NCBI GenBank assembly: GCA_019058295.1
Contig: JAHPZI010000023.1
Coordinates: 12,766-76,765 of the forward strand
Reading direction: 5' to 3'
Origin: Promethearchaeota archaeon
GTDB lineage: Archaea > Asgardarchaeota > Lokiarchaeia > Sigyniarchaeales > SOKP01
DNA length: 64,000 bases
The number at the start of each line of letters is the position of its first letter. Position 1 is the stretch's first letter. Shown here in pieces: positions 1-64,000 of this stretch. The notes below the pieces were generated by a model, which was not told where the DNA came from, searched no databases, and worked only from the letters and a program-made list of their open reading frames with translations. The translations under genes were made by a program, and so were the position numbers.

Positions 1-107
1 CGTACATTTCTAATAAAAACTTGTATCGCTTCACATCCAAGTTCTTTCCCTCTGACTAAAGCCATATATTTTCCCCCAGTTACGCTCATATGGGCACCCA
101 ATCTCAT
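1..107 (-). CDS. nfo: Endonuclease IV (AP endonuclease family 2), 5' part; runs off the window start
   Basis: Not in the ORF track. Manual translation from ATG at 107 gives MRLGAHMSVTGGKYMALVRGKELGCEAIQVFIRNV, matching the Nfo N-terminal GAHxS..GG...QxF pattern. AGGTGAG RBS at 120-114. Confidence 0.85.
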   Translation of the reverse strand, partial: MRLGAHMSVTGGKYMALVRGKELGCEAIQVFIRNV

Positions 108-212
108 CAATATCTCACCTAAAAAAATTACTTTTATAATTATATTAGGTTTTTAATCTAAATATTATTTTTATATTTAAATTAAATAAATATCTAAACA
201 AGGTTATTCTTC

Positions 213-953
213 ATGACAATGGGAGGACTACATTTATTATCTGGACTTGTAATTGCCAGTTTTATTAGAAATGAGAAATATAAAAAAGCCAAATGGGGTA
301 TAGTATGGGGGAGTATCTTTCCCGACATAGATATACTTGCAAGTATTATTATATTTCTATTTACAGGGAATCTTAATAACGCAATGTTCATTCATCGAAC
401 AGTAACTCATGGTTTTTTCGCAATGGGACTAGTTGTGCCAATTGGATTTTTAATTTCTCGAACGCGTACGGACTTTAAATGGGTATTTTTATTTTCTCTT
501 GCGTTTGCATTTGGAATGCTAACTCACATCTTTTATGATTTATTGGACGGGTATGTTGCGATTTTTGCCCCATTTTCGTACTCGAAATACTCAATTACAA
601 ACATTACTGATCCAGACCTCTTGACCCTAGGTACTTTTTTCAAAGTTTATAATTCAATAGATGGAATGAGTGATGTTATTTTTTATCTCCCATTATGGTA
701 CTGGGCAACTCGTAAAGCGAATATCACGAATGAACTAAAATTTGCGAAAAAATTGTTAATTGTGTCTTTTATTTCAATTGTATATTTTAGCTGTCTATTA
801 GTGCTTGCCTTCACTGATATCAGCGTTGAAATGCATATTATACTTGTTTATGCTTACTGGGGAATAATCCATCTCCCTCTATCGACTGTAATTGTCCAAA
901 TAAAGATGAAAGAAACAATCCAAGATTTTAGTTTCTTAAAGTTGAGAGAATAA
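213..953 (+). CDS. Membrane-bound metal-dependent hydrolase (YdjM-like)
   Basis: N-terminal His, GSIFPDID, HRTVTHG and THIFYDLL motifs; several TM helices. Confidence 0.75.
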   Translation: MTMGGLHLLSGLVIASFIRNEKYKKAKWGIVWGSIFPDIDILASIIIFLFTGNLNNAMFIHRTVTHGFFAMGLVVPIGFLISRTRTDFKWVFLFSLAFAFGMLTHIFYDLLDGYVAIFAPFSYSKYSITNITDPDLLTLGTFFKVYNSIDGMSDVIFYLPLWYWATRKANITNELKFAKKLLIVSFISIVYFSCLLVLAFTDISVEMHIILVYAYWGIIHLPLSTVIVQIKMKETIQDFSFLKLRE

Positions 954-1011
954 CAAAAGAGAATATATAGAAAAAGAATAATTATTTTAAATTTAAAAGA
1001 TATAATAAAAT

Positions 1012-1566
1012 ATGCAAAACATTAAAGCCAAAAAAGAAAGCCTAATGCGTTTATTAGGTATGGTTTTAATCCTTTGTGGTCTATTAATTACGCTATTTGT
1101 TGATATCATTTTCGTTATATCAAACGTTGCCTTATTTCTTCTAATTATAATTCCATGGTTTTTGTTGATTATTTTATTGAAGCTGGAGATTGATTTTGTT
1201 GTTGATCATGCCATAATATTTTCTATAATTTTCTGCATATACACAATAATAATGAGCTTAGTAGCATTGCTATTTATTTCTAATGAAGTAGCTTCATTAT
1301 TATTTATCATGTTGGTGATATCTGATATTTTATTATTGATATGCTGGCATTTTGCGATTTCTATTTTTAAAAAGAAAAAAATTTTATCTATCCTATGCGG
1401 ATTTGGTTATTTGATAATTACTTCTATCTTTCGCCTTTTACCTATCGTGATTATTTGGCCTTGGTTCCTTAACCTTGGATCAGCAGCAATTGTTCTTCTT
1501 GGAATTGTTTTGATCCTTTTTGCAGAAATGAGAATGAGGAAAAAAGGATTGCTCAATTATATATAA
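1012..1566 (+). CDS. Hypothetical integral membrane protein
   Basis: 184-aa ORF with about 6 hydrophobic helices. Confidence 0.7.
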   Translation: MQNIKAKKESLMRLLGMVLILCGLLITLFVDIIFVISNVALFLLIIIPWFLLIILLKLEIDFVVDHAIIFSIIFCIYTIIMSLVALLFISNEVASLLFIMLVISDILLLICWHFAISIFKKKKILSILCGFGYLIITSIFRLLPIVIIWPWFLNLGSAAIVLLGIVLILFAEMRMRKKGLLNYI

Positions 1567-1610
1567 TCAGGAATTTTTTTTCTTTTTATTTAATTATTTT
1601 ATCTATTATC

Positions 1611-3329
1611 CTATTCATCTAATTTTTTCCAAAAATCTTTAAATTCTTCTTTAGAAATCGAAACCGTTAAATTCGTGGGATCTGAGGACTCTTTTCTTAA
1701 AAATTCAGGAAGATCATTTATATTTTGAGAAATTCCAGCTTTATCGTTAAATTCAATCTCATTTCTTATAATTTGTTTTCCGATACTAATTACATTTTCC
1801 CTCGTTAAATTTGTATTATACATCGCATTAACTACACCCGCAATTAATTCCATATTTTCGTAGCTTGGACCTATAAAATAACAACAACCCATTGCGTCTA
1901 AAACAGCTGTATATATTTGTAATTCATAAGACAAATCCAATTTATTTTGATTATCAGTAATTTCTCCATATTCTCTATCAGTTCTTGCTGATCTTCCAGC
2001 AATAGCTGCTCCCGCCGTATGGTCCGCTCCCATTGGAGATGTCGCATAAGTTACGCTCATAGCTTTAAAAACTCGAGGATCATAAGCGGATATTCCTTGT
2101 CCCTTCACATGAGGTATTCTCTCAAAATTTAATTCTCGGCCTAAATGACAAACTCCATTTCCATAAAGCTGACCTATTTCTGAACCTTTCCTAATTTCTT
2201 CCAAGATTTCGAAAACTTTTTCAGAATCACCCCAGTTTACTTTACCACTATCCATTGCAACACCCATAGTAACACCAAACTCAATTGTATCAATACCAAT
2301 ATCGTCGCATAAGTGATCAATTTTCGCTAAACTATCAATATCATTAATCATACAATTAGAACCGTTCATAGCCATTGTTTCATATTCAAGACTAGATGTA
2401 ACATGATTACCATTCTCATCAACAAAAAGATTTGAACACTTAATAACACAGGTTGGACTACATGCTAAACTCTTTTTTCCACCCCGAGCCATGACGATCT
2501 CGTGAAGTTCTTCTCCAGATATTTTTTCAATTTCTTCATATGAACCTTTTCTAAAACTTTTAGTAGGTATACCACCATATTCACTCATAGCTTTCATCAT
2601 CAATGGAGTTCCATAAGTTGAAAATGTCTGTCTTGTTTCGAATAAATACTTAGCAAAAGGTTTGGATAATTCCCTGAATTTGTTAATATCGTGGATTTTC
2701 GCTTTTGATCTTTTTGGTGGAATAATAACTATAGCTTTTATTCTTTTAGAGCCCATAACAGCACCTAGACCACCTCTCCCAGCGTGTCGGCTCGGGTATC
2801 CTTCTAAATCATTAGCCGCAACACTAGAATTTTTTAACGTCATTTCTCCAGCTGGACCAATTGAATAGATCCCAATTCGCTCGCCATATTTTTTTCTTAA
2901 CCTCTCGTGCAATTCATAATTACCTAATCTCTTGTATTCTTTAGCAGATTCAAATTTAATCCCATCTTGATTTATTAAAATGAGTTTTAAATCATTAGAA
3001 ATATTCTCTAAAACTAAAGCCCTAAATCCATAAGTAGCTAACATCATTGAAGGTCTGCCACCTATATTCGATTCTTTTATGCCATTAGTTAAAGGACTCT
3101 TGGCACCTACAGATGTGCGTGCTGAATTTGGAAATGGACTTCCTGTTAATAATCCACTAGCGATAACAAGTTTATTTTTATCTCCTAAAGGATCGCAAGA
3201 AGGATTGACTTCATCATGAACTATTTGGGAACTTAAACCCCGTCCTCCCAGAAGAAAATATTTTGAATCGCTTGTAATATCTTCAAATTTAATTGATTCT
3301 GTTTTTACATTAATTCTTGCTAATCTCAT
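1611..3329 (-). CDS. aor: Aldehyde:ferredoxin oxidoreductase family (W/Mo-pterin)
   Basis: LGGRGL, AKSPLT..IKESN.GG, AGRGGLGAVMGSK, CxxxCxxxC, EYET and GxDTI motifs. Confidence 0.9.
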   Translation of the reverse strand: MRLARINVKTESIKFEDITSDSKYFLLGGRGLSSQIVHDEVNPSCDPLGDKNKLVIASGLLTGSPFPNSARTSVGAKSPLTNGIKESNIGGRPSMMLATYGFRALVLENISNDLKLILINQDGIKFESAKEYKRLGNYELHERLRKKYGERIGIYSIGPAGEMTLKNSSVAANDLEGYPSRHAGRGGLGAVMGSKRIKAIVIIPPKRSKAKIHDINKFRELSKPFAKYLFETRQTFSTYGTPLMMKAMSEYGGIPTKSFRKGSYEEIEKISGEELHEIVMARGGKKSLACSPTCVIKCSNLFVDENGNHVTSSLEYETMAMNGSNCMINDIDSLAKIDHLCDDIGIDTIEFGVTMGVAMDSGKVNWGDSEKVFEILEEIRKGSEIGQLYGNGVCHLGRELNFERIPHVKGQGISAYDPRVFKAMSVTYATSPMGADHTAGAAIAGRSARTDREYGEITDNQNKLDLSYELQIYTAVLDAMGCCYFIGPSYENMELIAGVVNAMYNTNLTRENVISIGKQIIRNEIEFNDKAGISQNINDLPEFLRKESSDPTNLTVSISKEEFKDFWKKLDE

Positions 3330-3382
3330 AAGAAGAGATATTAATTATTTTTATTTTAATTTTTCATTTCTTTTTGAAATGT

Positions 3383-3913
3383 TCAGAATTTTTCGTAATG
3401 AACTATTTTTTCAAGGGGTTTCCGGGCTTCCACTTCACTTTTCTGCTTGACAGGAAACCCTAAGGGAGTTAATCCCATAACGTGATATTCTTCGGGAATC
3501 TCTAAAATTTTCTTTACTTTTTCTTCATTAAACCACCCTATCCAACACGTTGCTAAGCCCTCAGCTGTGGCTGCTAAAATTAAATGCTCAAAACAAATAC
3601 CAAAATCAACAGGGTAATATTTTTCGCCATTAGAATTTGTACCTGAACGTTTTTCAGGGATAATACCTACAATAAACATAGGAGCTTCGGCAAACTTCTT
3701 TCTCTGCCCTATTGCTCTCCATATCTCTTTCACTTTCTCTGAATCTTGAACAATTATATAATGAACTCCCTGCATATTTGCCCATGTGGGCGCAAGTCTT
3801 GCGGCTTCCAAGATTCTTTCTATTTTTTCCATTTCGGGCATTTCTGGCTTATATATTCGATAACTCCTTCTCTTTTTAACTACATCGTAAAAATCCATCT
3901 TAAATTGCCTCAT
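3383..3913 (-). CDS. Nitroreductase family protein
   Basis: RRSYR, AARLAPT..N.Q, LAATAEGLATCWIG and RKPL motifs; true start may be ATG at 3898. Confidence 0.9.
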   Translation of the reverse strand: MRQFKMDFYDVVKKRRSYRIYKPEMPEMEKIERILEAARLAPTWANMQGVHYIIVQDSEKVKEIWRAIGQRKKFAEAPMFIVGIIPEKRSGTNSNGEKYYPVDFGICFEHLILAATAEGLATCWIGWFNEEKVKKILEIPEEYHVMGLTPLGFPVKQKSEVEARKPLEKIVHYEKF

Positions 3914-4097
3914 AATTATTTTGATTCTATATATCTTTTAATTAACTTTTATTTATTATTTCTATTTATATTTCAAAAATTTTGAAAAACATCAAAAGAA
4001 TTAAGAAATTATATACTATTTTTACTACTTTTTCCTTATTATATTTATATATTAGATTTTTTATGTATTCTCATATTAAAACACGAAAGCGATAAAA

Positions 4098-4907
4098 ATG
4101 GCTAAAAAGAAAACTGGAAGATTTAAAAACATAACAATTGAAGAAAAAACAGCGTTAGAAGATATTGAAAAGTTAGTTGGAGAATCATTAAAAGAATATA
4201 AAGAATTTTTGGGAATCTATCCATGTGGATTCATAATTAAAGATGGGCATGTTACTAAATTAGGAATTGAATATAAGGGATTGCCAAAAGTTCCAAAGAC
4301 GCTAAAAGATTTAAAGTGGCTAAAAGAATTAGGTTTATCTTGGAATAAATTACCCTCTATCCCCGACATATTTAATAGTCTAATAAATCTCGAAAAAATT
4401 GATTTGGCATACAATAGATTGAAAACTCTCCCCGACTCATTTGGTAATCTCATCAATCTCAAGAGATTAAATTTAGCAGGTAATGACTTTAAAACACTCC
4501 CCAACTCATTTGGTAATCTTATCAATCTCAAGAGATTAGATTTGGCCCAGAATGGCTTGAAAGCACTTCCCGACTCATTTGGAAACCTAAGGATGCTTGA
4601 GGAATTGGACTTATGGGGCAATTGGTTGAAAACACTTCCGGAATCATTCGGAGATTTATCCAATCTCAAATCTTTGGAATTATGTTCAAATACTTCACCC
4701 AAGATTCCAAAATCGTTTGAAAATCTAACTAATCTTAAAAAATTATTATTGTCGGTTAAAGAAGTTGGGCTTTTTCCAAGGAAAATAGCTGAGCAACTTA
4801 AAAAACAGGGCTGTCAAGTTCATTATGAAGCACGTGAATGGATCGGTGATTGGGGGGGAGACTGGGAAACGGTAAAATACGATTATTTCAAAAAAAAGGA
4901 AATATAA
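4098..4907 (+). CDS. Leucine-rich repeat protein (23-aa repeats)
   Basis: About 6 repeats of LxxLxLxxNxLxxLPxSFGNLxx. Confidence 0.9.
   Translation: MAKKKTGRFKNITIEEKTALEDIEKLVGESLKEYKEFLGIYPCGFIIKDGHVTKLGIEYKGLPKVPKTLKDLKWLKELGLSWNKLPSIPDIFNSLINLEKIDLAYNRLKTLPDSFGNLINLKRLNLAGNDFKTLPNSFGNLINLKRLDLAQNGLKALPDSFGNLRMLEELDLWGNWLKTLPESFGDLSNLKSLELCSNTSPKIPKSFENLTNLKKLLLSVKEVGLFPRKIAEQLKKQGCQVHYEAREWIGDWGGDWETVKYDYFKKKEI
4423..4670 (+). repeat. 69-bp coding tandem repeat (LRR units)
   Basis: Near-identical units containing ACTCATTTGGTAATCT(C/T)ATCAATCTCAAGAGATTA; later units are more diverged. Confidence 0.8.
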
Positions 4908-5217
4908 ATTGAATGACTTATGTCTGTTTAATAGTTTATTTTTACTTGAAAGATTTTATGTGTTATTTTTATAGTTTACTGAACAACGAATTTAAATTAA
5001 TCAAAAAAATTGAAAAATTTAAAATCCTCAAATAAGTATTTAATTAAATAGATAAACAAATTACAATTATATCAAATTTTTACCATAAGTATTAAATATG
5101 AGACGTGTGTAACATATTCTTATTATAAGAAGATCAAAAAATTGGTATCTTATATAGAACATTTATTTCGCATTGAATTTAGCATTTTTTTTGAATAATA
5201 TTTCTAGTGGTTAAAAT

Positions 5218-6150
5218 ATGAATCAGCAACAGCGAGAATTTTTAAGATTTAATAGAAATGAAGAAAATTTAGATATACTAAAAACAAACGAATGCTGTGA
5301 AAAGCCGTTAATTCAAATTAGAGATGGAAACCGCTTATGTTTAAATTGTGGGATGATTTATCAAAAAGAATTTGTGGGAAATGAGAGACGGGCTTACACA
5401 GTGGAAGAAATCCAGAGTCGTAAACGAACAGAACCCCGCTGGCGTGATTTTGGACCTCGTACAATGCTCCCAAACACCAAAACTGATAGCAAGGGTAAAT
5501 CAATAGGTGCAAAAGAGCAAGCTCTTTTTTCACGTTTATCAAAAATTCAAAATTCATTAATATCAAGCATTGAAAGAAATTTTTGGGAAGCAAAACCAAA
5601 ATTAAAAATGTTATGTTCCAAATTAAATATCCCTGAATATATATCAGATAGTGCATGGAAGATTTATTCAATTGTGGCTAAAAAGAAGTTAACTATGGGG
5701 AGATCGATTAATGGATTCATCTCCGGTGCCTTATATGCGGCGATTCGAGTTCATGATTTCCCGCGTTTGCTCGACGAGGTTTGCGAAGCATCGTTAACAC
5801 CTAGAAGAACAGTTCACAGAAGTCTCGCTATGATTATTCGGGAGATATTACCGGAATTAAATTTAAAATACCAACCAATTACAGCTGAATGTTTGGTTTT
5901 TCGTTTTGGCAATGAATTAGAATTACCGATGCAAATTCAAAAATGCGCTATTAATATGTTAATACAAGCATCACAAAACGGTTTAAAGAGAACAGGAAAG
6001 GATCCGAAAGGTCTTGCAGCAGCATGTATTTATATTGCTGCTAAAGATGGGGCTATGCGTAAAACCCAATCACGAGTTGCGGAAATTGCAAAAATCACTG
6101 AAGTTACTCTTCGAAGTCGAGCTAAACAAATCAGAAATAAATTATATTAA
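5218..6150 (+). CDS. tfb: Transcription initiation factor IIB (TFB)
   Basis: Zn ribbon CC..CLNCG, E.RAYT B-reader-like segment, two cyclin repeats (GRS..., GKDPKGLAAACIYIA), C-terminal HTH TQ..VA.IA.ITEVTLR.R. Confidence 0.92.
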   Translation: MNQQQREFLRFNRNEENLDILKTNECCEKPLIQIRDGNRLCLNCGMIYQKEFVGNERRAYTVEEIQSRKRTEPRWRDFGPRTMLPNTKTDSKGKSIGAKEQALFSRLSKIQNSLISSIERNFWEAKPKLKMLCSKLNIPEYISDSAWKIYSIVAKKKLTMGRSINGFISGALYAAIRVHDFPRLLDEVCEASLTPRRTVHRSLAMIIREILPELNLKYQPITAECLVFRFGNELELPMQIQKCAINMLIQASQNGLKRTGKDPKGLAAACIYIAAKDGAMRKTQSRVAEIAKITEVTLRSRAKQIRNKLY

Positions 6151-6200
6151 AAAAATTTTATAAATTTTTAATTATCAAATAATTAGGGTTAAGGGTAGAT

Positions 6201-6764
6201 TTAATCTCCTTTTTCTTTTTTTTCAAGTTCTAAATTCCAATGTAGACCTAGAGCACCAAATACTAATCCAACCATTAAATAATAACAAACAACCCCCGTA
6301 AAAAATAGCCAAATAACTATGACATAAAAAGGAGCTAAATTTGCGCTAAAAATAATGTGTTGGAATGTTTTTAATCTCCCACCAATTGTAATTTCAGTTC
6401 TACCTAAAAACGTTATATATGCTAATTTAATGAAGGAAAAAATTAAAATTAACATACCAAACATAAGCATGCTTTTAGCTCTACTTTTATTATCAATTTT
6501 ACTTGAAGAAAGTTTTAGAAGAAGTAATCCAATTATAAAAAAGATACAAATTGAGCTAACTAGAAAGATAAATATTAAAGTAGCCGAGAGTGGAACGTAA
6601 GTTGAGTTAAATATAAATTCTTGAAAAAGCATTTTCTTGCCATATAAATTAATTTGTGTAGATAATAGTAGAAATATATTAAATAGCTCGATAGATGAGA
6701 GAACGATAAAAAGCAAGCCAAATACTATAAGAACTTTTTTGTAATGTTTTTCTTCATATACCAA
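6201..6764 (-). CDS. Hypothetical membrane protein (about 4 TM)
   Basis: 187-aa hydrophobic ORF, TTG start. Confidence 0.7.
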   Translation of the reverse strand: MVYEEKHYKKVLIVFGLLFIVLSSIELFNIFLLLSTQINLYGKKMLFQEFIFNSTYVPLSATLIFIFLVSSICIFFIIGLLLLKLSSSKIDNKSRAKSMLMFGMLILIFSFIKLAYITFLGRTEITIGGRLKTFQHIIFSANLAPFYVIVIWLFFTGVVCYYLMVGLVFGALGLHWNLELEKKEKGD

Positions 6765-6920
6765 TTGGGGCCACTATTTTTATTTTCTAAAATTAAAAAT
6801 ATAATTAATAATTATAATTTGATTGATTTCTTATAAAAATTCTTATACAACTTTTACTTCTAATGCATTTGAAATTAGAATAATTTATGATCAAAAAATT
6901 TTTATAAATGAGCTATTTCA

Positions 6921-7880
6921 TTGAAAAAACTGAGACAAGATAATTCAGATAACGAATGCCCTCATAACGATATTAAGAGGGAGGGTGGATTTCTTGTTTG
7001 CAAAGATTGTGGCTTAATCTTAGAAGCTGATATTACATTTGAAACGTCCATTAACGGCAAATCCGCAGAATCTCAACAGGTTTACGAAAGAAACATTAGG
7101 ATAAGAGACTCGAAAGCATTACAAGATCCAAACATTAAACAGAAATACGATAAAATTCAAACGCTCGAAAAATGGTACAGAGACTACGAAACAAGTTTTA
7201 CAGAACAACGAAAAACGATTGAATTATTGAAAAATTATGGTTTTAATATAAATCAAGTAAAACTTCAAGCAATAAAGAAAAGATATCTCAAATATAATAG
7301 AAACCATAGAGCCACATATCAAAACATGGTCATTATCTTCCTTGCAATCATATGGCTAGAAATTAAAGAAACTACTAATGTTCGTATTGAAAGATATATA
7401 GAAGTATGTAATGAGTTAGGACACAAAATTAATAAAAAAATGCTTACTAATGCAATGCTGAAAGTAAAGAAAACTGAGAAGATGTGGAAAGAATTAAAGT
7501 CTCAAACCGATATTGAAAAAGAAATAAAGGAAAAGATCAAAATCTTATTTCAAAAGGATTTAAATAGTATTCCTTACGATAAAGTTGAGGATTTCATTTC
7601 TCACGAATCAGAGTTCGAGAAATTGAAGATTGAAATGCAAATATTAGCGGATGACTTACTTAAGAAAATACCGTATAAAGATTTAAAAAACTTAAATTAT
7701 AAAGCATTCACAGCAGGATTGATTTATTATATAGGACAAACTTTAGAAAAAGGGAATAGGAAAATTTTTACTCAAAGTCTTATTGAAGAATCAACGAGTT
7801 TTTCAAGTACAACAATAAGAAAAAAATATAACATTTTAAAGGATATTTTAGGAATTCCACATAGTTTAGCAGTAAATTAA
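6921..7880 (+). CDS. Divergent TFB-like protein (Zn ribbon plus cyclin-like repeats)
   Basis: CPH..LVCKDCGLI Zn ribbon; AFTAGLIYYIG and FTQSLIEESTSFSSTTIRKKY resemble the TFB C-terminal cyclin/HTH. Confidence 0.7.
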   Translation: MKKLRQDNSDNECPHNDIKREGGFLVCKDCGLILEADITFETSINGKSAESQQVYERNIRIRDSKALQDPNIKQKYDKIQTLEKWYRDYETSFTEQRKTIELLKNYGFNINQVKLQAIKKRYLKYNRNHRATYQNMVIIFLAIIWLEIKETTNVRIERYIEVCNELGHKINKKMLTNAMLKVKKTEKMWKELKSQTDIEKEIKEKIKILFQKDLNSIPYDKVEDFISHESEFEKLKIEMQILADDLLKKIPYKDLKNLNYKAFTAGLIYYIGQTLEKGNRKIFTQSLIEESTSFSSTTIRKKYNILKDILGIPHSLAVN

Positions 7881-7990
7881 CTCTAATTTTTTATAAATTA
7901 AATTGATTAAATCTGAAAATAAATCATTATAAAGGCTTAAAACCTTTAATAATTATCATTAGGTTTTTTCAAATTTTTTAAAAAAATAAA

Positions 7991-10879
7991 ATGTCTATAG
8001 CAGAAATTACTGATAGAAATTATTATAATAAAACCATAGATGAGTTAATAAAAGAATTTAATTCTGATCCCGAGAATGGACTGAAAACTTTAGAATTAGA
8101 GAGTCGTTTTAATGAATTTGGATATAATGAACTTCCTAAAATTAAAAAATCGATTTGGAAAATATATTTAGCACCGATTTTTAACTTCTTAATTGTTATT
8201 TTGCTTATTACAGGGATTGTTGTTATTATTCTAGGGAGTCCAGAGGACACAATTATTACGTTTACAGTGGTGGGCATGAATTCATGTACAGCAATTATTC
8301 AATCCTATCGGGGACAAAAAGCTCTCGAGTCCCTAAGGCAAATCTCCGCATTAAAGGCAATTGTAATACGTGATGGAAATAAATTTGGACAAGAAATACA
8401 AACAAGAGAACTAGTACCTGGAGATATTGTACTATTAAATCAAGGAACAAAAATTCCTGCTGATGGTCGAATATTAGAATCTATGAATTTAACCATAGAC
8501 GAAGCTGCTTTAACAGGTGAAAGTGAACCTGAAGAGAAAAATAACTTGATAATTGAAAAAGAAAATATTCCTATTCAAGATCAATCCAATATGGTTTTCA
8601 TGGGTACATATGTCCATACAGGAAGAGCTAAAATTTTAATTACTGGAACAGGGATCAATACTGAAATTGGAAAAATCTCTATCCAATTAAATGAGATGGG
8701 TTCCATTGAAGAAATACCTTTAACTCATAAATTAAATAAATTAGGTTATATCTTAGGAACAGTGGTAATAATTAATCTTATAGTACTTATCGTTTATAAA
8801 TTTACAACATTAAATCTTTGGACCGAAATATTTAAAGGAAATTTTAAAAATGAAAATATTGGTGAAGCGCTTGTGAGCTCAATATTAAGGGCAATGAATA
8901 TTATGCCTATTAATTTACCTCTATTAACAACTTTAGTTCTCGTTACAGGAGTACTTAATATGGCACAAAATGGAGTAATAATTAAAAATTTATCAGCAAT
9001 AGAATCTCTCGGGCGTGTTTCTGTCGTTTGCTCGGATAAAACTGGAACAATAACTAAAAATGAAATGACGGTTGAAAAATTTTGGATAAATGAAGAAGAA
9101 TACGAAGTATCTGGTTCTGGTTATGATGCTAAAGGTGAAATTCAAAAAGATGGAAAAGAAATTAATTTAAAGGATAATTCAACATTTCAAAGATTTATTA
9201 ATTCAATAGTCATAAATAACAACTCAAAACTTATATTTGAAAACGTTAAAGTTAAGGTTGGAGAAACTATGGAAAAGGCAGTACGAAGAGCTTTAGGTTC
9301 TCCTACAGAAGCTGCATTATTAGTATTGGCTGAAAAAGCTGGTTATAATCTTACTGAAACTAAGAATAAATTTGAGATTTTGCAAGAATATTCGTTTAGT
9401 TCAGAATTTAAACGAATGACTACAGTTTGCACCATATTTGAAGAGAAATTCGAAATTTATGCTTTTTCAAAAGGTGCACCTGAAAGGATTTTAGATATAT
9501 CTAATAAAATTGAAATAAATGGCAAGGAGAAATCTTTTAAAAATAAACAAGAGATATTAAATAAAATTAATAATCGAGCCAATCAAGGCTTTAGAACTTT
9601 AGCTATTGCTTATAGAAAATTAAAAGAATTTAATAATTCTAAAAGAGAAGATATTGAGAGGAATCTAATATTTTTGGGTTTTGTGTCAATAATGGATCCC
9701 CCTCGGATTGGAGTTAAAAAATCTGTTGAAGATTACCAATCTGCCGACATTAAAGTTATAATGATTACTGGCGATCACCCAGCAACTGCCCAAACTATTG
9801 CATCTGAGATGGGAATATATAAAGAAGGAGATTTTGTGGTTGAAGGTAGTGAAATTAAAAATCTTAGCAACGATAAGTTTAATAAAGTTTCTGTATTTGC
9901 TCGGGTAGCTCCTGCTGATAAAGAGATTATTATTGAAAAATACCAAGCCCAAGATAGAGTTGTAGCAATGACGGGTGATGGAATCAATGATTCTCTTGCC
10001 TTGAAAATGGCAAATGCGGGTATAGCAATGGGAATCACTGGAACTGATGTTGCTAAAGAAACGGCAGACATGGTAATTTCAGATGATGATTTCACTTCAA
10101 TAGAGCAAGGTGTAAAAATCGGAAGAGGACTTTTTTCTAAAATCAGAACGATAATCTATTTCTTTATATGCTTAAATATAATGGAAGCCGTAATATTCTT
10201 TGGGTATGAATTCATACCGACTTTCGTATTATTTAAGTCAGAATGGCAACATATTTATATCTTTGGTGTAGTTCATTCACTTCCATCCTTAGCTTTAGTC
10301 ATTGATAAGCATCCGAAAAACATAATGAAAGAACCTCCAAAAGACGAAGAAGAATTGTTAAATAAAAATATGTGGGCAATGTTATTACTGCAAGCGTTCT
10401 TAATGGGATTGGGGTTAATATTGGCTATTCAATTAACATTAGGGGGTTTTCTGGGGGGCTTAAATGAGTGGAATATCAATCCAAATTTAAGCTATATTCC
10501 CAAGAATACTTCAAATGATGAATTAGTTGATATGAAAGCCCGAACGATGTTTATGACTACATTATATATAGTAGAAACATTTTTTATCTGGACCTTTCGC
10601 CGGCCTAATCAATCCGTTATTGAAAGCATTAAAGATGAAGATATGGGAAAGCCTTTACTTGTTATTTGTTTGATTACATTATCTCTACATGTTTTAATAA
10701 TATGTTTTTCTTATCAGTTTAATAATGCTGTAAATAACACACTAGGATTGAATTTGCAACTAAATTTTATGTTTCTGAGTGCACTGGATTGGTTAATTTG
10801 CATTTTATTTGCTCTACCTGGCTTAATTGGAATAGAAATTATCAAATATTTTGCAAGAAAAAAGAAAATAGTTTTCTAA
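7991..10879 (+). CDS. P-type ATPase, type II-like scaffold with atypical TM4 (MPINLP)
   Basis: LTGES, CSDKTGT, KGAPE, DPPR, MITGD, TGDGIND motifs; about 10 TM helices. Confidence 0.95.
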   Translation: MSIAEITDRNYYNKTIDELIKEFNSDPENGLKTLELESRFNEFGYNELPKIKKSIWKIYLAPIFNFLIVILLITGIVVIILGSPEDTIITFTVVGMNSCTAIIQSYRGQKALESLRQISALKAIVIRDGNKFGQEIQTRELVPGDIVLLNQGTKIPADGRILESMNLTIDEAALTGESEPEEKNNLIIEKENIPIQDQSNMVFMGTYVHTGRAKILITGTGINTEIGKISIQLNEMGSIEEIPLTHKLNKLGYILGTVVIINLIVLIVYKFTTLNLWTEIFKGNFKNENIGEALVSSILRAMNIMPINLPLLTTLVLVTGVLNMAQNGVIIKNLSAIESLGRVSVVCSDKTGTITKNEMTVEKFWINEEEYEVSGSGYDAKGEIQKDGKEINLKDNSTFQRFINSIVINNNSKLIFENVKVKVGETMEKAVRRALGSPTEAALLVLAEKAGYNLTETKNKFEILQEYSFSSEFKRMTTVCTIFEEKFEIYAFSKGAPERILDISNKIEINGKEKSFKNKQEILNKINNRANQGFRTLAIAYRKLKEFNNSKREDIERNLIFLGFVSIMDPPRIGVKKSVEDYQSADIKVIMITGDHPATAQTIASEMGIYKEGDFVVEGSEIKNLSNDKFNKVSVFARVAPADKEIIIEKYQAQDRVVAMTGDGINDSLALKMANAGIAMGITGTDVAKETADMVISDDDFTSIEQGVKIGRGLFSKIRTIIYFFICLNIMEAVIFFGYEFIPTFVLFKSEWQHIYIFGVVHSLPSLALVIDKHPKNIMKEPPKDEEELLNKNMWAMLLLQAFLMGLGLILAIQLTLGGFLGGLNEWNINPNLSYIPKNTSNDELVDMKARTMFMTTLYIVETFFIWTFRRPNQSVIESIKDEDMGKPLLVICLITLSLHVLIICFSYQFNNAVNNTLGLNLQLNFMFLSALDWLICILFALPGLIGIEIIKYFARKKKIVF

Positions 10880-11004
10880 AATTTTATTTCTGCAATCTTT
10901 TTGTTGAAAAATAATAATTAAAAATAATAAATATTATAGTCTTATTATAAAAAATTATTATTTACTAAAATTTAAACAATAATCAAAATTACTTTTATTT
11001 ATTA

Positions 11005-13908
11005 ATGACAGTTGCGGAAGATACACAAGTAGAAATAAATTATTATAATTTAAAACTAGAGGAAATCTACAAAAATCTTCAAACTGATCCAGATAAGGGA
11101 TTAAGTGAAGAAGAAGCTGTAAGAAGATTAGAGCAGTATGGCCCTAATGAAATCCCAAGAGTTTCTAAAGGTTTTATTAAGATTTATCTAGCCCCTCTCT
11201 TCAATTGGCTCATTGTTATTTATCTTATAGGCGCATTGATATTATTCTTAGCTTGGTTCTTTGGAGAAGGGGGCAATATGACTTTTATCGCTCTTACACT
11301 TGGCATCGTTTTTCTTAATTGTTTAATAGCTATTTTTCAACAATATCGTGCCACTAAAAAATTGAAAGCTCTACGAGAACTTACTGCACCTACATCAACG
11401 GTTATTAGAAATGGACAGAAAAAAGATATCCCAACGAAAGAAATTGTAAGAGGAGATTTAATAGCTCTAAATCAAGGTGATAAAATTCCTGCTGATGGAA
11501 GAATAATTAATTCAACCATTCTTGAAGTTAACGAGGCGGCTCTAACTGGTGAAAGTGAATCTGTACTAAAGCTTCAAGAGGGTGAAGCATTGGACGGGGC
11601 AAAAATACCCATAGGCGACCGAAAAAATATGGTTTATTATGGTACATACGTAGCAATGGGGAATGGAACCGCAATAGTAGTAGAAACGGGTGGAAATACA
11701 GAAATTGGTAAAATTTCTCAAGGATTAGAAGAAGCTGGAACTAGTGAGATACCAATACGTAAAAAAATGAATAATTTTGGAAAATGGTTAGGATTATTAG
11801 TTATGTTATTTTGGTTTATAATTTTAATGATTATATGGATTGGAAGTGGTTTTAAAAAGCTAGAAATAGTCAAGAGTCTTAATTCGGCAATGGATATAAT
11901 GCCCATTAATATTCCGTTATTGACAACCATTGTTCTATTGACTGGTGTTTTAGCAATGGCTCACCATGGAGTCATTGTTCGAAATCTTGCATCAGTTGAC
12001 AGTTTAGGACGAGTAAGCGTAGTTTGCAGCGATAAAACAGGGACCTTAACCAAGAATCAAATGGCAATTGAATATGTATGGACAAATAATTCTATATTTA
12101 AAGTAACTGGAAGTGGTTATGATCCTGAAGGTGATATTTTTTTTATGGATGATCCTAAAAATCTCGTAATAGTAACCCGCATTGATGATTTTCCGGAATT
12201 GAAACAATTATTAACTTCAGGCTTTTTAAATAATAATTCTGCTCTTGTAAAAAATGAAATTGAAGTTTCTGGTAAAATTATTCCAAAATATAGTGTAATC
12301 GGTTCTCCTACAGAAGGAGCATTAATGGTCTTATTCCAAAAGGGGATGGGTGATTATATTTTGGAAAGTTACCAACAATTAAAAGAATTCCCTTTTGATT
12401 CCTCCATTAAAAGAATGAGTAAAGTTTTTCAGAAAGATTCAGAATATTATACATTTACTAAAGGAGCAAGTGAAATATTAATTGAACTCTGCCCAAAAAT
12501 CTTGATTAATAATCGTGAAGAAGATTTTACTCCTGAATTGAAAGAGAAAGTATCTCTTAAAATAGATAGATTTGCCAATCAAGGATATAGAATATTAAGT
12601 TTATGCTATAAAAAAATGAATGAAATTCCTCTAGACACAGACGAAAGCAGACAACTATGCGAATCAAATCTGGTATATCTTGGTTTTGTAACTATCTTGG
12701 ATCCACCTCGAAGAGGCGTAAAAGAATCAGTAGAGCAGTGTCAAAACGCTGGAGTTGATGTGGTGATGATCACTGGCGATTCTCCTACAACGGCAAAAGC
12801 TATTGCTTCACAAATATCAATTGTAAAGGATGAAAACGATTATACTATTGAAGGTTATCAAATAAAAGATATTGACTCTAATGAAGATTTTAATAATATT
12901 AAAGTTTTTGCTCGAGTAGCTCCTGCGGACAAACAAATTATAGTAGAGAAATATCAAAGAGATAAAAGAGTTGTTGCGATGACTGGCGATGGTGTCAATG
13001 ATGCTTTAGCATTAAATATGGCTGATGCGGGAGTTGCAATGGGTATACAAGGTACAGATGTTGCTAAAGAAGCCTCGGACATGGTTATATCTGATGATTC
13101 TTTCAATTCGATAGTTAAAGGGATACATCAAGGGAGAGGGATTTTTGCTAAAATTAGAGCTGTTGTTTTCTTCTATATATGTATTAATTTATTTGAAGGA
13201 ATAGTACAATTTATTTTAGCTGTAATTTTAGATTTACCATATTTTTTGAATCAGGAATTCTATTGGCAATGGATCTTTTTATCAATAACGCTTCATACAT
13301 TTCCAGGTTTACTTTTAACTTTTGATACTATATCTAATGATGTAATGAATGAAAAACCAAAAGATACTGAAGAAATATTGTCAAAGAACACAATTTATTT
13401 AATGCTTACGTACGGAGCTTTATTATCAATCTGTATGCTTATAATCTATTTTTCAGTTATGATTGGATTATTTCCAGTAACTTATAGTAATACTCATTTT
13501 GGATTCCTTAACGAAGGATATCTTTATAGTTCAGAGACTATGGATGAATTAACGCCAGATATAAATTTACGTATAGCAAAAGCTCTCACTATGCTTATGG
13601 TTACATTATTTCTCTGTGAATCTTTTCTAATTCTACAAATTAGGCGCCCAAATAAATCATTAATAAAAAGTCTTAGGGAAGATTGGAGTAATAGAATTTT
13701 ATACTTGTTAGGGTTATTATTCGGCATATTTTTAATTATAATGTATGTCCCAGGAGTTCAAATTGGGCTAGCAACGATTGGTATCAACTTTATGTTTATG
13801 TATCTTACACTTTTAGACTGGATCGTATGTTTTGGAGTGTCATTGATATGCATACTTGGTTTTGAACTTATTAAAGCTAATGCCCGAAAGAGAGGAATTA
13901 ATTTCTAA
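11005..13908 (+). CDS. P-type ATPase, tandem paralog with atypical TM4 (MPINIP)
   Basis: LTGES, CSDKTGT, KGASE, DPPR, MITGD, TGDGVND motifs. Confidence 0.95.
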   Translation: MTVAEDTQVEINYYNLKLEEIYKNLQTDPDKGLSEEEAVRRLEQYGPNEIPRVSKGFIKIYLAPLFNWLIVIYLIGALILFLAWFFGEGGNMTFIALTLGIVFLNCLIAIFQQYRATKKLKALRELTAPTSTVIRNGQKKDIPTKEIVRGDLIALNQGDKIPADGRIINSTILEVNEAALTGESESVLKLQEGEALDGAKIPIGDRKNMVYYGTYVAMGNGTAIVVETGGNTEIGKISQGLEEAGTSEIPIRKKMNNFGKWLGLLVMLFWFIILMIIWIGSGFKKLEIVKSLNSAMDIMPINIPLLTTIVLLTGVLAMAHHGVIVRNLASVDSLGRVSVVCSDKTGTLTKNQMAIEYVWTNNSIFKVTGSGYDPEGDIFFMDDPKNLVIVTRIDDFPELKQLLTSGFLNNNSALVKNEIEVSGKIIPKYSVIGSPTEGALMVLFQKGMGDYILESYQQLKEFPFDSSIKRMSKVFQKDSEYYTFTKGASEILIELCPKILINNREEDFTPELKEKVSLKIDRFANQGYRILSLCYKKMNEIPLDTDESRQLCESNLVYLGFVTILDPPRRGVKESVEQCQNAGVDVVMITGDSPTTAKAIASQISIVKDENDYTIEGYQIKDIDSNEDFNNIKVFARVAPADKQIIVEKYQRDKRVVAMTGDGVNDALALNMADAGVAMGIQGTDVAKEASDMVISDDSFNSIVKGIHQGRGIFAKIRAVVFFYICINLFEGIVQFILAVILDLPYFLNQEFYWQWIFLSITLHTFPGLLLTFDTISNDVMNEKPKDTEEILSKNTIYLMLTYGALLSICMLIIYFSVMIGLFPVTYSNTHFGFLNEGYLYSSETMDELTPDINLRIAKALTMLMVTLFLCESFLILQIRRPNKSLIKSLREDWSNRILYLLGLLFGIFLIIMYVPGVQIGLATIGINFMFMYLTLLDWIVCFGVSLICILGFELIKANARKRGINF

Positions 13909-13942
13909 GGAATACTGAATTATTTATTTTAAAACTTAAGGC

Positions 13943-15238
13943 CTATTTTCGCATTTTTCGATAGTCCACTATTGGAAGCTTATTAATATTATAAGGGAGA
14001 GTTGCATTATCAGGGATCGGATCGATATAACAATGTCGGAATTTCGAATGCTGCATCCTGCAGAATGGAGTTCGATGATTGAAGGCAGGATGACGTACCA
14101 TTCTCATCCAGATCTTCTTTAAAGGTTCAGTACGAATGTTTCCAAAAGAAAGAGGTGTAAAATCGCAGGGAGCAACATCTCCATATGCAGAAACATAATA
14201 CTGAATATTTGCTGCTAGACATCCCATCCCTCCGAGATATGATTGCATAGAGGTCTCAATCCACGATTGATAAGAAAAAGGAGGTATTTTCTTCTCTTTG
14301 AATATTTCAGCACAATAATTACGGATTTCTTCACGCTGCTCTTGGGTAAGTATCTCACTTGTATCTTTCAAATTATATGCTGGAGGAACACCATCAAAAA
14401 GCATCAAATTCTTAGTACCAAGTTTTTTTGCTAGTTTATACATTTTTTTATACATTCCATTTATAGTGGCAGAACGTGTCGCGTAAGAAGAGAGCCCAAC
14501 AAATACTCCTTTTGATTTCATTTTCTGAAGACCATTCACTGCAGTCTCAAAAATACCCGGCATACCTCTTAATCTATTATGCTCCTCAGGAGATGGACTA
14601 TCAATACTTACAAATATAGAATAGAGACCTGCATCTACTAATTTTTCTACATTTTCATCTGTGAGTAATAATCCATTTGTAAACATAATGGGTAAAGCCT
14701 TACGTTTATTCACATAAGATATAAGTTCAAAAATATCCTCCCGTAATAAGGGTTCTCCCCCTGTAAAAGCGAGAATAGTTACACCGAGTTTTTGGCTTTC
14801 ATCAATAACTCTTTTTGCCTCTTCTGTAGTAAGTTCTGGTATATCCTTTCTCAAATGACTTGATGCACTACAATGAACACATTTACACTGACATCTATAA
14901 GTTACCGCAAAAGTCATCGCAACAGGAAAAGGATGACCTATTAAATTGGATTTTACCAAATTTTTGAGAGCTCGCAGCATAGGAAAACTTCCAATTGGAG
15001 GGGCATATGTGTTTGTAACTATCTTTCCTTTCCATCGCCCAAGAGTAGAATAATTTTTATAAAATTTACTCTGAAAATAAATCATTGTGAATAACCGGAA
15101 TAAGCGAAATTTATCAAGAAGTGGGTTAAGAAGGCCTGTACCTATTAATTCATCATCTTCTAATCTCTTAAAGCTTATGAGCTTTCTGCCGAAAAGTTTC
15201 CAAAAAATTTGCTCTCGTTCCATTGATAGATATCCCAT
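13943..15238 (-). CDS. Radical SAM protein with SPASM/twitch domain
   Basis: CQCKCVHC (CxxxCxxC), FTGGEPL, C-terminal GC.A......GDV.PC...GNI. Confidence 0.9.
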   Translation of the reverse strand: MGYLSMEREQIFWKLFGRKLISFKRLEDDELIGTGLLNPLLDKFRLFRLFTMIYFQSKFYKNYSTLGRWKGKIVTNTYAPPIGSFPMLRALKNLVKSNLIGHPFPVAMTFAVTYRCQCKCVHCSASSHLRKDIPELTTEEAKRVIDESQKLGVTILAFTGGEPLLREDIFELISYVNKRKALPIMFTNGLLLTDENVEKLVDAGLYSIFVSIDSPSPEEHNRLRGMPGIFETAVNGLQKMKSKGVFVGLSSYATRSATINGMYKKMYKLAKKLGTKNLMLFDGVPPAYNLKDTSEILTQEQREEIRNYCAEIFKEKKIPPFSYQSWIETSMQSYLGGMGCLAANIQYYVSAYGDVAPCDFTPLSFGNIRTEPLKKIWMRMVRHPAFNHRTPFCRMQHSKFRHCYIDPIPDNATLPYNINKLPIVDYRKMRK

Positions 15239-15399
15239 TATAATATATAATTTGTATAATTCAAATTATAAATATTTACCTCAACTATAATATTAGCTAT
15301 TATTTATAATTAGCTGCAAAATTAACACAAATTCTTTAATATATTTGCGATAATAACAATTATATATCTTAAGTTAAATATTATTAAAATGATTAAAGG

Positions 15400-16827
15400 T
15401 TGATAAATAGTAAGATAATTAGTGAATTAGAATCCATCGTATCAAAAAAATTTGTTTCAGACAAACCCGAAGTAACCTATTTATACCATTATGATTTCGT
15501 TACGGCAGAACCAGAAGGGAAATGTGATATAGTCATAATGCCAGATTCAGCTGAGCAAATTCAAGAAATTGTTAAGATTGCTAATAAATATAAAATTCCA
15601 CTAGTTCCATGGGTTTCTGGAATAAATTTTGGTTCTATAGCAACTCCAAGAAAAGGAGGTATTTTAGTTGATTTAAGACGATTAAACCGAGTACTTGAAG
15701 TAAATGAGGATGATATGTATGCTGTTGTAGAAGGAGGTATAACTTGGGCTGATCTTCAAGGTTATCTTGAAAAGAATCATCCTAATTTGAGAGCAGGGAT
15801 AACTTGGTCACCTCCAGGGACAGGTGTGGTACCTGCATGTTTGTGTTATGGGATGTTTGATTTAGGGATGATTGGTGGAACAGGTGCAGAGTTTATTAAC
15901 GGTTTAGAAGTTGTCCTTGGATCTGGAGAATTAATACGGGCAGGATCATGTAGTCTTTCAAATTATTGGTATGGTCGCCAACCTTTACCAGATTTATCAG
16001 GATTGTTTATAGGATGGGAAGGTACAACTGGCATTGTAACTAAAGCAGCTATTAAATTATGGCCAAAATTACCCTACAGAGAAGATTTTACCGGTATAAC
16101 TCTGAAAATGGATGATGGATTCCCTGTATTACTCAAACTTTCAAAAGTGGGACTTGGAATAAGTGATATATTAAGTGTAAATCTTGGATGGGTTCAATCT
16201 TGGCAAGGGTTAAACGAAAAAAATGCGGTACAAGATGCTATAGCTGAAAATATGCCAGATTTTATTTCATATATAACAACTCAAGCATATTCTGAAAAAC
16301 AACATGAAGCTCAATGTGATGCGATTAGAGATATTGGTACTAAAGGTGGTTTACGGATAATGTCATCGGAAGATGGTGTTGAAGCAGCACAAAGTCCTCC
16401 ACTTTTAGCTTGGGGATGTTGGAATTTCTCCAGAGGAGGTGGAGGTCAATGGATTGGGAGTTATTGTTCAACTAGAGAGGTTGTAAAATTTTATAATTTA
16501 AGTAGAAAAATCTGTCTTAAATATGGTAAATCACCACAATTTTATAGCAGAATAATGTTTGGAGGTCATTATGTTGTTGCTCGTTCAAATATTAACTTTA
16601 ACAAAAACGATCCAAAAGAAATTGAGAATGCAAGGAAAATTTTAAGTGAAATTCATGACGAGGTTCATAATTTAGAGGGAGTAGTTATGTATAAACCCCC
16701 CTTATGGGCTTTAGAGTATAATAAGAATAAAACATTTCCTGCAACAACTAAATTAATTAATAATATCAAAAAGCTTCTCGATCCAAACAATTTAATGAAT
16801 CCTGGACAAGGGATTGGAGATAATTAA
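15400..16827 (+). CDS. FAD-binding oxidoreductase (VAO/GlcD/PCMH superfamily)
   Basis: P....I..IVK.AN, GLEVVL.SGE, G.EGTTGIVT and C-terminal DPNNLMNPG. Confidence 0.88.
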   Translation: MINSKIISELESIVSKKFVSDKPEVTYLYHYDFVTAEPEGKCDIVIMPDSAEQIQEIVKIANKYKIPLVPWVSGINFGSIATPRKGGILVDLRRLNRVLEVNEDDMYAVVEGGITWADLQGYLEKNHPNLRAGITWSPPGTGVVPACLCYGMFDLGMIGGTGAEFINGLEVVLGSGELIRAGSCSLSNYWYGRQPLPDLSGLFIGWEGTTGIVTKAAIKLWPKLPYREDFTGITLKMDDGFPVLLKLSKVGLGISDILSVNLGWVQSWQGLNEKNAVQDAIAENMPDFISYITTQAYSEKQHEAQCDAIRDIGTKGGLRIMSSEDGVEAAQSPPLLAWGCWNFSRGGGGQWIGSYCSTREVVKFYNLSRKICLKYGKSPQFYSRIMFGGHYVVARSNINFNKNDPKEIENARKILSEIHDEVHNLEGVVMYKPPLWALEYNKNKTFPATTKLINNIKKLLDPNNLMNPGQGIGDN

Positions 16828-16829
16828 TA

Positions 16830-17885
16830 TTACTTATCCATTTCTTTGAAATAAGGAATAATTCTATCTCTAAAAATCTCGTAGACAAGATTTGAATCTG
16901 GGCCGCGATTCATTAAAGACAAATGTGTTGCTCCAGCATTTTTAAATTTTTCAATACTGGCAATAACGTTATCTGTAGTTCCTATACAATTCGCATCTTC
17001 ATGTATTGATCCCGGTAATCGATCTATACATTTCAGTAAATCTGCAGCACCCTCACTATCTAACAGGATATTATGTATGGTTAAATCTTCAGGTAAATTT
17101 AAATTTGGATAAGCTTGATTAAGTTTTGTAGGATTTAATATATAACCTGTTTTAAAAAATTCACATCTATCTATTGCTTTTTGAGGATCATCGTCATCAA
17201 TAGCTACAAAACAATCATAAACATAATCAATCCCGGAAGAATCACGACCAGCTTTTTTAGCAGCATCTACGACTTCATTATAATTTGCCTTATAAGTCCA
17301 AGGAGTCTCAACGAAAGGATACCATCCATCACCTAATTCACCAGCTATTTTTCGGGTCTTTGGGCTATTTGCGGCCACATAAATAGGAGGAGTCTTCTGA
17401 ATGGGTTTAATTTGAATAAATCCATTTTTGATTGTACCCCAAAAATCACTTTTTATGTTTATCCTTTTTTTCGTCCAGAATTTTCTTATAATTTCTATAT
17501 ACTCTCTTAACTTTGTTACAGACCTCTCTCTACTAAGACCATAAAAATCAATATTCATTGCCTCTCCAGCTCCTATGCCTATCATCGCTCTTCCTTTAGA
17601 AATTACATCTAAAGTAGCAACTTTATGCGCCATGAGAGCAGGATGAAATCTATGGCAATCGGATACTCCCGTGCATAATTTTAATTTATTTGTTTCCATC
17701 GCTAACGCTGTTAAAAAACAGAGAGCGTCATAACATGTTCCAGGTGAATTTAGCATGGTTGTATGATCTGCATAGAAAATGGAATCAAATCCACAAGCTT
17801 CAGCCTTTTTTGAACCATCTATCATATATTCAAGTCTGGGAGTTGGTACAGGTATACTAAAACTAAACTTCAACTCACTCATCAC
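16830..17885 (-). CDS. LLM-class flavin/F420-dependent oxidoreductase
   Basis: AE..GFDS....DH, HPA..A...ATLD.IS.GR...GIGAG, A.ELGDGW motifs. Confidence 0.9.
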   Translation of the reverse strand: MMSELKFSFSIPVPTPRLEYMIDGSKKAEACGFDSIFYADHTTMLNSPGTCYDALCFLTALAMETNKLKLCTGVSDCHRFHPALMAHKVATLDVISKGRAMIGIGAGEAMNIDFYGLSRERSVTKLREYIEIIRKFWTKKRINIKSDFWGTIKNGFIQIKPIQKTPPIYVAANSPKTRKIAGELGDGWYPFVETPWTYKANYNEVVDAAKKAGRDSSGIDYVYDCFVAIDDDDPQKAIDRCEFFKTGYILNPTKLNQAYPNLNLPEDLTIHNILLDSEGAADLLKCIDRLPGSIHEDANCIGTTDNVIASIEKFKNAGATHLSLMNRGPDSNLVYEIFRDRIIPYFKEMDK

Positions 17886-18061
17886 TCTCCTTTTCTATTT
17901 GGTTTCATAATTGGTTATTTTAATTTAAAATAATCAACCTTTTTTTAATAAAAAAATGTTTTAGTTGGAATATTTTCCCCAATAAATTAATTTTTAAAAT
18001 AATTCAAATTCATATCAATATAGAATAAAGTTATCATAAATTATAATAAAAATGTGATTTT

Positions 18062-19387
18062 ATGAGTAAATCAATAGTTTCTATTGGTAAGTATGAAAAA
18101 CCGTTTGAGTCTGTCAAGAAAGTTATTGAACTTGCGAACGGACTTGAAAATTTACCATCTAAAGCCAAAGTATTTATTAAACCTAATATCGTATATTGGA
18201 ACCGACATTGCACTATTCCAAAATGGGGTGTTCTGACAACTTCTCGAGTAATGGAAGATGTCGTAGCTTTGCTTAAAGAAAAAGGGATTGAGGACATAAT
18301 CATTGGCGAAGGGATTGTCAAAGAAGACCCGAAAGATAAAGAAACAGCCGCTGATGCTTGGGAAAAACTTGGATATAATAAACTTATTGATAAATATGGT
18401 GTTAAGGTATATGATTTATTTGAAAGACCTTATGAGAAGATTGATCTAAACACAGGATTTAAGACAAATTTTAGTTCTGATGCTCTTAATGCAGATTTTC
18501 TAATTGATATTCCTACTCTTAAGACGCATGCTCAAGCCATGGTTAGTTTGGGCCTCAAAAATTTGAAGGGTTTAATTAGTGTTGCATCTCGAAAGAAATT
18601 TCATAATGCTGACCCCGTAAAAAATCTTGATCATAATGTTGCTCAACTCGCAAATAAAATACCTCCTTCTTTAACAATTATAGATGGGATTTATACTCTT
18701 GAAAGAGGTCCCGCCATTGATGGAAAAAGTCATAGAAAAAATATTCTTGTTGCATCATCAGATATATTAAGTGCTGATATGGTTGGAGCAAAATTGTTAG
18801 GTGTCGACCCTTCAACCGTCCCATCTTTAATCCAAGCAGCAAAAGATCGAAATAGACCTACAGATTTATCCGATGTTGAAGTAGTTGGAGAAAAGATAGA
18901 AAATCTGGCGTCTCATCATGAGTGGGATTTTAAATATAATGAAGCAGATGATTTACCCCTTCCTTTCCAGAGAGCGGGTATAGAAGGTATAAAATATCAT
19001 AAATATGACTCAACCATGTGTACATACTGCAGTGGCATGAACGGACTGATTTTAATAGCTATTAAAATGGCTTATAGGAAGTCTAAACCTTTTGATAAAG
19101 TCGAAGTGTTATCTGGTAAAGTTATGACACCCACACCTGGAAATAATAAAACTATTCTATTTGGGCAATGTCAATATAATTTGAATAAAGATCATCCAGA
19201 GATTAAAGAACTGATTTCAATTCCAGGATGCCCCCCTTCAAGGGAGGCTATACAAGAGGCTCTTCAAAAAATTGGATTAAAAGTTCCTAAATCTTTTTGG
19301 GAGAATTTAGATAAAGCCCCAGGATGGTTAATGCAGAAATTTAAAGGGAAGCCAGAATTCGAGGAATCTTTTTTTCAAATTCAATAA
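18062..19387 (+). CDS. DUF362 domain protein with C-terminal Cys cluster
   Basis: IKPN, IGEG, LKTH, SLGLKNLKG, IDGI..E.GP; C-terminal CTYC, GQC, GCPP. Confidence 0.85.
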   Translation: MSKSIVSIGKYEKPFESVKKVIELANGLENLPSKAKVFIKPNIVYWNRHCTIPKWGVLTTSRVMEDVVALLKEKGIEDIIIGEGIVKEDPKDKETAADAWEKLGYNKLIDKYGVKVYDLFERPYEKIDLNTGFKTNFSSDALNADFLIDIPTLKTHAQAMVSLGLKNLKGLISVASRKKFHNADPVKNLDHNVAQLANKIPPSLTIIDGIYTLERGPAIDGKSHRKNILVASSDILSADMVGAKLLGVDPSTVPSLIQAAKDRNRPTDLSDVEVVGEKIENLASHHEWDFKYNEADDLPLPFQRAGIEGIKYHKYDSTMCTYCSGMNGLILIAIKMAYRKSKPFDKVEVLSGKVMTPTPGNNKTILFGQCQYNLNKDHPEIKELISIPGCPPSREAIQEALQKIGLKVPKSFWENLDKAPGWLMQKFKGKPEFEESFFQIQ

Positions 19388-19436
19388 TTTTAAAATTCTG
19401 TATATAACATTTTATTTTTAATCTATTTACTTATTC

Positions 19437-20366
19437 TTAAATTTGCGATTTTTCGCTATCTTTCTTTAATATTAAAATTTCATTTAATCTGTCGGTATAA
19501 ATTTTAACTCCCTCGTTATCATTAATATCATAGCAAACGTCTATAATTCTAGAGTACTTATTTATTGCTTTTTGAAAATTCTTTTTATCAAGTTCTTCTT
19601 GAGCTTCCTTTAGCAAATCTTGTATTAATTTTTTTGATTTTTGAATATGATCAACGCTTTTCTTCTCAATTGTTTTTACATCTGCATGAAATATCTCTAT
19701 TAATATAGATTCTATCTCTATAATTAATTCATAAATTCTTTTAGGATTATTAGAATCCCAATTTGAATAGGTAATAGCTTTTTCCCAAAATTTATCTATA
19801 TCTCCATCAAATAATTTAATGATATCTAAAGGAATGTTTAATTTAGGTTTCTCAGGATAATCAGTAAAATCTAACCCTATAATAAAATGTTCATCCAAGG
19901 TAATAGATAAGTAAACTAAAGCATTAGTAATTGAATCTATAAATTCCGTTTGAAAATAATACATTAAATCCTTGGCTTCGCGAGCAATTAGAACTTCTTT
20001 ATCAATAAGTTGCACAGTTTCCTCCTTTACTTCAACTACCTCTTTCTCAACTGGAGGGGCTTCCTCAATGATTTCAATTTCAGGGGGTTCCTCTTTCTTA
20101 ATTGGAGGTGCTTCCTTAACTGGGGCTGGTTCTTTGACAACTCTTTCTCTCGGTTTTATTATAGTTTTTTCTTTAACTTCAGCTATTTGTTGCAATATCT
20201 CTCTTAATTCGTTTTCCAAGGTTAATTTATTAGATTTAAATTCATCAAGAGGTATCGCTCCTTGTTCCAATTGTTTTTTCAAATTTTGAATGGTGATGAC
20301 AATTTCTTTAACTCTTGATTTTAATTGTTGTATATTTTTTAATATTTCCTCTTCACTCAATCTCAC
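19437..20366 (-). CDS. Multidomain protein: helical hairpin, Pro/Glu-rich linker, UBC/UEV-like domain, MIT/TPR-like helices
   Basis: 309-aa ORF. Its GTG start overlaps the upstream gene's TGA (GTGA at 20366-20363). E2-fold hallmarks LIAREAKDL, DYPEKPKL and NWDSNNPKRIYELIIEI. Domain calls are inferred. Confidence 0.6.
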   Translation of the reverse strand: MRLSEEEILKNIQQLKSRVKEIVITIQNLKKQLEQGAIPLDEFKSNKLTLENELREILQQIAEVKEKTIIKPRERVVKEPAPVKEAPPIKKEEPPEIEIIEEAPPVEKEVVEVKEETVQLIDKEVLIAREAKDLMYYFQTEFIDSITNALVYLSITLDEHFIIGLDFTDYPEKPKLNIPLDIIKLFDGDIDKFWEKAITYSNWDSNNPKRIYELIIEIESILIEIFHADVKTIEKKSVDHIQKSKKLIQDLLKEAQEELDKKNFQKAINKYSRIIDVCYDINDNEGVKIYTDRLNEILILKKDSEKSQI

Positions 20367-21409
20367 TTTTCACCTGAATTAATTTTTTTTTTAACCATTT
20401 TTTCAAATCCTATTGCATTAGAAAAACTAGGATCTTCAACCTTAATAATTCTACTTAAATCTATATCACCAACTAAATTATTTTCTAATATTAAAATCTC
20501 AATTTCAGTCCAAAAAATATCCAAAGCTTCACCTGCTAAAATAAAATATTCGATTTCTGCATCTAATGGTAAATTTCTTATCAAATCAATTAAAATATTG
20601 ACAATTTCAGTTGAAATTTGACGGATATAATATTTTTTTATTTCACTAATATCGTATGATTTTCCAGAGATTTGAACTTGTTCTTTATTGTCCCTTATGC
20701 TCTGTAAGATTGAATGAGGATTAACAATGTATCCTGTTTGTTCCTCTAGGGCAAGAGAGATTTTATTAGATAAAACAAATAATGAAGCATTTGTTAAATT
20801 TCGGGAGGCATTTCGAATCAATTTTCCATCAAAGATAATTAAGATTTCTGTTAATAGATCTAAAGAAATTACCACAGCATCTAATGCGGTATCTAACTCA
20901 GCACTTGAAATCACGTCATAATAAGTACCATAAGATTCAGGCATAACTAAAACCTGCTTAATATTAATTTTTTTAGTTATTATGTCCTTTGTTGCTTCAT
21001 TTTTAATTTTAATCTCAAATTCGCCTTTTAGCTTAGCACTTAATTCCTTCATCTTTTCTATAGTTGTAGAAACTGGAACGCCTATTCCAAGAATAAATTC
21101 CTCCTCATCATTCTCGGAAATTAATGGCAAGACTGATTTAATCAACAAGAAAATTTCATCAGTCTTTTTAAGATGTGCTTGATCTAAGAGATAATGTTTA
21201 ATTTCGCTCTGAGTTCGCGCTAATTCACCTATATAATATTCCTTATCGGTTTCTATGAGAATAAGATTATTTTCCCAACTTTTATCTACCGTTAAATCTC
21301 CCCATCCTGTAGGATCACTAGAACCAATTACATTAGGAATCGATAATTTGATAGATTCGCTAGAGAATTTAATATTCCCTCCTATATCAATTCCTATACC
21401 TAAAATAAT
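20363..21409 (-). CDS. ParM/StbA-like actin-fold protein, degenerate (putative pseudo-ATPase); probable ATT start
   Basis: The frame stays open 87 codons upstream of the tracked start (21148), reading IILGIGIDIGGNIKF...GW....DKSWENNL...YYIGELARTQSE, collinear with the neighbouring actin. It is bounded by an in-frame TGA at 21412-21410, and the extension has no ATG/GTG/TTG. Confidence 0.85.
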   Translation of the reverse strand: MILGIGIDIGGNIKFSSESIKLSIPNVIGSSDPTGWGDLTVDKSWENNLILIETDKEYYIGELARTQSEIKHYLLDQAHLKKTDEIFLLIKSVLPLISENDEEEFILGIGVPVSTTIEKMKELSAKLKGEFEIKIKNEATKDIITKKINIKQVLVMPESYGTYYDVISSAELDTALDAVVISLDLLTEILIIFDGKLIRNASRNLTNASLFVLSNKISLALEEQTGYIVNPHSILQSIRDNKEQVQISGKSYDISEIKKYYIRQISTEIVNILIDLIRNLPLDAEIEYFILAGEALDIFWTEIEILILENNLVGDIDLSRIIKVEDPSFSNAIGFEKMVKKKINSGEK

Positions 21410-21601
21410 TCAAGCACCAATTTTTTACGATATTTCAAGCGAATATTCAATAATTATAAATAGTAATATTTGTATAAATAACAAATGTATGATAAAAATA
21501 AAAAATATAATATTAAAAGTAATTAATGTAATTATAAATATAAATTTGAAAAAAAATTCAAAAAAACTAACTATTATCTAAAATTTATAAGGTGAGAAAT
21601 A
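21410..21601. promoter_or_regulatory. Putative bidirectional promoter between the two actin genes
   Basis: Very AT-rich spacer. TAATTATAAATA occurs at 21451-21462 and 21529-21540 (TATA-like on both strands). AAGGTGAG precedes ATG 21602; GGTG precedes ATT 21409 on the minus strand. Confidence 0.5.
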
Positions 21602-22639
21602 ATGGAAGATTCTTCAGAAAGATTATATATCGGTTGCGACTTAGGTACGAGTACAATAAAGCTCTCGTGTGGAGACACAAAATTCTTAATCCCATCTTTA
21701 ATTGGTGAACCAAATCCCGGCTGGTCTGGTGCGTCCTTTGATAAAAGTCTTGAGAATAACTTAGTCATAACTGAAGGGCGAGATTCTTATTATATTGGAG
21801 AATTAGCTCGAATGCAATCGGAAGTAAAACGTGCTCTTGCGTCTGATGGACAGATGAAATCTGCCGAAGAGACTTATATCGCATTAAAGGCAGCATTAGG
21901 GTTATTCATCGATAATGATGGTCAAGATGTTATAGTAGCAACGGGTGTACCAGTGGCTACTAGTATGGGAGTAATGAAAAATTTGAGTAAAATGTTAAAA
22001 GGAAATCTTGAGATAAATGTAAAAAACGACGCCACTGGCAAAACTAAACGACTTAATGTAAACATCGAAAAATGTTTGGTATTGCCAGAGCCTTATGGTA
22101 CTTACTATTCTACATTAAAAGAAAAAGGAGAAGAAACAGCTGTCGACACGGTACTAGTTGATATAGGACATGGAAGTACCGATATTTTGACAATGTATCA
22201 AGGTCGCCCTATGCGAACTGCATCCGGCTCTATGCGTGAAGCGACAGATACACTCACAAACCGGATGGCAAGTGCTCTTCAGGAAAAAACAAATCAAATC
22301 GTTAAACCTTTTGATTTAATGACTATAATTAGACAGCAAAAAGAAAGTGTATTGATTGGAGGGCAAACTTATTCTATTAAGAGCATCAGAGATTTTTATG
22401 CAAAACAAATTGCAAAAGTGATGGTTGACGAAGTCATGAGATTGATAACTACTTTACCTCCGGATGCTTTCGTAGAATATTATATAATTTGTGGTGGTGG
22501 AGCCTATACATTTGGAGAAGCCATTAAAGAGGCTATTATTGAGGGTCATTTAGTTACTACTGACGAAGCTGTTATCATTCCAGAAGATCCTGTTATAAGC
22601 AATGCTAGAGGATTCGAGCTTATAGCCCAATCGCAATAA
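21602..22639 (+). CDS. ParM/StbA-family actin-like ATPase
   Basis: All five actin-fold motifs: phosphate-1 GCDLGTSTIK, connect-1 VLPEPYGT, phosphate-2 VDIGHGSTD, adenosine ICGGGA, connect-2 PVISNARGF. Confidence 0.92.
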   Translation: MEDSSERLYIGCDLGTSTIKLSCGDTKFLIPSLIGEPNPGWSGASFDKSLENNLVITEGRDSYYIGELARMQSEVKRALASDGQMKSAEETYIALKAALGLFIDNDGQDVIVATGVPVATSMGVMKNLSKMLKGNLEINVKNDATGKTKRLNVNIEKCLVLPEPYGTYYSTLKEKGEETAVDTVLVDIGHGSTDILTMYQGRPMRTASGSMREATDTLTNRMASALQEKTNQIVKPFDLMTIIRQQKESVLIGGQTYSIKSIRDFYAKQIAKVMVDEVMRLITTLPPDAFVEYYIICGGGAYTFGEAIKEAIIEGHLVTTDEAVIIPEDPVISNARGFELIAQSQ

Positions 22640-22808
22640 TAAAATATTCATAAATCCAAATTTTTTACTTTTCCTTTAAAATTTTCTTAATATAGACAAA
22701 AAATAAATAACTTAATTTATACATTTAATTTAAGAGAATTATAATAAACTTCAACAAATAACAATTTTTATATAGAAAATATTTATCATACTCTCTTGGA
22801 AGATTACT

Positions 22809-24059
22809 GTGGGAGAAAAATCACCTCAAGATAATGTTAATAAGCTTGAAGACACCGTAAAAAAAGCATTGGATGGTTTTTCCGGAACAGACTCTGGGAC
22901 GGATACCGACCTTTCGAGTTTAGAAGGTGTAGTACAAAATGCATTAACTGAATTAACCGATTTAGAAAATAACTTATTAAATGTTATCTCCCCATCAGCA
23001 GGTAGTCAAGAAGACAAGGATAGCAATTACTTATTAGCAGTCAGACGATTACAAAACGCAATGAAAGTAGCGCTTTTAGATGGTGCGAGGAAAAAAGATT
23101 TAAAAACATTCGAAGAGGGTTTTAATTTCTATAATAATGCCCTTGAAATAATAACTGCTACAGGGATTCAATCTGAAATAGATCAAGTAATGAGTGAATT
23201 TGCCCAAACACTTATAAAGATAATAACCAAACCTGAAAATATTAAAAATCCTGAGTTTAAACCTTTTGCGTTTAAAGCTTGTAAAAATTTAGCGGAAATT
23301 TATGATTATTTTAAAAACTTTGAAATTAGTGGCAAATTTCATAATCGCGCCGGAGGTTTAATCTCTGATAATCCTCTCATCGCAGAATTAGAGTATTTTC
23401 AATCAGTTATTGACTATATTCTCCTGAACGATCTAAACAAAGCAAACGAACAGACTTCAAAGCTAAAATTTAAACATATTGTAATTTTCGCAAATGACCT
23501 AACAAACGCAATTAACGAATCTAAACCAGAACTTATTGAGCAAATTAAAACTAAAATCGAAGTCTTAGCAGCTCAAAAGGGATTTAAACCTAAAAATATT
23601 CTTTTTTTGCTAAATTTGATTAAAGATCGAATTAAAGATTCCAGCGGAAAAGTAACTGCGCAAACAATAAAAGCACCATCCGATGTTGTACCGTTATCTA
23701 AAGAAAAAATAGAAGCTATCAAAGATTCCTTGACACAAGGAATTCAATCACTTCAAGAAGCCTATCCTGAGCTCGAAAATCCAGCGGCTGCTCAGATTGA
23801 TACCAGTGAAATAATTTCTGAATTAAAAGAAGTTATCTCAACCGAAATTAGTAAAGAAGTAAAATCCCTTTCAAGCGACATCGTATCCAAAATCCTGAGC
23901 AATCTCCCCCGAGGTGGAATGGCATCTGGTCCCAGATATGCTGGAACTATTTCCGACGCAGATAGGCCTGATATTGAAATTGTTGAAGGTGGCCCAAGAG
24001 AAAAACCTCAAAGACCTAAGTTAGATGATATGCTAGATTCTGTAATCGTTAGCGAATAA
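22809..24059 (+). CDS. Hypothetical helical protein (alpha-SNAP/TPR-like core, disordered tail with terminal amphipathic motif)
   Basis: 416-aa ORF, GTG start; TPR-like helices in the centre; Gly/Pro-rich tail ending RPKLDDMLDSVIVSE. Confidence 0.65.
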   Translation: MGEKSPQDNVNKLEDTVKKALDGFSGTDSGTDTDLSSLEGVVQNALTELTDLENNLLNVISPSAGSQEDKDSNYLLAVRRLQNAMKVALLDGARKKDLKTFEEGFNFYNNALEIITATGIQSEIDQVMSEFAQTLIKIITKPENIKNPEFKPFAFKACKNLAEIYDYFKNFEISGKFHNRAGGLISDNPLIAELEYFQSVIDYILLNDLNKANEQTSKLKFKHIVIFANDLTNAINESKPELIEQIKTKIEVLAAQKGFKPKNILFLLNLIKDRIKDSSGKVTAQTIKAPSDVVPLSKEKIEAIKDSLTQGIQSLQEAYPELENPAAAQIDTSEIISELKEVISTEISKEVKSLSSDIVSKILSNLPRGGMASGPRYAGTISDADRPDIEIVEGGPREKPQRPKLDDMLDSVIVSE

Positions 24060-24088
24060 TTGAATTTTTCTTTTAGAAATTTGTAGAT

Positions 24089-26194
24089 TTAACTCGTTTT
24101 GAAATGTTGTTGCGGTTGAAAGATAGATAAATTTAGATCTTCAAATCTATTAGAATCACAAATTTCAGTAAACCATGTATAATCAGTATTAGGTTTCATT
24201 TGGTTACGAGAATCATTTATCCACGCGGAATTCTTATTTAATCCATAACTAGGCATAAGAAACGATAGGAAAAACATATTGTCGTAGAAATATAGATTGT
24301 GAAAATCAGTGTAATTAGAATTTCCTTCAGAAACCCAATTTAAATAGTATCCGTTTGCATTAGAAAGCTTATCTAGCGTAGACCATTTGGTATAGAAGGG
24401 CTTTTTTATATCTTCTGCTACTTCTCCAGTAGGAAAATATGAGATTTTATCCTTGTTTGCTAAATAGGCATTTAAGAGGTTATTATGAGATTTAAGGATT
24501 CTCGACTTTGATCGCTTCTCTCCATTTCGATAATTTACTGTAATGTTATATTCTCCATCTTCTAAGAATCCATTTCTATCAAATCCGACATATCTAATTT
24601 GATCCATATTCAACCTATCAACAACATATCCATTTCCATTCTTAAAATCGAAAGGCTCATTAAAGACCTTAAATTCATAACTATTTGGTCCTTGGACGAT
24701 AATATTGTCAATAATATTTGTAAATTTTTCTCCAAATAAGCCACGAAACATTGCTTCAAATCTAGTTTGCTTTTTTGGCATATCGCTGCTATTTTCACCA
24801 TTATCAAAATATGTTTGGCTTACAATTATATTATCTAGTGTTGGTATTGTCTCAGTTTTAACATCTTCATTAAAAAATGACTCTTCAAATTCATTAAATC
24901 GGTGCCAATATCTCATTCCATGTAAAAGTGGAATTTTCTCAAGGTTAGCAAGATATTCAGGATTTACATTTATTCCAGCTTTATGAAGAGCTTTTGTTAT
25001 GTTTTCAAGTTTTGGAGGGCAGCCTTTTATAGCTATAAGTTCTTTAATGTCTGGATTATTTCTATGTTTATTAAACATACATTGACCTAACAAAATTGTC
25101 TTTTTTTTCCCCGTAGGATTCATTCTTTTTCCTGTAAGAACTTCTATATCATCCCAAGGGTTTCCAACCCATGCAAAATTAATTGCTTCGAGTACTCTGC
25201 TAGTAAGCATAGAGCAATATGTACATAAGGAATTATCATAATTCCAATAATATATCCCCTTTACTCCTCGGTGTTTAAAAACTCTTGGCATTGAACCATC
25301 TTCAGTATAGGGGAATTTATATTCATGAAAATCTTGAACTTTCTCAATTTTTCTCCCTATAATCTCAACATCAGAAAAATCTATCGGTCTATTATTGGAT
25401 TCCGCATAATATTTAAGGTATCTGACGTCTGAGGGATCATAACCAAGAATTTTTGCTCCTACCTTATCAGCTGAAAATATATCAGAAGAAGCTATAATGA
25501 GATCTTTTCTTCTCATTTTTCCATCATAATTAGGGCCTCTTTCATTGGTATAAATTCCATCTATTACTGCGGCACTAGGAGGAAGTTTATTAGAAAGATG
25601 GGAAATAAAAAATTCAAGATCTTTTTCTGTGTCTGCGGTATGGCATTTTTTTCTTGAATTCACATCGATTAATCCCTTTAAATTTTTTAGAGCCAAACTT
25701 ACTTTGGTTTGAGCATGGGTCTTAAGAACTGGTATACTAACGATAAAATCGCTATATAAGGCATCTGTATTAAAATTTAAATCAATCCCATCACCTAAAT
25801 CGACATTCTCAAAAGACCTCTCAAAAACGTTGATTACCCTTATGCCGTGCCTTCTTATAAATATATTATAACCCAAAGTTTCAAACGCATGACGAGGAGT
25901 TTCAAAGTCTTTAGGATTCATTACGATAATACCCTCACCAATCGTAATATCAGAAATTCCTCGTTCTTTTAACGCAATTATTGTATCCTCAACAACACGA
26001 GAAGTAGTCACTACACCATATTTTGGATAAAAAGGTTCACATGACCAATAAACAATATTAGGTTTTAAAAATACTTTCTCATTTCCAGATAAATTTTCAA
26101 ATGCATTTGAAAGGTTGATAGCTTTACCTACAGATTTAATTTTGTTTCTATAACGTACAATTGCAACACGATGCTTATCCATGGTAAACCACAC
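24089..26194 (-). CDS. DUF362 domain protein with Cys cluster and ~250-aa C-terminal extension
   Basis: LKPN, IGEG, LKTH, LKNLKG, CTYC, GQC, GCPP; paralog of 18062..19387. Start is likely ATG at 26182. Confidence 0.85.
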   Translation of the reverse strand: MWFTMDKHRVAIVRYRNKIKSVGKAINLSNAFENLSGNEKVFLKPNIVYWSCEPFYPKYGVVTTSRVVEDTIIALKERGISDITIGEGIIVMNPKDFETPRHAFETLGYNIFIRRHGIRVINVFERSFENVDLGDGIDLNFNTDALYSDFIVSIPVLKTHAQTKVSLALKNLKGLIDVNSRKKCHTADTEKDLEFFISHLSNKLPPSAAVIDGIYTNERGPNYDGKMRRKDLIIASSDIFSADKVGAKILGYDPSDVRYLKYYAESNNRPIDFSDVEIIGRKIEKVQDFHEYKFPYTEDGSMPRVFKHRGVKGIYYWNYDNSLCTYCSMLTSRVLEAINFAWVGNPWDDIEVLTGKRMNPTGKKKTILLGQCMFNKHRNNPDIKELIAIKGCPPKLENITKALHKAGINVNPEYLANLEKIPLLHGMRYWHRFNEFEESFFNEDVKTETIPTLDNIIVSQTYFDNGENSSDMPKKQTRFEAMFRGLFGEKFTNIIDNIIVQGPNSYEFKVFNEPFDFKNGNGYVVDRLNMDQIRYVGFDRNGFLEDGEYNITVNYRNGEKRSKSRILKSHNNLLNAYLANKDKISYFPTGEVAEDIKKPFYTKWSTLDKLSNANGYYLNWVSEGNSNYTDFHNLYFYDNMFFLSFLMPSYGLNKNSAWINDSRNQMKPNTDYTWFTEICDSNRFEDLNLSIFQPQQHFKTS

Positions 26195-26245
26195 TACTTA
26201 AAAATTAATCGTTTAAATAGTTTTCAATTTAAAATTAATAATAAA

Positions 26246-27025
26246 TTACTTAAAACCTTGACAAAAAGCATAAACATTATCCCCTATAACATCGTGATTG
26301 TAGCCTCCTTCTAAAATAGCATATCGACGACCATTACAAAGCTTCTCAGAATATTCTTTCATTAAATTACCTAATTCTGTGTAATCTTCTGGATATAAAA
26401 GACTGCCCCAGTCCTGGATTCCTTGGTCGAAACCGGCGCTTGCTGCAAAAATATCAATATCCTCCAGATTTTCCATATATTCCCTTACTTCTTTTATATA
26501 TTTTTTATTAGATCCTGAATCGGGATTAAGTATTTTTACCTTAAAATCGTCAGCTCTATGGGTAAGTATATTAATATTGCCATCTCCAGTATGGAGATCG
26601 AAATCTAAAATAAATGCGGATTTGATTTTCTTCTCAGAATATAGCTTTAATAAGCTAATACTCATATTATTAAAATAACAAAACCCCCAACAGGAATCTG
26701 CTGATGCATGATGACCCGGAGGCCGAATAACTGCAAATGAGGGGGTTCCCTTATAAGCCTCCTCAGCAGCTAAGATTGCACCTCCTGCTGCTAACGATGC
26801 TAATTCATATAACAAAGATATATCCTTTATATATTGATAGTGCCTTTCTCCATGGGCTCGTAAAATATCTTCCTCTGTAGCAGGCTTTGGAATGATAATT
26901 TCAAATTGGTCTTTATCTTTATTATCTAAAATTTTTTTCATTATGCCATCTAATCGTCCTACTGAGGCAGCAGGATCCATTGCGTATTCAGAATTATAAT
27001 ATTTCTCATGAAACACAATTTTCAT
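26246..27025 (-). CDS. Histone deacetylase family (Zn-dependent amidohydrolase)
   Basis: RPPGHHA, GFCYFNN, DFDLHTGDG, SAGFD and LEGGY motifs intact. Confidence 0.92.
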   Translation of the reverse strand: MKIVFHEKYYNSEYAMDPAASVGRLDGIMKKILDNKDKDQFEIIIPKPATEEDILRAHGERHYQYIKDISLLYELASLAAGGAILAAEEAYKGTPSFAVIRPPGHHASADSCWGFCYFNNMSISLLKLYSEKKIKSAFILDFDLHTGDGNINILTHRADDFKVKILNPDSGSNKKYIKEVREYMENLEDIDIFAASAGFDQGIQDWGSLLYPEDYTELGNLMKEYSEKLCNGRRYAILEGGYNHDVIGDNVYAFCQGFK

Positions 27026-27030
27026 TTGTT

Positions 27031-27387
27031 TTAATCCTCATTAGGTTGAAAATTTTTGATGCTACTTACATTTTTATTCGAATCGATTGTTATAGCAAGT
27101 ACATTGATTTTATCACTTTCATCTTGCTCTGGATCTTCCATAAGAAAATAGAATGTATTTTTAGAAATTTCATACCCTATTTCCATATCACCACATGTTT
27201 CAGGTAAAATTTTTCGAATCTCCTCGGGGGCTATTTTTAATAATTCAGAATAAACTGAATCCTCAATTTTTCTTTGTTCCTTCCTAATTTCTTTGATAGA
27301 TTCGAATTCAAATTGCCCAAACGATTCGCCAACTTTAGAATTCAAATCATTCCATTTTTTAAATAATTCTGCTAAATTCTTTTCCAT
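27031..27387 (-). CDS. Hypothetical protein
   Basis: 118-aa ORF with protein-like composition, 5 nt upstream of the HDAC gene on the same strand. Confidence 0.7.
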   Translation of the reverse strand: MEKNLAELFKKWNDLNSKVGESFGQFEFESIKEIRKEQRKIEDSVYSELLKIAPEEIRKILPETCGDMEIGYEISKNTFYFLMEDPEQDESDKINVLAITIDSNKNVSSIKNFQPNED

Positions 27388-27749
27388 GTAATTTTTATTT
27401 TTTTATAGAACTTAATATTTTTTATTTGCATTTAAATACATTAATTCTTAAATTTAGTTTTATATCCTAAATCTAATTTTGATTTCAATATAATAAATTT
27501 CTTTAGTTTTATTAGCCACCTCTAATAGCATTAATTAGCTCAATTTAATTGCTGACAACAGTGAGGAGGATTCTGCGAAAAATGAAAATATCCCTAAATC
27601 ACCAATATTATTTGCAAATGGAAACGAGCGTCAAGGAAAAGTTTTCACAAAGAAATTATTAATAGATTTATTTATTTTTATTTATTGATTAAAATTATTA
27701 CATGTTGATTTAAACTCACATTTTTAAAAGAATAACTTCATTTTATTTA

Positions 27750-28514
27750 ATGATGAAATTTATTAAATTTTATATACTTTCTAAAGCCTATTATAAAAGA
27801 TTTCAAAATTTATTTAATAGACATTCAATAATAAAATTAATCAAGAATCCTATTAAATGGATTTCGAAAAATAATTATGAATTAAAAATTTTATTAAGAT
27901 ATTCGGTTTTTTACTTATTTATTAATCCTAAATTGAAATTGATAGATAGAGAGATTGAAGGAATGTCTCTACCAATGAAACAAGGTCGAATACTTTATAA
28001 TTATGCCAGAAAACTTCCAAAAAACAGTACAATCGTTGAGATTGGAGCATATTTAGGTCGTTCTACATGTTTTATTGCCGAAGGTATAAAAAATAGAAGA
28101 ACTCATTTTTATTCAATTGATAATTTCGATTATCAATTTTTTATTAAAAACCAATATAAACCTAATTATAAAAATGCTTATCAATATAGAAATGAATATT
28201 ATAAAAATATTTATCGTTATAGAAATAAAATCAAAATTATAAAAGGGTTTTCCTATAATATTGTAAAAGATTTCCAAAATGAAAAAATAGATATGTTTTG
28301 GCTTGATGCTTCTCATCGTTATGAAGCTTGTAAAAAAGATATTGAAGATTGGTTGCCTCTTGTCAATATTGATGGATATTTAATTTTTCATGATTATGGT
28401 GAAAAATCAGGAAATATTTCTGTAAAAAAGGCAGTTGATGAGAAAATAAGAGAAGGAAAATTGAAAAAAATAAAAAGAGTCCAAAATTTACTAATAACTA
28501 AAAAAATTGCTTAA
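27750..28514 (+). CDS. Class I SAM-dependent methyltransferase (Methyltransf_24-like)
   Basis: VEIGAYLGRST, SIDNF, IDMFWLDASH.YE, GYLIFHDY motifs. Confidence 0.85.
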   Translation: MMKFIKFYILSKAYYKRFQNLFNRHSIIKLIKNPIKWISKNNYELKILLRYSVFYLFINPKLKLIDREIEGMSLPMKQGRILYNYARKLPKNSTIVEIGAYLGRSTCFIAEGIKNRRTHFYSIDNFDYQFFIKNQYKPNYKNAYQYRNEYYKNIYRYRNKIKIIKGFSYNIVKDFQNEKIDMFWLDASHRYEACKKDIEDWLPLVNIDGYLIFHDYGEKSGNISVKKAVDEKIREGKLKKIKRVQNLLITKKIA

Positions 28515-28539
28515 TGTAATTTTTGTTTTATTATAGAGC

Positions 28540-30102
28540 TTAACCTTTCTTATTTTCATTTAAATACATTAATGAATTAATTAAATCCGCAACACATTGA
28601 GCAGTAGGATTTAATTTATTGAAATCAATTTTATCGAGTGTATCTTCAGCTGTAAGCAGATAATATGGTGAGCGTATCCAATGAATAACTTTTAAATCAG
28701 GGCATTGAGCAACAAAATGTCCCGCTTCTCCAATTGGAGGAGTCGCAAAAAAATTATCTGGAATTAATATCATACGCTCTATTTTATTTTCTTTAAATGC
28801 TTTTAATGTATGAGCAATTAAAACTTCATCTTGAGAAAGAAATACAGCACCAATCGCAAGATTATCAGTTAATTTAAAATCCTGAGTTTTGGGATTTTCC
28901 TCAACTTCTTTAGCACACATATGTTCCAAATTCACGTCCACCATTACATTTTTTAAAATATTATCTTTATATTTCCGTGTAAATGTTTCTGCTCCAATTC
29001 CTCCGTAAAGATGCCCCGCAGTTAATAAAAATAATAATGATTTAGGTCTTTTTTCTATAGGGATTTTTGACCATGCTCTTAATTGAGCAAGAACCATTGC
29101 AACTCCAGTACCATCTTCTGATGCTCCTTTAAAAGCCGAATCATGATGAGAGGACACCATTATCATCTCTTCGGATTGCCCAGGTAATACACCCCAAATG
29201 TTATTTGCTTTACATGTCTCTTTATATCCTTCAAGAATTATATTTCCTTGAGAATTAGATGATTTAGCTAATTCTCGAACTTTCATTCCATCATATTTTC
29301 CAACATAAAGCGCTGGAACAGGTTTCATTGATCCATCATATGGCCCCCAATGACTATTTATATTTGAAGGATAATCTCTTAGAATTAAGATTAGCCCCAA
29401 TGCTCCTCTTTCAACAGCTCGCCAATACACTGAATCACTTCTTGGCAATCCTCCTAATGCTTGTGGAGGGAAGTTAAGAAGAGCAAATGTTAAAGTCATC
29501 TCTGTAAATTCATCAATAGACTTAGTTGGATCTGAAATATAATATGGTTTTGCTGTACTTAATAATTTCCCGAGAGGTAAAGTTGGAAATTCAATATCAG
29601 CAACCACAATTTTATCCTTAACATCTTTTCTTTTAAAGTCCCTTTCTCTGCCTGTACCTACATAAACTAATGGAGCCGTTAATCCTTTTTTATCCGTGAA
29701 TTCTGTGTTCAATACATAAAAGCATGGAATTTCTATTGTTTCATCTTCTGTCATAATACTCAATTTCCAATTAGTAGCAACCCAATTAATGAGTTCAAAA
29801 GCTTCTTTTTTCACATTTTTAAGTCCTAATTCTTTAAATTGCTTTTCTATAAAATTTTCTATTTCATGAGCCTCTTTTGTTCCTATTCTTCTGTGTGGAA
29901 GGCTACAAATTTTTTCTAAATCACCTTGAATAACTTCTAAATTAGGTGCTAAAACCTTAGTATTTGGTTCTTGAATTTCTAATAAGATTTCTTCAGCTTT
30001 AGTCCTAACTCTCTCCATTTCAGGAATTATCTTAAATAAATTAGAGATAAAAATCTCTTTAGATAATTTAAATTCAGTTAAAGGTTCTTTTCTTTGATTC
30101 AT
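28540..30102 (-). CDS. PA-domain M28 peptidase-like protein with atypical active site
   Basis: R.IGT...; PA domain (LVYVG.G...DF...DVKDKIV); N.WG.LPG, SSHHDS, GASEDGTGVA, DTLDKID. Confidence 0.8.
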   Translation of the reverse strand: MNQRKEPLTEFKLSKEIFISNLFKIIPEMERVRTKAEEILLEIQEPNTKVLAPNLEVIQGDLEKICSLPHRRIGTKEAHEIENFIEKQFKELGLKNVKKEAFELINWVATNWKLSIMTEDETIEIPCFYVLNTEFTDKKGLTAPLVYVGTGRERDFKRKDVKDKIVVADIEFPTLPLGKLLSTAKPYYISDPTKSIDEFTEMTLTFALLNFPPQALGGLPRSDSVYWRAVERGALGLILILRDYPSNINSHWGPYDGSMKPVPALYVGKYDGMKVRELAKSSNSQGNIILEGYKETCKANNIWGVLPGQSEEMIMVSSHHDSAFKGASEDGTGVAMVLAQLRAWSKIPIEKRPKSLLFLLTAGHLYGGIGAETFTRKYKDNILKNVMVDVNLEHMCAKEVEENPKTQDFKLTDNLAIGAVFLSQDEVLIAHTLKAFKENKIERMILIPDNFFATPPIGEAGHFVAQCPDLKVIHWIRSPYYLLTAEDTLDKIDFNKLNPTAQCVADLINSLMYLNENKKG

Positions 30103-30131
30103 AAATCTCTCATTTGAAGTTTTTTAGTTAA

Positions 30132-30716
30132 TTATAAGGGTTTGGCTAATATTGCTTTTACTCTTAAATCTTTAAATTCACTTGTAGGAGCAGGTTTTAT
30201 TAAGCATACTGTATCAGCCCCCCTTCCTGTACCAGCAATACAAATAACATCTCTATCGAGATCTGGAATTAATCCGGCATCAACCGTAGTACATGCGATT
30301 TCAATACATACTTTTACACCTTGACAAAATTGAGAGCCTAATATCTTGGCCAGTAAGTCAACAAATTGCCATGCTTCTTTTTTTAGACGGATTCCTCTTT
30401 CTATCCCTGACATAGAATGAGTACCACAATGGAATTTCAAGCCTTTCTTTTTTAATTCTTCCATTTTATCACCAGGGAATTCTTGTCTTAATTTACTGCC
30501 GGTAAAATAATATGCGTGCGTTATTACTACAACATTAAAAGTATCTAAATTAAAGACATTTATAGCTTTTTCGGCAGTAGTCCCCGTTGTACTAGCAAGA
30601 ATAATATCTTTAATACCAAATTGATCTGCATACTTTTTTGCGATTTCTAATGCTTTATCAGTATTTTCTGGTCCAGTTTTTTCAAAATAAGTAACTTCTA
30701 TATTTAAATCTGCCAT
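30132..30716 (-). CDS. Stand-alone pyruvate kinase alpha/beta (PK_C) domain protein, archaeal conserved
   Basis: YFE..G.ENT, ASTTG.TA, QGVKVCIEI, DAGLIP, GTGRGADT motifs. Confidence 0.85.
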   Translation of the reverse strand: MADLNIEVTYFEKTGPENTDKALEIAKKYADQFGIKDIILASTTGTTAEKAINVFNLDTFNVVVITHAYYFTGSKLRQEFPGDKMEELKKKGLKFHCGTHSMSGIERGIRLKKEAWQFVDLLAKILGSQFCQGVKVCIEIACTTVDAGLIPDLDRDVICIAGTGRGADTVCLIKPAPTSEFKDLRVKAILAKPL

Positions 30717-30950
30717 TTATTATCAAAACTCTTGATTTTTTTTGTTTAGTTTTTAATTTTATATTATACTTTTCTAATAAATTAATTTAATCATTAGATG
30801 GATTAATTTAATTTTATAAAAATTGGACTAAAAATCTTTTAAATATAGAAAAAAAAAATTATATAATAACAGGGTTAACGGGGTTTAATTTTTTTTTTTT
30901 AATAATAGGCTAGAAATCCTTTTAATGCAAAAAAACTGTATTAAAAATGT

Positions 30951-33905
30951 ATGTCTAAATTAAAAAAAGGAAATTATCCTTTCTTTCTTTTAACATTTTT
31001 AATTAGCGCTATGATATTTGGCTCATTAATGTTTAATAATATAACAGAGTTAAATTTCAATCATAATTCCGATGATGTAAATTTATCTATTAATGATAAA
31101 TTCGAGCTAAAATTAGCAAATAAAGCTCCCAATATACCTCAACTACTTACTCCTGCAAATGAATCATTTGATACTTCAAATATAGTAAAATTCGATTGGA
31201 CTGATATTGGAAATCCATCCGATGACATTTTTTACGAGTTTGTAATGGATAATGATACGGATTTTAGTTCTCCTGAAGCTGCGCGTTTTGCAATTAATGA
31301 TTGGTCTAATTCTACGATGACAGAAGAACCTTATACTACTTTTTTAGCTCATTTTAATGACACGTTAAAGTCAGAGGAAGCGGAGGATCCATTAATGGCA
31401 AGTGGATTATCTTACGTTCCTGGAAAATATGGGAAAGGTATTTTCGTAAATGCGAGTTCAAACGCAGCTTTAGGATATAATATTACTGATAATTTTGACC
31501 TATCAATGGGAACAATTGAATTTTGGGTTAAATTAGAAAACGATTTAGCTGACGTTGCAGATTATTTATTCTTTTTCGATTATGTTATGACCGCCCCCCC
31601 TTTTAATGATAATATTACTCGATTCAGTATAGCAGTTGAACCAGTTACACACAGAGTCTTTGCAATTTCTGCTATTAACGATACATATTATATTCTTATC
31701 CCAAATGAAGAAACAGAATGGAAAGCCGGAGAATGGCACCATATATGTATGACATGGGGTAATAATATGTCGAGGTTATATTTAGATGGAATTGAAGAGG
31801 CAGTTTCAACTTATTTTCCGATAGGAACCGGTAATTATGATAATAAATTTCATTTAGGATCACAATTGGGATGGGGAAATTGGATTAATGCTACATTTGA
31901 TGAGGTAAGAATTTCTTCTATTGAAAGGCTTCCTTTATGGAAACAAGATAGCATTAAAGTTAATGTTACTTATTTTGGACTTCCTTTCCACAGGTATCCT
32001 ATTTGGAATCTGAATAAAAGTGAATATACTCACATGTTTGAACAAGATGATACGTACTATTGGAAAGTCAGAGCTCATAATTCAAGTGGTCCAGGAGAGT
32101 GGTCTCAAAAAAGAGTCTTAACAGTTAATAGAGAACTAGATATAAAATATCAAGTAGAAATAGAAGTAATTGATAAATACGGGGTTCCAATTCCTAATGT
32201 GAATTTAAGCTATTACCAAAAAACATTGAATAAGCTTATGGGAATTGATGCCAATTATGTTGCTGAAAAAATTGAAAATGGGGACGAATGGTTTCATGAA
32301 GGAAGCAAGATAGATATATATAATTTTTTTGGCAAAAGAAAATCAAATAGTTTTAGGACACGTCTTTGGACTAATGAAGGCGGTAAAAATTGTTTGGAGA
32401 ACGCTACGCAAATGGCAAAATGGGCACAAGGTAATGGCTCAATTCCATATCTTGTAATCTTTTTAAGTGATGATTGGGCGGCAATCGATAACCAACCAAT
32501 ACCAAAAATATTTGAAGGGCTAAGTTTTGAGGAAAGACTTGCCGAAGTCGAAGAATATTCTAAAAATGTAACTCAACATTTTATCGATGAGGGAGTTAAT
32601 ATGGAATTTTATGAGATTGGAAATGAAATCGATTTTGGGTTATGTGGGGTTTATGCTACAGATAAAGACCCTCGATATAATCTTACGTGGTTAAGAGAAA
32701 ACATATGGTATAATGAATCCAGAATAATAAATGCCAGTATCAAGGGTATTCGGCAAGTTGATCCAACAGCAAAGATTATGCTTCATATTGCAATCTCAGA
32801 TCCTGCATTTGCTACGGCCTTTTATACGGCAATGAGAGATTATGGTGTTCCTTATAATATTATTGGACTTTCTCACCACCCAGTAGCGGGGGGAGATGGA
32901 TCAAATAATGGTTTTAAAGAAACGGTTAAAATCTTATCTAGCAGTGGATTACCAGGATCTAATCAAATCGTAATTCCTGAGACCTCTTATTCAAGTCAAA
33001 ATAACGGTTCAATATATTTTATATATTGGAATAGAAGTATTACTGGATTCCCATTAACACCCGAAGGACAGAAATCATGGGTATTATATCAACTTGAGTG
33101 GAATTATCAACATCCTAATGTTGTAGGAATGAATTATTGGAGTCCTGAGTTTTATGATACAATCTGGGAAGGATTCTCTTGGTTTAATATGACTGGGCAA
33201 AATAAAGGTATTTCAAAGCCTGTTGTTGACGCCTATCCCGAATTTTTTAATTTAAGAAATGTTAGTATATCTGGATGGAACTATTCAAATAACAATGGTT
33301 TATTTTTCGTTGATGCTTATAGAGGAATTCTCGAATTAAATATCAAATATGGTAATTATAATGAATTATTTAATATTACTATAAGTCCCTTCAGAGATAA
33401 TGATTTTATAATTAATCTTTCAATAAATATATCTCCAATAATTAACATTAAATCACCGAATATAAATAGTACATTCGGAAAAAAGGCTCCAGATTTCGAT
33501 ATCGAGATTATAGATCCTTATGTAGACACAAAATGGTATACATTAAATGGAGGAATAACAAACTATACATTTACAACATTAACCGAAACGATAAACCAAA
33601 CAGCCTGGGATGAGTTGAGCGAGGGTTTAATTATAATTAGATTTTATGCAAATGATTCCGATGGAAAAGTTGGATATCGAGAAATTACAGTTATAAAAAG
33701 AATTCCAAAAATAGTTATAGTTGGAGATGATGATGACGATGATGATAAAGATGAACCAAATGCGATTCCTATCTTTTATTTAATACTTGTTATTGGTTTA
33801 ATTAGTATTATATCTGTAATCTTAATTAAAAAGCTACTATTGCCTTCAAGGGACAAAAAAATTAAATCTAATAACTCAGACTTGTCTAAAATTTACATAA
33901 ATTGA
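30951..33905 (+). CDS. Surface-anchored glycoside hydrolase (LamG-like + GH53-like + Ig-like + C-terminal TM anchor)
   Basis: Signal peptide; GTIEFW..WHHI..TW..LYLDG..FDEVRIS (LamG); R.RLW, IGNEID, IGLS, ETSY, Q..W, YWSPE (GH53-like); poly-Asp linker, TM helix, basic tail. Confidence 0.8.
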   Translation: MSKLKKGNYPFFLLTFLISAMIFGSLMFNNITELNFNHNSDDVNLSINDKFELKLANKAPNIPQLLTPANESFDTSNIVKFDWTDIGNPSDDIFYEFVMDNDTDFSSPEAARFAINDWSNSTMTEEPYTTFLAHFNDTLKSEEAEDPLMASGLSYVPGKYGKGIFVNASSNAALGYNITDNFDLSMGTIEFWVKLENDLADVADYLFFFDYVMTAPPFNDNITRFSIAVEPVTHRVFAISAINDTYYILIPNEETEWKAGEWHHICMTWGNNMSRLYLDGIEEAVSTYFPIGTGNYDNKFHLGSQLGWGNWINATFDEVRISSIERLPLWKQDSIKVNVTYFGLPFHRYPIWNLNKSEYTHMFEQDDTYYWKVRAHNSSGPGEWSQKRVLTVNRELDIKYQVEIEVIDKYGVPIPNVNLSYYQKTLNKLMGIDANYVAEKIENGDEWFHEGSKIDIYNFFGKRKSNSFRTRLWTNEGGKNCLENATQMAKWAQGNGSIPYLVIFLSDDWAAIDNQPIPKIFEGLSFEERLAEVEEYSKNVTQHFIDEGVNMEFYEIGNEIDFGLCGVYATDKDPRYNLTWLRENIWYNESRIINASIKGIRQVDPTAKIMLHIAISDPAFATAFYTAMRDYGVPYNIIGLSHHPVAGGDGSNNGFKETVKILSSSGLPGSNQIVIPETSYSSQNNGSIYFIYWNRSITGFPLTPEGQKSWVLYQLEWNYQHPNVVGMNYWSPEFYDTIWEGFSWFNMTGQNKGISKPVVDAYPEFFNLRNVSISGWNYSNNNGLFFVDAYRGILELNIKYGNYNELFNITISPFRDNDFIINLSINISPIINIKSPNINSTFGKKAPDFDIEIIDPYVDTKWYTLNGGITNYTFTTLTETINQTAWDELSEGLIIIRFYANDSDGKVGYREITVIKRIPKIVIVGDDDDDDDKDEPNAIPIFYLILVIGLISIISVILIKKLLLPSRDKKIKSNNSDLSKIYIN

Positions 33906-34110
33906 ATTTAAAATCCGAATTCATCTTTCTTTCATTCTAATATATGCAATACTTACAAATAATATTTATATGTTTTAATACAAATGTTAATTTCTTTTTT
34001 TGAATAATGGTCTACAAATTCTTTAAATGTAAATCTTTTTTTTAAAACTCACTATAAATAAAATTAATACATTATTTCAAAAACTTAAGCTTTATTTAAG
34101 ACGATTTTAA

Positions 34111-35235
34111 ATGGTTAATTTAACAATAAAAGATCTTTTTAAGGAACCCACAAGATTAGTCTTAGTCGTAATGGGACTTACAGTTTCGCTTCTTATGGTT
34201 CTCATTGGTATTGGAATGCTTACAGGTTCAGTAGAGGAGTCCCAACGTATTATTGATGAATCAGATTACGACGCATACATAATACAATATAATCGAGATA
34301 ATATAATGGAAGGAGGGAGAGTTTCTGACGCTGTTTATGATAGAGTTTTAGGACTTAGCGGGGTAAAAGATGTGGATAAGATAATTGATGATTGGATTGG
34401 TTTGAAGTTTGGAGATGACGATACTGGTGTTTCAATGATAGGATACGATATTGAAAGTGATAATATAGAACCATGGGACATCATAAAAGGTAATAAGGAT
34501 GATTTAAAAGAGGATAATAATATAATTATTGATCAATTAATAACAAAATTTTTTCCGAATGTTGAGATTAAAGACAAATTAAAAGCCGGTGATCTTGATA
34601 CAAGCTTAAGAATCACGGGAATGAGTCGAAACAATCAAAGATTCGGAAGCCCAATGATGTGGACAAATCTAGAAACCGCAAAAAACTTACTTCACATTGT
34701 AAATGAAAGTACTTACTTATGTGTTAAACTAAAAAGCGATTTTTCAGTACGAGATTTAGAAAAGGCCTTGGAAATTTTCGAAAATGAGATTAAAGTAATC
34801 TCATCGGAAGAAATGAAAGAAAAAATTTCTGATTATATACTTGTCGAAATGGGAATGGCCCAAAGTGTAGGAATATTAGCTGTCATGGGATTTATTGTTT
34901 CAATGATTGTTATTTCAATTACACTTTATCAATCGGTCTCAGATAAACTTCGTGAACTTGTTTCATTGAAAGCTCTAGGAGCAAAAAAGAGCTTTATTAA
35001 TAAAATTTTAATTGGTCAGACTTTCTTAATTGTATCTATTAGTTTTGTCTTGGCCACAATACTAGCATTTTTCTTAGCACCGTATTTATCATCAGTTTCT
35101 ACATTGGCGGTTAGTGTAAACCCATTATGGGCACTATTTACATATGTTCTTTCTTTAATCCTTGGAATAATCTGTTCATTACTTCCTATAAGAAAGGTTC
35201 ATAAGACAGATCCGGCAATTATTTTTCGAGCGTGA
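34111..35235 (+). CDS. ABC transporter permease, MacB/FtsX family
   Basis: N-terminal TM, large extracytoplasmic domain, LKALGA, three C-terminal TMs, DPAIIFR. Confidence 0.9.
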   Translation: MVNLTIKDLFKEPTRLVLVVMGLTVSLLMVLIGIGMLTGSVEESQRIIDESDYDAYIIQYNRDNIMEGGRVSDAVYDRVLGLSGVKDVDKIIDDWIGLKFGDDDTGVSMIGYDIESDNIEPWDIIKGNKDDLKEDNNIIIDQLITKFFPNVEIKDKLKAGDLDTSLRITGMSRNNQRFGSPMMWTNLETAKNLLHIVNESTYLCVKLKSDFSVRDLEKALEIFENEIKVISSEEMKEKISDYILVEMGMAQSVGILAVMGFIVSMIVISITLYQSVSDKLRELVSLKALGAKKSFINKILIGQTFLIVSISFVLATILAFFLAPYLSSVSTLAVSVNPLWALFTYVLSLILGIICSLLPIRKVHKTDPAIIFRA

Positions 35236-35244
35236 GGAAAAAAA

Positions 35245-36360
35245 GTGGTGAATTTAGCGTTTAAAGATTTATTTCATAAGAAAGGCAAATTTGCTTTAAT
35301 AATTTTGGGTCTTTCATTTAGCATATTTTTTGTTCAATACAGTGCAGGGATGTTTAATGGTGTTTTAACTACTTCTACTGATATACTTGATAAGTTTAAA
35401 TTTGATGTTTGGATAAGGGAGGAAGATAGTGATAATTTCTTAGACGGAGGATTTGTAAATGAGACTGTATATGATGATGTTAAAATGATGAAAAATGTTA
35501 ATCATGCAGAGCGATTAATCCTTATAGGAGCTGAAGCTGAGGATGAGGAGAGAACAACCTTTTGTTATTTTATTGGTTGTGACATCAATAATCCAGATCA
35601 TGAGATTGGTCCTTGGGATGTAACAAAAGGAAATGAGGGACTTCTTTTTGAGAATAATACTGTCATGGTTGATGAATCCATTAAGGATTACTTTGATTTA
35701 AAGATCAATGATCTTTTAAAAATAGGAAATGTTTGGATGAAAATTGTAGGTTTTTGCAAAAATGCGAAATTTATGTTCAATGGGTATATTTTTGCCTCTA
35801 TTGAAACTGTAAGAAGTTTAACTCCTTGGGCAAGAGACTGGATTACTACTGTAGCAATAAATCTTGACGAAGATTATACAATTGAGGAATTTGAAGATGA
35901 TGTAGGAGATGATATTTCCCATCATTTAGAAGTCTTATCTACTAAAGAACTCAAAGAGAACACACATGACATGATTATTAACGAGGGGGGATTAGGTGGT
36001 TCCATTTATATAATGGTTGGCATGGGCTTTTTTGTAGCGTTAATTATTTTATCGGTAACGATGTATCAATCAATACAGGAAAAAATACCGGTATTTGGAA
36101 CACTTAAGGCTATAGGCGCAAGCAAAGGATATATAAATAAGATGCTTTTAGGGCAAGTTTTTATATATATTACATTGAGTTTTATTTTGGGCACGATATT
36201 AGCTATGCTATTAAGTTTTTTAGCAGGAGCTATACCTATAATAGTAGAGCTCCAAACATCTATTATTCTATATATTGCATTCTTGCTAATGGGATTAGTT
36301 TGTTCTTCAGTTACAATAATAAAAGTCCATAGAATAGACCCTGCGATTGTATTTAAATAA
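35245..36360 (+). CDS. ABC transporter permease, MacB/FtsX family (paralog)
   Basis: Same architecture; GTLKAIGA, IDPAIVFK. Confidence 0.9.
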   Translation: MVNLAFKDLFHKKGKFALIILGLSFSIFFVQYSAGMFNGVLTTSTDILDKFKFDVWIREEDSDNFLDGGFVNETVYDDVKMMKNVNHAERLILIGAEAEDEERTTFCYFIGCDINNPDHEIGPWDVTKGNEGLLFENNTVMVDESIKDYFDLKINDLLKIGNVWMKIVGFCKNAKFMFNGYIFASIETVRSLTPWARDWITTVAINLDEDYTIEEFEDDVGDDISHHLEVLSTKELKENTHDMIINEGGLGGSIYIMVGMGFFVALIILSVTMYQSIQEKIPVFGTLKAIGASKGYINKMLLGQVFIYITLSFILGTILAMLLSFLAGAIPIIVELQTSIILYIAFLLMGLVCSSVTIIKVHRIDPAIVFK

Positions 36361-36413
36361 ATATTGAATTAATTATATGAAAAAAAATAAAAATAAATAG
36401 AGTATGAGAAAAA

Positions 36414-37097
36414 ATGAGTGATAGTGAAATAATTAGACTTAATGATATTTCTAAACATTATGGCACTGGTGATATATTAGTAAAGGCGTTAAAAAATGCA
36501 GAACTTATGATGAAGAAAGGAGAAGTTGCTCTTTTAATGGGACCAAGTGGAGCAGGAAAAACCACCCTTTTATCAGTAATGGGTCTTCTTCTTCATCCAA
36601 CATCGGGCGAAATTATTTTTAATGATAAAATTTATAATCGTAAAACAAGACAGAAGATAATGACAGAAACACGCCGTAATTCAATAGGATTTATTTTTCA
36701 AGCTTTCAATTTAGTCGAATCATTAAATGTTATACAAAATGTTGAAATTATGTATAAAATTGGTAAACTCGAGAAGAAAGGATATAAAAAGAAATGTAAA
36801 GAAATCTTAGAGATGCTACAAATGGGGCATAGATTAAAACATGCTTCTAAAGATTTAAGTGGCGGTGAGAGACAACGTGTTGCGATTGCGCGAGCGTTAA
36901 TAAATGAGCCTATGTTAATTATGGCCGATGAACCCACTGGTAACTTAGATTCCGAAAATGGAAGAATTATTGGGGAATACTTCCGAAAAATAGCAAATGA
37001 AAGAGGGACAACAATCTTAATTGCTACCCATGATGAAAGACTTAAATTCTGCGCTGACCGAATTATTCATATGGAAGATGGTGAAATTTTAAAATAA
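36414..37097 (+). CDS. ABC transporter ATP-binding protein (LolD/MacB-like)
   Basis: GPSGAGKTT, IGFIFQ.FNL, LSGGERQRVAIARAL, ADEPTGNLD, ATHD. Confidence 0.95.
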   Translation: MSDSEIIRLNDISKHYGTGDILVKALKNAELMMKKGEVALLMGPSGAGKTTLLSVMGLLLHPTSGEIIFNDKIYNRKTRQKIMTETRRNSIGFIFQAFNLVESLNVIQNVEIMYKIGKLEKKGYKKKCKEILEMLQMGHRLKHASKDLSGGERQRVAIARALINEPMLIMADEPTGNLDSENGRIIGEYFRKIANERGTTILIATHDERLKFCADRIIHMEDGEILK

Positions 37098-37101
37098 TTA
37101 C

Positions 37102-39024
37102 ATGGCTGATTTGAGGTTTAAAAATATGGATAAAAATATTAATGTTTATTGGCAAAAATTTGATGAAAAAAGAGAAAAAGAAGAAATCCAAGGGGAACAT
37201 AGAAATTGGTTTGTAAAATTACTGACTAACAGACCTTTTTTTGTCATACATGCTTTTCTCTACCTCTGTGTTAATGGTTTCCTTATTATGATTTGGCTTC
37301 TAAGTTTACGATTTACGGGATTAACATATTTTTGGCCATTTCATTCAATGTTCGGTTGGGGTTTCGGACTTGGTTTTCATATGGTCTCATATGTTATGTA
37401 CAATGACAAGTCCGAATATCTCATATATGTCAGGCAACAATCAAATTACATAATGACGTTCGTTTATCATGCGTTTTTCTATATTTCTATTAATCTCTAC
37501 CTATTTTTATTAAATCTAATTGATTTAACTTTTATTTGGTTTACATGGACCTTGGGAATGTGGGGGATTGTTTTTATTTATCATGCTATTGGATTTTTTA
37601 CATGGAATAAAATTTTTGATAACCAATGGAAAAAACTACGTCCCAAATATCAAGAATATCCAAAAAATAAATTAAAAAGTAAGATAAAATATAAAATTGG
37701 TCACTTCTGGCTGGTATTGGTTCATTTAACATATTTTATAGTAACTTTCATAATAGTAAATATATTTGTATTTGTAGGTACCGGTCTGGGACAAGTGGAG
37801 CGATTGCTAATTGCCGAAATATTTGTTAATTGGGGGATTTATTTAGCCTTACATGCATTTGGATACCTCCTTTTCTATCATATAGAATTTATAAAATCAG
37901 TGTTTAAAGGATTAATTTTACATGTATCAATTTATGCTATATTTAACGGACAGCAAATTTATGAAAATAGTGAATCTAAACTCTATATGAATTGGTTAAT
38001 TTATTTAATGACTTTATGGGCAATAGTAATTATCGTTCATCTAATTATTTGTATAAAATGGGAGAAATTAGTAGATAAAGAACAAGTAAGGGTTAAAACA
38101 AATTACGATGGAACGGAAAGGAAAAAAATAGATTTATTTTGGTCTGGATTTTCTCATGAAGCGATTTCACGTAAAGAAATTAATCGTGAAGAAATTTCTC
38201 AGGAATTGACTCTCTTCCTTGAAGATGATGTACGTTCTATAGCAAAAGGGATAATAATCTGGAAATGGTCTTTTATATCTCATGTATTTATCTATATCGT
38301 CAGTCTGATTATCATTGGTATAAATCTTGCCGCTCTAGGGATCAACCTTGTGCTATTAATCCATCCAGCAATGGGATGGTTGATTGGAGTAGCCGCTCAC
38401 GGAGCTATTTTCTATATTATCCAAAAACCAATAAAAGGATTTTTTTCTTATACTGCTTTCCTTCATTTGACTGTTTACATAGTTACAAGTATATATTTAG
38501 TGATTCTCAATGTGTTGTTTGCACCTGGAACCCTTTGGAGTCTAATTGCGATTTTAGGATGGGGGATCGGGATAGGAATCCATCTTATATTGATGTTTAT
38601 AACAATAGAAAGCAGAGAAATTAAAAAGGAAGAAACCCCTTATTTATCAAAAGGTGTATTATTCTGGAAATGGTCCTTTATAATTCACTTTTTTATCTAT
38701 ATAACCTGCTTGGTTATCATTGGCATAAGCCTAGCAGTTGGAGGTGAGAATCTATTATTATTGATTCATCCAGCAATGGGATGGTTAATAGGAGTGGCTG
38801 CTCACGGTGCTATTTACTTTTCAGTTCAGAAACCTATTAAAGGCTTTTTAAGCTATACAGCCTTCCTTCATCTAATAATTTATATAGTAACATGCATATA
38901 TTTGGTCATTCTAAATGCGATTTTCGCTCCTGAATTCCCATGGAGTGCAATCGCAATTGGAGGATGGGGCATAGGTATGGGATTTCATTTATTATTAGCG
39001 CATTTGATAAAAAAAGAGGATTAA
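37102..39024 (+). CDS. Membrane protein with eight 2TM-type repeats
   Basis: Eight units of F..H...Y....(N)...W(G)xG...H. Confidence 0.8.
   Translation: MADLRFKNMDKNINVYWQKFDEKREKEEIQGEHRNWFVKLLTNRPFFVIHAFLYLCVNGFLIMIWLLSLRFTGLTYFWPFHSMFGWGFGLGFHMVSYVMYNDKSEYLIYVRQQSNYIMTFVYHAFFYISINLYLFLLNLIDLTFIWFTWTLGMWGIVFIYHAIGFFTWNKIFDNQWKKLRPKYQEYPKNKLKSKIKYKIGHFWLVLVHLTYFIVTFIIVNIFVFVGTGLGQVERLLIAEIFVNWGIYLALHAFGYLLFYHIEFIKSVFKGLILHVSIYAIFNGQQIYENSESKLYMNWLIYLMTLWAIVIIVHLIICIKWEKLVDKEQVRVKTNYDGTERKKIDLFWSGFSHEAISRKEINREEISQELTLFLEDDVRSIAKGIIIWKWSFISHVFIYIVSLIIIGINLAALGINLVLLIHPAMGWLIGVAAHGAIFYIIQKPIKGFFSYTAFLHLTVYIVTSIYLVILNVLFAPGTLWSLIAILGWGIGIGIHLILMFITIESREIKKEETPYLSKGVLFWKWSFIIHFFIYITCLVIIGISLAVGGENLLLLIHPAMGWLIGVAAHGAIYFSVQKPIKGFLSYTAFLHLIIYIVTCIYLVILNAIFAPEFPWSAIAIGGWGIGMGFHLLLAHLIKKED
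38260..39000 (+). repeat. Internal duplication of 405 bp (135 aa) within the 2TM protein
   Basis: WKWSF...LLIHPAMGWLIGVAAHGAI...QKPIKGF.SYTAFLHL begins at both 38260 and 38665. Confidence 0.85.
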
Positions 39025-39031
39025 ATCTGCA

Positions 39032-40204
39032 ATGGAAATAAAACCTGAGGTAAAGAGTCCTACTAGATTACTTTTTATTGATAATCTAAGGATTTTATTA
39101 ACAATCTTGGTAATAATGCAGCATACAATGATTACCTATGGAGCTTTAGGAAGTTGGTATTTTAAGGATCCCAATACTGATGAATTTACCAGCATCATTT
39201 TGACGATTTTTGCAATATTTGATCAAGGTTTCTTTATGGCGTTATTTTTTTTTATCAGTGCATATTTTGTCCCTGGAAGTTATGACCGCAAGGGAGCGCG
39301 AAAATTCCTAAAAGATAGATTTATACGCTTAGGAATCCCTCTAATACTGTACGTAATTATTGTGAATCCTTTAATATTATATCTTTTATATATATTACCA
39401 AGTCAAGGAATATCTTTTTTTGAATATTATTTAACTAATTTTCAATCAATAGAAGCATTTTTAGATTATATCGGTGGAAATGGACCATTATGGTTTGTTT
39501 TAATGCTTTTAATATTAGCGGTTTTTTATTGTATTGTATACCTCATAGTTCCTAAAAATTCTGAAGAGTTTGTTGAGAAAAAACCACCACGCAACGCATT
39601 GCTCGTAATAATTTGTATCATTATGGGTGTTTTAACCTTCCTAGTTCGATTAGTATTCCCTGCAGGTGGCGGTGATACATTTTTTAATATTCAACTCTGT
39701 TACATTATTCAATATATTATTATGTTTACTTTAGGTGTAGAAGCATATAAAAGAGATTGGTTTCGAAATATTTCTGATTCCCAGGGAAATTTTTGGTTTT
39801 TAATTGTACTAGTTTCCCTCGTATTTTTCTTTGTTATTGGTTCTCTTGGAGGTGCTTTTGAAGGAAATAATGAACCGTTTACGGGTGGATTTCGTTGGCA
39901 AGCGTTTGCTTATGCTATGTGGGAATCATTTTATTGTATGGGAATGTGTATTGGATTGATAACGTTATTTAGAAGGAAATTTAATCAACAAGGAAAAGTT
40001 ACAAAAAACCTATCCGCAAACGCATATGCTATTTATATCATACACGCTCCAGTTTTAATTTTTATATCAATTTTATTCCTATTTATTCTTATTCCCGCGT
40101 TTTTAAAATTCATAATTGTACTTCCAATCGTCCTATTAATTTGTCTCTTTATAAGTCACTTTATCCTTAGAAAGATCCCTGGAGCGAAAAGAGTACTTGG
40201 ATGA
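39032..40204 (+). CDS. Acyltransferase family 3 (OpgC/MdoC-like)
   Basis: R..FIDNLR.....LVI..H, FM.LFFFIS.YF, DRF.RLGIP, GPLWF, Y.IY..H; about 10 TM. Confidence 0.9.
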   Translation: MEIKPEVKSPTRLLFIDNLRILLTILVIMQHTMITYGALGSWYFKDPNTDEFTSIILTIFAIFDQGFFMALFFFISAYFVPGSYDRKGARKFLKDRFIRLGIPLILYVIIVNPLILYLLYILPSQGISFFEYYLTNFQSIEAFLDYIGGNGPLWFVLMLLILAVFYCIVYLIVPKNSEEFVEKKPPRNALLVIICIIMGVLTFLVRLVFPAGGGDTFFNIQLCYIIQYIIMFTLGVEAYKRDWFRNISDSQGNFWFLIVLVSLVFFFVIGSLGGAFEGNNEPFTGGFRWQAFAYAMWESFYCMGMCIGLITLFRRKFNQQGKVTKNLSANAYAIYIIHAPVLIFISILFLFILIPAFLKFIIVLPIVLLICLFISHFILRKIPGAKRVLG

Positions 40205-40234
40205 TATTCAACAAGCTTTCTAAATCTATTTTTA

Positions 40235-41218
40235 TTATATCTCAACTAGAATTTTAACAAATTTTCTCTCACCGGGCTCAAGAAATTTCTCAAAAGCTTT
40301 CTGAATATCCTTCAATGGTACAACTTCAGAAATAAATTCATTCGCATCTACCTTACCTTTAGCAAATAAATCAATGGCCTCCAAAATATCTTGTGTGTCA
40401 TGTCCTAAGCAACCTTTTAAATTAATTTCCTTAGAATTAATCATAAACATAGGGAATAAAATATTTCCTTTCTGAATACCCTCCAACAATATTGTTCCGC
40501 CCTTTTTTATGAGTTCTACCGCCATTATTAAGGTCTTTTCAATTCCAACGCAATCAAAAATAAAAGTTGGTGCTCCATTTTTTTTAATGAATTTCTTAAT
40601 TTTCACCTTACTTGGCGGAAATGCATCAGTTGCACCAATATTTTTTGCTTTTTCTCTTAAAAATTCATGAGGTTCAACTACAACAATATAATTAGGATTT
40701 TTTTCGATTAATAGTGCTTTAAGAAACGTCAATCCAATATTTCCGCCTCCCATTATCACAATATTTTGATTTTCTTCTATGTTCGACAATTTCATAGCCC
40801 TAGTTGCATTCGCAAAAGACTCAATCATAGCAGCATCCCTAAATGACACATTTTTAGGGATGTGAAATAAATATTTTTTTGGTACTCTAACATATTCAGC
40901 GAATCCACCATCATTAAAGATCCCTAGACCATCTAATTTTCCCCCCTCACTAATATCAAGAGATACATTTATCCCACAAACTCTTTCCCCAATTTTTACA
41001 TCTTTTATATTTGCGCCAACTTCTACAACCTCTCCTGCGAGTTCATGTCCCATTATTAAAGGAACTTGATACATTTTATATTTAAAGTTAGTTATATCGC
41101 TTCCACAAATGCCACAATAATGAGATTTCACTAAGATTTCATCAGTTCCAATTTTTGGTTTAGGATAATCTTCCCTATAAACAATTTTTCTTATATCTTC
41201 AAAAATAGCTGCCTTAAT
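40235..41218 (-). CDS. Zn-dependent (MDR) dehydrogenase; probable ATT start
   Basis: CGICGSD, GHE, GGGNIG motifs; the structural-Zn Cys lobe is absent. The frame extends 29 codons upstream of the tracked start to ATT AAG GCA GCT (xKAA), the usual MDR N-terminus. Confidence 0.88.
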   Translation of the reverse strand: MKAAIFEDIRKIVYREDYPKPKIGTDEILVKSHYCGICGSDITNFKYKMYQVPLIMGHELAGEVVEVGANIKDVKIGERVCGINVSLDISEGGKLDGLGIFNDGGFAEYVRVPKKYLFHIPKNVSFRDAAMIESFANATRAMKLSNIEENQNIVIMGGGNIGLTFLKALLIEKNPNYIVVVEPHEFLREKAKNIGATDAFPPSKVKIKKFIKKNGAPTFIFDCVGIEKTLIMAVELIKKGGTILLEGIQKGNILFPMFMINSKEINLKGCLGHDTQDILEAIDLFAKGKVDANEFISEVVPLKDIQKAFEKFLEPGERKFVKILVEI

Positions 41219-41297
41219 AGTTTAATCATCTTTAAGCAATGATATATAATAAAGAAAAAAAGATATGAATAATTAGTTATAAGATTCTATTATGTAA

Positions 41298-42470
41298 TTA
41301 TTTCATTTCAACCCATTTTTCAGATTTCAATAGCTCACATGGAGTGAAATATTTTTTGCCTGTCATCTCTACGAGTTCATTTAAAGTTTCGACTTGTTTG
41401 GCGGAATTATTTACATTTGGACCCATTATGCCGGGCATATTCATTCCTGCCATTAATACTTGATCTATCACTTCCCAACTCGTGGTTACTCCTTCTTCTA
41501 AAACTCGGCAACCCTCATTTAACATAATTGCTATGGGATACCCAAGTTTCATCAATCTAGCTTTTCCAGCAGATCTATCTGGTTTAGGTTGTCCTTGAGA
41601 CCAATCGTGAAATCCTTGTCCTGTTTTTTTTCCCAGTTTACCTTCATTAAATAATTGAGTTATAACTTTCCCTGGGGCAAAATCAGGTGAGAGCGTTTTT
41701 GAATAATAATTTAGCCCATGATATAATGTATCAATACCTACATAATCTGCTAACACACATGTTGGCATAGGTCCGCGTGTGTCATTATCTAGCGCTTTCC
41801 ATGAGATTCCTTTCTCCGCACATAAGTCAAATACATAATTTTGATAAATTTGAGCAGGAGCAGTCACTCTGTTACAAATAAATCCGGGTCTATCCTTTAA
41901 TACCTTCGCAATATATCTTTTGCCTTTAAGACAAGGTAATTTTTCTGCGAACGCAATGGCATTTTCAATACTCTCATCAGAACTCTTATCACCATAGATT
42001 ACTTCTATTAATCTCATTAAAGGTACAGGATTAAAAAAATGCATTCCTATACATTTATCTGGTCTATTGGTTGCAGTCGCCATTTCTGTTATGGACATCG
42101 TAGAAGTATTTGAGGCAATAATACAATGGGCAGGAGCATTCTCATCACATGTTTTAAAAACTTGTTTTTTAACGTCCATGTTCTCGACAACAGCCTCAAT
42201 AATTATATCTGCATCTTTAACTGCGGATGCTATGTCTGTGGATTTCTTACACTTTGCCATTATATCAGCGGCTGATTCACTTAAGGCACCTTTAGCTTCA
42301 AGTTTTTTCATACCTGCTTCTATATTGGCATAACCAGCATCAACAAATTCGTCTTTAATATCGACTAATGTAACATTTAAGCCAACCATTAAAGAGACTT
42401 GTCCAATACCATTGCCCATTTGGCCCGCACCAACTACAACAACATTTTTAATATCAACCATCTTTTTCAA
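41298..42470 (-). CDS. 3-hydroxyacyl-CoA dehydrogenase with duplicated C-terminal domain
   Basis: GAGQMGNGI, IEAVVE, ASNTS, GMHFFNP, PGFI.NR, LGKKTGQGF. Start is likely ATG at 42461. Confidence 0.92.
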   Translation of the reverse strand: MKKMVDIKNVVVVGAGQMGNGIGQVSLMVGLNVTLVDIKDEFVDAGYANIEAGMKKLEAKGALSESAADIMAKCKKSTDIASAVKDADIIIEAVVENMDVKKQVFKTCDENAPAHCIIASNTSTMSITEMATATNRPDKCIGMHFFNPVPLMRLIEVIYGDKSSDESIENAIAFAEKLPCLKGKRYIAKVLKDRPGFICNRVTAPAQIYQNYVFDLCAEKGISWKALDNDTRGPMPTCVLADYVGIDTLYHGLNYYSKTLSPDFAPGKVITQLFNEGKLGKKTGQGFHDWSQGQPKPDRSAGKARLMKLGYPIAIMLNEGCRVLEEGVTTSWEVIDQVLMAGMNMPGIMGPNVNNSAKQVETLNELVEMTGKKYFTPCELLKSEKWVEMK

Positions 42471-42684
42471 TCTCTTTAACTTATTTTAAATCTAAATTGT
42501 AAGATAGGATCAATAATTTATTGCTAATTATAATGTTTAACAATTTGATCGATTTAAAAAAAAGCATTCTTTTATTATCTTTCTCAATAGAATTTCAATG
42601 AAAAGTTTTTATGATCTAATAATTTTACTCAATTACTTAATCATAAACTAATATGGAAATAAAAAAAAAAGGAAAAGATAAATT

Positions 42685-43719
42685 ATGGTAATTAAAACAA
42701 AAATAACTGAAATGTTTGGGATTAAGCACCCCATCATTTTAGCGCCGATGGGTCCATTTTACATTACAAAGCTTTGCATCGCGGTAGCTGAAGCCGGGGG
42801 TCTTGGCGTTTTAAGCCATACAAACCTCTTTGGGAAAAGTTCAATTGATGAAATGAAGGAAAATATGTTAGAAGTAATTGAACATACTGATAAACCCTTT
42901 GGATTCAATATACGCACAGCTCGTATGCAGCCTGACGCAAAAACCCTATGTCGTCAAATTCCAAGGTTTATAGCGAGGAATCCTAAACTCCGGGAACAAT
43001 GTATCTATGCAATTACGAGTGCTGGAAGCTCAAGAATGTTACCTGAAACGAAATCCTTTATAGAGTTAAGAGCCCAAACGAATATCAAACATGTTCATGT
43101 ATCTCCTGTTGCATGGTTAGCTGAGAAGAGTGTTCAATCTGGCGTGGACGCAATAGTAGTTACGGGAACTGAAGGTGGAGGTCATCAATCCTATGAAAAA
43201 GTATCAACTCTCGTATTGATTCAGGAATTAACAAAGAAATTCCCTGATTTGCCGATAATAGCGTGCGGAGGTTTCGCAACGGGTGCTGGACTTGCTGCTG
43301 CTCTTTCAATGGGCGCTAGTGCAATCGCAATGGGTTCGAGATTTATCGCAAGTAAGGAAAGTGAATTCAATGATGCATATAAGAACATAGTGCCTCCTGC
43401 TAAAAGCGACGATACTGACTTAGTTACAGGATTCCTTGGCCCTATTAGGTTGTGGAAGAATAATTATTGCAAGAGTCATGGATTAGTCGCAAGTAAAGAA
43501 GAAAAATTAGCAGAAGAATCTTCTTTTTCATTAGAAGATATCATAGAAGATGGTAAACACTACGAAATGATTTACGATGGCAATATTGATGACGGAGCTG
43601 TATTGTTAGGGCAATCTATTGGGCTTATAGATAGTATCGATAGTGTCAAGGATATTATTGATAGTATTATCGCAGGTGCTGAGAAAAACCTAAAAAGAGC
43701 AACATCATTAATCCAGTAA
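42685..43719 (+). CDS. Nitronate monooxygenase / FabK-like flavoprotein
   Basis: PIILAPMG, AEAGGLG, GTEGGGH, ACGG, MGSRFIAS.E, GQSIGLI. Confidence 0.88.
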   Translation: MVIKTKITEMFGIKHPIILAPMGPFYITKLCIAVAEAGGLGVLSHTNLFGKSSIDEMKENMLEVIEHTDKPFGFNIRTARMQPDAKTLCRQIPRFIARNPKLREQCIYAITSAGSSRMLPETKSFIELRAQTNIKHVHVSPVAWLAEKSVQSGVDAIVVTGTEGGGHQSYEKVSTLVLIQELTKKFPDLPIIACGGFATGAGLAAALSMGASAIAMGSRFIASKESEFNDAYKNIVPPAKSDDTDLVTGFLGPIRLWKNNYCKSHGLVASKEEKLAEESSFSLEDIIEDGKHYEMIYDGNIDDGAVLLGQSIGLIDSIDSVKDIIDSIIAGAEKNLKRATSLIQ

Positions 43720-43857
43720 ATCAATCATTATTCGTAAATTAAATATAACACCCATATTTTTTTTATTTTTTTAAGGTTTTTTATAGCAATTATAATGATA
43801 TAAATATAAGGTAAATACTAAATTAAAATAATATAATAACACATATTTTGAAAAAAA

Positions 43858-44976
43858 ATGTCCGAAAATATAGATAGAGAATATAAAAAAGCCGCTCAGA
43901 TAATTAATAGCGCTGGAGGAACACCATTTCCTCTGACTGATACTTTAATTGAGATACTTAAACGTCTTGTAAAAGCAGAACACTTAAGTTTTATAAGGGC
44001 GTTTAGAAAAAAAAAATCTCAGACTATGGAACAGTTAAAGGAGTCTAGCGGGTTATCTGAAGAAGAAATTGAGGAAAAAGTAAAAGTTTTAGCAAAAATA
44101 GGATTAATTTTTAATCAGCCTAGTAGTCAAGGAGTTATGGTTTACAGACTTATGCCGTTTGTTAACGTTGGAATCTTTGAATATACGTTTATGAAAGAAT
44201 TAGAAGATACTCCAGAAAATAGGGAAATAGCTCAATTGTTTGGCAAACTAAGAAGGGAAATGAAAGAACGTTTAACTGGAAATTATGATGCACTAGTTTC
44301 TTTTCTCAAGAAAATGCCACCTATAGATCGTACAATCTCAGTTAGAGAAAACAAAGCTACCGGAAAAGACATTATTATTGATCAAGAAATAGAGGTTGGA
44401 GAACAAAAAGTTTTACTTACCCAAACGGTAGAAGAATTAATCGAAAAATTCGATGATATTGCAGTAGGACATTGCTTTTGCCGACACCATAAAGATTTAT
44501 TAGATGATCCATGTAAACAAACTGATTTAAGAGAGAATTGTTTTACTTTTGGAAAATCAGCACGATTTACTACAGAGCAAGGATTTGCACGAATGGTAAG
44601 TAAAAAAGAAGCTTTAGAAATCCTCAAAAAATCAGAGGAAGATGGATTGGTACATAAAGCATATCATGCAAATTTTGATTTAAAAAGAGATGAAACCAGC
44701 ATATGTAACTGCTGTAACTGCTGTTGTGGACAAGTAGGGGGGCCTACAGTGAATTATACAAATTATATTTCTCAAGTGAATCAAGAAATTTGCGTAGGCT
44801 GTGGAACTTGTGTCGAACATTGTCATACAAAAGCAATGAAATTGAATGATGATGGAAAAGCAGAAAGTACAGAGGATCTTTGTATAGGATGCGGAGTATG
44901 TGCTTACTTCTGCCCTGAAAATGCAATATCTCTTATTGAAAATCCAAGAAAAGTAGTAATAGCTCCACAAACTTAA
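43858..44976 (+). CDS. Fe-S protein (N-terminal wHTH-like region, Cys-rich middle, C-terminal 2x[4Fe-4S])
   Basis: CFCR, CNCCNCCC, CVGCGTCVEHC, CIGCGVCAYFCP. Confidence 0.85.
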   Translation: MSENIDREYKKAAQIINSAGGTPFPLTDTLIEILKRLVKAEHLSFIRAFRKKKSQTMEQLKESSGLSEEEIEEKVKVLAKIGLIFNQPSSQGVMVYRLMPFVNVGIFEYTFMKELEDTPENREIAQLFGKLRREMKERLTGNYDALVSFLKKMPPIDRTISVRENKATGKDIIIDQEIEVGEQKVLLTQTVEELIEKFDDIAVGHCFCRHHKDLLDDPCKQTDLRENCFTFGKSARFTTEQGFARMVSKKEALEILKKSEEDGLVHKAYHANFDLKRDETSICNCCNCCCGQVGGPTVNYTNYISQVNQEICVGCGTCVEHCHTKAMKLNDDGKAESTEDLCIGCGVCAYFCPENAISLIENPRKVVIAPQT

Positions 44977-45109
44977 AATTTTATTTCTTTTTATATTAAT
45001 TTTTTAATAGAAAAAAGAAAAATAATAACAAAGGATATTTTTATTAAAACTATATAGTTCATTATTAAAAAAAATAAAGAAGTAATTATTAATATGAGTA
45101 GTGTTTTAA

Positions 45110-46039
45110 GTGAAACCTAATATCCTTACTGATGAAAAAGTAATTATAACCGTCGCAATTACAGGTGGGGCACATGGGAAATGGGCAAATCCCAATTTAC
45201 CTATAACTGCAGAAGAACAAGCGAGAGATGCTTTAGAGTGCTATGAAGCAGGTGCATCGGTATGCCATATCCATGTAAGAGACGATGCGGAATGGGCTAC
45301 TCCTGATCTAAAATATTATAATAAAACAGTGAATTTAATTAAAGAAAAGTGTCCAATTATTACTCAAATAGGTAATGGAATTGGCGTTCGTCTAGAATAT
45401 GGAGTTAAGGTAAGTAAGAAAGGTAAAAGATATGGTCAAGCTTTTAAATTTGCCACATTAGACGAAAGACTTAATTTATTAAATATGAATCCACAGCCTG
45501 ATATGTTTACTATAAATGCTGGCACGTTTGAATTTAGAACAGTTACAAGAGGTATGGGAACCGCATTTATTTTTGATAATCCTTTGGAGTTTAATATAAA
45601 GTATATTAAAAGATGTAAAGAACTTGGAGCTGGTATAGAAATTGAAGCCTATGATATAAGTCACATAGAGAATATTATGGAGTTAGTTGATTTGGGTGTA
45701 TTTGAGCAAGATGAAAAGCTTCATTTTAGTCTCGTATTAGGAATTCAAGGTGGTGCTCCAGCAACAGTCAATAATTTAATTCATATGGTTGACAGAATAC
45801 CTGAAGGCTCTACTTGGCAAGTAGTGACAATAAGCAAATATCACCTTAGAACAACGGTAATTGCTATGTGTATGGGTGGTAATATCAGAACAGGTCTTGA
45901 AGATACAATTTATTATCAAAAAGGTGAGCCAGTTAAAAGCAATGCTCAGCTAGTCAAACGGATGGTTAGAATTGCCCGTGAGCTTGGTAGAGAACCTGCT
46001 ACTGTTGATGAAGCCAAAGAAATTTTAAATTTAAAATAA
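45110..46039 (+). CDS. Beta-keto acid cleavage enzyme (BKACE/Kce family)
   Basis: ITVAITG, NPNLP.T.EE, AGAS..HIHVR, GGNIRTGLED, SNAQLV, GREPAT..EA. Confidence 0.92.
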   Translation: MKPNILTDEKVIITVAITGGAHGKWANPNLPITAEEQARDALECYEAGASVCHIHVRDDAEWATPDLKYYNKTVNLIKEKCPIITQIGNGIGVRLEYGVKVSKKGKRYGQAFKFATLDERLNLLNMNPQPDMFTINAGTFEFRTVTRGMGTAFIFDNPLEFNIKYIKRCKELGAGIEIEAYDISHIENIMELVDLGVFEQDEKLHFSLVLGIQGGAPATVNNLIHMVDRIPEGSTWQVVTISKYHLRTTVIAMCMGGNIRTGLEDTIYYQKGEPVKSNAQLVKRMVRIARELGREPATVDEAKEILNLK

Positions 46040-46110
46040 TATATTTTTCTTATTAATTTTATTATTATCTTGAATATAATGAATTTAGTTTAAATTAATT
46101 TATTTAAAAA

Positions 46111-47061
46111 GTGGTAAATTTGAATTTAAGTGAAATAAAACGAGTTTTGGTTGTTGGAGCAGGTACGATGGGTCATTCTATCGCACAGGTTTATGCTCAA
46201 TCTGGAATTGAAGTTGATTTAGTTGACTTAAAGCAAGAAATACTTGATTCTGCAATTAAAAAAATCAAATTAAATTTAAATCTATTAGCTGAATATGAGC
46301 GTGTTCCTCGAGATGAAATTCCTGCTATTATAAATCGTATTAATCCCTTAACTAATCTTGAGACAGCAGCGAAAAGAGCAAACCTAATCGTAGAGGCTGT
46401 GAGTGAAAATCGTGAAATTAAAAGGAAAGTTTATTCTCAATTAGATGAATTTTGTTCTGAAGATACGATTTTAGCAAGCAACACATCAGAATTGAATATA
46501 TTTAACGTTGCTAATATTAAAAATCCTGAAAGATTAATAATTCAACACTGGTTTAGGCCACCGCACATAATACCTTTAGTTGAAATAGTTGCTGGGCGTA
46601 AAACATCTCCAGAAATAATCGATTTATCTTTCAATTTGTTGAAGAAACTTGGTAAAACCCCAATCATTTTAAAAAAATTCACAAATGCCTTCATTGTAAA
46701 TAAAATCCAACAAGCTATCAATTCTGCGGTGTTTGGTCTTTTAGTGAGAGGAATTGCCACTCCTGAACAGATTGATCTAGCAGTAAAAACTAGTTTCAGT
46801 TTACGATTACCTATTGTTGGTGTAGTTCAAAATCTAGATTTTGTTGGACTCGATGTACTATCAGATGTACTTAAAAATATGGGGTTAGAACTGTCCCTCA
46901 TTAAAAATAATGTAGAGCAGGGAAATTTTGGAGTAAAAACATCTAAGGGAATATACGACTATAGTGGGCGTAGTGAGGAAGAAATACTTAGAAAGAAAGA
47001 CGAAAAGTATCTTAAAATTCTCGATTTTCTTGAAAAAATAAATGCCTTTGAACCGGTTTAA
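46111..47061 (+). CDS. 3-hydroxyacyl-CoA dehydrogenase family protein
   Basis: GAGTMGHSIA, VEAVSE, ASNTS, HWFRPPHIIPLVEIV, GVKTSKGIY. Confidence 0.88.
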   Translation: MVNLNLSEIKRVLVVGAGTMGHSIAQVYAQSGIEVDLVDLKQEILDSAIKKIKLNLNLLAEYERVPRDEIPAIINRINPLTNLETAAKRANLIVEAVSENREIKRKVYSQLDEFCSEDTILASNTSELNIFNVANIKNPERLIIQHWFRPPHIIPLVEIVAGRKTSPEIIDLSFNLLKKLGKTPIILKKFTNAFIVNKIQQAINSAVFGLLVRGIATPEQIDLAVKTSFSLRLPIVGVVQNLDFVGLDVLSDVLKNMGLELSLIKNNVEQGNFGVKTSKGIYDYSGRSEEEILRKKDEKYLKILDFLEKINAFEPV

Positions 47062-47103
47062 ATATCAATTAAAGTATTTTAAAAAAAAGGATAATGTTAA
47101 GAA

Positions 47104-48030
47104 ATGGTTGATGTTAATTATGTCTTTCTTTTATCTTTGGTTATAATAATCATAGGGTTCATCCTTAAGAAACTGAAAATTATAACAGAAGAGAATGCTA
47201 AAGTCATTGCTAAAATAATTTTTAATGTGACATTGCCAGCGATAATACTAAGTGTAATGAGTACTTTAGAAATCAATATTGCACTTATTTTAATACCAAT
47301 TATTATGATAGTCTTTAGTCTTGGTGTATTAGTTTTTGCTCTAATCCTATTTAGAAATATTCCAAGAGAAAGGAAAGGATTAATTTTGATGACCGTCATA
47401 GGATTCAATGTCGTTCACCTAGCATTTCCGTTAGTTCAAGGAATTTGGGGAGAAGAGGGATTTCAATATATTGCTCTTGTTGATATGGGCAATGCTATAA
47501 CAGTCTTCTTAATCTGTTATTTAATAGCGTCCATATTTTCACCAAAAATAGAATCAGAAGGGCTTGAGGTTAATTTTAAATATATAGGTAAAAAATTACT
47601 CAAATCTACACCACTCATTGCTTACATTGTCGGGCTTAGTATAAATTTTTCTGGAGCAACATTACCAGATTTCGTAATGGATCTATTATCAATTCTCGGA
47701 AGAGCTAATACTGCGCTAACATTACTTTTATTGGGGATTTATTTGAATTTTAAGTTTGAAAAGGCAGAATGGGGATTAATTCTTAAGGTTTTAGTTATCC
47801 GGTATTCAATTGGATTAGTAGTTGGTTTTATTTTATTTTTATATTTACCTTTTAATCTCGTGTATCGAATGATCATATTAATCGCTTTAATTCTGCCAGT
47901 CGGATTAGCTACAATTCCTTTTTCCGTTGAGTTCGATTATGATGAACGGATAATTAATATGATGGTTACGCTGACAATTATTATTAGTTTTAGCCTTATG
48001 TGGATTTTAGTTTTAGTATTAGGCGTTTGA
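47104..48030 (+). CDS. AEC (auxin efflux carrier) family transporter
   Basis: About 10 TM; FNVTLPA, N....AFP motifs. Confidence 0.85.
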   Translation: MVDVNYVFLLSLVIIIIGFILKKLKIITEENAKVIAKIIFNVTLPAIILSVMSTLEINIALILIPIIMIVFSLGVLVFALILFRNIPRERKGLILMTVIGFNVVHLAFPLVQGIWGEEGFQYIALVDMGNAITVFLICYLIASIFSPKIESEGLEVNFKYIGKKLLKSTPLIAYIVGLSINFSGATLPDFVMDLLSILGRANTALTLLLLGIYLNFKFEKAEWGLILKVLVIRYSIGLVVGFILFLYLPFNLVYRMIILIALILPVGLATIPFSVEFDYDERIINMMVTLTIIISFSLMWILVLVLGV

Positions 48031-48039
48031 TAATCAATA

Positions 48040-48861
48040 TTAATATTTATAAAAGCCTTTCCTTGTTTTCAACCCCAATTCTCCCCTCTCTACCATTTCC
48101 TTAAGAGTTTGAGGTGGTTCATCATCAGGATTGCCACTTTCTTTGTAATAGGACATTTCAACATCATAAACTACATCAAGACCTATCGCATCCATAAGCT
48201 GAAACGGTCCTAAACCCATACCTGTGAATATTTTCCAAGCAATATCAACAGTTTCAATATCTGCATAACCTCCCTCCCATATCTTTAAACAATCTTTTTT
48301 TACAACGTGCCATATTCTATTAAATACAAAACCAAAGCATTCTTTATTTACCACTAGCGGAGTAGTTTCGATGTCTTCAAGAAATTTCTTACCTTTCTCA
48401 AATATAGTATCACTAGTCTTAGTCCCTTTCTGAATATCTACCATCGGTGTGTTCATTGGATGATAAAAATGAAGGTTTAACACTTTATCCTTTCTCTCAA
48501 CTGCACTTTCTATCTTAGAGACAGGGATCGAGGAGCTATTCGTGGCTATAATAGCATGGGGGGGAGCTTCTTTATCAATTTGCGAGAATATTTCCTTTTT
48601 TAAGTCTAACTTCTCTGGTACTGCCTCAATGATTAGATCTGCATCTTTAACCGCCTCAGAGAGTGATTCATGAAATGTAACTTCTCCAGATATACCTAGT
48701 CTCTTCTTTTTTCTCTCTAGCCTCCTTACGAATTTATTTAATCCTTCAGGATTAACATCAAAAAAGCGTATTGTATAGTTTTTTAATGTTATTTTCTCAC
48801 CAATTAATTTTCCCAGGAATCCAGCTCCAATAATAGAAACAGTCTTTATTTCATTAACCAT
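48040..48861 (-). CDS. 3-hydroxyacyl-CoA dehydrogenase family protein
   Basis: GAGFLG, IEAVPE, ATNSSS, HFYHP, GFVFNR, GPFQLMD.IGLD, LGLKT.KGFY. Confidence 0.9.
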   Translation of the reverse strand: MVNEIKTVSIIGAGFLGKLIGEKITLKNYTIRFFDVNPEGLNKFVRRLERKKKRLGISGEVTFHESLSEAVKDADLIIEAVPEKLDLKKEIFSQIDKEAPPHAIIATNSSSIPVSKIESAVERKDKVLNLHFYHPMNTPMVDIQKGTKTSDTIFEKGKKFLEDIETTPLVVNKECFGFVFNRIWHVVKKDCLKIWEGGYADIETVDIAWKIFTGMGLGPFQLMDAIGLDVVYDVEMSYYKESGNPDDEPPQTLKEMVERGELGLKTRKGFYKY

Positions 48862-48973
48862 AATATATTCTCCTTATCTATTATAAAATATCCTAAAAAA
48901 TATTTTTTTAATAATAGTTTTTTTAATAATAAATACAATATATCTATTATTTTATAAGAATTAATAATAGAAA

Positions 48974-50131
48974 ATGAATAGTATAGAAAGAATATGGGCT
49001 GCCTTAAACTTAGAGGAACCAGATAGAATTCCCACCCATACCATTAATATTGATGGAAATGTTGCCGATCAATTAATAGGAAAAAAAACTGGAAGATCAA
49101 TTTTTGAAGTATTTGATGATTTAGAAGAAAAATACCCAGATTCTTGGCTTGATGAAGTCAACAACGTCTTGAATGATATTGAAATCGGAGTTTTTGCAAA
49201 ATCGGTAAGAGCAGGCTATGAATTAGGTTTTGATGGTGTTGGAATTCAATATATACCATTCATCCTCGAAAGTCAAGAAGAAATGACGGATATTTTTGGC
49301 AAACGACATAAAATAAGAAATATAGATGGAAATCCTTACCCTGACTACTATGGAGGATATATTAAAAACCGAGAAGATTGGGAAGCATATCCTAAACCAG
49401 ATTTAAAAGAAGAATATAAAAAAGCTAAGAAGTTTTATAAAGGAGTTCTAAGAAAATGTCGTGATATTAAAAATGATATTTGTATTATAGCGCAAAATGC
49501 TTTAACTTCAGTTTTTCCCCCTGTTTGGCAAGGTATGGGGATGACAAATTTTGTAATTGCATTAAAAAGAGACCCTAAGCTCATTGAGGAACGTTTTAGA
49601 TATACAACAGACTTTGTATTGACGGTTTTTAAAGCATATGCAGATTGTGGGGCTAAAATTTTTCTAGAAGGTGGTGATATAGCTTATAATAACGGACCAT
49701 TGATTAATCCTAAATATTTCGACCAATATGTTAAACCTTGCCTTCAAGAAGTTGCTGATGCTATACATGATTGGGGCGGAAAATACATATTACATACTGA
49801 TGGAGATATTACAACTCTTTTGGATTTTATCGTGGATTGTAGATTTGATGGCTTACAATGTTTGGAACCTCCACTTGTTGATCTCGATTTAGTTAAGAAA
49901 AAAGTGGGTGATAAATTATGTCTCTCAGGAAATATTGATACAAGACACGTCTTAGTAAAAGGTACTAAAGAAGAAGTTTATAATGCAGTGAAATATGCTA
50001 TTAAAAAATTGGCTCCTGGAGGTGGTTTCATGGTATCTCCTGCTAATTTTCATCCTGAGATATCAATTGAATGTTTAAAATGGATGATTGAAGCAACTAT
50101 AAAGTATGGAAAATATCCACTTCAATTATAA
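48974..50131 (+). CDS. Uroporphyrinogen decarboxylase / MtaA-like corrinoid methyltransferase family
   Basis: EPDRIP, GDIA.N.GP.I.P, HTDG, L.GNID, PGGGF motifs. Confidence 0.85.
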   Translation: MNSIERIWAALNLEEPDRIPTHTINIDGNVADQLIGKKTGRSIFEVFDDLEEKYPDSWLDEVNNVLNDIEIGVFAKSVRAGYELGFDGVGIQYIPFILESQEEMTDIFGKRHKIRNIDGNPYPDYYGGYIKNREDWEAYPKPDLKEEYKKAKKFYKGVLRKCRDIKNDICIIAQNALTSVFPPVWQGMGMTNFVIALKRDPKLIEERFRYTTDFVLTVFKAYADCGAKIFLEGGDIAYNNGPLINPKYFDQYVKPCLQEVADAIHDWGGKYILHTDGDITTLLDFIVDCRFDGLQCLEPPLVDLDLVKKKVGDKLCLSGNIDTRHVLVKGTKEEVYNAVKYAIKKLAPGGGFMVSPANFHPEISIECLKWMIEATIKYGKYPLQL

Positions 50132-50175
50132 TTTTCTATAATTTATTTTAAATAATTGTTATTCTTTATGAAATT

Positions 50176-50919
50176 ATGTCTAAACTAATATATTTAGGCT
50201 GTTTATCAAGTTCTCAATATTTAGAGACATGCAGAAATGCTGAGAAATTAATCAAATTCTTAGATAACGAATATCAAGTTCTCGACAATGTTCCTTGCTG
50301 TGGAGCTTTAGCTTATCACATTTCATCTGATGAAGAAATGCAGAATCATACACAATTTCTTAATGAATGGTTCAAAGAAAACGATGTGAGAGAACTTATT
50401 ACTATATGTGCTGGGTGCTACAATTATCTTACTCATTATTATCCCAAATATTTGGGGTCAGATTTTAATGTAAGGGTGGAGCATTTATTGCAGTTTATAA
50501 GTCGACCCGAAAATTTAAAAAAATTAAATTTAAAATATACTGGAAAAAAACTTAACATATATTATCATGATGCGTGTCATCTAAGGAATGCTGACGTTCC
50601 AATTATCGAGGAGGCACGAGAGATTTTAAATTCAATTGAAGGTCCCATTGAGCTTAGAGAATTGGAAAATAATAGAATAAATTCATTATGCTGTGGAGCA
50701 GGAGGAGGTGTTTATTCAATTTTTAAAGAAAATAGCGATTATAATTCTTTATTGATTTTTAAGCAGGCGAGAATGGCTAAAGCTCTATTAACTGCTTGCC
50801 CATTTTGTTATACTTCATTAAAAAGAATTCGAGAAGAAAATAAGATAAAGACACCTGTAATTAAAATCGAAGATTTTATCATCAGATTAATGGAAGGGGG
50901 GGATCCTATAAGTGTCTGA
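50176..50919 (+). CDS. CCG-domain Fe-S protein (LutA/GlcF/HdrB-like)
   Basis: Two CCG domains: GC, CCG, CAGC, HDACH, CCGAGGG, ACPFC. Confidence 0.9.
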   Translation: MSKLIYLGCLSSSQYLETCRNAEKLIKFLDNEYQVLDNVPCCGALAYHISSDEEMQNHTQFLNEWFKENDVRELITICAGCYNYLTHYYPKYLGSDFNVRVEHLLQFISRPENLKKLNLKYTGKKLNIYYHDACHLRNADVPIIEEAREILNSIEGPIELRELENNRINSLCCGAGGGVYSIFKENSDYNSLLIFKQARMAKALLTACPFCYTSLKRIREENKIKTPVIKIEDFIIRLMEGGDPISV

Positions 50920-52216
50920 GAAAGGAAAGGAATTATTTGAAAAAGTCAAGCAAAATATAGGCAGAACTCAAGAAAAAGGTACATTAGAAGAACAATTTGC
51001 GGAGATATGGAAGTTAGCTTGCATTATGAAATCAAAAAATTATGATTTAAGACATAAATATGATGATTCAGTTAAAGAATTCGTAGAGAAATATAAAGAC
51101 CAACTTATAGAAATGAGAGATGATTTCCTCGAAAACATTGATTATTATGTTGAAAAATGTATAGAAATGCTTAAAAAAAATGGATTTAAAGTCTATTATG
51201 CTAAAACTAATGAAGAAGCCCATGAAATTTTCATGAATGAGCTAGGGGATAATAAAGTAATCTACAAATCAAAATCGAATGAAGCAAGGGATATTGGAAT
51301 ACTTGATTTTTTGAGTGAAAATAATATTCAAGTAAAAGAAACAGACCTTGGAGATGTTCTTGTTGAATTATTTGAGTATAAACTTCCTTCATATCAAGTT
51401 GGACCTGGTATACATTTTGCTATTGAAGACATAGTAGCTAAAATTAAAGAGAAATATGGTGTTGAATTAGAACCCAACGCAAAAGCTATCGTAGAATATT
51501 ACCGTGACATATATCGTAAGGAATTATTAAATGATGTTAAAGTTTCGCTCACTTCTGCTAATGCTATCTCGGCAGAGGATGGATGTATTATGTTGATGGA
51601 AAATGAAGGTAATATTAGTATAATAACAAGAGCTACTGAAAAACATATAGTTTTAGTAGGTACAACTAAAATCGTTCCAAGTGTTTTCGATGCTCTTCTT
51701 GTAACTAAAATGATCGAAAGGACGAATGATTCTACAGTGGCTTATATTAGCCTAATATATGGTCCTTCGGGTACTGCCGATATAGGAGGAGTGACTGTTA
51801 GAGGCATGTATGGAGCTAAAGATGTAGTAGTAATTCTTGTAGATGATTGGCGTACAAAAGCAAAAGAATCTTTTTATAGCGACTTCTTACGTTGCATATC
51901 TTGTAAGACGTGCAGTTTTGTATGCACAGCATCCAGAGTATTTGGTAATATATATGCTTCTAAATATGGTTTGGGAGCCTCTGCTATAATTAGAGATTAT
52001 ATCCATAATGGAATTGAAGCTGCAGTAGAGGATGGATTGTTTTTATGTACAGGATGTGAAAATTGTACTAATTGGTGTCCCGTAGAAGTTAATATAGCAG
52101 AAATTATGAGATCAATGAAAAAAGAGGCTACTGAAAAGGGTTTGTGTCCACCGGCTTTAAAAGGATATCAACAAAAAATATTGAAGGATAAAAATCCTTT
52201 TCTTAAAAAAAGTTAA
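50912..52216 (+). CDS. lutB: LutB-like LUD-domain Fe-S protein
   Basis: KSKS, ETDLG, ENEGN, GPS.TADI, CISCKTC, CTGCENC...CP. Confidence 0.85.
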   Translation: MSEKGKELFEKVKQNIGRTQEKGTLEEQFAEIWKLACIMKSKNYDLRHKYDDSVKEFVEKYKDQLIEMRDDFLENIDYYVEKCIEMLKKNGFKVYYAKTNEEAHEIFMNELGDNKVIYKSKSNEARDIGILDFLSENNIQVKETDLGDVLVELFEYKLPSYQVGPGIHFAIEDIVAKIKEKYGVELEPNAKAIVEYYRDIYRKELLNDVKVSLTSANAISAEDGCIMLMENEGNISIITRATEKHIVLVGTTKIVPSVFDALLVTKMIERTNDSTVAYISLIYGPSGTADIGGVTVRGMYGAKDVVVILVDDWRTKAKESFYSDFLRCISCKTCSFVCTASRVFGNIYASKYGLGASAIIRDYIHNGIEAAVEDGLFLCTGCENCTNWCPVEVNIAEIMRSMKKEATEKGLCPPALKGYQQKILKDKNPFLKKS

Positions 52217-52309
52217 AGAATTAGAAAATATTATTAAATTCGCTGTAAAGTAAAGAATACAGTTATTAAATTAAAAATTATATGAAGATATTGAAAAAAG
52301 AAGATTGAG

Positions 52310-52597
52310 TTGATAAAAATTCCTAAATTAATAGAGAACGAGGAAAAGAAATTTTCTCTCTTCCTAAACAAGAATAGATGCGGAGGCTGTCAAATCTGCG
52401 TAAATGTTTGCCCAACAGGAATATTAGAAATGAGTGATATGGTGAATATGCGTATTGCTTATATTCCAAGGGTAAAGGAAGGAAAAGAGAAATACTGCAC
52501 TGCATGTCGTAGGTGCGAGTTCGGATGCCCAGATTGGGCTATATATATCTTAGAAGAAGGGAAAAGTGAAAATTTAGCAGAAAAGGTTAAAATTTAA
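52310..52597 (+). CDS. 2x[4Fe-4S] ferredoxin (2-oxoacid oxidoreductase delta subunit)
   Basis: CGGCQICVNVCP and CTACRRCEFGCP; lies directly upstream of the alpha subunit. Confidence 0.9.
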   Translation: MIKIPKLIENEEKKFSLFLNKNRCGGCQICVNVCPTGILEMSDMVNMRIAYIPRVKEGKEKYCTACRRCEFGCPDWAIYILEEGKSENLAEKVKI

Positions 52598-52610
52598 CGA
52601 GTTGATAAAT

Positions 52611-53792
52611 ATGAGTAAAGTTAACGATAAAAGATTCTTACCAGAAGGTAAGTATTTAATGATGGGCAATGTCGCAATGGCAGAAGGAGCTATTGCGGCG
52701 GGTTTAAAATTTTTTGGGGGATACCCTATTACTCCAAGTACCGAAGTAATTGAACATCTCGCAAAAAGAATGCCTGAAGTTGGAGGTTGTTGTATGCAAA
52801 TGGAAGATGAGTTAGCTTCAATTAATGCTGTAATGGGAGCATCCTTAGTTGGAGCAAAAGCAATGACTGCTACTTCAGGTCCTGGACTTGCACTTATGAG
52901 CGAGACTATTTCTTTTGCGGCAAATTTAGAAATTCCATTTGTATTTTGCGATGTCCAAAGAAATGGTCCCGGAAATGGGTTTGTTACAGACCCACATCAT
53001 AATGACATAGGTTTAATTAGATTTGCAGGAAATGGTGAATTTGGTGTAATTGCATTAGCACCGATTAATTGTCAAGAACTTTTCGATTTAACAATTATGG
53101 CATTTAATTTTGCAGAAACCTATCGTTGTCCTACTTTTATAATATCTGATGCTTATTTAGGGCATATTCATGAGGTAGTAAGTATACCAAAAAAGGAAGA
53201 AATATTGGATAAAGTCATAAAACGTGAAATTACGGATGATTGTGATACTACATATACATATACTTATTTAGATAAGGGAACCAATCAATTAATAACCCCT
53301 AAACCATTCATTATGGGTACTGAATATTGTGCTAGAAATATAGTTCAACAACCGCATGGCCCTCAGGGTTTTCCTGTAACACCAAGTAAAGCTATTGATT
53401 TTATTAAAGGAATTATTGATAAAATTAACAATAATAAAGATAAAATATGTTTAACCGATGAATATCAATTAGACGATGCAGAGATTGTTATAGTTGCATA
53501 TGGCCTGCCAGTGAGAGCAGCATATAGATCTGTGGATTTAGCTCGGGAAGAAGGAATAAAAGTAGGAGTTTTTAGATTAATAACAGTATGGCCATTTCCA
53601 GATGAGAAAGTAAAAAATGCTATTAAAAATGCTAAGGCAATAATTGTACCAGAATTGAATTATATGGGAGTAATTGCCGAACAAGTTGAACGAGTAACTG
53701 ATCCTGGAACGCCTGTAATAAGAATACCTAAAGTTTGTTTATTTCATCATCCAGATGATATTTTAAAAGTAATTATGGAGGTGGCTAAATAA
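52611..53792 (+). CDS. 2-oxoacid:ferredoxin oxidoreductase alpha subunit
   Basis: GN.A.AEGA, GYPITPSTE, QMEDE, TATSGPG, QR.GP, WPFP. ATG at 52611; alternative TTG at 52602. Confidence 0.93.
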   Translation: MSKVNDKRFLPEGKYLMMGNVAMAEGAIAAGLKFFGGYPITPSTEVIEHLAKRMPEVGGCCMQMEDELASINAVMGASLVGAKAMTATSGPGLALMSETISFAANLEIPFVFCDVQRNGPGNGFVTDPHHNDIGLIRFAGNGEFGVIALAPINCQELFDLTIMAFNFAETYRCPTFIISDAYLGHIHEVVSIPKKEEILDKVIKREITDDCDTTYTYTYLDKGTNQLITPKPFIMGTEYCARNIVQQPHGPQGFPVTPSKAIDFIKGIIDKINNNKDKICLTDEYQLDDAEIVIVAYGLPVRAAYRSVDLAREEGIKVGVFRLITVWPFPDEKVKNAIKNAKAIIVPELNYMGVIAEQVERVTDPGTPVIRIPKVCLFHHPDDILKVIMEVAK

Positions 53793-54713
53793 ATGTCTGA
53801 AGATGCTAAAGCTGCCTTGCCAAATGAAAAACCTGAACATCCCTATCTAGAGTATTCTGTAATAGGATCTTTAATTAAAAACTTCTCAACTCGGTTTTGC
53901 GCTGGCTGTGGGTATGGAATTATTGCAAATATCTTTAATAGATTTTTTCAAGATGAAAAACTTAATCCACAACAATATCCATTAGTTATTGGAGTAGGAT
54001 GTTATACTCAAATTCAAGTTATTATCCATAAAGATGTACAGAAAATTTGGGTTTTGCATGGTAGAGCCGCAGCGGTAGCTACTGGGATGAAGATGGCTAA
54101 CCCAAAATTAAAGCCTATTATTTTTTCAGGAGATGGAGATTGTTTAGGAATCGGGGGAAATCATTTCATTCATGCATGTAGAAGAAATATTGATTGTATT
54201 ATTTTCATTTTTAATAATAGCGTTTATGCGATGACTGGCGGTCAAGCAGCACCAACAACGCTCTATGGGGCAAAAAGTTCAACTACTCCATATAAGATGT
54301 TTGAAAATCGAAGTGACGGTGTAAAACTTGCTTTAGCAGCTGGAGCTACTTATGTAGCAAGAACGACCGTTGCGCATCCACGTACTCTTATGAAATATTT
54401 TAAAAAAGCATTAAATCATAGGGGGTGTTCTGTGATTGAAATTGTTACTCCATGTGTTACTTATTTTGGACGGAAAAATCTAAATAATTTAGGTTCGGAA
54501 ATAGGAGGGGAGAAAGGTGAAAAAATGGACTCAGGTGGAAGAATGATTGATTGGATAAAAAAAGTTACGGTGCGAAGAAATCAAGCAAAATTCATGAGCG
54601 AAGAGGAATTATTTAATAAATACGTTATTGGAGAATTTAGATATGAACCAGATAAACCTGAGTATTCAGAAGAATATGAAAAAATTCAGCGGATAGCTAG
54701 GGAGGCAAAATAA
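53793..54713 (+). CDS. 2-oxoacid:ferredoxin oxidoreductase beta subunit
   Basis: FCAGCG, HGRA, GDGD...IGGNH, NN..Y.MTGGQ (TPP motif), PC. Confidence 0.93.
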   Translation: MSEDAKAALPNEKPEHPYLEYSVIGSLIKNFSTRFCAGCGYGIIANIFNRFFQDEKLNPQQYPLVIGVGCYTQIQVIIHKDVQKIWVLHGRAAAVATGMKMANPKLKPIIFSGDGDCLGIGGNHFIHACRRNIDCIIFIFNNSVYAMTGGQAAPTTLYGAKSSTTPYKMFENRSDGVKLALAAGATYVARTTVAHPRTLMKYFKKALNHRGCSVIEIVTPCVTYFGRKNLNNLGSEIGGEKGEKMDSGGRMIDWIKKVTVRRNQAKFMSEEELFNKYVIGEFRYEPDKPEYSEEYEKIQRIAREAK

Positions 54714-54717
54714 TTAA

Positions 54718-55314
54718 ATGAATCGATATGAAATACGAATATCGGGATTTGGAGGACAAGGAGTAATAACTCTTAGTAAAATGATAACAATGGCAAGCTC
54801 TATCTATGAAAATTTAGCTGCGACTCAAACAGAAGCATATTCAGCAGCAGCTCGAGGTGGAAGGTGTTGGGCTGAAGTTGTAGTTGATTTGGATAGAGAC
54901 ACAAAACAAATAGATTATCCTAAAGCATTAATACCTTATGATTTTTTAATCGTTCTTTCTGAAGAATCCGCTAAAGATATCAAACGAGATTCTTTAAAAA
55001 CAGGAGATAATACTGGCTATTTAATATGGGATCCTTCTACTATTAAAAAATTCAGACTAGCACAAAAATTTAAATCTTTACGCATACCAGTTCAACGAAT
55101 GGCTTTAGAAAAATTTGGAGATACAGTTTATGGGAATTCAATTCTTTTTGGAGCGTTTACAGCTCTTTCAAAAATTTTTTCTGAGGAAGCCGCAATTGAA
55201 ACTATCAGAAATTTTGTACCAAAAGCCACTTTAGAAAAAAATTTGGAAGCTTTTGAGCTTGGAAAAGTCGAAGCAGAATATTTTTTAAAAGAACTTGAGG
55301 GTGAAAAAAAGTAA
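54718..55314 (+). CDS. 2-oxoacid:ferredoxin oxidoreductase gamma subunit
   Basis: SGFGGQGV, Y...ARGG, N...GA, N..AF..G. Confidence 0.92.
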   Translation: MNRYEIRISGFGGQGVITLSKMITMASSIYENLAATQTEAYSAAARGGRCWAEVVVDLDRDTKQIDYPKALIPYDFLIVLSEESAKDIKRDSLKTGDNTGYLIWDPSTIKKFRLAQKFKSLRIPVQRMALEKFGDTVYGNSILFGAFTALSKIFSEEAAIETIRNFVPKATLEKNLEAFELGKVEAEYFLKELEGEKK

Positions 55315-55315
55315 T

Positions 55316-57133
55316 ATGCACATTGAAAAAATAAAAAAAGGATGGCAAGAGCTCGATTCTGAAATCATCAAAACTGGTAAATGTGTCTATTGTGGGGCAT
55401 GTGGAGCGTTTTGTGCAAATATTAAATTTGATCCTGAGAAAGAAATTCCTATAGAAGATGGATCATGTAAAGATATTAACACTTGTCGAGATGGCTTTGG
55501 TTTATGTTATAACGTCTGTCCAAAAACCGGAACAGATCAAATACCATTAAATCTTTTGGATAAATGGGTATTTGGCAAAGAACACGATAAAATTTTAGGG
55601 CATTATATAAAAATTGTGTCAGTAAAGCTAACTGATGATGCAGCAGCAAAAATTCCGATACAAGCTGGACCTTTAACTGCGCTATTAAATATAGCAATGG
55701 AAGCTGGTTTAATTGATGCCTCAATAATAACTGATAAAGACGAAAATTTTAGACCTTTTCCTATAATTGCTGAAAACCAAAATGATTTATTCAAAGGTAT
55801 AGGATATAAGCCTAGCCAAAGTCCTTCGCTCTCTTTAGTGGGAGATGCTATTAACAAAGAATTTAATGACATCGCAATTGTAGGAACACCATGTCAAATT
55901 CAAGCTTTAAGAAAATTACAAAATCACCCAGGTTTTGATTTTGAGGCATATGATTTAATTTCATTAGCAATTGGAACATTTTGTTTTGGTACCTTTTATA
56001 ATCAACAATTAGCAAAATGTTTTAATGAATATTATATAAATTCGAATGAAATTAAATCTATTAATTCAATTAAAAACGATTTTAAAATGAAAATTAAAAC
56101 AGAATCTGGAGAGAAAAAGATTCCTCTTAATTATTTATATGATAATTCAGTCAGGCATGCTTGTTTTTCTTGTTCTGATTATACTGCCTCATTTGCAGAT
56201 ATCTCTGTAGGAAATGTAGGTAGCGAAGAGGGCTGGAGAACTCTCATAATTAGAACACCAAGAGGTCAAGAAATTTTCGATTTAGCTGTAAATCAAGGAA
56301 TTCTTGAAATAAAAAATCTTGATAAAGATAATGAAGAACTAATTTTAGACATAACCAGAAATAAAACTGAGATTGTAAAAATAGAATCAATCGTGGAACA
56401 CTCTCCTGAGATAAAAAGTTTTATTATTAGAAGTTCAAGAATAGCACAAGCTTATCGACCTGGAGAATTTGTTATTTTATGGCTTCCAGATGTTGATTTC
56501 TTGCCTATGTCAATTTCAAATGTAGTTGGAAATTTAATTGAAATTACTGTTCAAAAAATTGGCGAGGGTACTGCTAAATTATTTGAGCTAAAAGAAGGAG
56601 ATAATATTGGAATAAGAGGGCCTTTCGGAAGCTCTTGGAATTACGAAGATGCTCAAAATATCCTTATAGTTGGTGGTGGTATGGGTATTGCAGCACTTAC
56701 ATCCTTAATTAACCCTTTAAAAAATAATAAAAAAAATGTATTTGTTGCAATTGGAGCAAAGGATGAATCTTCATTAATTTTCTCTGATAGATTAATAGAA
56801 CTCATTCCTAATACGGCCTGTACGACTGATGATGGTTCGGTTGGAAAAAAATGTTTTGTTACTGATGAAATTGAGGAAATTATAGAAAAAGAAAATATTG
56901 ATTTAATAATAACTTGTGGCCCTGAAATAATGATGAAAAAAGTGCTTGAAATTGCTGAATCTAAAAATATCATAGTTCAAGCTTCTCTCGAAAGAAAGAT
57001 GAAATGTGGTGTGGGCTTATGCGGTTCATGTTGTATTGGAGAAAATAATGACATCTCTGTTTGTAAAGAGGGACCAATATTTAATTCTGAACAGTTGAAA
57101 AAATTCCCGCAATTTGGAACTTATATTAAATAA
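55316..57133 (+). CDS. Fusion of an FrhB/FdhB-type F420-binding domain and a PyrK-like FAD/NAD-[2Fe-2S] domain
   Basis: N-part: CVYCGACGAFC, VGTPCQI..L.K, IG.FC, C..C.D.TA..ADISVG..GS..GW. C-part: PGEF..LW, RGPFG, GGGMG.A, TDDGS.G, CGPE.M, ERKMKCGVGLCGSC..VC.EGP. ATG at 55316. Confidence 0.9.
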   Translation: MHIEKIKKGWQELDSEIIKTGKCVYCGACGAFCANIKFDPEKEIPIEDGSCKDINTCRDGFGLCYNVCPKTGTDQIPLNLLDKWVFGKEHDKILGHYIKIVSVKLTDDAAAKIPIQAGPLTALLNIAMEAGLIDASIITDKDENFRPFPIIAENQNDLFKGIGYKPSQSPSLSLVGDAINKEFNDIAIVGTPCQIQALRKLQNHPGFDFEAYDLISLAIGTFCFGTFYNQQLAKCFNEYYINSNEIKSINSIKNDFKMKIKTESGEKKIPLNYLYDNSVRHACFSCSDYTASFADISVGNVGSEEGWRTLIIRTPRGQEIFDLAVNQGILEIKNLDKDNEELILDITRNKTEIVKIESIVEHSPEIKSFIIRSSRIAQAYRPGEFVILWLPDVDFLPMSISNVVGNLIEITVQKIGEGTAKLFELKEGDNIGIRGPFGSSWNYEDAQNILIVGGGMGIAALTSLINPLKNNKKNVFVAIGAKDESSLIFSDRLIELIPNTACTTDDGSVGKKCFVTDEIEEIIEKENIDLIITCGPEIMMKKVLEIAESKNIIVQASLERKMKCGVGLCGSCCIGENNDISVCKEGPIFNSEQLKKFPQFGTYIK

Positions 57134-57179
57134 TTTCTTTATTTTAATTACTTAGAAATAATAAAAGGAGTTATCAACC

Positions 57180-58277
57180 TTGGGAAAAAACTGGAAAGAT
57201 GAGATATCTACACCTGCACTGGTAATAAATTACGACATAATGCAAAAAAATATCGAAACTATGCTTAAATTTACAAAAGAAAATAAGGTAAATTTAAGGC
57301 CTCATACAAAAACTCATAAATGTCCTGTTATTGCAAAGGAACATCTAGAAATCGCAAAACGACTCAATGCAGAAAATAAAGGAATTTGTGTGGCACGAAT
57401 AGGAGAAGCGGAAATATTTGCCCAACATGGTTTTGATGATATTTTAATAGCTAATCAGGTAATCGAACCAAATCAAATGAAACGCTTAATTGAATTAAAT
57501 AAAACCTTCTCAGTAAAAGTATGCGTTGATTATGAAAAAAATATTGTAGATTTGAATAATTTAGCTTCTAAGGAGAATGTTAAAATGGAAGTTGTGATGG
57601 AGGTTGACGTCGGGTTGGGGAGAAATGGAGTTCAACCCGGAGAACCTGCTCTAAAAATTGCTAAATTAATAAAGAAACAACCAAATTTAGATCTAATCGG
57701 ACTTCAAGGGTATGAAGGACATTTAACAGCAATAAAGGATCCTGAAATACTAAAAAGAAAAGCAGAAGAATGCATGCAAAAACTAGTCGATACAAGAGAT
57801 ATTCTTAACAAGAATGGATTTAAGATCGACTATTTAACTGCTGGGAACACGGTATCTTACAAATACTCGGGCAAGGTCGATGGAATCACCGAATTACAAA
57901 CAGGTACATATATCTTCAACGATGAACATTATTATAGAGTCTCACCAGAATTCGATATGGCAGTTACTATACTAGGGACGGTAACTAATAATCCTGGAAA
58001 TAGATATTATACCATTGATGCTGGATTAAAAGCAGCTACTAATGATAATGGTAATCCTATCTTCAAGGATTATCCTAAATGCAAAATTAGAGTAATGACA
58101 GAAGAGCACTCTATTATTAGAGCAAGTCCTAAAGATAATTTTGAAATTGGACAAAAGCTTGAATTATATCCATCCCATATTTGTACTACTGTAAATTTAT
58201 ATGATTTTTTTACTGTAGTGAAAGATGGGGAAATTATCGCAAAATGGGATATTCTAGCAAGGGGAAAAAATTATTAG
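57180..58277 (+). CDS. Fold-type III PLP enzyme (D-threonine aldolase / D-serine dehydratase family)
   Basis: TPAL, LRPHTKTHK (PLP Lys), YEGH, DAGLKA, EEH, PSHICT.VNL. Confidence 0.9.
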   Translation: MGKNWKDEISTPALVINYDIMQKNIETMLKFTKENKVNLRPHTKTHKCPVIAKEHLEIAKRLNAENKGICVARIGEAEIFAQHGFDDILIANQVIEPNQMKRLIELNKTFSVKVCVDYEKNIVDLNNLASKENVKMEVVMEVDVGLGRNGVQPGEPALKIAKLIKKQPNLDLIGLQGYEGHLTAIKDPEILKRKAEECMQKLVDTRDILNKNGFKIDYLTAGNTVSYKYSGKVDGITELQTGTYIFNDEHYYRVSPEFDMAVTILGTVTNNPGNRYYTIDAGLKAATNDNGNPIFKDYPKCKIRVMTEEHSIIRASPKDNFEIGQKLELYPSHICTTVNLYDFFTVVKDGEIIAKWDILARGKNY

Positions 58278-58299
58278 GGTTTAAGGTGTAATATAAAAT

Positions 58300-58677
58300 A
58301 TGACAAATATAGAATATTTTAATCCTGGAACTCCTGTCGCTGGGCCTTACACTCCGGGCGTTAAAGTTGGAAACTTGATTTTTGTATCAGGTCAAGGTCC
58401 TGCAGCCGGAACAACAGATATAAAAGAACAAACTTTAACTACCCTTGAGAATGTTAAAAAAATTCTGGAAGTAGCAGGATCCAAAGTCTCGAAAATAGTG
58501 AAAGTATCTGTTTTCTTGAAAAATATTAAAGATTTTGGTAAGATGAATCGAACATATAGGAAATTTCTTGAAAATAACGGAGTTGATGAAAGATTTCCAG
58601 CTAGAACAACAGTTGAAGTGGCAAATTTACCCGCAGAAGGAATGTTGATTGAAATAGATGCTATAGCAGAAATTTAA
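58300..58677 (+). CDS. ridA: RidA family enamine/imine deaminase
   Basis: GPY, FVSGQ, N...IL..AG, F..MN..Y, PARTTV (catalytic Arg), IEIDAIA. Confidence 0.92.
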   Translation: MTNIEYFNPGTPVAGPYTPGVKVGNLIFVSGQGPAAGTTDIKEQTLTTLENVKKILEVAGSKVSKIVKVSVFLKNIKDFGKMNRTYRKFLENNGVDERFPARTTVEVANLPAEGMLIEIDAIAEI

Positions 58678-58704
58678 ATTCTATTATCTAAATAAAATAA
58701 TAAA

Positions 58705-59490
58705 ATGAAAGTTGGATATGTACAAAATTCTCCTATTTTTGGAGAGAAAGAAAAAAATTTTGCTCAGATCGAAAAGTTAACAGATAAAATTGAAGCGGAT
58801 TTAATAGTTCTTCCGGAACTTTTTGCAACTGGTTATACATTTATTTCAAAAGAAGAAGCATATAATATGGCTGAAATTATAAATGGAGATACATCAATCT
58901 TTCTACAGCAAGTCTCCCAGAAAACGGGGGCTATTATTGTTGGCGGATTTGTTGAAAAAGAAGGATCTGAAATCTATAATTCTTCAATGATGGTTTTTAA
59001 AGAGAAAATCATTGGCACATATAAAAAAATTCATCTTTATAATAAAGAAAAAATATGGTTTTCTCCGGGAAATAAACAATTTATGGTATATGAAATTAAT
59101 AATGTTAATATTGGAATAATGATATGTTTTGATTGGATTTTTCCTGAATCGGCAAGATCGCTTGCTCTTCTTGGCGCAGATATTATTGCGCATTCTGCAA
59201 ATTTGGTTCTTCCGTATTGTCAGAATGCAATGAAAACTCGCTGTCTTGAAAATCGAGTTTATGCAATTACTGCAAATCGAATAGGAACGGAAGAAAGAGG
59301 TGAAGATAAATTTATATTTACTGGAGCTAGTCAGATAACCGCATTTGATGGTAAGATTTTATCATCCGCTCCTGTAAATGAAATATTTGTTGATATTGTT
59401 GATATTGATATAAATGCTGCTCGCAATAAATCTCTAAATGAATTTAATAATTTATTTAAAGATCGAAGACAAGAACTTTATAAACTTTAA
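58705..59490 (+). CDS. Carbon-nitrogen hydrolase (nitrilase superfamily)
   Basis: E-K-C triad: LPELF, YKKIHL, ICFDWIFPE. Confidence 0.92.
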   Translation: MKVGYVQNSPIFGEKEKNFAQIEKLTDKIEADLIVLPELFATGYTFISKEEAYNMAEIINGDTSIFLQQVSQKTGAIIVGGFVEKEGSEIYNSSMMVFKEKIIGTYKKIHLYNKEKIWFSPGNKQFMVYEINNVNIGIMICFDWIFPESARSLALLGADIIAHSANLVLPYCQNAMKTRCLENRVYAITANRIGTEERGEDKFIFTGASQITAFDGKILSSAPVNEIFVDIVDIDINAARNKSLNEFNNLFKDRRQELYKL

Positions 59491-59560
59491 AGATTGAGAA
59501 TGAAATATGATAAAAAACTTATTATATGGGATATATCCAAAATAGTATAATGAAGGTGAA

Positions 59561-60328
59561 TTGAAATTGAACTCAAAAAATATTTTAATTACTGGTTCTG
59601 GCTCTGGCCTTGGCAGAGCAATGTCTATAAGATTGGCGTCTGAAGGGTATAATATCATTTTAAACGGAAGAACTGAAAGTAAATTGATTGAAACCCAGGA
59701 AATATTAAAAGAATATAATGTGAAGACTTTTATTAAGACTGGAGATGTCTCAGATTCTAAATTTGTAGAGTCTATGATTTCTGAAATAATTGACGACGTA
59801 GAATTACTTCATGCTGTTATCAATAACGCTGGAATTAGTGGGAAACCCGGCTCAATTCTTAGAATGGCTGAAGCAGAGGCACAAAAAATAATGGATATAA
59901 ATTTTAAAGGAACCTGGTTAGTATCGAAGTATTCTGGATTAGCAATGAAAAAACAAAGAAAATTAACGCCTCTTAGGGGAAAAATTATCAACGTTTCTTC
60001 CTTTGCTGGATTAGAACCAATGCCTAGCCTAGGCATGTATAGTTGTAGTAAAGCGGCAATAATATCACTTACAAAATCATTCGCAAAAGAATTAGCACCT
60101 GTAATAACTGCGAACGCAATATGCCCTGGTTATCATATTACACCAATATACAAAAATGATCCTAATTTAATTCAATCCATGTGGAATTCGATAAACATGA
60201 TTCCTTTATTAGAAAGAGTGGGAACAGCTGAAGATGTTACTGGTTTAATTTCTTACTTAGTTTCAGACGATTCAAATTATATGACCGGACAAATAATAAG
60301 TATATGTGGTGGAGTAATTCTACATTAA
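59561..60328 (+). CDS. Short-chain dehydrogenase/reductase
   Basis: TGSGSGLG, NNAG, SS, YSCSK, NAICPG. Confidence 0.93.
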   Translation: MKLNSKNILITGSGSGLGRAMSIRLASEGYNIILNGRTESKLIETQEILKEYNVKTFIKTGDVSDSKFVESMISEIIDDVELLHAVINNAGISGKPGSILRMAEAEAQKIMDINFKGTWLVSKYSGLAMKKQRKLTPLRGKIINVSSFAGLEPMPSLGMYSCSKAAIISLTKSFAKELAPVITANAICPGYHITPIYKNDPNLIQSMWNSINMIPLLERVGTAEDVTGLISYLVSDDSNYMTGQIISICGGVILH

Positions 60329-60357
60329 TGAATCCTAAATATTAATTATTTTTAGAA

Positions 60358-61332
60358 ATGGTAAAAATGAGTAAGAGATTAGATTATAGAAAAGGAGCAC
60401 GTGTTATTGTAGAAACATGTATGGGAATAAAACCTAATGAAAAGGTATTAATTATCACCTCACGAGGTTTTAAAAAAAATGCACTTCTTTTAGCTGAAGA
60501 AGCAGAGGGTTTAGGGGCAGAAGTAACTACACTTAATGTAGATGCAAATAAAGATATGCTAATAGAACCCCCCAAAGAGGTAAGTCAGAAAATGCTTAAA
60601 TCAAATGTAATTTTAGGGGTACTACCCTATAGTACGATACAACTATTTCTTCATATGAATGCAAGACGAGCAGCTACAGATGCAGGAGCAAGAGTAGGAG
60701 GTGTCCCCTACATTAACCCTAATATTACGAGCGAAGATGTTTATGAAATTACTGAATTAACGGAAAAATTATCAGAAATATTAACAAATGGGGAAGAAGC
60801 GAGAATTTATACCCACTTAGGTACTGATGTTGTATTATCTATAAAGGATAGGATTTCTGCTCCGTTAAGTGTTAGACATGTTGTTCCTGGAGCATGGGGG
60901 GCTGTGCCTGAATACTCAGAAGCGGCAATAGCTCCTGTTGAGGGGACAGCACAAGGCATATGGATAATAGATGTGTTTTTCGAAAAAGTTGGAGCTATTA
61001 AAACTCCCGTTAAGGTATTAATAAAAAATGGACGAGCTGTGAAAATTGAAGGTGCTGAAGAAGCAGATAAGATACGAGCCATTATCGAAGCGGCAGATGA
61101 GAATGGAACTAATATTGCAGAGTTGGGAATAGGGACTAATCACACCGTTAAGCATACAACTGGAACTGTGGGGGATAAAATGATGAAAGGTACAGCCCAT
61201 CTTGCTATTGGCAAAAATATTAATATTGGAGGTCAAACCTATAGCAATATACATCACGATGGAGTCATGGATAAAATTTCCATAGAAATTGATGGGAACT
61301 TAATTCAAAAAGAAGGGAAATTTCTTATATAA
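60358..61332 (+). CDS. M29 aminopeptidase-like metallopeptidase
   Basis: GTD, E...AP, IAELGIGTN, HLAIG.N, SNIH.D motifs. Confidence 0.8.
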   Translation: MVKMSKRLDYRKGARVIVETCMGIKPNEKVLIITSRGFKKNALLLAEEAEGLGAEVTTLNVDANKDMLIEPPKEVSQKMLKSNVILGVLPYSTIQLFLHMNARRAATDAGARVGGVPYINPNITSEDVYEITELTEKLSEILTNGEEARIYTHLGTDVVLSIKDRISAPLSVRHVVPGAWGAVPEYSEAAIAPVEGTAQGIWIIDVFFEKVGAIKTPVKVLIKNGRAVKIEGAEEADKIRAIIEAADENGTNIAELGIGTNHTVKHTTGTVGDKMMKGTAHLAIGKNINIGGQTYSNIHHDGVMDKISIEIDGNLIQKEGKFLI

Positions 61333-61514
61333 CACAATTGAAAAGTAAATATATCTTAAGTTGAAGTAAATTTTGTAATAAATTAAGATTAATATCTTAG
61401 AAAAAACTAGATCAATAAATATAAAAATTTAGGTTCGATATATTTTACAAAAGAATATAAAAACATAAATAAAATCTCTATCCATTCTTTTAATAAATTC
61501 TAAAACTCGATTTA

Positions 61515-63839
61515 ATGTCTAATCTACAAAATAATTCTGAAAATGTTATTGAAGATATAATTTTAAATACCAATGATAAAGAAGCTCAATCTAGAAAAAG
61601 AAAGGATTATATAGAGCCTGCTGTCTTTTGTTTAATCTTATTAGGTACATTTTTAACCTCTTTCTATAATTATCTTCTTTTCCATACCATTGCTGAACTA
61701 TTTAGTATTATTATTGCTGGCGGAATATTTGTAATAGCATGGAACAGCCGAAAAAATATAGATAATTCTTATTTTTTGGTTGTTGGCATTGCATTTATCT
61801 TTATTGGTTTTATAGATTTAATCCACACACTAGGATATACTGGAATGGGGATATTTATAGGATACGATTCAAATCTTCCAACATCATTATGGATAGCAGC
61901 TCGTTATCTTCAAGCCTTTTCTTATTTATATGCAATCTTAGTTGTTAATAAAAAAGTAAATCCAAATTATTTAATGATTATATATACAATTATTACTTCT
62001 CTATTGTTATTCTTAATTTTCAATGGGTTTTTTCCTGTCTGTTATATTGAAGGTTCAGGATTAACACCCTTTAAGATTATAAGTGAGTATATTATCATTT
62101 CCATTCTTTTTTTGACTATATGTATAATGTATAAATTTCGGAAAGAATTTAACAAAAAAATATTTATTTTTATCGTAGCTTCGATTGTTTTAACAATGAT
62201 TTCCGAATTGGCCTTCACTTTTTATGTAAGCACTTATGGTCTTTCTAACTTAATCGGACACATGTTTAAGATTATCGCATTCTTTCTCTTATACAAAGCT
62301 ATTATCGAAATCGGATTAGAAAAACCTTTTAATCTTTTATTTAGAAAATTAAAGCAGAGTGAAAGTTCGCTACTTGAAGAAAAAGAATTTACTGAAACTG
62401 CATTAAACTCACAGAGAGACACCTTCTTCATATTTGATCCATCAACTGGTAAAGCTATAAGATGGAATAAAGCATTTAGCCAAGTTAGTGGTTATAGTGA
62501 TGAAGAAATTTCTTCAATACCAGCACCAATTTCATATTATAACGAATATGATTTAAAAAAAGCAGCAGTAGCAATTGAAAATGTAAAAAAAGAAGGAAAA
62601 ACTGTAGTTGAAATGAACTTAATCACTAAAAATGGAAAAACTATCCCTTTTGAATATGTTGGAACATCTATAAATGATGAAGAAGGTAATCCTAAATATA
62701 TCCTTTCTATAGGGAGGGATATCACTGAACGGCAAAAGGCAGAACAAAAATTAGAGGAAAGTGAAGAACGATTCCGCTCTCTAGTCGAGACTACAAGCGA
62801 TTGGATATGGGAAGTGGATGAAAATGGAGTCTATATATATTCCAGTCCAAAAGTCATGGATCTATTGGGATACGCCCCGAAAGAAGTTATTGGCAAAACT
62901 CCCTTTAATCTAATGCCCTTAGATGAGGCGGAACGCGTTGGTAGAATCTTCCAATCCATTATTCTATCGCAAGAGCCTTTTGAAGGGCTTGAAAATACGA
63001 ATCAACATAAGGAGGGGCGAATAATAACGCTTGAATCCAGTGGAGTTCCAGTCTTTGGGAAAAATGGAAATTTAAGAGGTTATCGTGGCATCGACCGAGA
63101 TATAACCAAGCGCAAAAAAGCAGAACAAAAATTAGAGGAATTTGTTTCAACAGTTTCACATGAATTGCGTACGCCTATAACTGTATTGATTATGTCAATA
63201 GATTACTTAAAAAATCAAAAGGATAAGCTCACGCCAGAGGTTGAAGCAAAATTACTGGAAGGAATTTCTAGAAACATCACATCACTTAATGAATTGGTTG
63301 AAGATGTTCTCACCCTTTCAAAAATTGATGAAGAAAAATTAAAAATGGAATGGAAAGAATTCTATCCATTAGAAGTTATTCATGAAATTATAGACCTGAT
63401 GGAACCTCGTCTAAAGGCGAAAGAAATAAATATTGAGGTTGATATGCATGAAGGGATTCAAATATTTGGTTCTAAAAATATTATTGAAGAAATTTTTAAA
63501 ATATTAATCGATAATGCGATAAAGTATTCCCATGAAAATTCAAGGATTGAGATTAAAGCAATAGATAATTACAAATATATTATTGATTCTAAAGAAATTC
63601 TGGGAGTTCTGTTTCAATTCAAAGATTATGGAATAGGTATTCGTAAGGAAGATATACCATACTTATTTAAGCGGTTTTTTAGGTCAGAAGATGTAAAAAA
63701 TATTTCTGGAAGTGGATTAGGACTATCCATTGCAAAGGAGCTAACAAAATTTCATGATGGAAAAATATTTGTTGAGAGTGAGTACGGAAAAGGCTCTACT
63801 TTTTCTGTATTTTTTCATAGTAATAAAAATAAAGAATAA
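61515..63839 (+). CDS. Sensor histidine kinase (MASE3-type TM region, 2x PAS, HisKA, HATPase)
   Basis: YLLFHT.AE.FS (MASE3-like), two PAS domains ending RDIT, SHELRTP, DNAIKY, D.G.GI, GSGLGL.I, GSTF. Confidence 0.93.
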   Translation: MSNLQNNSENVIEDIILNTNDKEAQSRKRKDYIEPAVFCLILLGTFLTSFYNYLLFHTIAELFSIIIAGGIFVIAWNSRKNIDNSYFLVVGIAFIFIGFIDLIHTLGYTGMGIFIGYDSNLPTSLWIAARYLQAFSYLYAILVVNKKVNPNYLMIIYTIITSLLLFLIFNGFFPVCYIEGSGLTPFKIISEYIIISILFLTICIMYKFRKEFNKKIFIFIVASIVLTMISELAFTFYVSTYGLSNLIGHMFKIIAFFLLYKAIIEIGLEKPFNLLFRKLKQSESSLLEEKEFTETALNSQRDTFFIFDPSTGKAIRWNKAFSQVSGYSDEEISSIPAPISYYNEYDLKKAAVAIENVKKEGKTVVEMNLITKNGKTIPFEYVGTSINDEEGNPKYILSIGRDITERQKAEQKLEESEERFRSLVETTSDWIWEVDENGVYIYSSPKVMDLLGYAPKEVIGKTPFNLMPLDEAERVGRIFQSIILSQEPFEGLENTNQHKEGRIITLESSGVPVFGKNGNLRGYRGIDRDITKRKKAEQKLEEFVSTVSHELRTPITVLIMSIDYLKNQKDKLTPEVEAKLLEGISRNITSLNELVEDVLTLSKIDEEKLKMEWKEFYPLEVIHEIIDLMEPRLKAKEINIEVDMHEGIQIFGSKNIIEEIFKILIDNAIKYSHENSRIEIKAIDNYKYIIDSKEILGVLFQFKDYGIGIRKEDIPYLFKRFFRSEDVKNISGSGLGLSIAKELTKFHDGKIFVESEYGKGSTFSVFFHSNKNKE

Positions 63840-63900
63840 AAAAATATAAAAAAATAATTATCTACAAAAATATTTAATATTAGAAGAGAGTGACCTTAAT

Positions 63901-64000
63901 TTGAATCCGCTAATTCTAGTTGTGGAAGACAATGAAGATATTTTATTCAATTTAAAACTAATATTAGAATCCAATAATTACCAAGTGATTACTGCAAAAA
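63901..64000 (+). CDS. Response regulator receiver domain, 5' part; runs off the window end
   Basis: Not in the ORF track. The frame from TTG reads MNPLILVVEDNEDILFNLKLILESNNYQVITAK; directly follows the kinase. Confidence 0.88.
   Translation, partial: MNPLILVVEDNEDILFNLKLILESNNYQVITAK

Follow-up and report, generated by a model that had tools for sequence, protein, structure and literature searches.

A putative accessory filament module of Asgard archaea encoding an intact and a degenerate ParM-like actin and their partner proteins

Genetic organization of the locus

The DNA region analyzed in this study (termed the window) is a stretch of 64,000 nucleotides from Promethearchaeota archaeon, and its Asgard origin agrees with the names of the identified homologs (Promethearchaeota, Helarchaeota and Heimdallarchaeota). 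The ORF listing of the window located four ORFs exactly where the initial annotation had placed them (Table 1). Two of them encode actin-fold paralogs arranged head-to-head, an intact one (INT, plus strand) and a degenerate one (DEG, minus strand); INT reads toward P3 and DEG toward P2. The previously described GTGA overlap of the DEG stop codon with the GTG start codon of P2 is present, as is the 192-bp spacer between the paralogs, provided that DEG starts at ATT 21409.

Table 1. Features of the analyzed locus (positions counted from the first nucleotide of the window).
Feature	Position	Strand	Description
Presence/absence cassette	19399..26245		6,847 bp; P2, DEG, INT, P3 and DUF362-701 gene
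P2	19437..20366	-	309 aa; domain model, alignment, hhalign
DEG	20363..21409	-	348 aa plus stop; pseudo-ATPase paralog
Divergent spacer	21410..21601		192 bp, AT-rich; putative divergent promoter
INT	21602..22639	+	345 aa; intact ParM/ALP-fold ATPase
P3	22809..24059	+	416 aa; TPR-like solenoid
P3 C-terminal tail	24003..24056	+	residues 399-416, ...RPKLDDMLDSVIVSE; predicted INT-docking peptide
DUF362-domain protein	24089..26194	-	701 aa; Pfam DUF362 4.4e-34

The spacer contains TTATAAAT-type boxes, with GGTG Shine-Dalgarno sequences on both sides, and differs only slightly from its counterpart in the congeneric assembly G138. No parC-like or centromere-like repeat array was found within these 192 bp, the only repeats being two-copy AT-rich chance matches. 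In agreement with the initial annotation, no ParR, rep or integrase genes were found near the module, and the flanking genes are metabolic (their products include radical SAM, FAD oxidase, luciferase-like monooxygenase, DUF362, HDAC-like, methyltransferase and M28 peptidase proteins). No tRNA gene is located between 10 and 35 kb of the window.

The two actin-fold paralogs

INT scored above the cut-offs of the Pfam families ALP_N (PF17989; 2.2e-17, 64.1 bits versus 26.3) and MreB-like_C (PF21522; 2.4e-11, 44.7 bits versus 27.8), and below those of the NCBIfam ParM equivalog (NF010498; 53.7 versus 417 bits) and PRTRC_D (TIGR03739; 59.4 versus 214.8 bits). Its top PDB sequence match was Dh-cParM1 (6e-9). 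All of the nucleotide motifs are retained, i.e. DLGTSTIK (phosphate-1), DIGHGSTD (phosphate-2) and GGGA (adenosine). More than 170 homologs with 50-86% identity were identified; among the Loki/Hel lineages the identity is 65-86%, and between Asgard classes it still exceeds 50%. Judged by its sequence, INT is the ortholog of a ParM-like protein conserved across Asgard classes.

DEG aligns with INT at 40% identity across 324 residues (E 3e-80), and the alignment contains all of the conserved blocks quoted in the initial annotation. DEG is also recognized by ALP_N above the cut-off (8.2e-14, 52.5 bits), whereas its MreB-like_C score (17.5 bits) is below the required 27.8. The phosphate-1 motif of DEG is one residue shorter than that of INT (DIG-GxIKF), while phosphate-2 (S/TLDL-LTE) and the adenosine motif (GEA) are gone. 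These degenerate motifs are kept in 11 orthologs with 56-96% identity; the proposed division into an intact and a degenerate copy thus holds, the loss being lineage-wide. A tree of INT and DEG resolved each of them as monophyletic (100/99 support); the branching order within one clade mirrors that within the other, and the stem leading to DEG is long.

The probable start codon of DEG is ATT 21409, which immediately follows an in-frame TGA and is preceded, at a distance of 5 nt, by GGTG. There is no ATG, GTG or TTG start before 21148, and initiation at 21148 would cut off the conserved N-terminus. The same arrangement recurs in the independent assembly G138; in both genomes the ancestral ATG has been lost and the in-frame TGA corresponds to ancestral codon 4. 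Such a start, together with the splitting of P3 into two frames in one contig (L030), might be expected of a decaying duplicate accompanied by unrelated neighbours that form no functional module. This reading, which we regard as highly improbable, was rejected as contradicted by the conservation data: the 348 codons of DEG are open in 10 of 10 loci, the dN/dS ratio between congeners is approximately 0.30 (equal to that of P2, and based on few substitutions), gene order is kept over deep divergences, and the linkage of each actin to its partner survives a split of the module (see below). Since 11 orthologs retain the degenerate motifs, DEG is, by these sequence criteria, a pseudo-ATPase that has been maintained, as opposed to a gene in decay; the dead paralog of the initial annotation is under selection, with the motif loss itself conserved.

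The partner proteins P2 and P3

The structure model of P2 comprises an N-terminal helical hairpin (residues 5-67), a disordered Pro/Glu linker (69-112), a UBC/RWD-like alpha-beta4-alpha domain (113-225) and a C-terminal three-helix bundle (230-308), and contains no DNA-binding fold. The modelled UBC-fold core consists of a helix (113-133), four strands at 137-177 and further helices. The domain carries a YPxxP motif (Y170, P171 and P174 are invariant in the alignment), and lacks both the catalytic Cys and the HPN motif. Comparison by hhalign related it to a repeat of Asgard UQ_con+RWD+RING proteins (probability 98.6, E 8.5e-16), while the alignments with UQ_con and RWD repeats were in register but not significant (E 0.12 and 0.15). 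Its structural neighbours (Foldseek, Atlas) are E2, UFC1, RWD and BRE proteins, all of them weak.

The UQ_con, UEV, RWD and UBC_like profiles gave no match to P2 at E up to 1, and none of these families was among the 25 most-matched families of 23 P2 homologs at the same threshold. A UEV family search of the genome carrying the module returned nothing, and the Vps23_core (PF09454) search picked another locus in it, to which P2 aligned with an hhalign probability of 0.15. The hairpin superimposes on Vps23-C with Z 10.0 (rmsd 1.4 A, 63 aa, 22% identity), tied with CdvA and designed hairpins; the three-helix bundle matched Pfam MIT at E 0.3 and the MIT domains of VPS4B (Z 9.0) and calpain-7 (Z 8.9; VIA), tied with TPR matches. 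Both segments therefore resemble generic helical folds equally well, and membership of P2 in the UEV, steadiness-box or MIT families found no sequence support. The earlier description of P2 as UEV-like is retained with respect to the UBC/RWD-like fold, the YPxxP motif and the homology to UQ_con+RWD+RING proteins, but not as UEV profile membership. The ubiquitin/ESCRT-type link drawn from it gained no support in profile and family searches, and is suggested by modelled fold resemblance only.

P3 is predicted to consist of an N-terminal helix, a TPR-like solenoid (approximately residues 36-277), two long helices, a disordered stretch and a C-terminal tail; no DNA-binding fold was found in it. 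The best structural matches are Sec17 (Z 15.0 over 206 aa, rmsd 4.0 A, approximately 10% identity; VIA) and gamma-SNAP (Z 14.0; VIA), followed by a proteasome subunit (13.5, with an rmsd of 12), HAP40 (11.5) and others at 10.6 or less (VIA); the Foldseek E value is approximately 0.01. P3 matched no Pfam or NCBIfam family, including the SNAP family of Pfam, and a PDB profile search retrieved designed TPRs only. No AAA+ or SNARE-like neighbour is encoded in any of the examined loci. The predicted SNAP/TPR-like character of the protein encoded after INT is thus borne out at the level of the fold.

The tail of P3 (RPKLDDMLDS[IV]IV[SC]E) is present in 10 of 10 P3 loci, with columns invariant or nearly so in 27 sequences. 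In complex prediction, INT with P3 residues 352-416 obtained an ipSAE of 0.74, compared to 0.29 for the best control; three runs share at least 90% of the contacts, and the partner pLDDT is at least 67. In calibration of the tool, 58 of 80 solved complexes attained the mark applied to such predictions, compared with 2 of 110 mismatched pairs. The predicted interface is formed by P3 residues 399-416 and INT residues 122-133, 157-182, 200-202, 288-290 and 341-345, i.e. the tail is predicted to dock in the IA/IIA groove of INT, as ParR does on ParM. A likeness to solved ParM-ParR-type complexes known to the model could account for this score. Conservation of the groove residues of INT extends to the whole family, even to homologs without P3, and any specificity of docking for INT over DEG is therefore putative.

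Distribution, proposed function and related systems

The four-gene layout recurs in at least eight Loki/Hel-type contigs (the window, G183, G138, L023, L024, L028, L029 and L030), and this, together with the mirrored INT and DEG trees, upholds the co-conservation of the four genes postulated initially. P3 lies directly 3' of INT in all seven INT loci seen in full, as well as in Helarchaeota. P2 is adjacent to DEG in nine of ten DEG loci: directly downstream in eight, and separated by a pair of nucleotidyltransferase genes in Helarchaeota; at the tenth locus (G183) its place is taken by a longer P2 paralog (P2-long). The DEG and P2 genes overlap at stop and start codons or are separated by at most 10 nt in most loci. 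In Helarchaeota the module is split into INT followed by P3 and, separately, DEG with P2, which supports two pairwise partnerships, INT-P3 and DEG-P2. An exception is contig L031, in which P3 adjoins DEG and INT is missing. At some loci, though not at every one, the module is flanked by DUF362 genes.

The module of the window is part of a cassette located between convergent DUF362 (18062-19387) and HDAC-like (26246-27025) genes. In the congeneric genome G144 (98% complete) the module is absent, and 5 bp separate the DUF362 gene from the HDAC-like gene. The same empty site was found on contig C23 of G183, which represents another genus and carries the module at a different locus (contig C17). 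The module was found in only 2 of 40 sampled genomes of the same family. The cassette, whose DUF362-701 gene is probably a passenger, revealed neither a target-site duplication nor a terminal inverted repeat, and neither an integrase nor a tRNA gene. The module is accessory, probably non-essential, and not a core chromosomal system of this lineage. With regard to the chromosomal filament system postulated initially, the contig is chromosomal and no ParR, parC, rep or integrase was found at the module, but the locus is an accessory 6.8-kb indel cassette. An accessory or conflict function would explain such dispensability no less well than a cytoskeletal one.

The presence or absence of the cassette between congeners and its other location in G183 might indicate a ParMRC-like partition module (a remnant or a working one) of a mobile element, in which INT would push DNA, P3 or P2 would replace ParR, and the centromere would be of an unrecognized type. 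INT does belong to the ParM/ALP clade, whose characterized members segregate plasmids, and the tail of P3 is predicted to dock in the manner of ParR. We consider this explanation unlikely: neither partner has a DNA-binding fold, the spacer has no repeat array, and the cassette is composed of five genes only, with no rep, integrase or tRNA. Two contigs share DUF362, PHP and UbiA flanks, the mirrored INT and DEG trees are what vertical descent predicts, and a single-copy homolog occupies a conserved neighbourhood in 9 of the 10 examined loci of family f5, the gene being present in 20 of 21 sampled genomes of that family.

Patchy accessory distribution and a clean indel would suit a conflict or defence cassette, in which the pair of actin-fold NTPase and pseudo-NTPase would serve as sensor or scaffold, accompanied by TPR and E2-like domain proteins and, where the lineage has one, by a caspase-like effector. 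Prokaryotic conflict systems often include TPR and E2-like domains. A Peptidase_C14 (caspase-like) gene is located directly downstream of P2 in L024 and Helarchaeota (with a PADLOC "caspase" match), and the Helarchaeota module includes the nucleotidyltransferase gene pair. The caspase-like gene is, however, missing from most loci, and the cassette of the window contains no effector-like gene. PADLOC gave no meaningful match for the four core proteins, and the identity of INT across Loki/Hel lineages and Asgard classes indicates much slower evolution than that of typical arms-race genes. A defence function thus seems rather improbable.

On balance, we lean toward an accessory module for a cytomotive filament, restricted to Loki/Hel-type lineages of Asgard archaea and derived from an ancient duplication of an Asgard ParM-like actin, with INT polymerizing, P3 as an adaptor and DEG as a cap, nucleator or anchor. 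INT would be the ATP-dependent polymerizing subunit. P3 would act as its adaptor, offering a SNAP-like TPR solenoid to a putative protein cargo and, across a flexible linker, its C-terminal peptide to the IA/IIA groove; since the tail is predicted to insert there as that of ParR, P3 may mark or regulate one end of the INT filament. DEG, presumably deprived of normal ATP binding and hydrolysis while keeping the actin fold and groove, would be produced together with P2 by translational coupling, from a putatively weak ATT start in several lineages, and could be a sub-stoichiometric cap, nucleator or anchor of the INT polymer. We purely infer such nucleation, capping or co-polymerization by the dead copy, as proposed in the initial annotation. 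P2, assuming that it binds DEG, might tether it to another protein assembly via the hairpin and the UBC/RWD-like domain.

A more elaborate form of this filament model, which we judge distinctly unlikely, is a two-ended Asgard cytomotive machine: an ATP-driven ParM-like filament with the SNAP-like adaptor bound by its ParR-like tail at one end and an Arp-like dead paralog capping or seeding the other, with P2 (steadiness-box-like hairpin, UBC/UEV-like domain and MIT-like bundle) leading into the ubiquitin/ESCRT network. If true, prokaryotes would have independently invented the logic that combines an actin, a pseudo-actin and trafficking adaptors.

Studies of the Asgard cytoskeleton have dealt mainly with lokiactin, Arps, profilin, gelsolin and tubulins. 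The ParM-like actin, being conserved across Asgard classes, is therefore an unstudied filament candidate, and full-text searches for Asgard ParM-type actins in the literature collection covered found no description of this family. The features open to testing are an actin paralog maintained as a pseudo-ATPase, an adaptor that does not bind DNA but apparently docks in the manner of ParR, and a partner whose domain types are otherwise known from ubiquitin and ESCRT proteins. If confirmed, the module would represent ParM-type filaments re-targeted from DNA to protein cargo and a compact four-protein system for in vitro reconstitution; its accessory nature makes it unlikely to account for the core cell biology of Asgard archaea.

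Several known systems resemble parts of the module. P2 shares with E2/UEV/RWD proteins the alpha-beta4-alpha fold and YPxxP at the equivalent place, in a Cys-less form, and is homologous to repeat 2 of UQ_con+RWD+RING proteins; in contrast to Vps23, its domain order is reversed, and its hairpin matches designed and unrelated hairpins equally well. The core of P3 is closest to alpha/gamma-SNAP (Sec17) and HAP40, but P3 has an additional N-terminal helix, two long C-terminal helices and a predicted actin-docking tail, and no NSF/SNARE context. Ta0583 of Thermoplasma, a single-gene-type archaeal ALP, resembles INT in view of the PF21522 match, although no solved Thermoplasma or Ta0583-named chain appeared in the PDB sequence search with INT at E up to 1; to our knowledge, it has neither partner genes nor a dead paralog. 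The same logic of an active actin, a diverged paralog and non-homologous adaptors is found in eukaryotic actin with Arps and in MamK with MamJ or MamK-like paralogs. However, there is no specific homology, DEG having branched off recently from the Asgard ParM-like clade and not from lokiactin or Arps; moreover, Arp2/Arp3 keep nucleotide binding, while DEG is devoid of the phosphate-2 and adenosine motifs. The module also resembles ParMRC-type plasmid partition systems (R1 ParM/ParR/parC), the chromosomal bacterial cParMs (e.g. Dh-cParM1, PDB 8x1i), Alp7A/R and AlfA/B, in that INT is an actin-fold ALP (ALP_N) with an adaptor gene directly downstream, whose conserved C-terminal tail is predicted to enter the IA/IIA groove like the tail of ParR on ParM. 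The Asgard module differs in that the adaptor is a SNAP-like TPR solenoid and not a ribbon-helix-helix DNA binder, in the absence of parC repeats, in the second, divergently encoded paralog with a dead nucleotide site and its own partner, and in its location on a chromosomal contig of an Asgard host. The module is thus probably an undescribed filament system of the ParM-type filament-plus-adaptor kind.

Paired ParM-type paralogs and the start of DEG

The module is found on contig C23 of an Asgard (Promethearchaeota) assembly of 3.2 Mb and ~31% GC. It comprises INT, an intact gene of the ParM/ALP fold, its divergent paralog DEG, and one partner gene on each side, P3 (next to INT) and P2 (next to DEG), whose GTG start overlaps the TGA stop of DEG. 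Profile scans revealed that both INT and DEG match Pfam ALP_N, and that INT also matches the archaeal MreB-like_C family above its cut-off. The two proteins share 40% identity across 324 residues, and their alignment contains every sequence block that the initial annotation described as shared. The closest solved sequence relatives of INT are the chromosomal ParM of Desulfitobacterium (6e-9), pCBH ParM and MamK. INT falls far under the NCBIfam equivalog cut-offs for ParM and PRTRC_D, the latter being the best NCBIfam match. PRTRC may offer a precedent for a cassette combining ParM with E1/E2 proteins.

Features of the module, its relatives and its surroundings (L, compared loci)
Feature	Location	Strand	Remarks
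P2	window 19437-20366	-	309 aa
P2 helical hairpin	residues 5-67		predicted model
P2 disordered Pro/Glu-rich linker	between hairpin and middle domain		predicted model
P2 alpha-beta4-alpha domain	residues 113-225		predicted model
P2 three-helix bundle	residues 230-308		predicted model
DEG	window 20363-21409	-	ORF
108-aa ORF	window 21255-21581	+	antisense to DEG N-terminus and spacer
INT	window 21602-22639	+	345 aa
P3	window 22809-24059	+	416 aa
DUF362 gene	window 18062-19387		flank
701-aa DUF362 gene	window 24089-26194		within cassette
HDAC-like gene	window 26246-27025		flank
Cassette	window 19399-26245		present/absent
P2-long	L023:7861-9120, L028:5000-6292, L003:5345-6604		P2 paralog
YP-repeat proteins	L032:1986-3674	-	~560 aa
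YP-repeat proteins	L033:1773-3428, L034:1612-3348	+	~560 aa
Split P3	L030:2265-3560		residues 1-212 and 214-416
Nucleotidyltransferase and small-ORF pair	L025:5954-6753		between DEG and P2
Caspase-like Peptidase_C14	L024:4666-5883 (Lokiarchaeota), L025:7782-8987 (Helarchaeota)		~400 aa
Small GTPase genes	L025:12145-13254, L031:8737-9333		Arf/Ras/Roc-type

The nucleotide-binding motifs were compared in an alignment of 56 family members. The phosphate-1 loop DLGTSTIK is retained in INT, in the INT orthologs and in the single-copy homologs from Asgard archaea; the DxGxG(S/T)T-type phosphate-2 and GGG adenosine motifs are kept by the same non-DEG set, except for a divergent extra copy (L012). All 11 of the 11 DEG-type sequences carry the phosphate-1 form DIG-GxIKF (a one-residue deletion), the phosphate-2 form S/TLDL-LTE (again a one-residue deletion, with no Asp-x-Gly-x-Gly) and the adenosine motif GEA. 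These degenerate motifs are conserved among DEG-type sequences of 56–96% overall identity. The dN/dS values between the window and the congeneric assembly G138, calculated from few substitutions, were ~0.30 for DEG and 0.29 for P2. Judged from its sequence, DEG is a maintained dead paralog.

A maximum-likelihood tree recovers DEG and INT each as a monophyletic group (support 100/99) and places DEG on a long stem; the internal branching order of DEG mirrors that of INT. DEG and an intermediate sequence, P0188, are sister to the Loki/Sigyn/Hel branch containing INT, a weak join (68/77). P0188 was checked for a divergent actin partner of its own and none was found. Since only seven proteins below 1e-30 were retrieved for the DEG type when 1.8 billion cluster representatives were searched exhaustively, this type is lineage-restricted.

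In DEG, codon 88 of the homologous region is preceded by no ATG, GTG or TTG. The conserved N-terminus of DEG opens at an ATT that immediately follows an in-frame TGA, and a GGTG lies 5 nt upstream of this ATT. Comparison with locus L030 indicated that an ancestral ATG-GGT-GAT-TGG became ATT-GGT-GCT-TGA in the window lineage (codon 4, TGG to TGA), and the altered start is also present in the independent assembly G138. A canonical start is likewise missing ahead of the conserved N-terminus in L028 and L029. Since it is missing, gene callers shorten DEG to 227–297 aa. The missing start may serve to keep expression low. Comparison of the 5′ ends (window 21398–21412, L004, L028, L029 and L030) showed the canonical start to be absent in three lineages; in the window and G138, an ATT or ATC is left just after the stop, behind a GGTG Shine-Dalgarno. 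The 108-aa ORF on the opposite strand is probably spurious, its recurrence in G138 being due only to near-identical DNA.

Partner proteins P3 and P2

P3, for which no Pfam family match was found, was modelled as an all-helical TPR-like solenoid (pLDDT 69.8, core >85). In a structure search other than Foldseek, the top hit was Sec17/alpha-SNAP (Z 15.0 over 206 residues, rmsd 4.0), ahead of gamma-SNAP (Z 14.0); lower in the ranking were a proteasome subunit (Z 13.5, with rmsd 12), HAP40 (Z 11.5) and, at ≤10.6, generic TPRs. Foldseek returned the same families at E ~0.01. The likeness to SNAP proteins is at the level of the fold, with ~10% identity. Scans of Pfam, NCBIfam and PADLOC gave no informative family for P2 or P3, and PDB profile searches with their alignments (A1 and A2, respectively) retrieved only designed helical or TPR proteins. 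In L030 (assembly GCA_030605085) P3 is split into adjacent frames, reflecting either a pseudogene or an assembly error.

The most conserved stretch of P3 is formed by its last ~18 residues, ending RPKLDDMLDS[IV]IV[SC]E; this tail is present at 10 of 10 P3 loci, its columns being invariant or nearly so in 27 sequences. Complex prediction for INT with P3 residues 352–416 gave an ipSAE of 0.74 (median of three runs; best control 0.29), with at least 90% agreement of contacts and a partner pLDDT of at least 67. When the tool was calibrated, 58 of 80 solved complexes attained this mark, as did 2 of 110 mismatched pairs. P3 residues 399–416 are predicted to contact INT residues 122–133, 157–182, 200–202, 288–290 and 341–345, a site which we take, from the ParM-ParR peptide structure, to be the IA/IIA subdomain groove; the pass of this prediction may partly reflect likeness to that structure. 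Since the groove residues are conserved family-wide, DEG included, the predicted docking need not be specific for INT over DEG.

The P2 model (pLDDT 65.6) has four parts. Its middle domain lacks Cys, carries an invariant YPxxP and shows homology to repeat 2 of the four YP-motif repeats in ~560-aa proteins (hhalign probability 98.6, E 8.5e-16). In these proteins, from the window's own family f1, repeat 1 corresponds to Pfam UQ_con and repeat 4 to RWD/UBC_like, and the C-terminal end is rich in Cys and resembles a RING. The hhalign comparison of P2 with their UQ_con and RWD repeats was in register and not significant. The nearest neighbours by Foldseek and Atlas were E2, UFC1, RWD and BRE proteins, all weak. 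On the strength of the repeat-2 homology, the YPxxP without Cys and these weak neighbours, the middle domain is probably a non-catalytic UBC/RWD-like fold. The initial label of P2 as UEV-like found no support at the sequence level: no profile match was obtained, and a UEV family search of its own genome did not pick P2.

A steadiness box was also considered: the Vps23_core search of the same genome passed over P2, and when P2 was compared by hhalign with the SB-like region of that genome, the probability was 0.15. The hairpin resembles Vps23-C (Z 10.0, rmsd 1.4 Å, 22% identity) and the bundle MIT domains (Z 8.5–9.0), each tying with unrelated and designed helical proteins; since profile matches were lacking and unrelated folds tied, neither MIT nor steadiness box was taken as established. 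A VIA search with the whole P2 model was filled by helical hairpins and bundles, the UBC-like domain being barely tested.

A longer paralog, P2-long (~410–427 aa; 46% identity between lineages), has the hairpin of P2 and the first part of the domain that follows; its C-terminal half differs from P2 and matches no known family. It comes after P2 in L023 and L028, and takes the place of P2 in G183, an assembly of another genus in which the true ortholog of P2 is on a different contig. In G183, P2-long also lacks a canonical start.

Distribution, gene order and the cassette

The ParM-like family was found in 38 of 200 genomes of the phylum sampled besides the window's own (39/201 including it). 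It is present in 20/21 genomes of family f5, 5/5 of f17, 6/7 of f20 and 3/3 of f27, and in only 2/40 of f1. The DEG-type paralog and divergent pair occur, in this sample, only in G138 and G183 besides the window's genome. The synteny check of the proposed four-gene co-conservation across Asgard contigs was positive: the layout P3<-INT / DEG->P2 recurs in related contigs, namely in the window, G183, G138 (contig cut), L023, L024, L028, L029 and L030, while L031 has P3<- / DEG->P2 with INT missing. The Helarchaeota module is divided along a single 130-kb contig: INT->P3 and DEG..P2->Peptidase_C14 are ~30 kb apart, and an inserted nucleotidyltransferase gene pair separates DEG from P2. Since INT->P3 and DEG..P2 remain paired there, each actin stays with its own partner. 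That the four genes are a neighbourhood without function is considered highly improbable.

The inserted pair at L025 (Polbeta/NTP_transf_2 plus a small ORF) has a toxin-antitoxin-like look, and small GTPase genes lie a few kb from the module at two loci. A caspase-like gene, not found in the window, is directly downstream of P2 at two loci; compared with P2-long, it proved not to be the same. The single-copy f5 homologs occupy another neighbourhood, which recurs at 9 of the 10 f5 loci inspected; BLAST revealed no gene resembling P2 or P3 there, nor was the P3-type tail motif seen. This neighbourhood comprises about nine genes (L006–L009, L017–L021), including those for proteins of ~740, 252, 187, 250, 220 and 1010 aa (BLAST clusters).

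A conflict or defence cassette would accord with the patchy distribution and the caspase-like neighbour; the strong conservation of INT speaks against it, and we regard it as unlikely. A PADLOC scan gave no match for the module, the hits Csn2 (INT) and ZorA (P3), which are marginal (E 1e-3 to 4e-4) and fall on helical stretches, being dismissed.

Since the flanking DUF362 and HDAC-like genes are 5 bp apart in the congeneric assembly G144 (98% complete), the cassette is a clean 6,847-bp indel, containing P2, DEG, INT, P3 and the 701-aa DUF362 protein. The same empty site is present on contig C23 of G183, whose module is on C17. The module is accessory. Short contigs from independent sediment metagenomes span the DUF362-P2-DEG and DEG-INT-P3 junctions; no empty-site joint was seen in these pieces, which are too short to be informative on absence. 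A look-up of RNA data sets covering this region came back empty. DUF362 genes (two in the window; also L003, L023, L028) often flank the module in closer relatives, not at distant loci, and the 701-aa gene travels within the cassette.

Neither target-site duplication nor terminal inverted repeat was found at the cassette ends, no repeat array in the spacer between DEG and INT, and no ParR-like protein, rep, integrase or tRNA around the module. We consider it quite improbable that the module is the remnant of a mobile-element partition system.

Comparison with filament-plus-adaptor systems

The reading that we favour, with somewhat better than even confidence, makes this an accessory filament module of the ParM type, composed of an INT-P3 half and a DEG-P2 half; the probability left by this and the three alternatives falls to something else. 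P3 would be an adaptor docking like ParR. DEG would be co-translated with P2, in some lineages from a weak start codon. It would probably cap, seed or anchor the INT polymer at sub-stoichiometric levels, and P2 would link DEG, hence the polymer, to another assembly. That INT polymerises, that DEG contacts INT and P2, and what the cargo is are all inferred. Neither this family nor this module turned up in full-text searches of a literature library for ParM-type actins of Asgard archaea. We place the module with ParM-type filament-plus-adaptor systems, as a variant apparently not described before: its P3 tail is predicted to dock as ParR does in ParM-ParR, whereas P3 carries a solenoid, putatively protein-binding, where ParR carries a DNA-binding domain.

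Follow-up and report, generated by a model that had tools for sequence, protein, structure and literature searches.

The locus and its gene family

The window, the whole stretch of 64,000 nucleotides that was analysed, carries a degenerate ParM/Alp-type actin-like gene (P0001) at positions 20363-21409 of the minus strand, comprising 348 codons and a TGA stop at 20363-20365. As the earlier note had claimed, the frame is intact: positions 20366-21409 translate into 348 residues without a stop. Divergent to P0001, on the plus strand, lies an intact ParM/Alp-type paralog (P0002, 21602-22639) in which all five ATPase motifs are present, followed by p416 (22809-24059, plus strand), a gene whose place behind the intact ALP is conserved according to locus comparison. 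The partner gene directly 3' of P0001 is cc309 (P0076, 19437-20366, minus strand), found from the ORF list and by locus comparison. The GTG with which it starts overlaps the stop of P0001 (GTGA), and the sequence AGGTGA is located 3 nt upstream of this GTG.

This module of a head-to-head ALP pair, with p416 behind the intact copy and cc309 behind the degenerate copy, is conserved in Loki/Hel loci, and the head-to-head order persists between lineages whose dS is saturated. The cc309 gene follows the degenerate ALP directly in every locus with enough sequence, except in L011 and L049 where a longer cc309 paralog, sharing the hairpin part, replaces it. In one genome (G126) the two halves of the module are on separate contigs and each ALP still has its own partner. 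All 10 genomes with a degenerate-type match (at least 45% identity) also have an intact-type match, while the intact copy occurs without the degenerate copy in Heimdall-type genomes. Module matches were obtained in 5 of 134 genomes of the same family and in 2 of the 9 of the same genus. The module is absent from most of these genomes and is therefore an accessory rather than a core cytoskeletal element, which limits its importance.

In the 192-bp intergenic region a putative TATA-like element, rich in AT, precedes the proposed P0001 start by about 42 nt (21451-21462, minus strand), and a mirrored one is placed for the divergent intact gene (21529-21540); both are proposed from palindromic sequence elements (TAATTATAA/TTATAAATA). 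No parC-like or iteron-like repeats are present in this region, only one 11-nt direct repeat in two copies and AT-rich palindromes. Scans for sigma-70 promoters and terminators gave results at the level of shuffled sequence, with models that are not applicable to archaea. The locus is chromosomal and surrounded by housekeeping-type genes.

The family assignment of P0001 is given by both profile and structure comparisons. Residues 6-161 match Pfam ALP_N (PF17989) with 52.5 bits against a cut-off of 26.3. The match to PF21522 (MreB-like_C / Alp7A_like_C) is 17.5 bits, below the cut-off of 27.8, compared with 44.7 bits for P0002. There is no match to Pfam Actin (PF00022) in P0001, and P0002 reaches 21.7 bits, under the cut-off of 27. 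A match to PHROG 691, annotated as partition protein, was obtained as well. AlphaFold2 gave a two-domain model of P0001 (pLDDT 90.3, pTM 0.89) that in Foldseek aligns over about 350-380 columns with ParMs and Ta0583. The closest PDB structures are Dh-cParM1, pCBH ParM, Ta0583 and CorM, with E of about 1e-20 to 1e-18 and TM 0.70-0.81; the reference structures of the ParM/Alp group are the chromosomal Dh-cParM1 (8x1i), pCBH ParM (6ixw/6izr), pSK41 ParM (3js6), Alp7A (5ec0), CorM (9rmi) and the archaeal Ta0583 (2fsj). E values against ParM-type structures are about 2e-20 to 1e-17 with TM 0.68-0.81, and the best 12 Foldseek matches are all ParM, Ta0583, CorM or Alp7A, whereas actin and Arp structures appear from rank 29 on (TM 0.55-0.67). 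The overall fold is thus nearer to ParM and Ta0583 than to actin, MreB or Hsp70. P0001 and P0002 belong to the ParM/Alp branch, outside the actin/Arp family. The description of P0001 as Arp-like in the earlier note consequently holds as an analogy but not as membership, given PF17989, TM 0.70-0.81 with ParM and Ta0583, the lack of a Pfam Actin match and the lower TM with actin and Arps.

Three other origins or functions were considered for the locus and rejected. It is not a ParMRC partition cassette, since the downstream gene is no small ParR and there is no repeated parC beside P0001. A mobile-element origin is disfavoured by the closest phage proteins being 25-27% identical, by flanks that vary between loci and by the lack of an integrase in these flanks. 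A defence system is disfavoured as well; PADLOC gave no match for P0001 or cc309, and its matches for the remaining two genes were marginal (E about 1e-3).

Rebuilt nucleotide motifs in a maintained paralog

P0001 and P0002 (21602-22636, plus strand) are 41% identical over 336 columns (BLASTP, E 3e-82). The alignment, together with a comparison of the clades, shows that three nucleotide motifs of P0001 are rebuilt. The phosphate-1 loop (residues D8-K14, 21368-21388, minus strand) reads DIGG-NIK where P0002 has DLGTSTIK, and is one residue shorter. The phosphate-2 loop (residues 181-188, 20846-20869, minus strand) reads ISLDL-LTE against VDIGHGSTD, is likewise one residue shorter and lacks the Asp and both Gly of DIGHGSTD. 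Gly, Ser, Thr and Asp residues of the intact motifs are thereby lost from the two phosphate loops. In the adenosine motif (residues 292-296, 20522-20536, minus strand) CGGGA is replaced by AGEAL, so that GGG has become GEA with a Glu inside the former glycine run. None of the patterns DxGxxxxK (phosphate-1), DxGxGxxD (phosphate-2) and GGG (adenosine) is intact in P0001, and the altered form is conserved throughout the clade. The connecting motifs are kept: connect-1 (P157-E158-S159, 20933-20941, minus strand) retains its Glu in PESYG, compared with PEPYG in P0002, and connect-2 is SNAIGFE compared with SNARGFE. The same motif changes, and the retention of both connect motifs, had been read from the sequence in the earlier note; the alignment and the recurrence in orthologs agree with that reading.

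Because three nucleotide-contacting motifs are rebuilt, P0001 most likely lacks ATP hydrolysis and normal ATP binding, as judged from its sequence. Residues D8, G10, G11, K14 and the connect-1 Glu are kept, and given these P0001 may still bind a nucleotide or a metal to some extent.

In Loki/Hel-type Asgard archaea about 60 orthologs were found, and they share the rebuilt motifs. The degenerate motifs are present in every ortholog examined, which together with the ALP_N score rules out chance. A search of the orthologs for intact motifs or frequent frameshifts found neither, and at least 13 orthologs contain no stops or frameshifts at all. Columns that are conserved in both clades but with different residues concentrate in the nucleotide motifs, including phosphate-2. 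Many surface segments are identical in both clades, for example YIGELAR.QSE.K, and mean column conservation in the degenerate clade is the same as in the intact clade.

The degenerate copies form one monophyletic clade (SH-aLRT 100), which is nested within the intact Asgard ALPs when bacterial outgroups are added. Rooting with these outgroups gave no firm order of the degenerate, half-degenerate, Loki/Hel-intact and Heimdall-intact clades. The dN/dS ratio of the degenerate copy is 0.10-0.16, and that of the intact copy 0.08-0.13. The first 87 codons of the degenerate copy, which are absent from the gene calls, have a ratio of 0.08-0.09 and differ from the nearest relative by 9 synonymous and 3 non-synonymous changes. 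These ratios show that P0001 is not a decaying pseudogene. It is an old paralog, preserved by selection, of a chromosomal Asgard ATPase of the ParM/Alp type, and the earlier suggestion of a maintained rather than decaying gene was correct. The combination of lost motifs, purifying selection, conserved orthologs and the presence of an active-type paralog would be that of a pseudoenzyme.

Start codon and partner protein

No ATG, GTG or TTG is available to begin the full P0001 frame, the first in-frame one being codon 88. The mechanical ORF list accordingly contains only 20363-21148, a product of 261 amino acids from a TTG, and the public gene call for the sequence (P0007) is also 261 amino acids long, so automated annotation does show a fragment, as had been predicted. 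Judged by the AlphaFold2 model, such a product would be missing three strands at the beginning of subdomain IA as well as the entire subdomain IB. The frame is closed by an in-frame TGA (21412-21410) immediately 5' of an ATT (21409-21407; ATC in related strains), and this ATT or the invariant ATT at 21406-21404 is the probable non-canonical start (21404-21409, minus strand). A Shine-Dalgarno-like GGTG (21418-21415), followed by CT and the TGA (together 21410-21418, minus strand), is situated 5 nt before the ATT, a spacing equal to that in the P. abyssi aEF1A start region (PMC6237735).

The layout without a canonical start is found in L001, L008, L012, L049, L050 and L051, and in five ortholog lineages (L001, L008, L049, L050 and L051) GGTG, GGAG, GGTGAT or AGGAG precedes the ATT/ATC by 3-8 nt. 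Three other metagenome populations have ATC at 21407 with the upstream TGA kept. The intact copy has an ATG start in 14 of 14 loci, in contrast to the weak ATT/ATC or Shine-Dalgarno-embedded GTG of the degenerate copies, although some degenerate orthologs have ATG (L002, L010 and L011). P0001 thus probably starts at a weak ATT/ATC codon behind a Shine-Dalgarno-like site, and its expression is presumably low. Among the public sequencing runs, none listed as carrying the gene is an RNA run. Initiation that seems to be at ATT/ATC is also the reason why standard gene callers truncate or mis-start this type of gene, which is a practical warning for annotation.

Other explanations of the start region were rejected. 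A programmed frameshift from a TTG/GTG in the +1 frame (21420-21415) is ruled out by L008, which has CTGGAG and no such start. Read-through of the upstream TGA is ruled out by the presence of only four codons, none of them a start, between this TGA and a TAA. An assembly error is ruled out since the TGA is kept, with no indel, in two independent MAGs and in contigs from three other studies.

The partner protein cc309 has 309 amino acids, arranged as a hairpin, a linker, an alpha/beta domain and a helical domain, and has no Pfam match. Of its 30 invariant columns, 13 fall within the N-terminal hairpin. Prediction of the P0001-cc309 complex gave a score of 0.65 (runs 0.65, 0.69 and 0.62) with a best control of 0.00; the score is a model confidence obtained with self-built alignments, and 58 of 80 solved complexes attain this mark, as do 2 of 110 mismatched pairs. 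The runs share at least 45% of contacts, with a partner pLDDT of at least 69. The predicted interface comprises P0001 residues 170 and 300-323 and cc309 residues 16-27, 51-62 and 69-70. P0001 residues 300-323 (20441-20512, minus strand) consist of W300, the helix FW.EIE.L.LE and the following loop, a surface that is conserved in the degenerate clade only. Binding of P0001 to the N-terminal hairpin of cc309 is thus supported by a model only.

Foldseek found no PDB match for cc309 at E of 0.001 or below. The best matches are E2/UBC domains (E 0.06-0.5, about 120 residues). VIA-align listed the hairpins of CdvA and ESCRT-I Vps23, the UEV-like domain of VPS37A, FANCL and the MIT domains of NRBF2, katanin and calpain-7, all at Z 9-10, which is within the stated background for helical models and makes these matches a lead only.

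Proposed role and alternatives

P0001 probably belongs, as a subunit without enzymatic activity, to a hitherto undescribed filament module of four genes. The preferred reading, given a probability of about 60%, is that it is a maintained, non-ATPase adaptor or regulator that is made from the 348-codon frame, holds cc309 and is coupled to the filament system of P0002 and p416. Translation from the weak ATT/ATC would keep it scarce in comparison with the intact copy, which starts at ATG. The helix that follows the adenosine motif and is specific to the degenerate clade (residues about 300-323) would hold the N-terminal helical hairpin of the co-transcribed cc309, and P0001 would in this way couple cc309 to the filament system of the intact paralog and p416, presumably by touching the intact paralog's filament.

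A stoichiometric co-polymer, in which P0001 and P0002 form an obligate polymerising heterodimer with one hydrolysing subunit, like alpha/beta-tubulin or BtubA/B, would fit the strict co-occurrence with the intact copy, the divergent shared promoter region and the surface segments common to both clades. It is nevertheless unlikely. The systematic contrast in start codons disfavours equal dosage, the two genes are on separate contigs in G126, and the intact copy of Heimdall-type genomes, which occurs alone, has no need of a dead partner. That P0001 instead still forms filaments in a nucleotide-dependent way despite its unusual pocket, running its own system independently of P0002 with cc309 as a ParR-like adaptor, is a more doubtful proposition. 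The retained D8, K14, connect-1 Glu and connect-2, the dedicated partner gene with its predicted complex and the separable operon halves agree with it, but each phosphate loop is shortened, Ser, Leu and Asp stand in place of the phosphate-2 Asp and all loop glycines, a Glu sits in the adenosine motif, and the gene was never found without the intact paralog in the 10 genomes.

The predicted binding is to cc309 only, and cc309 has a weak structural likeness to non-cytoskeletal domains; P0001 could from this be a scaffold for cc309 in a non-filament process, its linkage to P0002 a mere consequence of duplication history. The head-to-head order kept despite saturated dS and the intact copy accompanying every degenerate one make this improbable. 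Least credible of all is a recent pseudogene, or a truncated 261-amino-acid product from the TTG at 21148. The missing canonical start and the gene calls point that way, but the low dN/dS and few non-synonymous changes in the N-terminal 87 codons, the uninterrupted frames of the orthologs, the strands that a truncated product would miss and the loss of the +1 frameshift start in L008 already contradict it.

The adaptor reading can be compared with known systems. P0001 shares the fold, the domain order and the ALP_N match of ParM/Alp proteins, and cc309 follows it as ParR follows ParM. The known ParM/Alp proteins listed above have the phosphate-1, phosphate-2 and adenosine motifs intact, hydrolyse nucleotide and form polymers (PMC12270681). 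P0001 differs by having all three motifs rebuilt and by always accompanying an intact paralog; cc309 is no small ribbon-helix-helix ParR, and the intergenic region has no iteron-like repeats. In crenactin with arcadin-2 and in ParM with the C-terminal peptide of ParR (cited in PMC9834061; PDB 4a62), a helical element of an operon-encoded partner binds the actin-like protein, and the partner peptide occupies the hydrophobic groove of the active, polymerising subunit. The predicted contact differs from these in that a two-helix hairpin of cc309 would sit on a dead subunit, at the helix that follows its adenosine motif.

Among eukaryotic actin-related proteins, Arp7 and Arp9 of SWI/SNF-type remodellers and the Arp subunits of Arp2/3 have a degenerate nucleotide site. 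Such paralogs with the actin fold act beside a conventional actin system as structural subunits that do not polymerise or do not hydrolyse, and are a functional analogy to P0001. They belong to another branch of the superfamily: P0001 has no Pfam Actin match and superposes less well on actin and Arp structures than on ParM and Ta0583. TsaB (YeaZ), which has the ASKHA fold but is inactive, forms a pair with its active paralog TsaD. It shows that a catalytically dead duplicate of this superfold can be retained as the obligate partner of an active enzyme; TsaB/TsaD is, however, a tRNA-modification complex without a filament, and TsaB has no sequence kinship with P0001 beyond the superfold.

A more specific version is tentative and distinctly unlikely to hold in full: an Asgard-specific heteromeric machine in which a scarce, dead ParM-type subunit, binding the end or side of the ATP-driven filament of the intact paralog, tethers to it an ESCRT-I/Vps37-like cc309. 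The helical hairpin, the E2/UEV-like alpha/beta domain and the MIT-like three-helix end of cc309 might, at a similarly speculative level, echo ESCRT-I/Vps37-type parts. If this version is true, archaea independently reached the eukaryotic Arp logic of actin, inactive actin-related subunit and adaptor, with a possible tie to ESCRT-type membrane work.

No description of ParM-like proteins in Asgard archaea was found in the full-text literature with the terms ParM, ParM-like, Ta0583 and pseudo-ATPase. Surveys of Asgard actins would miss the ALP family because they began from BLAST searches with Lokiactin. The weak start of one paralog and the ATG of the other would, if the proposal is true, be a simple and testable dosage mechanism. 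The known prokaryotic actin-like filament systems consist of one ATPase and an adaptor, and the combination of an active and a dead actin in a heteromeric design has so far been tied to eukaryotic Arp-containing complexes. If the proposed role is correct, such a heteromeric design would exist in the archaeal group closest to eukaryotes, in the form of a conserved second subunit that is under selection, catalytically dismantled and equipped with a partner of its own.

The degenerate paralog and its family

With high confidence, P0001 (20363-21409, -) is a full-length ParM-type paralog that is under selection and has a dismantled nucleotide site. Translation of 20366-21409 (-) gives 348 residues and zero stops, as expected from the intact 348-codon frame described in the earlier note. 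That note also predicted a fragment in automated annotation, and this is what is found: mechanical ORF calling covers 20363-21148 only (261 aa from TTG), and the public gene call of the identical sequence, P0007, is a 261-aa fragment too. The intact paralog P0002 (21602-22636, +, 345 aa) is 41% identical to P0001 over 336 columns (E 3e-82). Re-alignment reproduced the earlier motif comparison exactly. Phosphate-1 is DLGTSTIK in P0002 and DIGG-NIK in P0001, phosphate-2 is VDIGHGSTD and ISLDL-LTE, and the adenosine motif is CGGGA and AGEAL, respectively; connect-1 (PEPYG and PESYG) and connect-2 (SNARGFE and SNAIGFE) are retained.

P0001 is a ParM/Alp-type actin-like protein (ALP) because of its profile and fold matches. 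The Pfam family ALP_N (cut-off 26.3) is matched with 52.5 bits by P0001 and 64.1 bits by P0002, and PHROG 691 'partition protein' is matched by both (E 2.8e-26 and 2.7e-43). For PF21522 MreB-like_C (cut-off 27.8), P0002 scores above the cut-off (44.7 bits) and P0001 below it (17.5 bits). A sequence search of solved structures with P0002 had Dh-cParM1 and pCBH ParM among its matches. The AlphaFold2 model of P0001, from an alignment of 54 sequences (pLDDT 90.3, pTM 0.89), gave Dh-cParM1 (8x1i), pCBH ParM, Ta0583, CorM, pSK41 ParM and Alp7A as best Foldseek matches (E 2e-20 to 1e-16, TM 0.68-0.81). The label 'Arp-like' can be no more than an analogy, since neither paralog reaches the cut-off of the Pfam Actin family and actin and Arp2/3 chains rank below the ParM/Ta0583-type structures.

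Selection, phylogeny and distribution

The window (GC about 31%) and its relatives are assigned by source names to Promethearchaeota/Lokiarchaeia, with further relatives in Helarchaeota. About 60 orthologs of P0001 were found (44-97% identity), all with GIDIGG.IK. At every locus read, all three motifs are rebuilt in the degenerate copy and canonical in the intact copy; intact motifs in orthologs, which the earlier note gave as a refuting condition, were not seen at these loci.

The degenerate proteins form one clade in the maximum-likelihood tree (SH-aLRT 100), on a stem branch about 0.5 changes per site long. With bacterial outgroups this clade is nested within the radiation of the intact Asgard ALPs, and the rebuilt motifs are therefore derived; that tree does not settle the order in which the main clades branch. 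Pairwise dN/dS (Nei-Gojobori) against the related loci L008, L002 and L003 was 0.146, 0.162 and 0.098 for P0001 and 0.078, 0.134 and 0.128 for the intact copy. Mean column conservation within the degenerate clade is 0.66-0.70, equal to the intact clade. Columns in which each clade conserves a residue of its own are concentrated in the nucleotide motifs, and conservation of FW.EIE.L.LE (P0001 residues 299-309) is confined to the degenerate clade. The purifying dN/dS and the equal conservation bear out the view that the gene is maintained and not decaying. Decay to a pseudogene, or a truncated product, is contradicted by the same conservation and by dN/dS, including that of the N-terminal codons.

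Among 1.84 billion cluster representatives only 7 matched at E <= 1e-30, the next tier being bacterial ParM-like proteins of about 24% identity; the whole Asgard ALP family is therefore small and distinct. Literature searches found no description of a ParM-like family in Asgard archaea. The source genome has exactly two ALP copies, P0001 and P0002. Of 400 genomes scanned in the phylum, 68 gave a match, and all 10 genomes with a degenerate-type match also had an intact-type match. The four-gene module is accessory in Lokiarchaeia, being found in only 5 of 134 same-family and 2 of 9 same-genus genomes of the scan, several of them at least 90% complete. The intact gene is found in 29/31 and 12/12 genomes of two Heimdall-type families.

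Other ALP types were also seen. A third type, from a sister family within the same order (L037:3703-4926, L038:3980-5125; P0074, P0108), retains the phosphate loops (GIDFGSSLIK, TDIGFGSAE), has lost the connect-1 Glu (VVYGPYG) and has GDG/GEA as adenosine motif; this type may mark a second path to degeneration. Genome G281 has this type plus an intact copy. The Heimdall-type family f18, including G082 (L033, L034, L035), has three ALP copies per genome; the L035 ALP has a divergent phosphate-2 (DIGAGATN), and a pattern search found no recognisable phosphate-1 or connect-1 in it.

The translation start of P0001

The P0001 frame opens immediately after an in-frame TGA (21412-21410), and neither ATG nor GTG nor TTG occurs in it ahead of codon 88. 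For the 87 codons that gene callers miss, dN/dS is 0.076 (L008), 0.088 (L002) and 0.090 (L003), and this stretch is therefore translated. In the window, L001 and L008 the upstream TGA closes the frame, which begins ATT/ATC ATT with GGTG (GGAG in L008) 5 nt before it. Contigs of three other studies bridge the start, with the TGA kept, no indel and ATC for ATT at 21407. L012, L049, L050 and L051 are without a canonical start before the first beta-strand and have GGTGAT, GGTGTT or AGGAGAT, then ATT. The annotated TTG/GTG of L003 and L013-L016 falls within this Shine-Dalgarno-like motif. An ATG start of the degenerate copy is found only in L002, L010 and L011; for the intact paralog, an ATG lies 2-10 codons ahead of G.DLGT in 14/14 loci. 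We infer from the sequence that initiation of P0001 occurs at either of two codons, the ATT/ATC (21409) or the invariant ATT (21406). In its spacing the region is similar to the strong archaeal start region GGAGGUGAU-UUAA-AUG, and non-canonical start codons are reported as discriminated against by archaeal aIF1 (PMC6237735). The yield of P0001 would be low.

A second ATT start in the window is likely in an MDR-type dehydrogenase. Its frame (-) begins ATT (41218-41216) AAG GCA GCT ATT TTT, that is IKAAIF exactly where the family has MKAAIF; a TAA precedes it by two codons and GATGAT by 6 nt.

Gene neighbourhood, cc309 and the predicted complex

The Loki/Hel loci have the order p416 <- intact ALP, then degenerate ALP -> cc309. 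The GTG start of cc309 (P0076, 19437-20366) overlaps the P0001 stop (GTGA), with AGGTGA 3 nt upstream. In G126 the halves of the module are on different contigs, each ALP with its own partner beside it. Heimdall-type loci have intact-type ALPs only, and cc309 and p416 are absent there even by profile search.

Further features of the neighbourhood were observed. Two DUF362 paralogs (18062-19387, +, and 24089-26194, -; 52% identity over 440 aa) flank the module, facing inward, and a DUF362 gene lies within a few kb of it in L003, L011, L049 and L050 too; with only about 10 DUF362 genes in the 3.2 Mb source genome, the association looks non-random. In a marine-sediment Loki contig (L051:764-2731) three genes, one HEPN-like, lie between the two ALP genes, and the head-to-head promoter region can therefore be dispensed with. 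Two separate ORFs (215 and 191 aa) make up the p416 homolog in L002:3333-4628. In the window, p416 (22809-24059, +) ends in a Gly/Pro-rich stretch and a short amphipathic segment, KLDDMLDSVIV, which might serve the intact ALP as a ParR- or arcadin-like tail. In the Heimdall-type L018, L020, L026 and L032 (~3700-4710, 6100-6850) p416 and cc309 are replaced by a conserved divergent neighbour of the intact ALP (323-325 aa) and, downstream of it, a membrane protein of about 230-240 aa.

cc309 matches no Pfam family, and 30 homologs of it are detectable. Its model (pLDDT 78) begins with a hairpin of two helices (5-62), followed by a disordered Pro/Glu linker (68-114), an alpha/beta domain (~109-225) and, at the end, three helices (230-307). 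Foldseek matches were weak (E2/UBC domains at E 0.06-0.5). VIA-align gave Vps23/CdvA hairpins, the VPS37A UEV-like domain, FANCL and MIT domains at Z 9-10, within the stated background for helical models; an ESCRT-like flavour would be a lead only. A longer protein of 413-427 aa, sharing only the N-terminal hairpin, directly follows the degenerate ALP instead of cc309 in L011:6039-7298 and L049:3970-5244, and follows cc309 in L003:7899-9140 and L050:4732-6024.

P0001 is predicted to bind cc309. The complex scored 0.65 (runs 0.65, 0.69, 0.62) against 0.00 for the best control; this mark is attained by 58/80 solved complexes and 2/110 mismatched pairs, counts that are only rough here because each chain was given a custom alignment. 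At least 45% of contacts agree between runs, with partner pLDDT at least 69. The confident contacts join P0001 170 and 300-323 with cc309 16-27, 51-62 and 69-70. The interface is in keeping with two independent observations, the clade-specific conserved helix of P0001 and the cc309 hairpin, which holds 13 of the 30 invariant columns and is the part shared with the longer paralog. No comparable solved complex is known to us, and recall of a known structure is therefore an unlikely source of the score.

Three rival readings are weighed: that P0001 and P0002 form a stoichiometric co-polymer, that P0001 builds an independent nucleotide-dependent filament, or that it is an unrelated scaffold. We prefer, with moderate confidence, the reading that P0001 would be a non-enzymatic subunit, present in small amounts, which holds cc309 and acts together with the filament of the intact paralog.

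Follow-up and report, generated by a model that had tools for sequence, protein, structure and literature searches.

A non-catalytic UBC-fold protein encoded beside a pair of ParM-like actins in Lokiarchaeia, a candidate adaptor of an actin-like module

Which cellular system is served by an archaeal protein that joins a helical hairpin, a proline-rich linker and a cysteine-less UBC-like fold, and whose gene directly follows an actin-fold gene? This question is raised by an open reading frame in a contig of a member of the Lokiarchaeia (Promethearchaeota archaeon, assembly GCA_019058295.1, contig JAHPZI010000023.1), of which we analysed one stretch of 64,000 nucleotides, here called the window. 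A first-pass annotation, made from the sequence alone, had read the protein as a reshuffled ESCRT-I/Vps23 toolkit and had considered its coupling to an actin-fold gene unexpected. In eukaryotes, UEV and RWD domains serve as connectors in ESCRT-I and the Fanconi complex, at kinetochores and in GCN2 signalling. To our knowledge almost nothing is known about the roles of non-catalytic UBC-fold domains before eukaryotes. The following features of the window are relevant; strand is given in brackets.

19437..20366 (-): target gene, 309 aa, with hairpin, linker, UBC-fold domain and three-helix bundle (open reading frame, homologs, AF2 model)
20181..20354 (-): antiparallel helical hairpin, residues 5-62, turn G36-x-I38, steadiness-box/CdvA/SHOCT-like (AF2, VIA, hhalign)
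20025..20165 (-): disordered Glu/Pro/Lys-rich linker, residues 68-114 (pLDDT < 50, composition, alignment gaps)
19689..20033 (-): non-catalytic UBC-superfold domain, residues 112-226, alpha-beta4-alpha-alpha (domain model, VIA, Foldseek, hhalign)
19443..19679 (-): three-helix MIT/TPR-like bundle, residues 230-308 (AF2, VIA, Pfam, hhalign)
20363..21409 (-): actin A, 348-aa ParM-like pseudo-ATPase paralog (open frame, motif alignment, conserved N-terminus)
21410..21601 (no strand): divergent AT-rich spacer of 192 bp with three TTATAAAT boxes
21602..22639 (+): actin B, 345-aa intact ParM-type actin-like ATPase, divergent to A (Pfam, motifs)
22809..24059 (+): 416-aa helical protein downstream of actin B (synteny, alignment)

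Architecture of the target protein

The target reading frame starts with GTG and is real, conserved and not a product of chance: about 30 full-length homologs with identities of 39-92% are encoded in Promethearchaeota, Lokiarchaeota and Helarchaeota assemblies, and a search over 1.84 billion cluster representatives returned 60 matches. The strings that the first-pass annotation had quoted were all located where it had placed them: IQNLKKQLEQGAIPLDEFKSNKLTL at residue 26, LIAREAKDL at 126, DYPEKP at 169, LLKEAQEELDKKNFQKAINKY at 251 and IYTDRLNEI at 289. Its four-part anatomy is borne out by an AF2 model of the whole protein calculated with the family alignment (mean pLDDT 77.8), in which a hairpin (residues 5-62), a disordered stretch (68-114), an alpha-beta4-alpha-alpha domain (112-225) and three helices (230-308) follow each other. 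Invariant or nearly invariant positions of the family alignment fall into two clusters, one at the hairpin turn (I38, L40, F43) and one in the UBC domain with the signature A-x-E-A-x-D-L-M-Y-Y-F-Q-T-E-F ... Y-L-S-I-T ... Y-P-x-x-P ... W ... P-x-x-I-x-E-L. Searches with the whole protein told us little about its relatives. In Pfam and NCBIfam scans, the whole target, fragments from both of its ends and 38 homologs yielded sub-threshold noise only (histone-fold, syntaxin, DUF7801, MIT at 15 bits), a profile search against PDB sequences gave only designed helical repeats and the MIT domain of calpain-7 at E 0.7, the full-length model had no informative match in Foldseek (best E 0.1), and the ESM Atlas contained no usable match.

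The central domain was much more informative. Folded alone (residues 108-232, with 38 diverse homologs as input), it reached a pLDDT of 92.4 and a pTM of 0.82, and DSSP assigned to the model the order H-E-E-E-E-H-H-H, that is a helix, a four-stranded beta-meander and C-terminal helices. In a VIA search of about 48,000 representative PDB chains, which is independent of Foldseek, the best 50 matches were all UBC-superfold structures (E2, RWD or UEV). The top match was the VPS37A UEV-like domain (8e22; Z 9.7-10.2, rmsd 2.8-2.9 over 101 residues); RWD domains as a group reached 8.4-9.1, with RWDD1 at 9.1 and the GCN2 RWD at 8.8, and further scores were 9.0 for a Plasmodium E2, 8.8 for FANCL, 8.2 for the TSG101 UEV and 8.0 for the Vps23 UEV. 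Foldseek matches of the domain model were all E2s or FANCL, with a best E of 0.011. Since Z values of 8-10 are middling, the assignment to the UBC fold rests on the uniform match list, the nearly full coverage and one transitive profile match. The latter leads through larger Asgard proteins (P0046, P0054, P0063) that carry a copy of the domain between Pfam UQ_con and Pfam RWD domains: hhalign aligned the target domain with the N-terminal domain of P0046/P0054 at 92.5% probability (E 4.8e-7, 94 columns), and this N-terminal domain is itself detected by Pfam UQ_con at 4e-12 and 46 bits. No Pfam family matches the domain directly in the target or the 38 homologs, Pfam RWD (PF05773) gave nothing at E <= 1 in these sequences, and Pfam UEV (PF05743) gave nothing at E <= 1 across the whole genome. 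The 3.3% obtained by hhalign with a first RWD comparison set is no evidence against an RWD relationship, as this set was badly delimited.

The domain lacks the marks of an active enzyme. Residues 108-232 contain no cysteine (C278 is the sole cysteine of the whole protein), no alignment column has cysteine in more than 3 of the 38 homologs, and the HPN motif is absent. On the other hand, the YPxxP loop (Y170-P171-E-K-P174) is present with an invariant P171 and Y170 and P174 conserved to at least 90%, and the E2-like W...P helix motif is retained (W203, P208). The presence of YPxxP and W...P together with the loss of HPN and of a conserved cysteine indicates an E2 variant or a binding module of RWD-like type rather than an enzyme. 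The first-pass annotation had named a different fold at residues ~120-230 as the result that would speak against it; the model (pLDDT 92) with its uniform E2/RWD/UEV matches is the cysteine-less UBC-like fold that it had expected. The E2 signatures it listed are present as well, but the tryptophan and proline are spaced as W203-x4-P208 rather than W-x3-P. Other Asgard proteins (P0046, P0054, P0050) combine homologous domains with UQ_con, RWD and a RING-like Cys/His cluster. In Lokiarchaeia this subfamily of UBC-like domains has found wide reuse, as triple UBC-like proteins and as fusions with longin or with RING-like parts.

For the N-terminal hairpin, the structural comparison is less specific. 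VIA placed it next to the headpiece hairpin of Vps23/TSG101 with Z 9.2-10.0, where 2f66_A was the top match (rmsd 2.0 over 65 residues, 22% identity) and 2p22, 2caz and 6vme were further headpiece structures. Nearly tied were CdvA (Z 9.9), the Ost1 domain of Prometheoarchaeum (9.8) and designed hairpins (about 9), and helical VIA matches with a Z under about 13 may be generic. Pfam Vps23_core did not match the target orthologs in the genomes G000, G056, G058 and G060, while in G056, G057 and G058 this model scores other genes above its cut-off. Pfam SHOCT gave no match at E <= 10 in the hairpin fragment or at the locus in the genome; with only 28 positions, this model has little power. Against an Asgard steadiness-box profile built from ten segments detected by the Pfam model, hhalign scored 31.0 at 78.8% probability with the turn in register, compared with 22.7 for the reversed profile and 10.3 +/- 2.0 (maximum 16.7) for column-shuffled controls. 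Judged from these profiles, the signal appears real but modest; it fits a common type of hairpin and is no proof of ESCRT-I membership. The hairpin thus resembles the steadiness box of Vps23 weakly. The annotation had offered a Vps23/TSG101 steadiness box or a SHOCT motif here: the hhalign probability of 79% and a Z of 10 speak for the former, but Pfam matches neither, and generic hairpins score nearly as well.

The linker between hairpin and UBC-fold domain is rich in glutamate (12/47 residues) and proline (9/47), and with EPAP at residue 79, EAPP at 85 and 102 and EEPP at 92 the Pro/Glu-rich stretch described earlier is indeed found in composition and motif positions. Its length is variable, and in the shortest orthologs (252-256 aa) it is nearly absent, so that it is a spacer rather than a conserved proline-rich binding region.

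The C-terminus had been described as MIT- or TPR-like. A three-helix bundle is found in the model, but the MIT assignment stays below threshold and designed bundles tie with it: VIA gave Z 9.2 for the MIT domains of NRBF2 and katanin, with designed bundles and TPR proteins scoring equally, and Pfam MIT (PF04212), whose cut-off is 30 bits, reached 14.3-15.4 and covered only model positions 6-34. With 22 Asgard Vps4 MIT domains, hhalign gave 18.7% (score 21.4; shuffled controls at most 17.1). In other members of the family this bundle is replaced. P0037 has hairpin, linker and UBC fold followed by two predicted transmembrane helices; the ortholog in G021 is divided into a separate 118-aa reading frame for the hairpin and a 320-aa remainder, which is identical to P0038 and also ends in two predicted transmembrane helices. 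In a diverged type of paralog (P0030, P0043, P0076), the hairpin and the beginning of the UBC fold are retained and the rest is changed. The exchange for transmembrane helices and the pattern in the paralogs indicate an invariant core of hairpin and UBC fold, and a C-terminus that serves as an exchangeable targeting module.

The actin pair and the four-gene module

The GTG of the target overlaps the stop codon TGA of actin A (GTGA), and a Shine-Dalgarno-like motif, GGTGA, lies just upstream of it. The target is translationally coupled to actin A. The coupling to an actin-fold gene, which had seemed unexpected in the first reading, is real and conserved, and it is the most informative feature of the locus.

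Actin A might be mistaken for an N-terminally truncated actin, and with the 261-aa gene call Pfam ALP_N and MreB-like_C stay below threshold. The short call is an artefact of demanding ATG, GTG or TTG as start codon: 348 aa are open, and three species have preserved the N-terminus, IILGIGIDIGGNIK, the changes in its codons being synonymous. Behind the upstream stop the frame opens with ATT here and with ATC in two sister species. Actin A is a full-length protein whose start codon is probably non-canonical. In an alignment of 8 actin A with 6 actin B orthologs, the phosphate-1 motif of actin A is of the DIG-GNIK type in all 8 genomes and one residue shorter than DLGTSTIK of actin B; phosphate 2 reads SLD(L/Y)-(L/I)TE in A versus IDIGHGSTD in B, and the adenosine motif (A/T)GE(A/G/W) in A versus GGGA in B. 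Due to these degenerate phosphate-1, phosphate-2 and adenosine motifs in 8/8 genomes, we regard actin A as a conserved pseudo-ATPase. Actin B matches Pfam ALP_N (2e-17) and MreB-like_C (2e-11) as well as the NCBIfam ParM and PRTRC_D models. Its nearest solved relative is Dh-cParM1 (8x1i, E 6e-9), and its closest solved relatives as a group are chromosomal and plasmid ParMs.

Downstream of actin B follows the 416-aa helical protein, for which we found no Pfam family and a weak SNAP/TPR lead (0.85). A hairpin matching that of the target was sought inside it and is ruled out by hhalign (<= 0.4%). Behind a low-complexity linker, this protein ends in a nearly invariant peptide, RPKLDDMLDSxIVSE. ParR and arcadin-2 dock onto their cognate actins via C-terminal peptides of this kind (PMC5173319). 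By analogy, RPKLDDMLDSxIVSE could dock onto actin B or onto the bundle of the target.

The genomes G005, G021, G058 and G060 share the arrangement target <- pseudo-actin A | actin B -> 416-aa protein. Target and actin A are also present in G007, where the contig stops within the start of actin B, and in G056, where 1.5 kb separate the two and the contig breaks off shortly beyond actin A. The neighbour of actin A in G013 is a diverged paralog of the target, while the closest ortholog lies away from the actins, so the linkage is not absolute. The flanking genes are of housekeeping type and differ among genomes: in the window they encode DUF362 proteins and oxidoreductases, in G060 methenyl-H4MPT cyclohydrolase, Endo dU and radical SAM. 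As the flanks vary, the four genes are a conserved unit. No ESCRT or ubiquitin-system gene (E1, E2, E3, ubiquitin) was adjacent in any locus that we inspected, and neither vps28 nor vps22 nor other ESCRT genes stand beside the target in the window, G060 or G058. A mobile-element or viral origin of the module was considered and is without support, given that no relatives were found in viral contigs and the housekeeping flanks lack mobile-element hallmarks.

Full-length orthologs of the target (E < 1e-38) occur in 8 of 61 related genomes, which are exactly those with actin A. They belong to four families, and 8/8 overstates the support because the genomes are related. Even so, the pattern across several families implies repeated joint gain or loss. 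When the survey was widened to 400 genomes of the phylum, full-length orthologs were found in 11, again in four families and all within the class of the window.

Proposed role and competing readings

We hypothesize that the target assists an actin-like module of Lokiarchaeia as an adaptor or tether, a reading that we hold to be somewhat better than an even chance. It is suggested by the combination of an invariant core, an exchangeable C-terminus and the coupling to actin A. The protein, which is restricted to one class (the Lokiarchaeia including Helarchaeales-like lineages), would be an accessory subunit of an actin-like cytoskeletal module made up of four genes. Its hairpin may serve self- or hetero-association, as in steadiness-box and CdvA hairpins, and the flexible acidic and proline-containing linker would connect it with the UBC-fold domain, which may bind pseudo-actin A or a polymer of A and B. 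With an exchangeable targeting module at its C-terminus, a soluble bundle here and two transmembrane helices in other members, the protein could tether or cap the filament system and link filaments to a partner or to the membrane.

Three other roles have to be weighed against that of an adaptor or tether. The protein could be a rearranged ESCRT-I/Vps23-type subunit that couples ESCRT to an actin-like filament. Taken together, a true steadiness box in a headpiece, a UEV with ubiquitin or P(S/T)AP-like motifs as ligands and a MIT domain that binds ESCRT-III tails make up a reading that we judge unlikely. The best structures per segment are ESCRT-related (VPS37A UEV-like Z 10.2, 2f66_A Z 10.0, MIT Z 9.2), the hairpin aligns with the Asgard steadiness box at 78.8%, above reversed and shuffled controls, and non-canonical multidomain steadiness-box proteins are numerous in Asgard genomes (PMC10936438). 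However, CdvA and designed hairpins score on par with Vps23, Pfam Vps23_core finds other genes (G056, G057, G058) and never the target orthologs, Pfam UEV has no match anywhere in the genome, and MIT stays at 14-15 bits against a cut-off of 30 and at 18.7% in hhalign. The order in the model, hairpin, linker, UBC fold and bundle, is the reverse of UEV-Pro-coil-SB in TSG101, as the annotation had seen, and opposite to that of Vps23 and of Asgard UEV-Vps23 (10.1101/2023.07.25.550441). Moreover, no ESCRT or ubiquitin gene neighbours any of the loci, and the gene is found in just 11/400 genomes of a phylum in which ESCRT is widespread. The toolkit reading of the first pass is not supported, given the reversed order, the lack of such neighbours and a distribution that tracks the ParM-type actin pair. 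Membership in ESCRT-I is unsupported, and what is left is in all likelihood a structural echo at best.

Alternatively, the target could be the cargo adaptor of a ParMRC-like segregation machine that links filaments of actins B and A to DNA or other cargo, as a functional analogue of ParR or of a kinetochore RWD protein. Actin B belongs to the ParM family with chromosomal and plasmid ParMs as nearest solved relatives, an adaptor gene directly 3' of an actin gene recalls parMR operons, RWD domains recur as kinetochore modules (PMC6601020), and the distribution is patchy. Nevertheless this role, with both its analogies, is improbable in our view: neither the target nor the 416-aa protein has a DNA-binding domain in Pfam or NCBIfam, viral contigs hold no relatives, the flanks are of housekeeping type without the hallmarks of mobile elements, and the transmembrane variants suggest a membrane rather than DNA as cargo. 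The 192-bp spacer contains no iterated centromere-like repeats, and a parC-like centromere in it is without support. Non-catalytic E2 variants such as Mms2/Uev1 are partners of an active E2, and the target might likewise be a partner or regulator of an active Asgard E2/E3, its place next to actins being incidental. We consider this very unlikely. The fold does match both E2 and UEV, and homologous domains share proteins with UQ_con, RWD and a RING-like cluster (P0046, P0054, P0050), but genes for E1, E2, E3 or ubiquitin are not nearby, co-occurrence with and translational coupling to actin A are strict, and only 11/400 genomes carry the gene although the ubiquitin system is widespread in the phylum.

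A bolder version of the adaptor hypothesis would take the four genes as an Asgard cytomotive machine. An active and a dead ParM-type actin would form a heterofilament in an Arp-like logic, coupled to membrane or ESCRT-type partners by the adaptor with its steadiness-box-like hairpin and UBC fold and by the SNAP/TPR-like protein with its docking peptide. As a whole we think this rather unlikely. If true, it would provide a prokaryotic precedent for non-catalytic UBC/RWD domains as couplers of cytoskeleton and cargo, as they are in ESCRT-I and kinetochores.

Relation to known systems

We rate the target as a putative non-catalytic adaptor of UBC fold that is new both in its architecture and in the genes it is partnered with. 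In the papers on Asgard archaea that we consulted we found neither a protein composed of hairpin, UBC fold and bundle described nor a ParM-type pair of an active and a dead actin with such partners. The significance of the finding is that the gene of a UBC-fold protein shares a conserved operon with a pair of ParM-type actins in those archaea that are most closely related to eukaryotes, and that the four-protein system allows UBC-type domains to be studied as cytoskeletal adaptors. The module also bears on how a pseudo-ATPase actin may cooperate with an active paralog outside eukaryotes. It is patchy (11/400), on present evidence it is not the ancestor of a specific eukaryotic complex, and its function is deduced from context only.

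Compared with ESCRT-I, the target shares with the VPS37A UEV-like domain and the UEV of TSG101/Vps23 a non-catalytic UBC fold without active-site cysteine, and with TSG101/Vps23 also a helical hairpin and a proline-rich linker. It differs from ESCRT-I UEVs in the missing match at sequence level (Pfam UEV and Vps23_core negative) and the reversed order, and it adds a three-helix bundle and adjoins ParM-like actins instead of ESCRT genes. Asgard UEV-Vps23 itself has the eukaryotic domain order and sits in ESCRT loci (10.1101/2023.07.25.550441; PMC9192718). Makarova et al. 2024 described many patchy Asgard proteins that join the steadiness box with other domains including TPR (PMC10936438). The target is similarly Asgard-specific and patchy and combines a hairpin with other interaction domains, while its hairpin is missed by the steadiness-box model and the families described there are tied to ESCRT loci.

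With canonical RWDs (GCN2, RWDD1, RWDD2, the FANCL DRWD and kinetochore proteins) the domain shares the alpha-beta4-alpha-alpha order, the YPxxP loop between beta3 and beta4, Z values of 8.4-9.1, a non-catalytic protein-binding role and the frequent joining to coiled coils. In contrast to them, the family has YPxxP and not YPxxxP, it retains the E2-like W...P, and Pfam RWD misses all 38 members. Tromer et al. mentioned one RWD-like sequence from Asgard archaea (PMC6601020). Among actin partners, the ParR of ParM, the arcadin-2 of crenactin, Alp7R and MamJ are likewise small non-enzymatic proteins encoded adjacent to and co-transcribed with an actin-like gene, and the conserved C-terminal peptide of ParR and arcadin-2 has its counterpart here on the 416-aa partner. 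None of these four proteins is known to have a UBC fold, however, and the Lokiarchaeial module is distinguished from all of them by two actin paralogs, one of them a conserved pseudo-ATPase, with two different partners.

Start codon of the pseudo-actin gene

The pseudo-actin gene that belongs to the four-gene module with the UBC-fold protein (window 20363-21409, minus strand) is devoid of ATG, GTG and TTG across its first ~87 codons. The codon directly after the upstream stop is ATT in the window and ATC in the related genomes G005 and G007. Because none of the three codons is available in this stretch and the N-terminal 87 residues are kept with synonymous changes, the sequence comparison suggests that the gene uses a non-canonical start codon. 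Standard ORF callers will shorten it to 261-299 amino acids.

Flanks of the module and a conserved C-terminal peptide

The module is enclosed by two oppositely oriented DUF362 paralogs that share about 51% identity over 440 amino acids, and the 416-aa helical protein within it ends in a near-invariant peptide:

18062-19387, plus strand: DUF362 paralog 1, on one side of the module
24012-24056, plus strand: peptide RPKLDDMLDSxIVSE, C-terminus of the 416-aa protein
24089-26194, minus strand: DUF362 paralog 2, on the other side, with a C-terminal extension of ~260 aa

In each of the four orthologs whose C-terminus is complete, the peptide comes after a Gly/Ser/Pro-rich linker. It is a candidate motif for docking to an actin groove or to a helical bundle.

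Variants of the UBC-fold protein and its domain in other proteins

Genome G013 encodes two paralogs of the UBC-fold protein (G013:C17:19773-20582 at locus L032; G013:C29:72549-73361 at L021); the diverged one, in a 420-aa frame, adjoins the pseudo-actin gene, while the one nearer to the window's protein sits away from every actin gene. The variants P0037 and P0038 carry two predicted transmembrane helices where the C-terminal bundle would be. Hairpin and UBC-fold part are separate ORFs in G021, and in G058 a single TAA separates hairpin from domain (six-frame match).

L026:280-1242, minus strand: P0038, with L026:1377-1733, minus strand

The same domain type recurs in other lokiarchaeial proteins. 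P0046, P0054 and P0063 (570-620 aa) contain three consecutive UBC-like domains: one that is UQ_con-like, one of the same type as in the window's UBC-fold protein, and a Pfam RWD domain. Such proteins are near-ubiquitous in Lokiarchaeia, with 550-620 aa frames in most of 61 relatives. A longin/roadblock-like domain lies N-terminal to the UBC-like domain in P0044, P0047 and P0061 (~250 aa) and in P0057, P0058, P0065, P0074 and P0080; this fusion is backed by weak Pfam longin matches, and the domain is clearly visible in alignment A2. The 403-aa protein P0050 combines UBC-like/RWD domains in tandem with a RING-like Cys/His-rich cluster at its C-terminal end, a layout reminiscent of FANCL with its double RWD plus RING.
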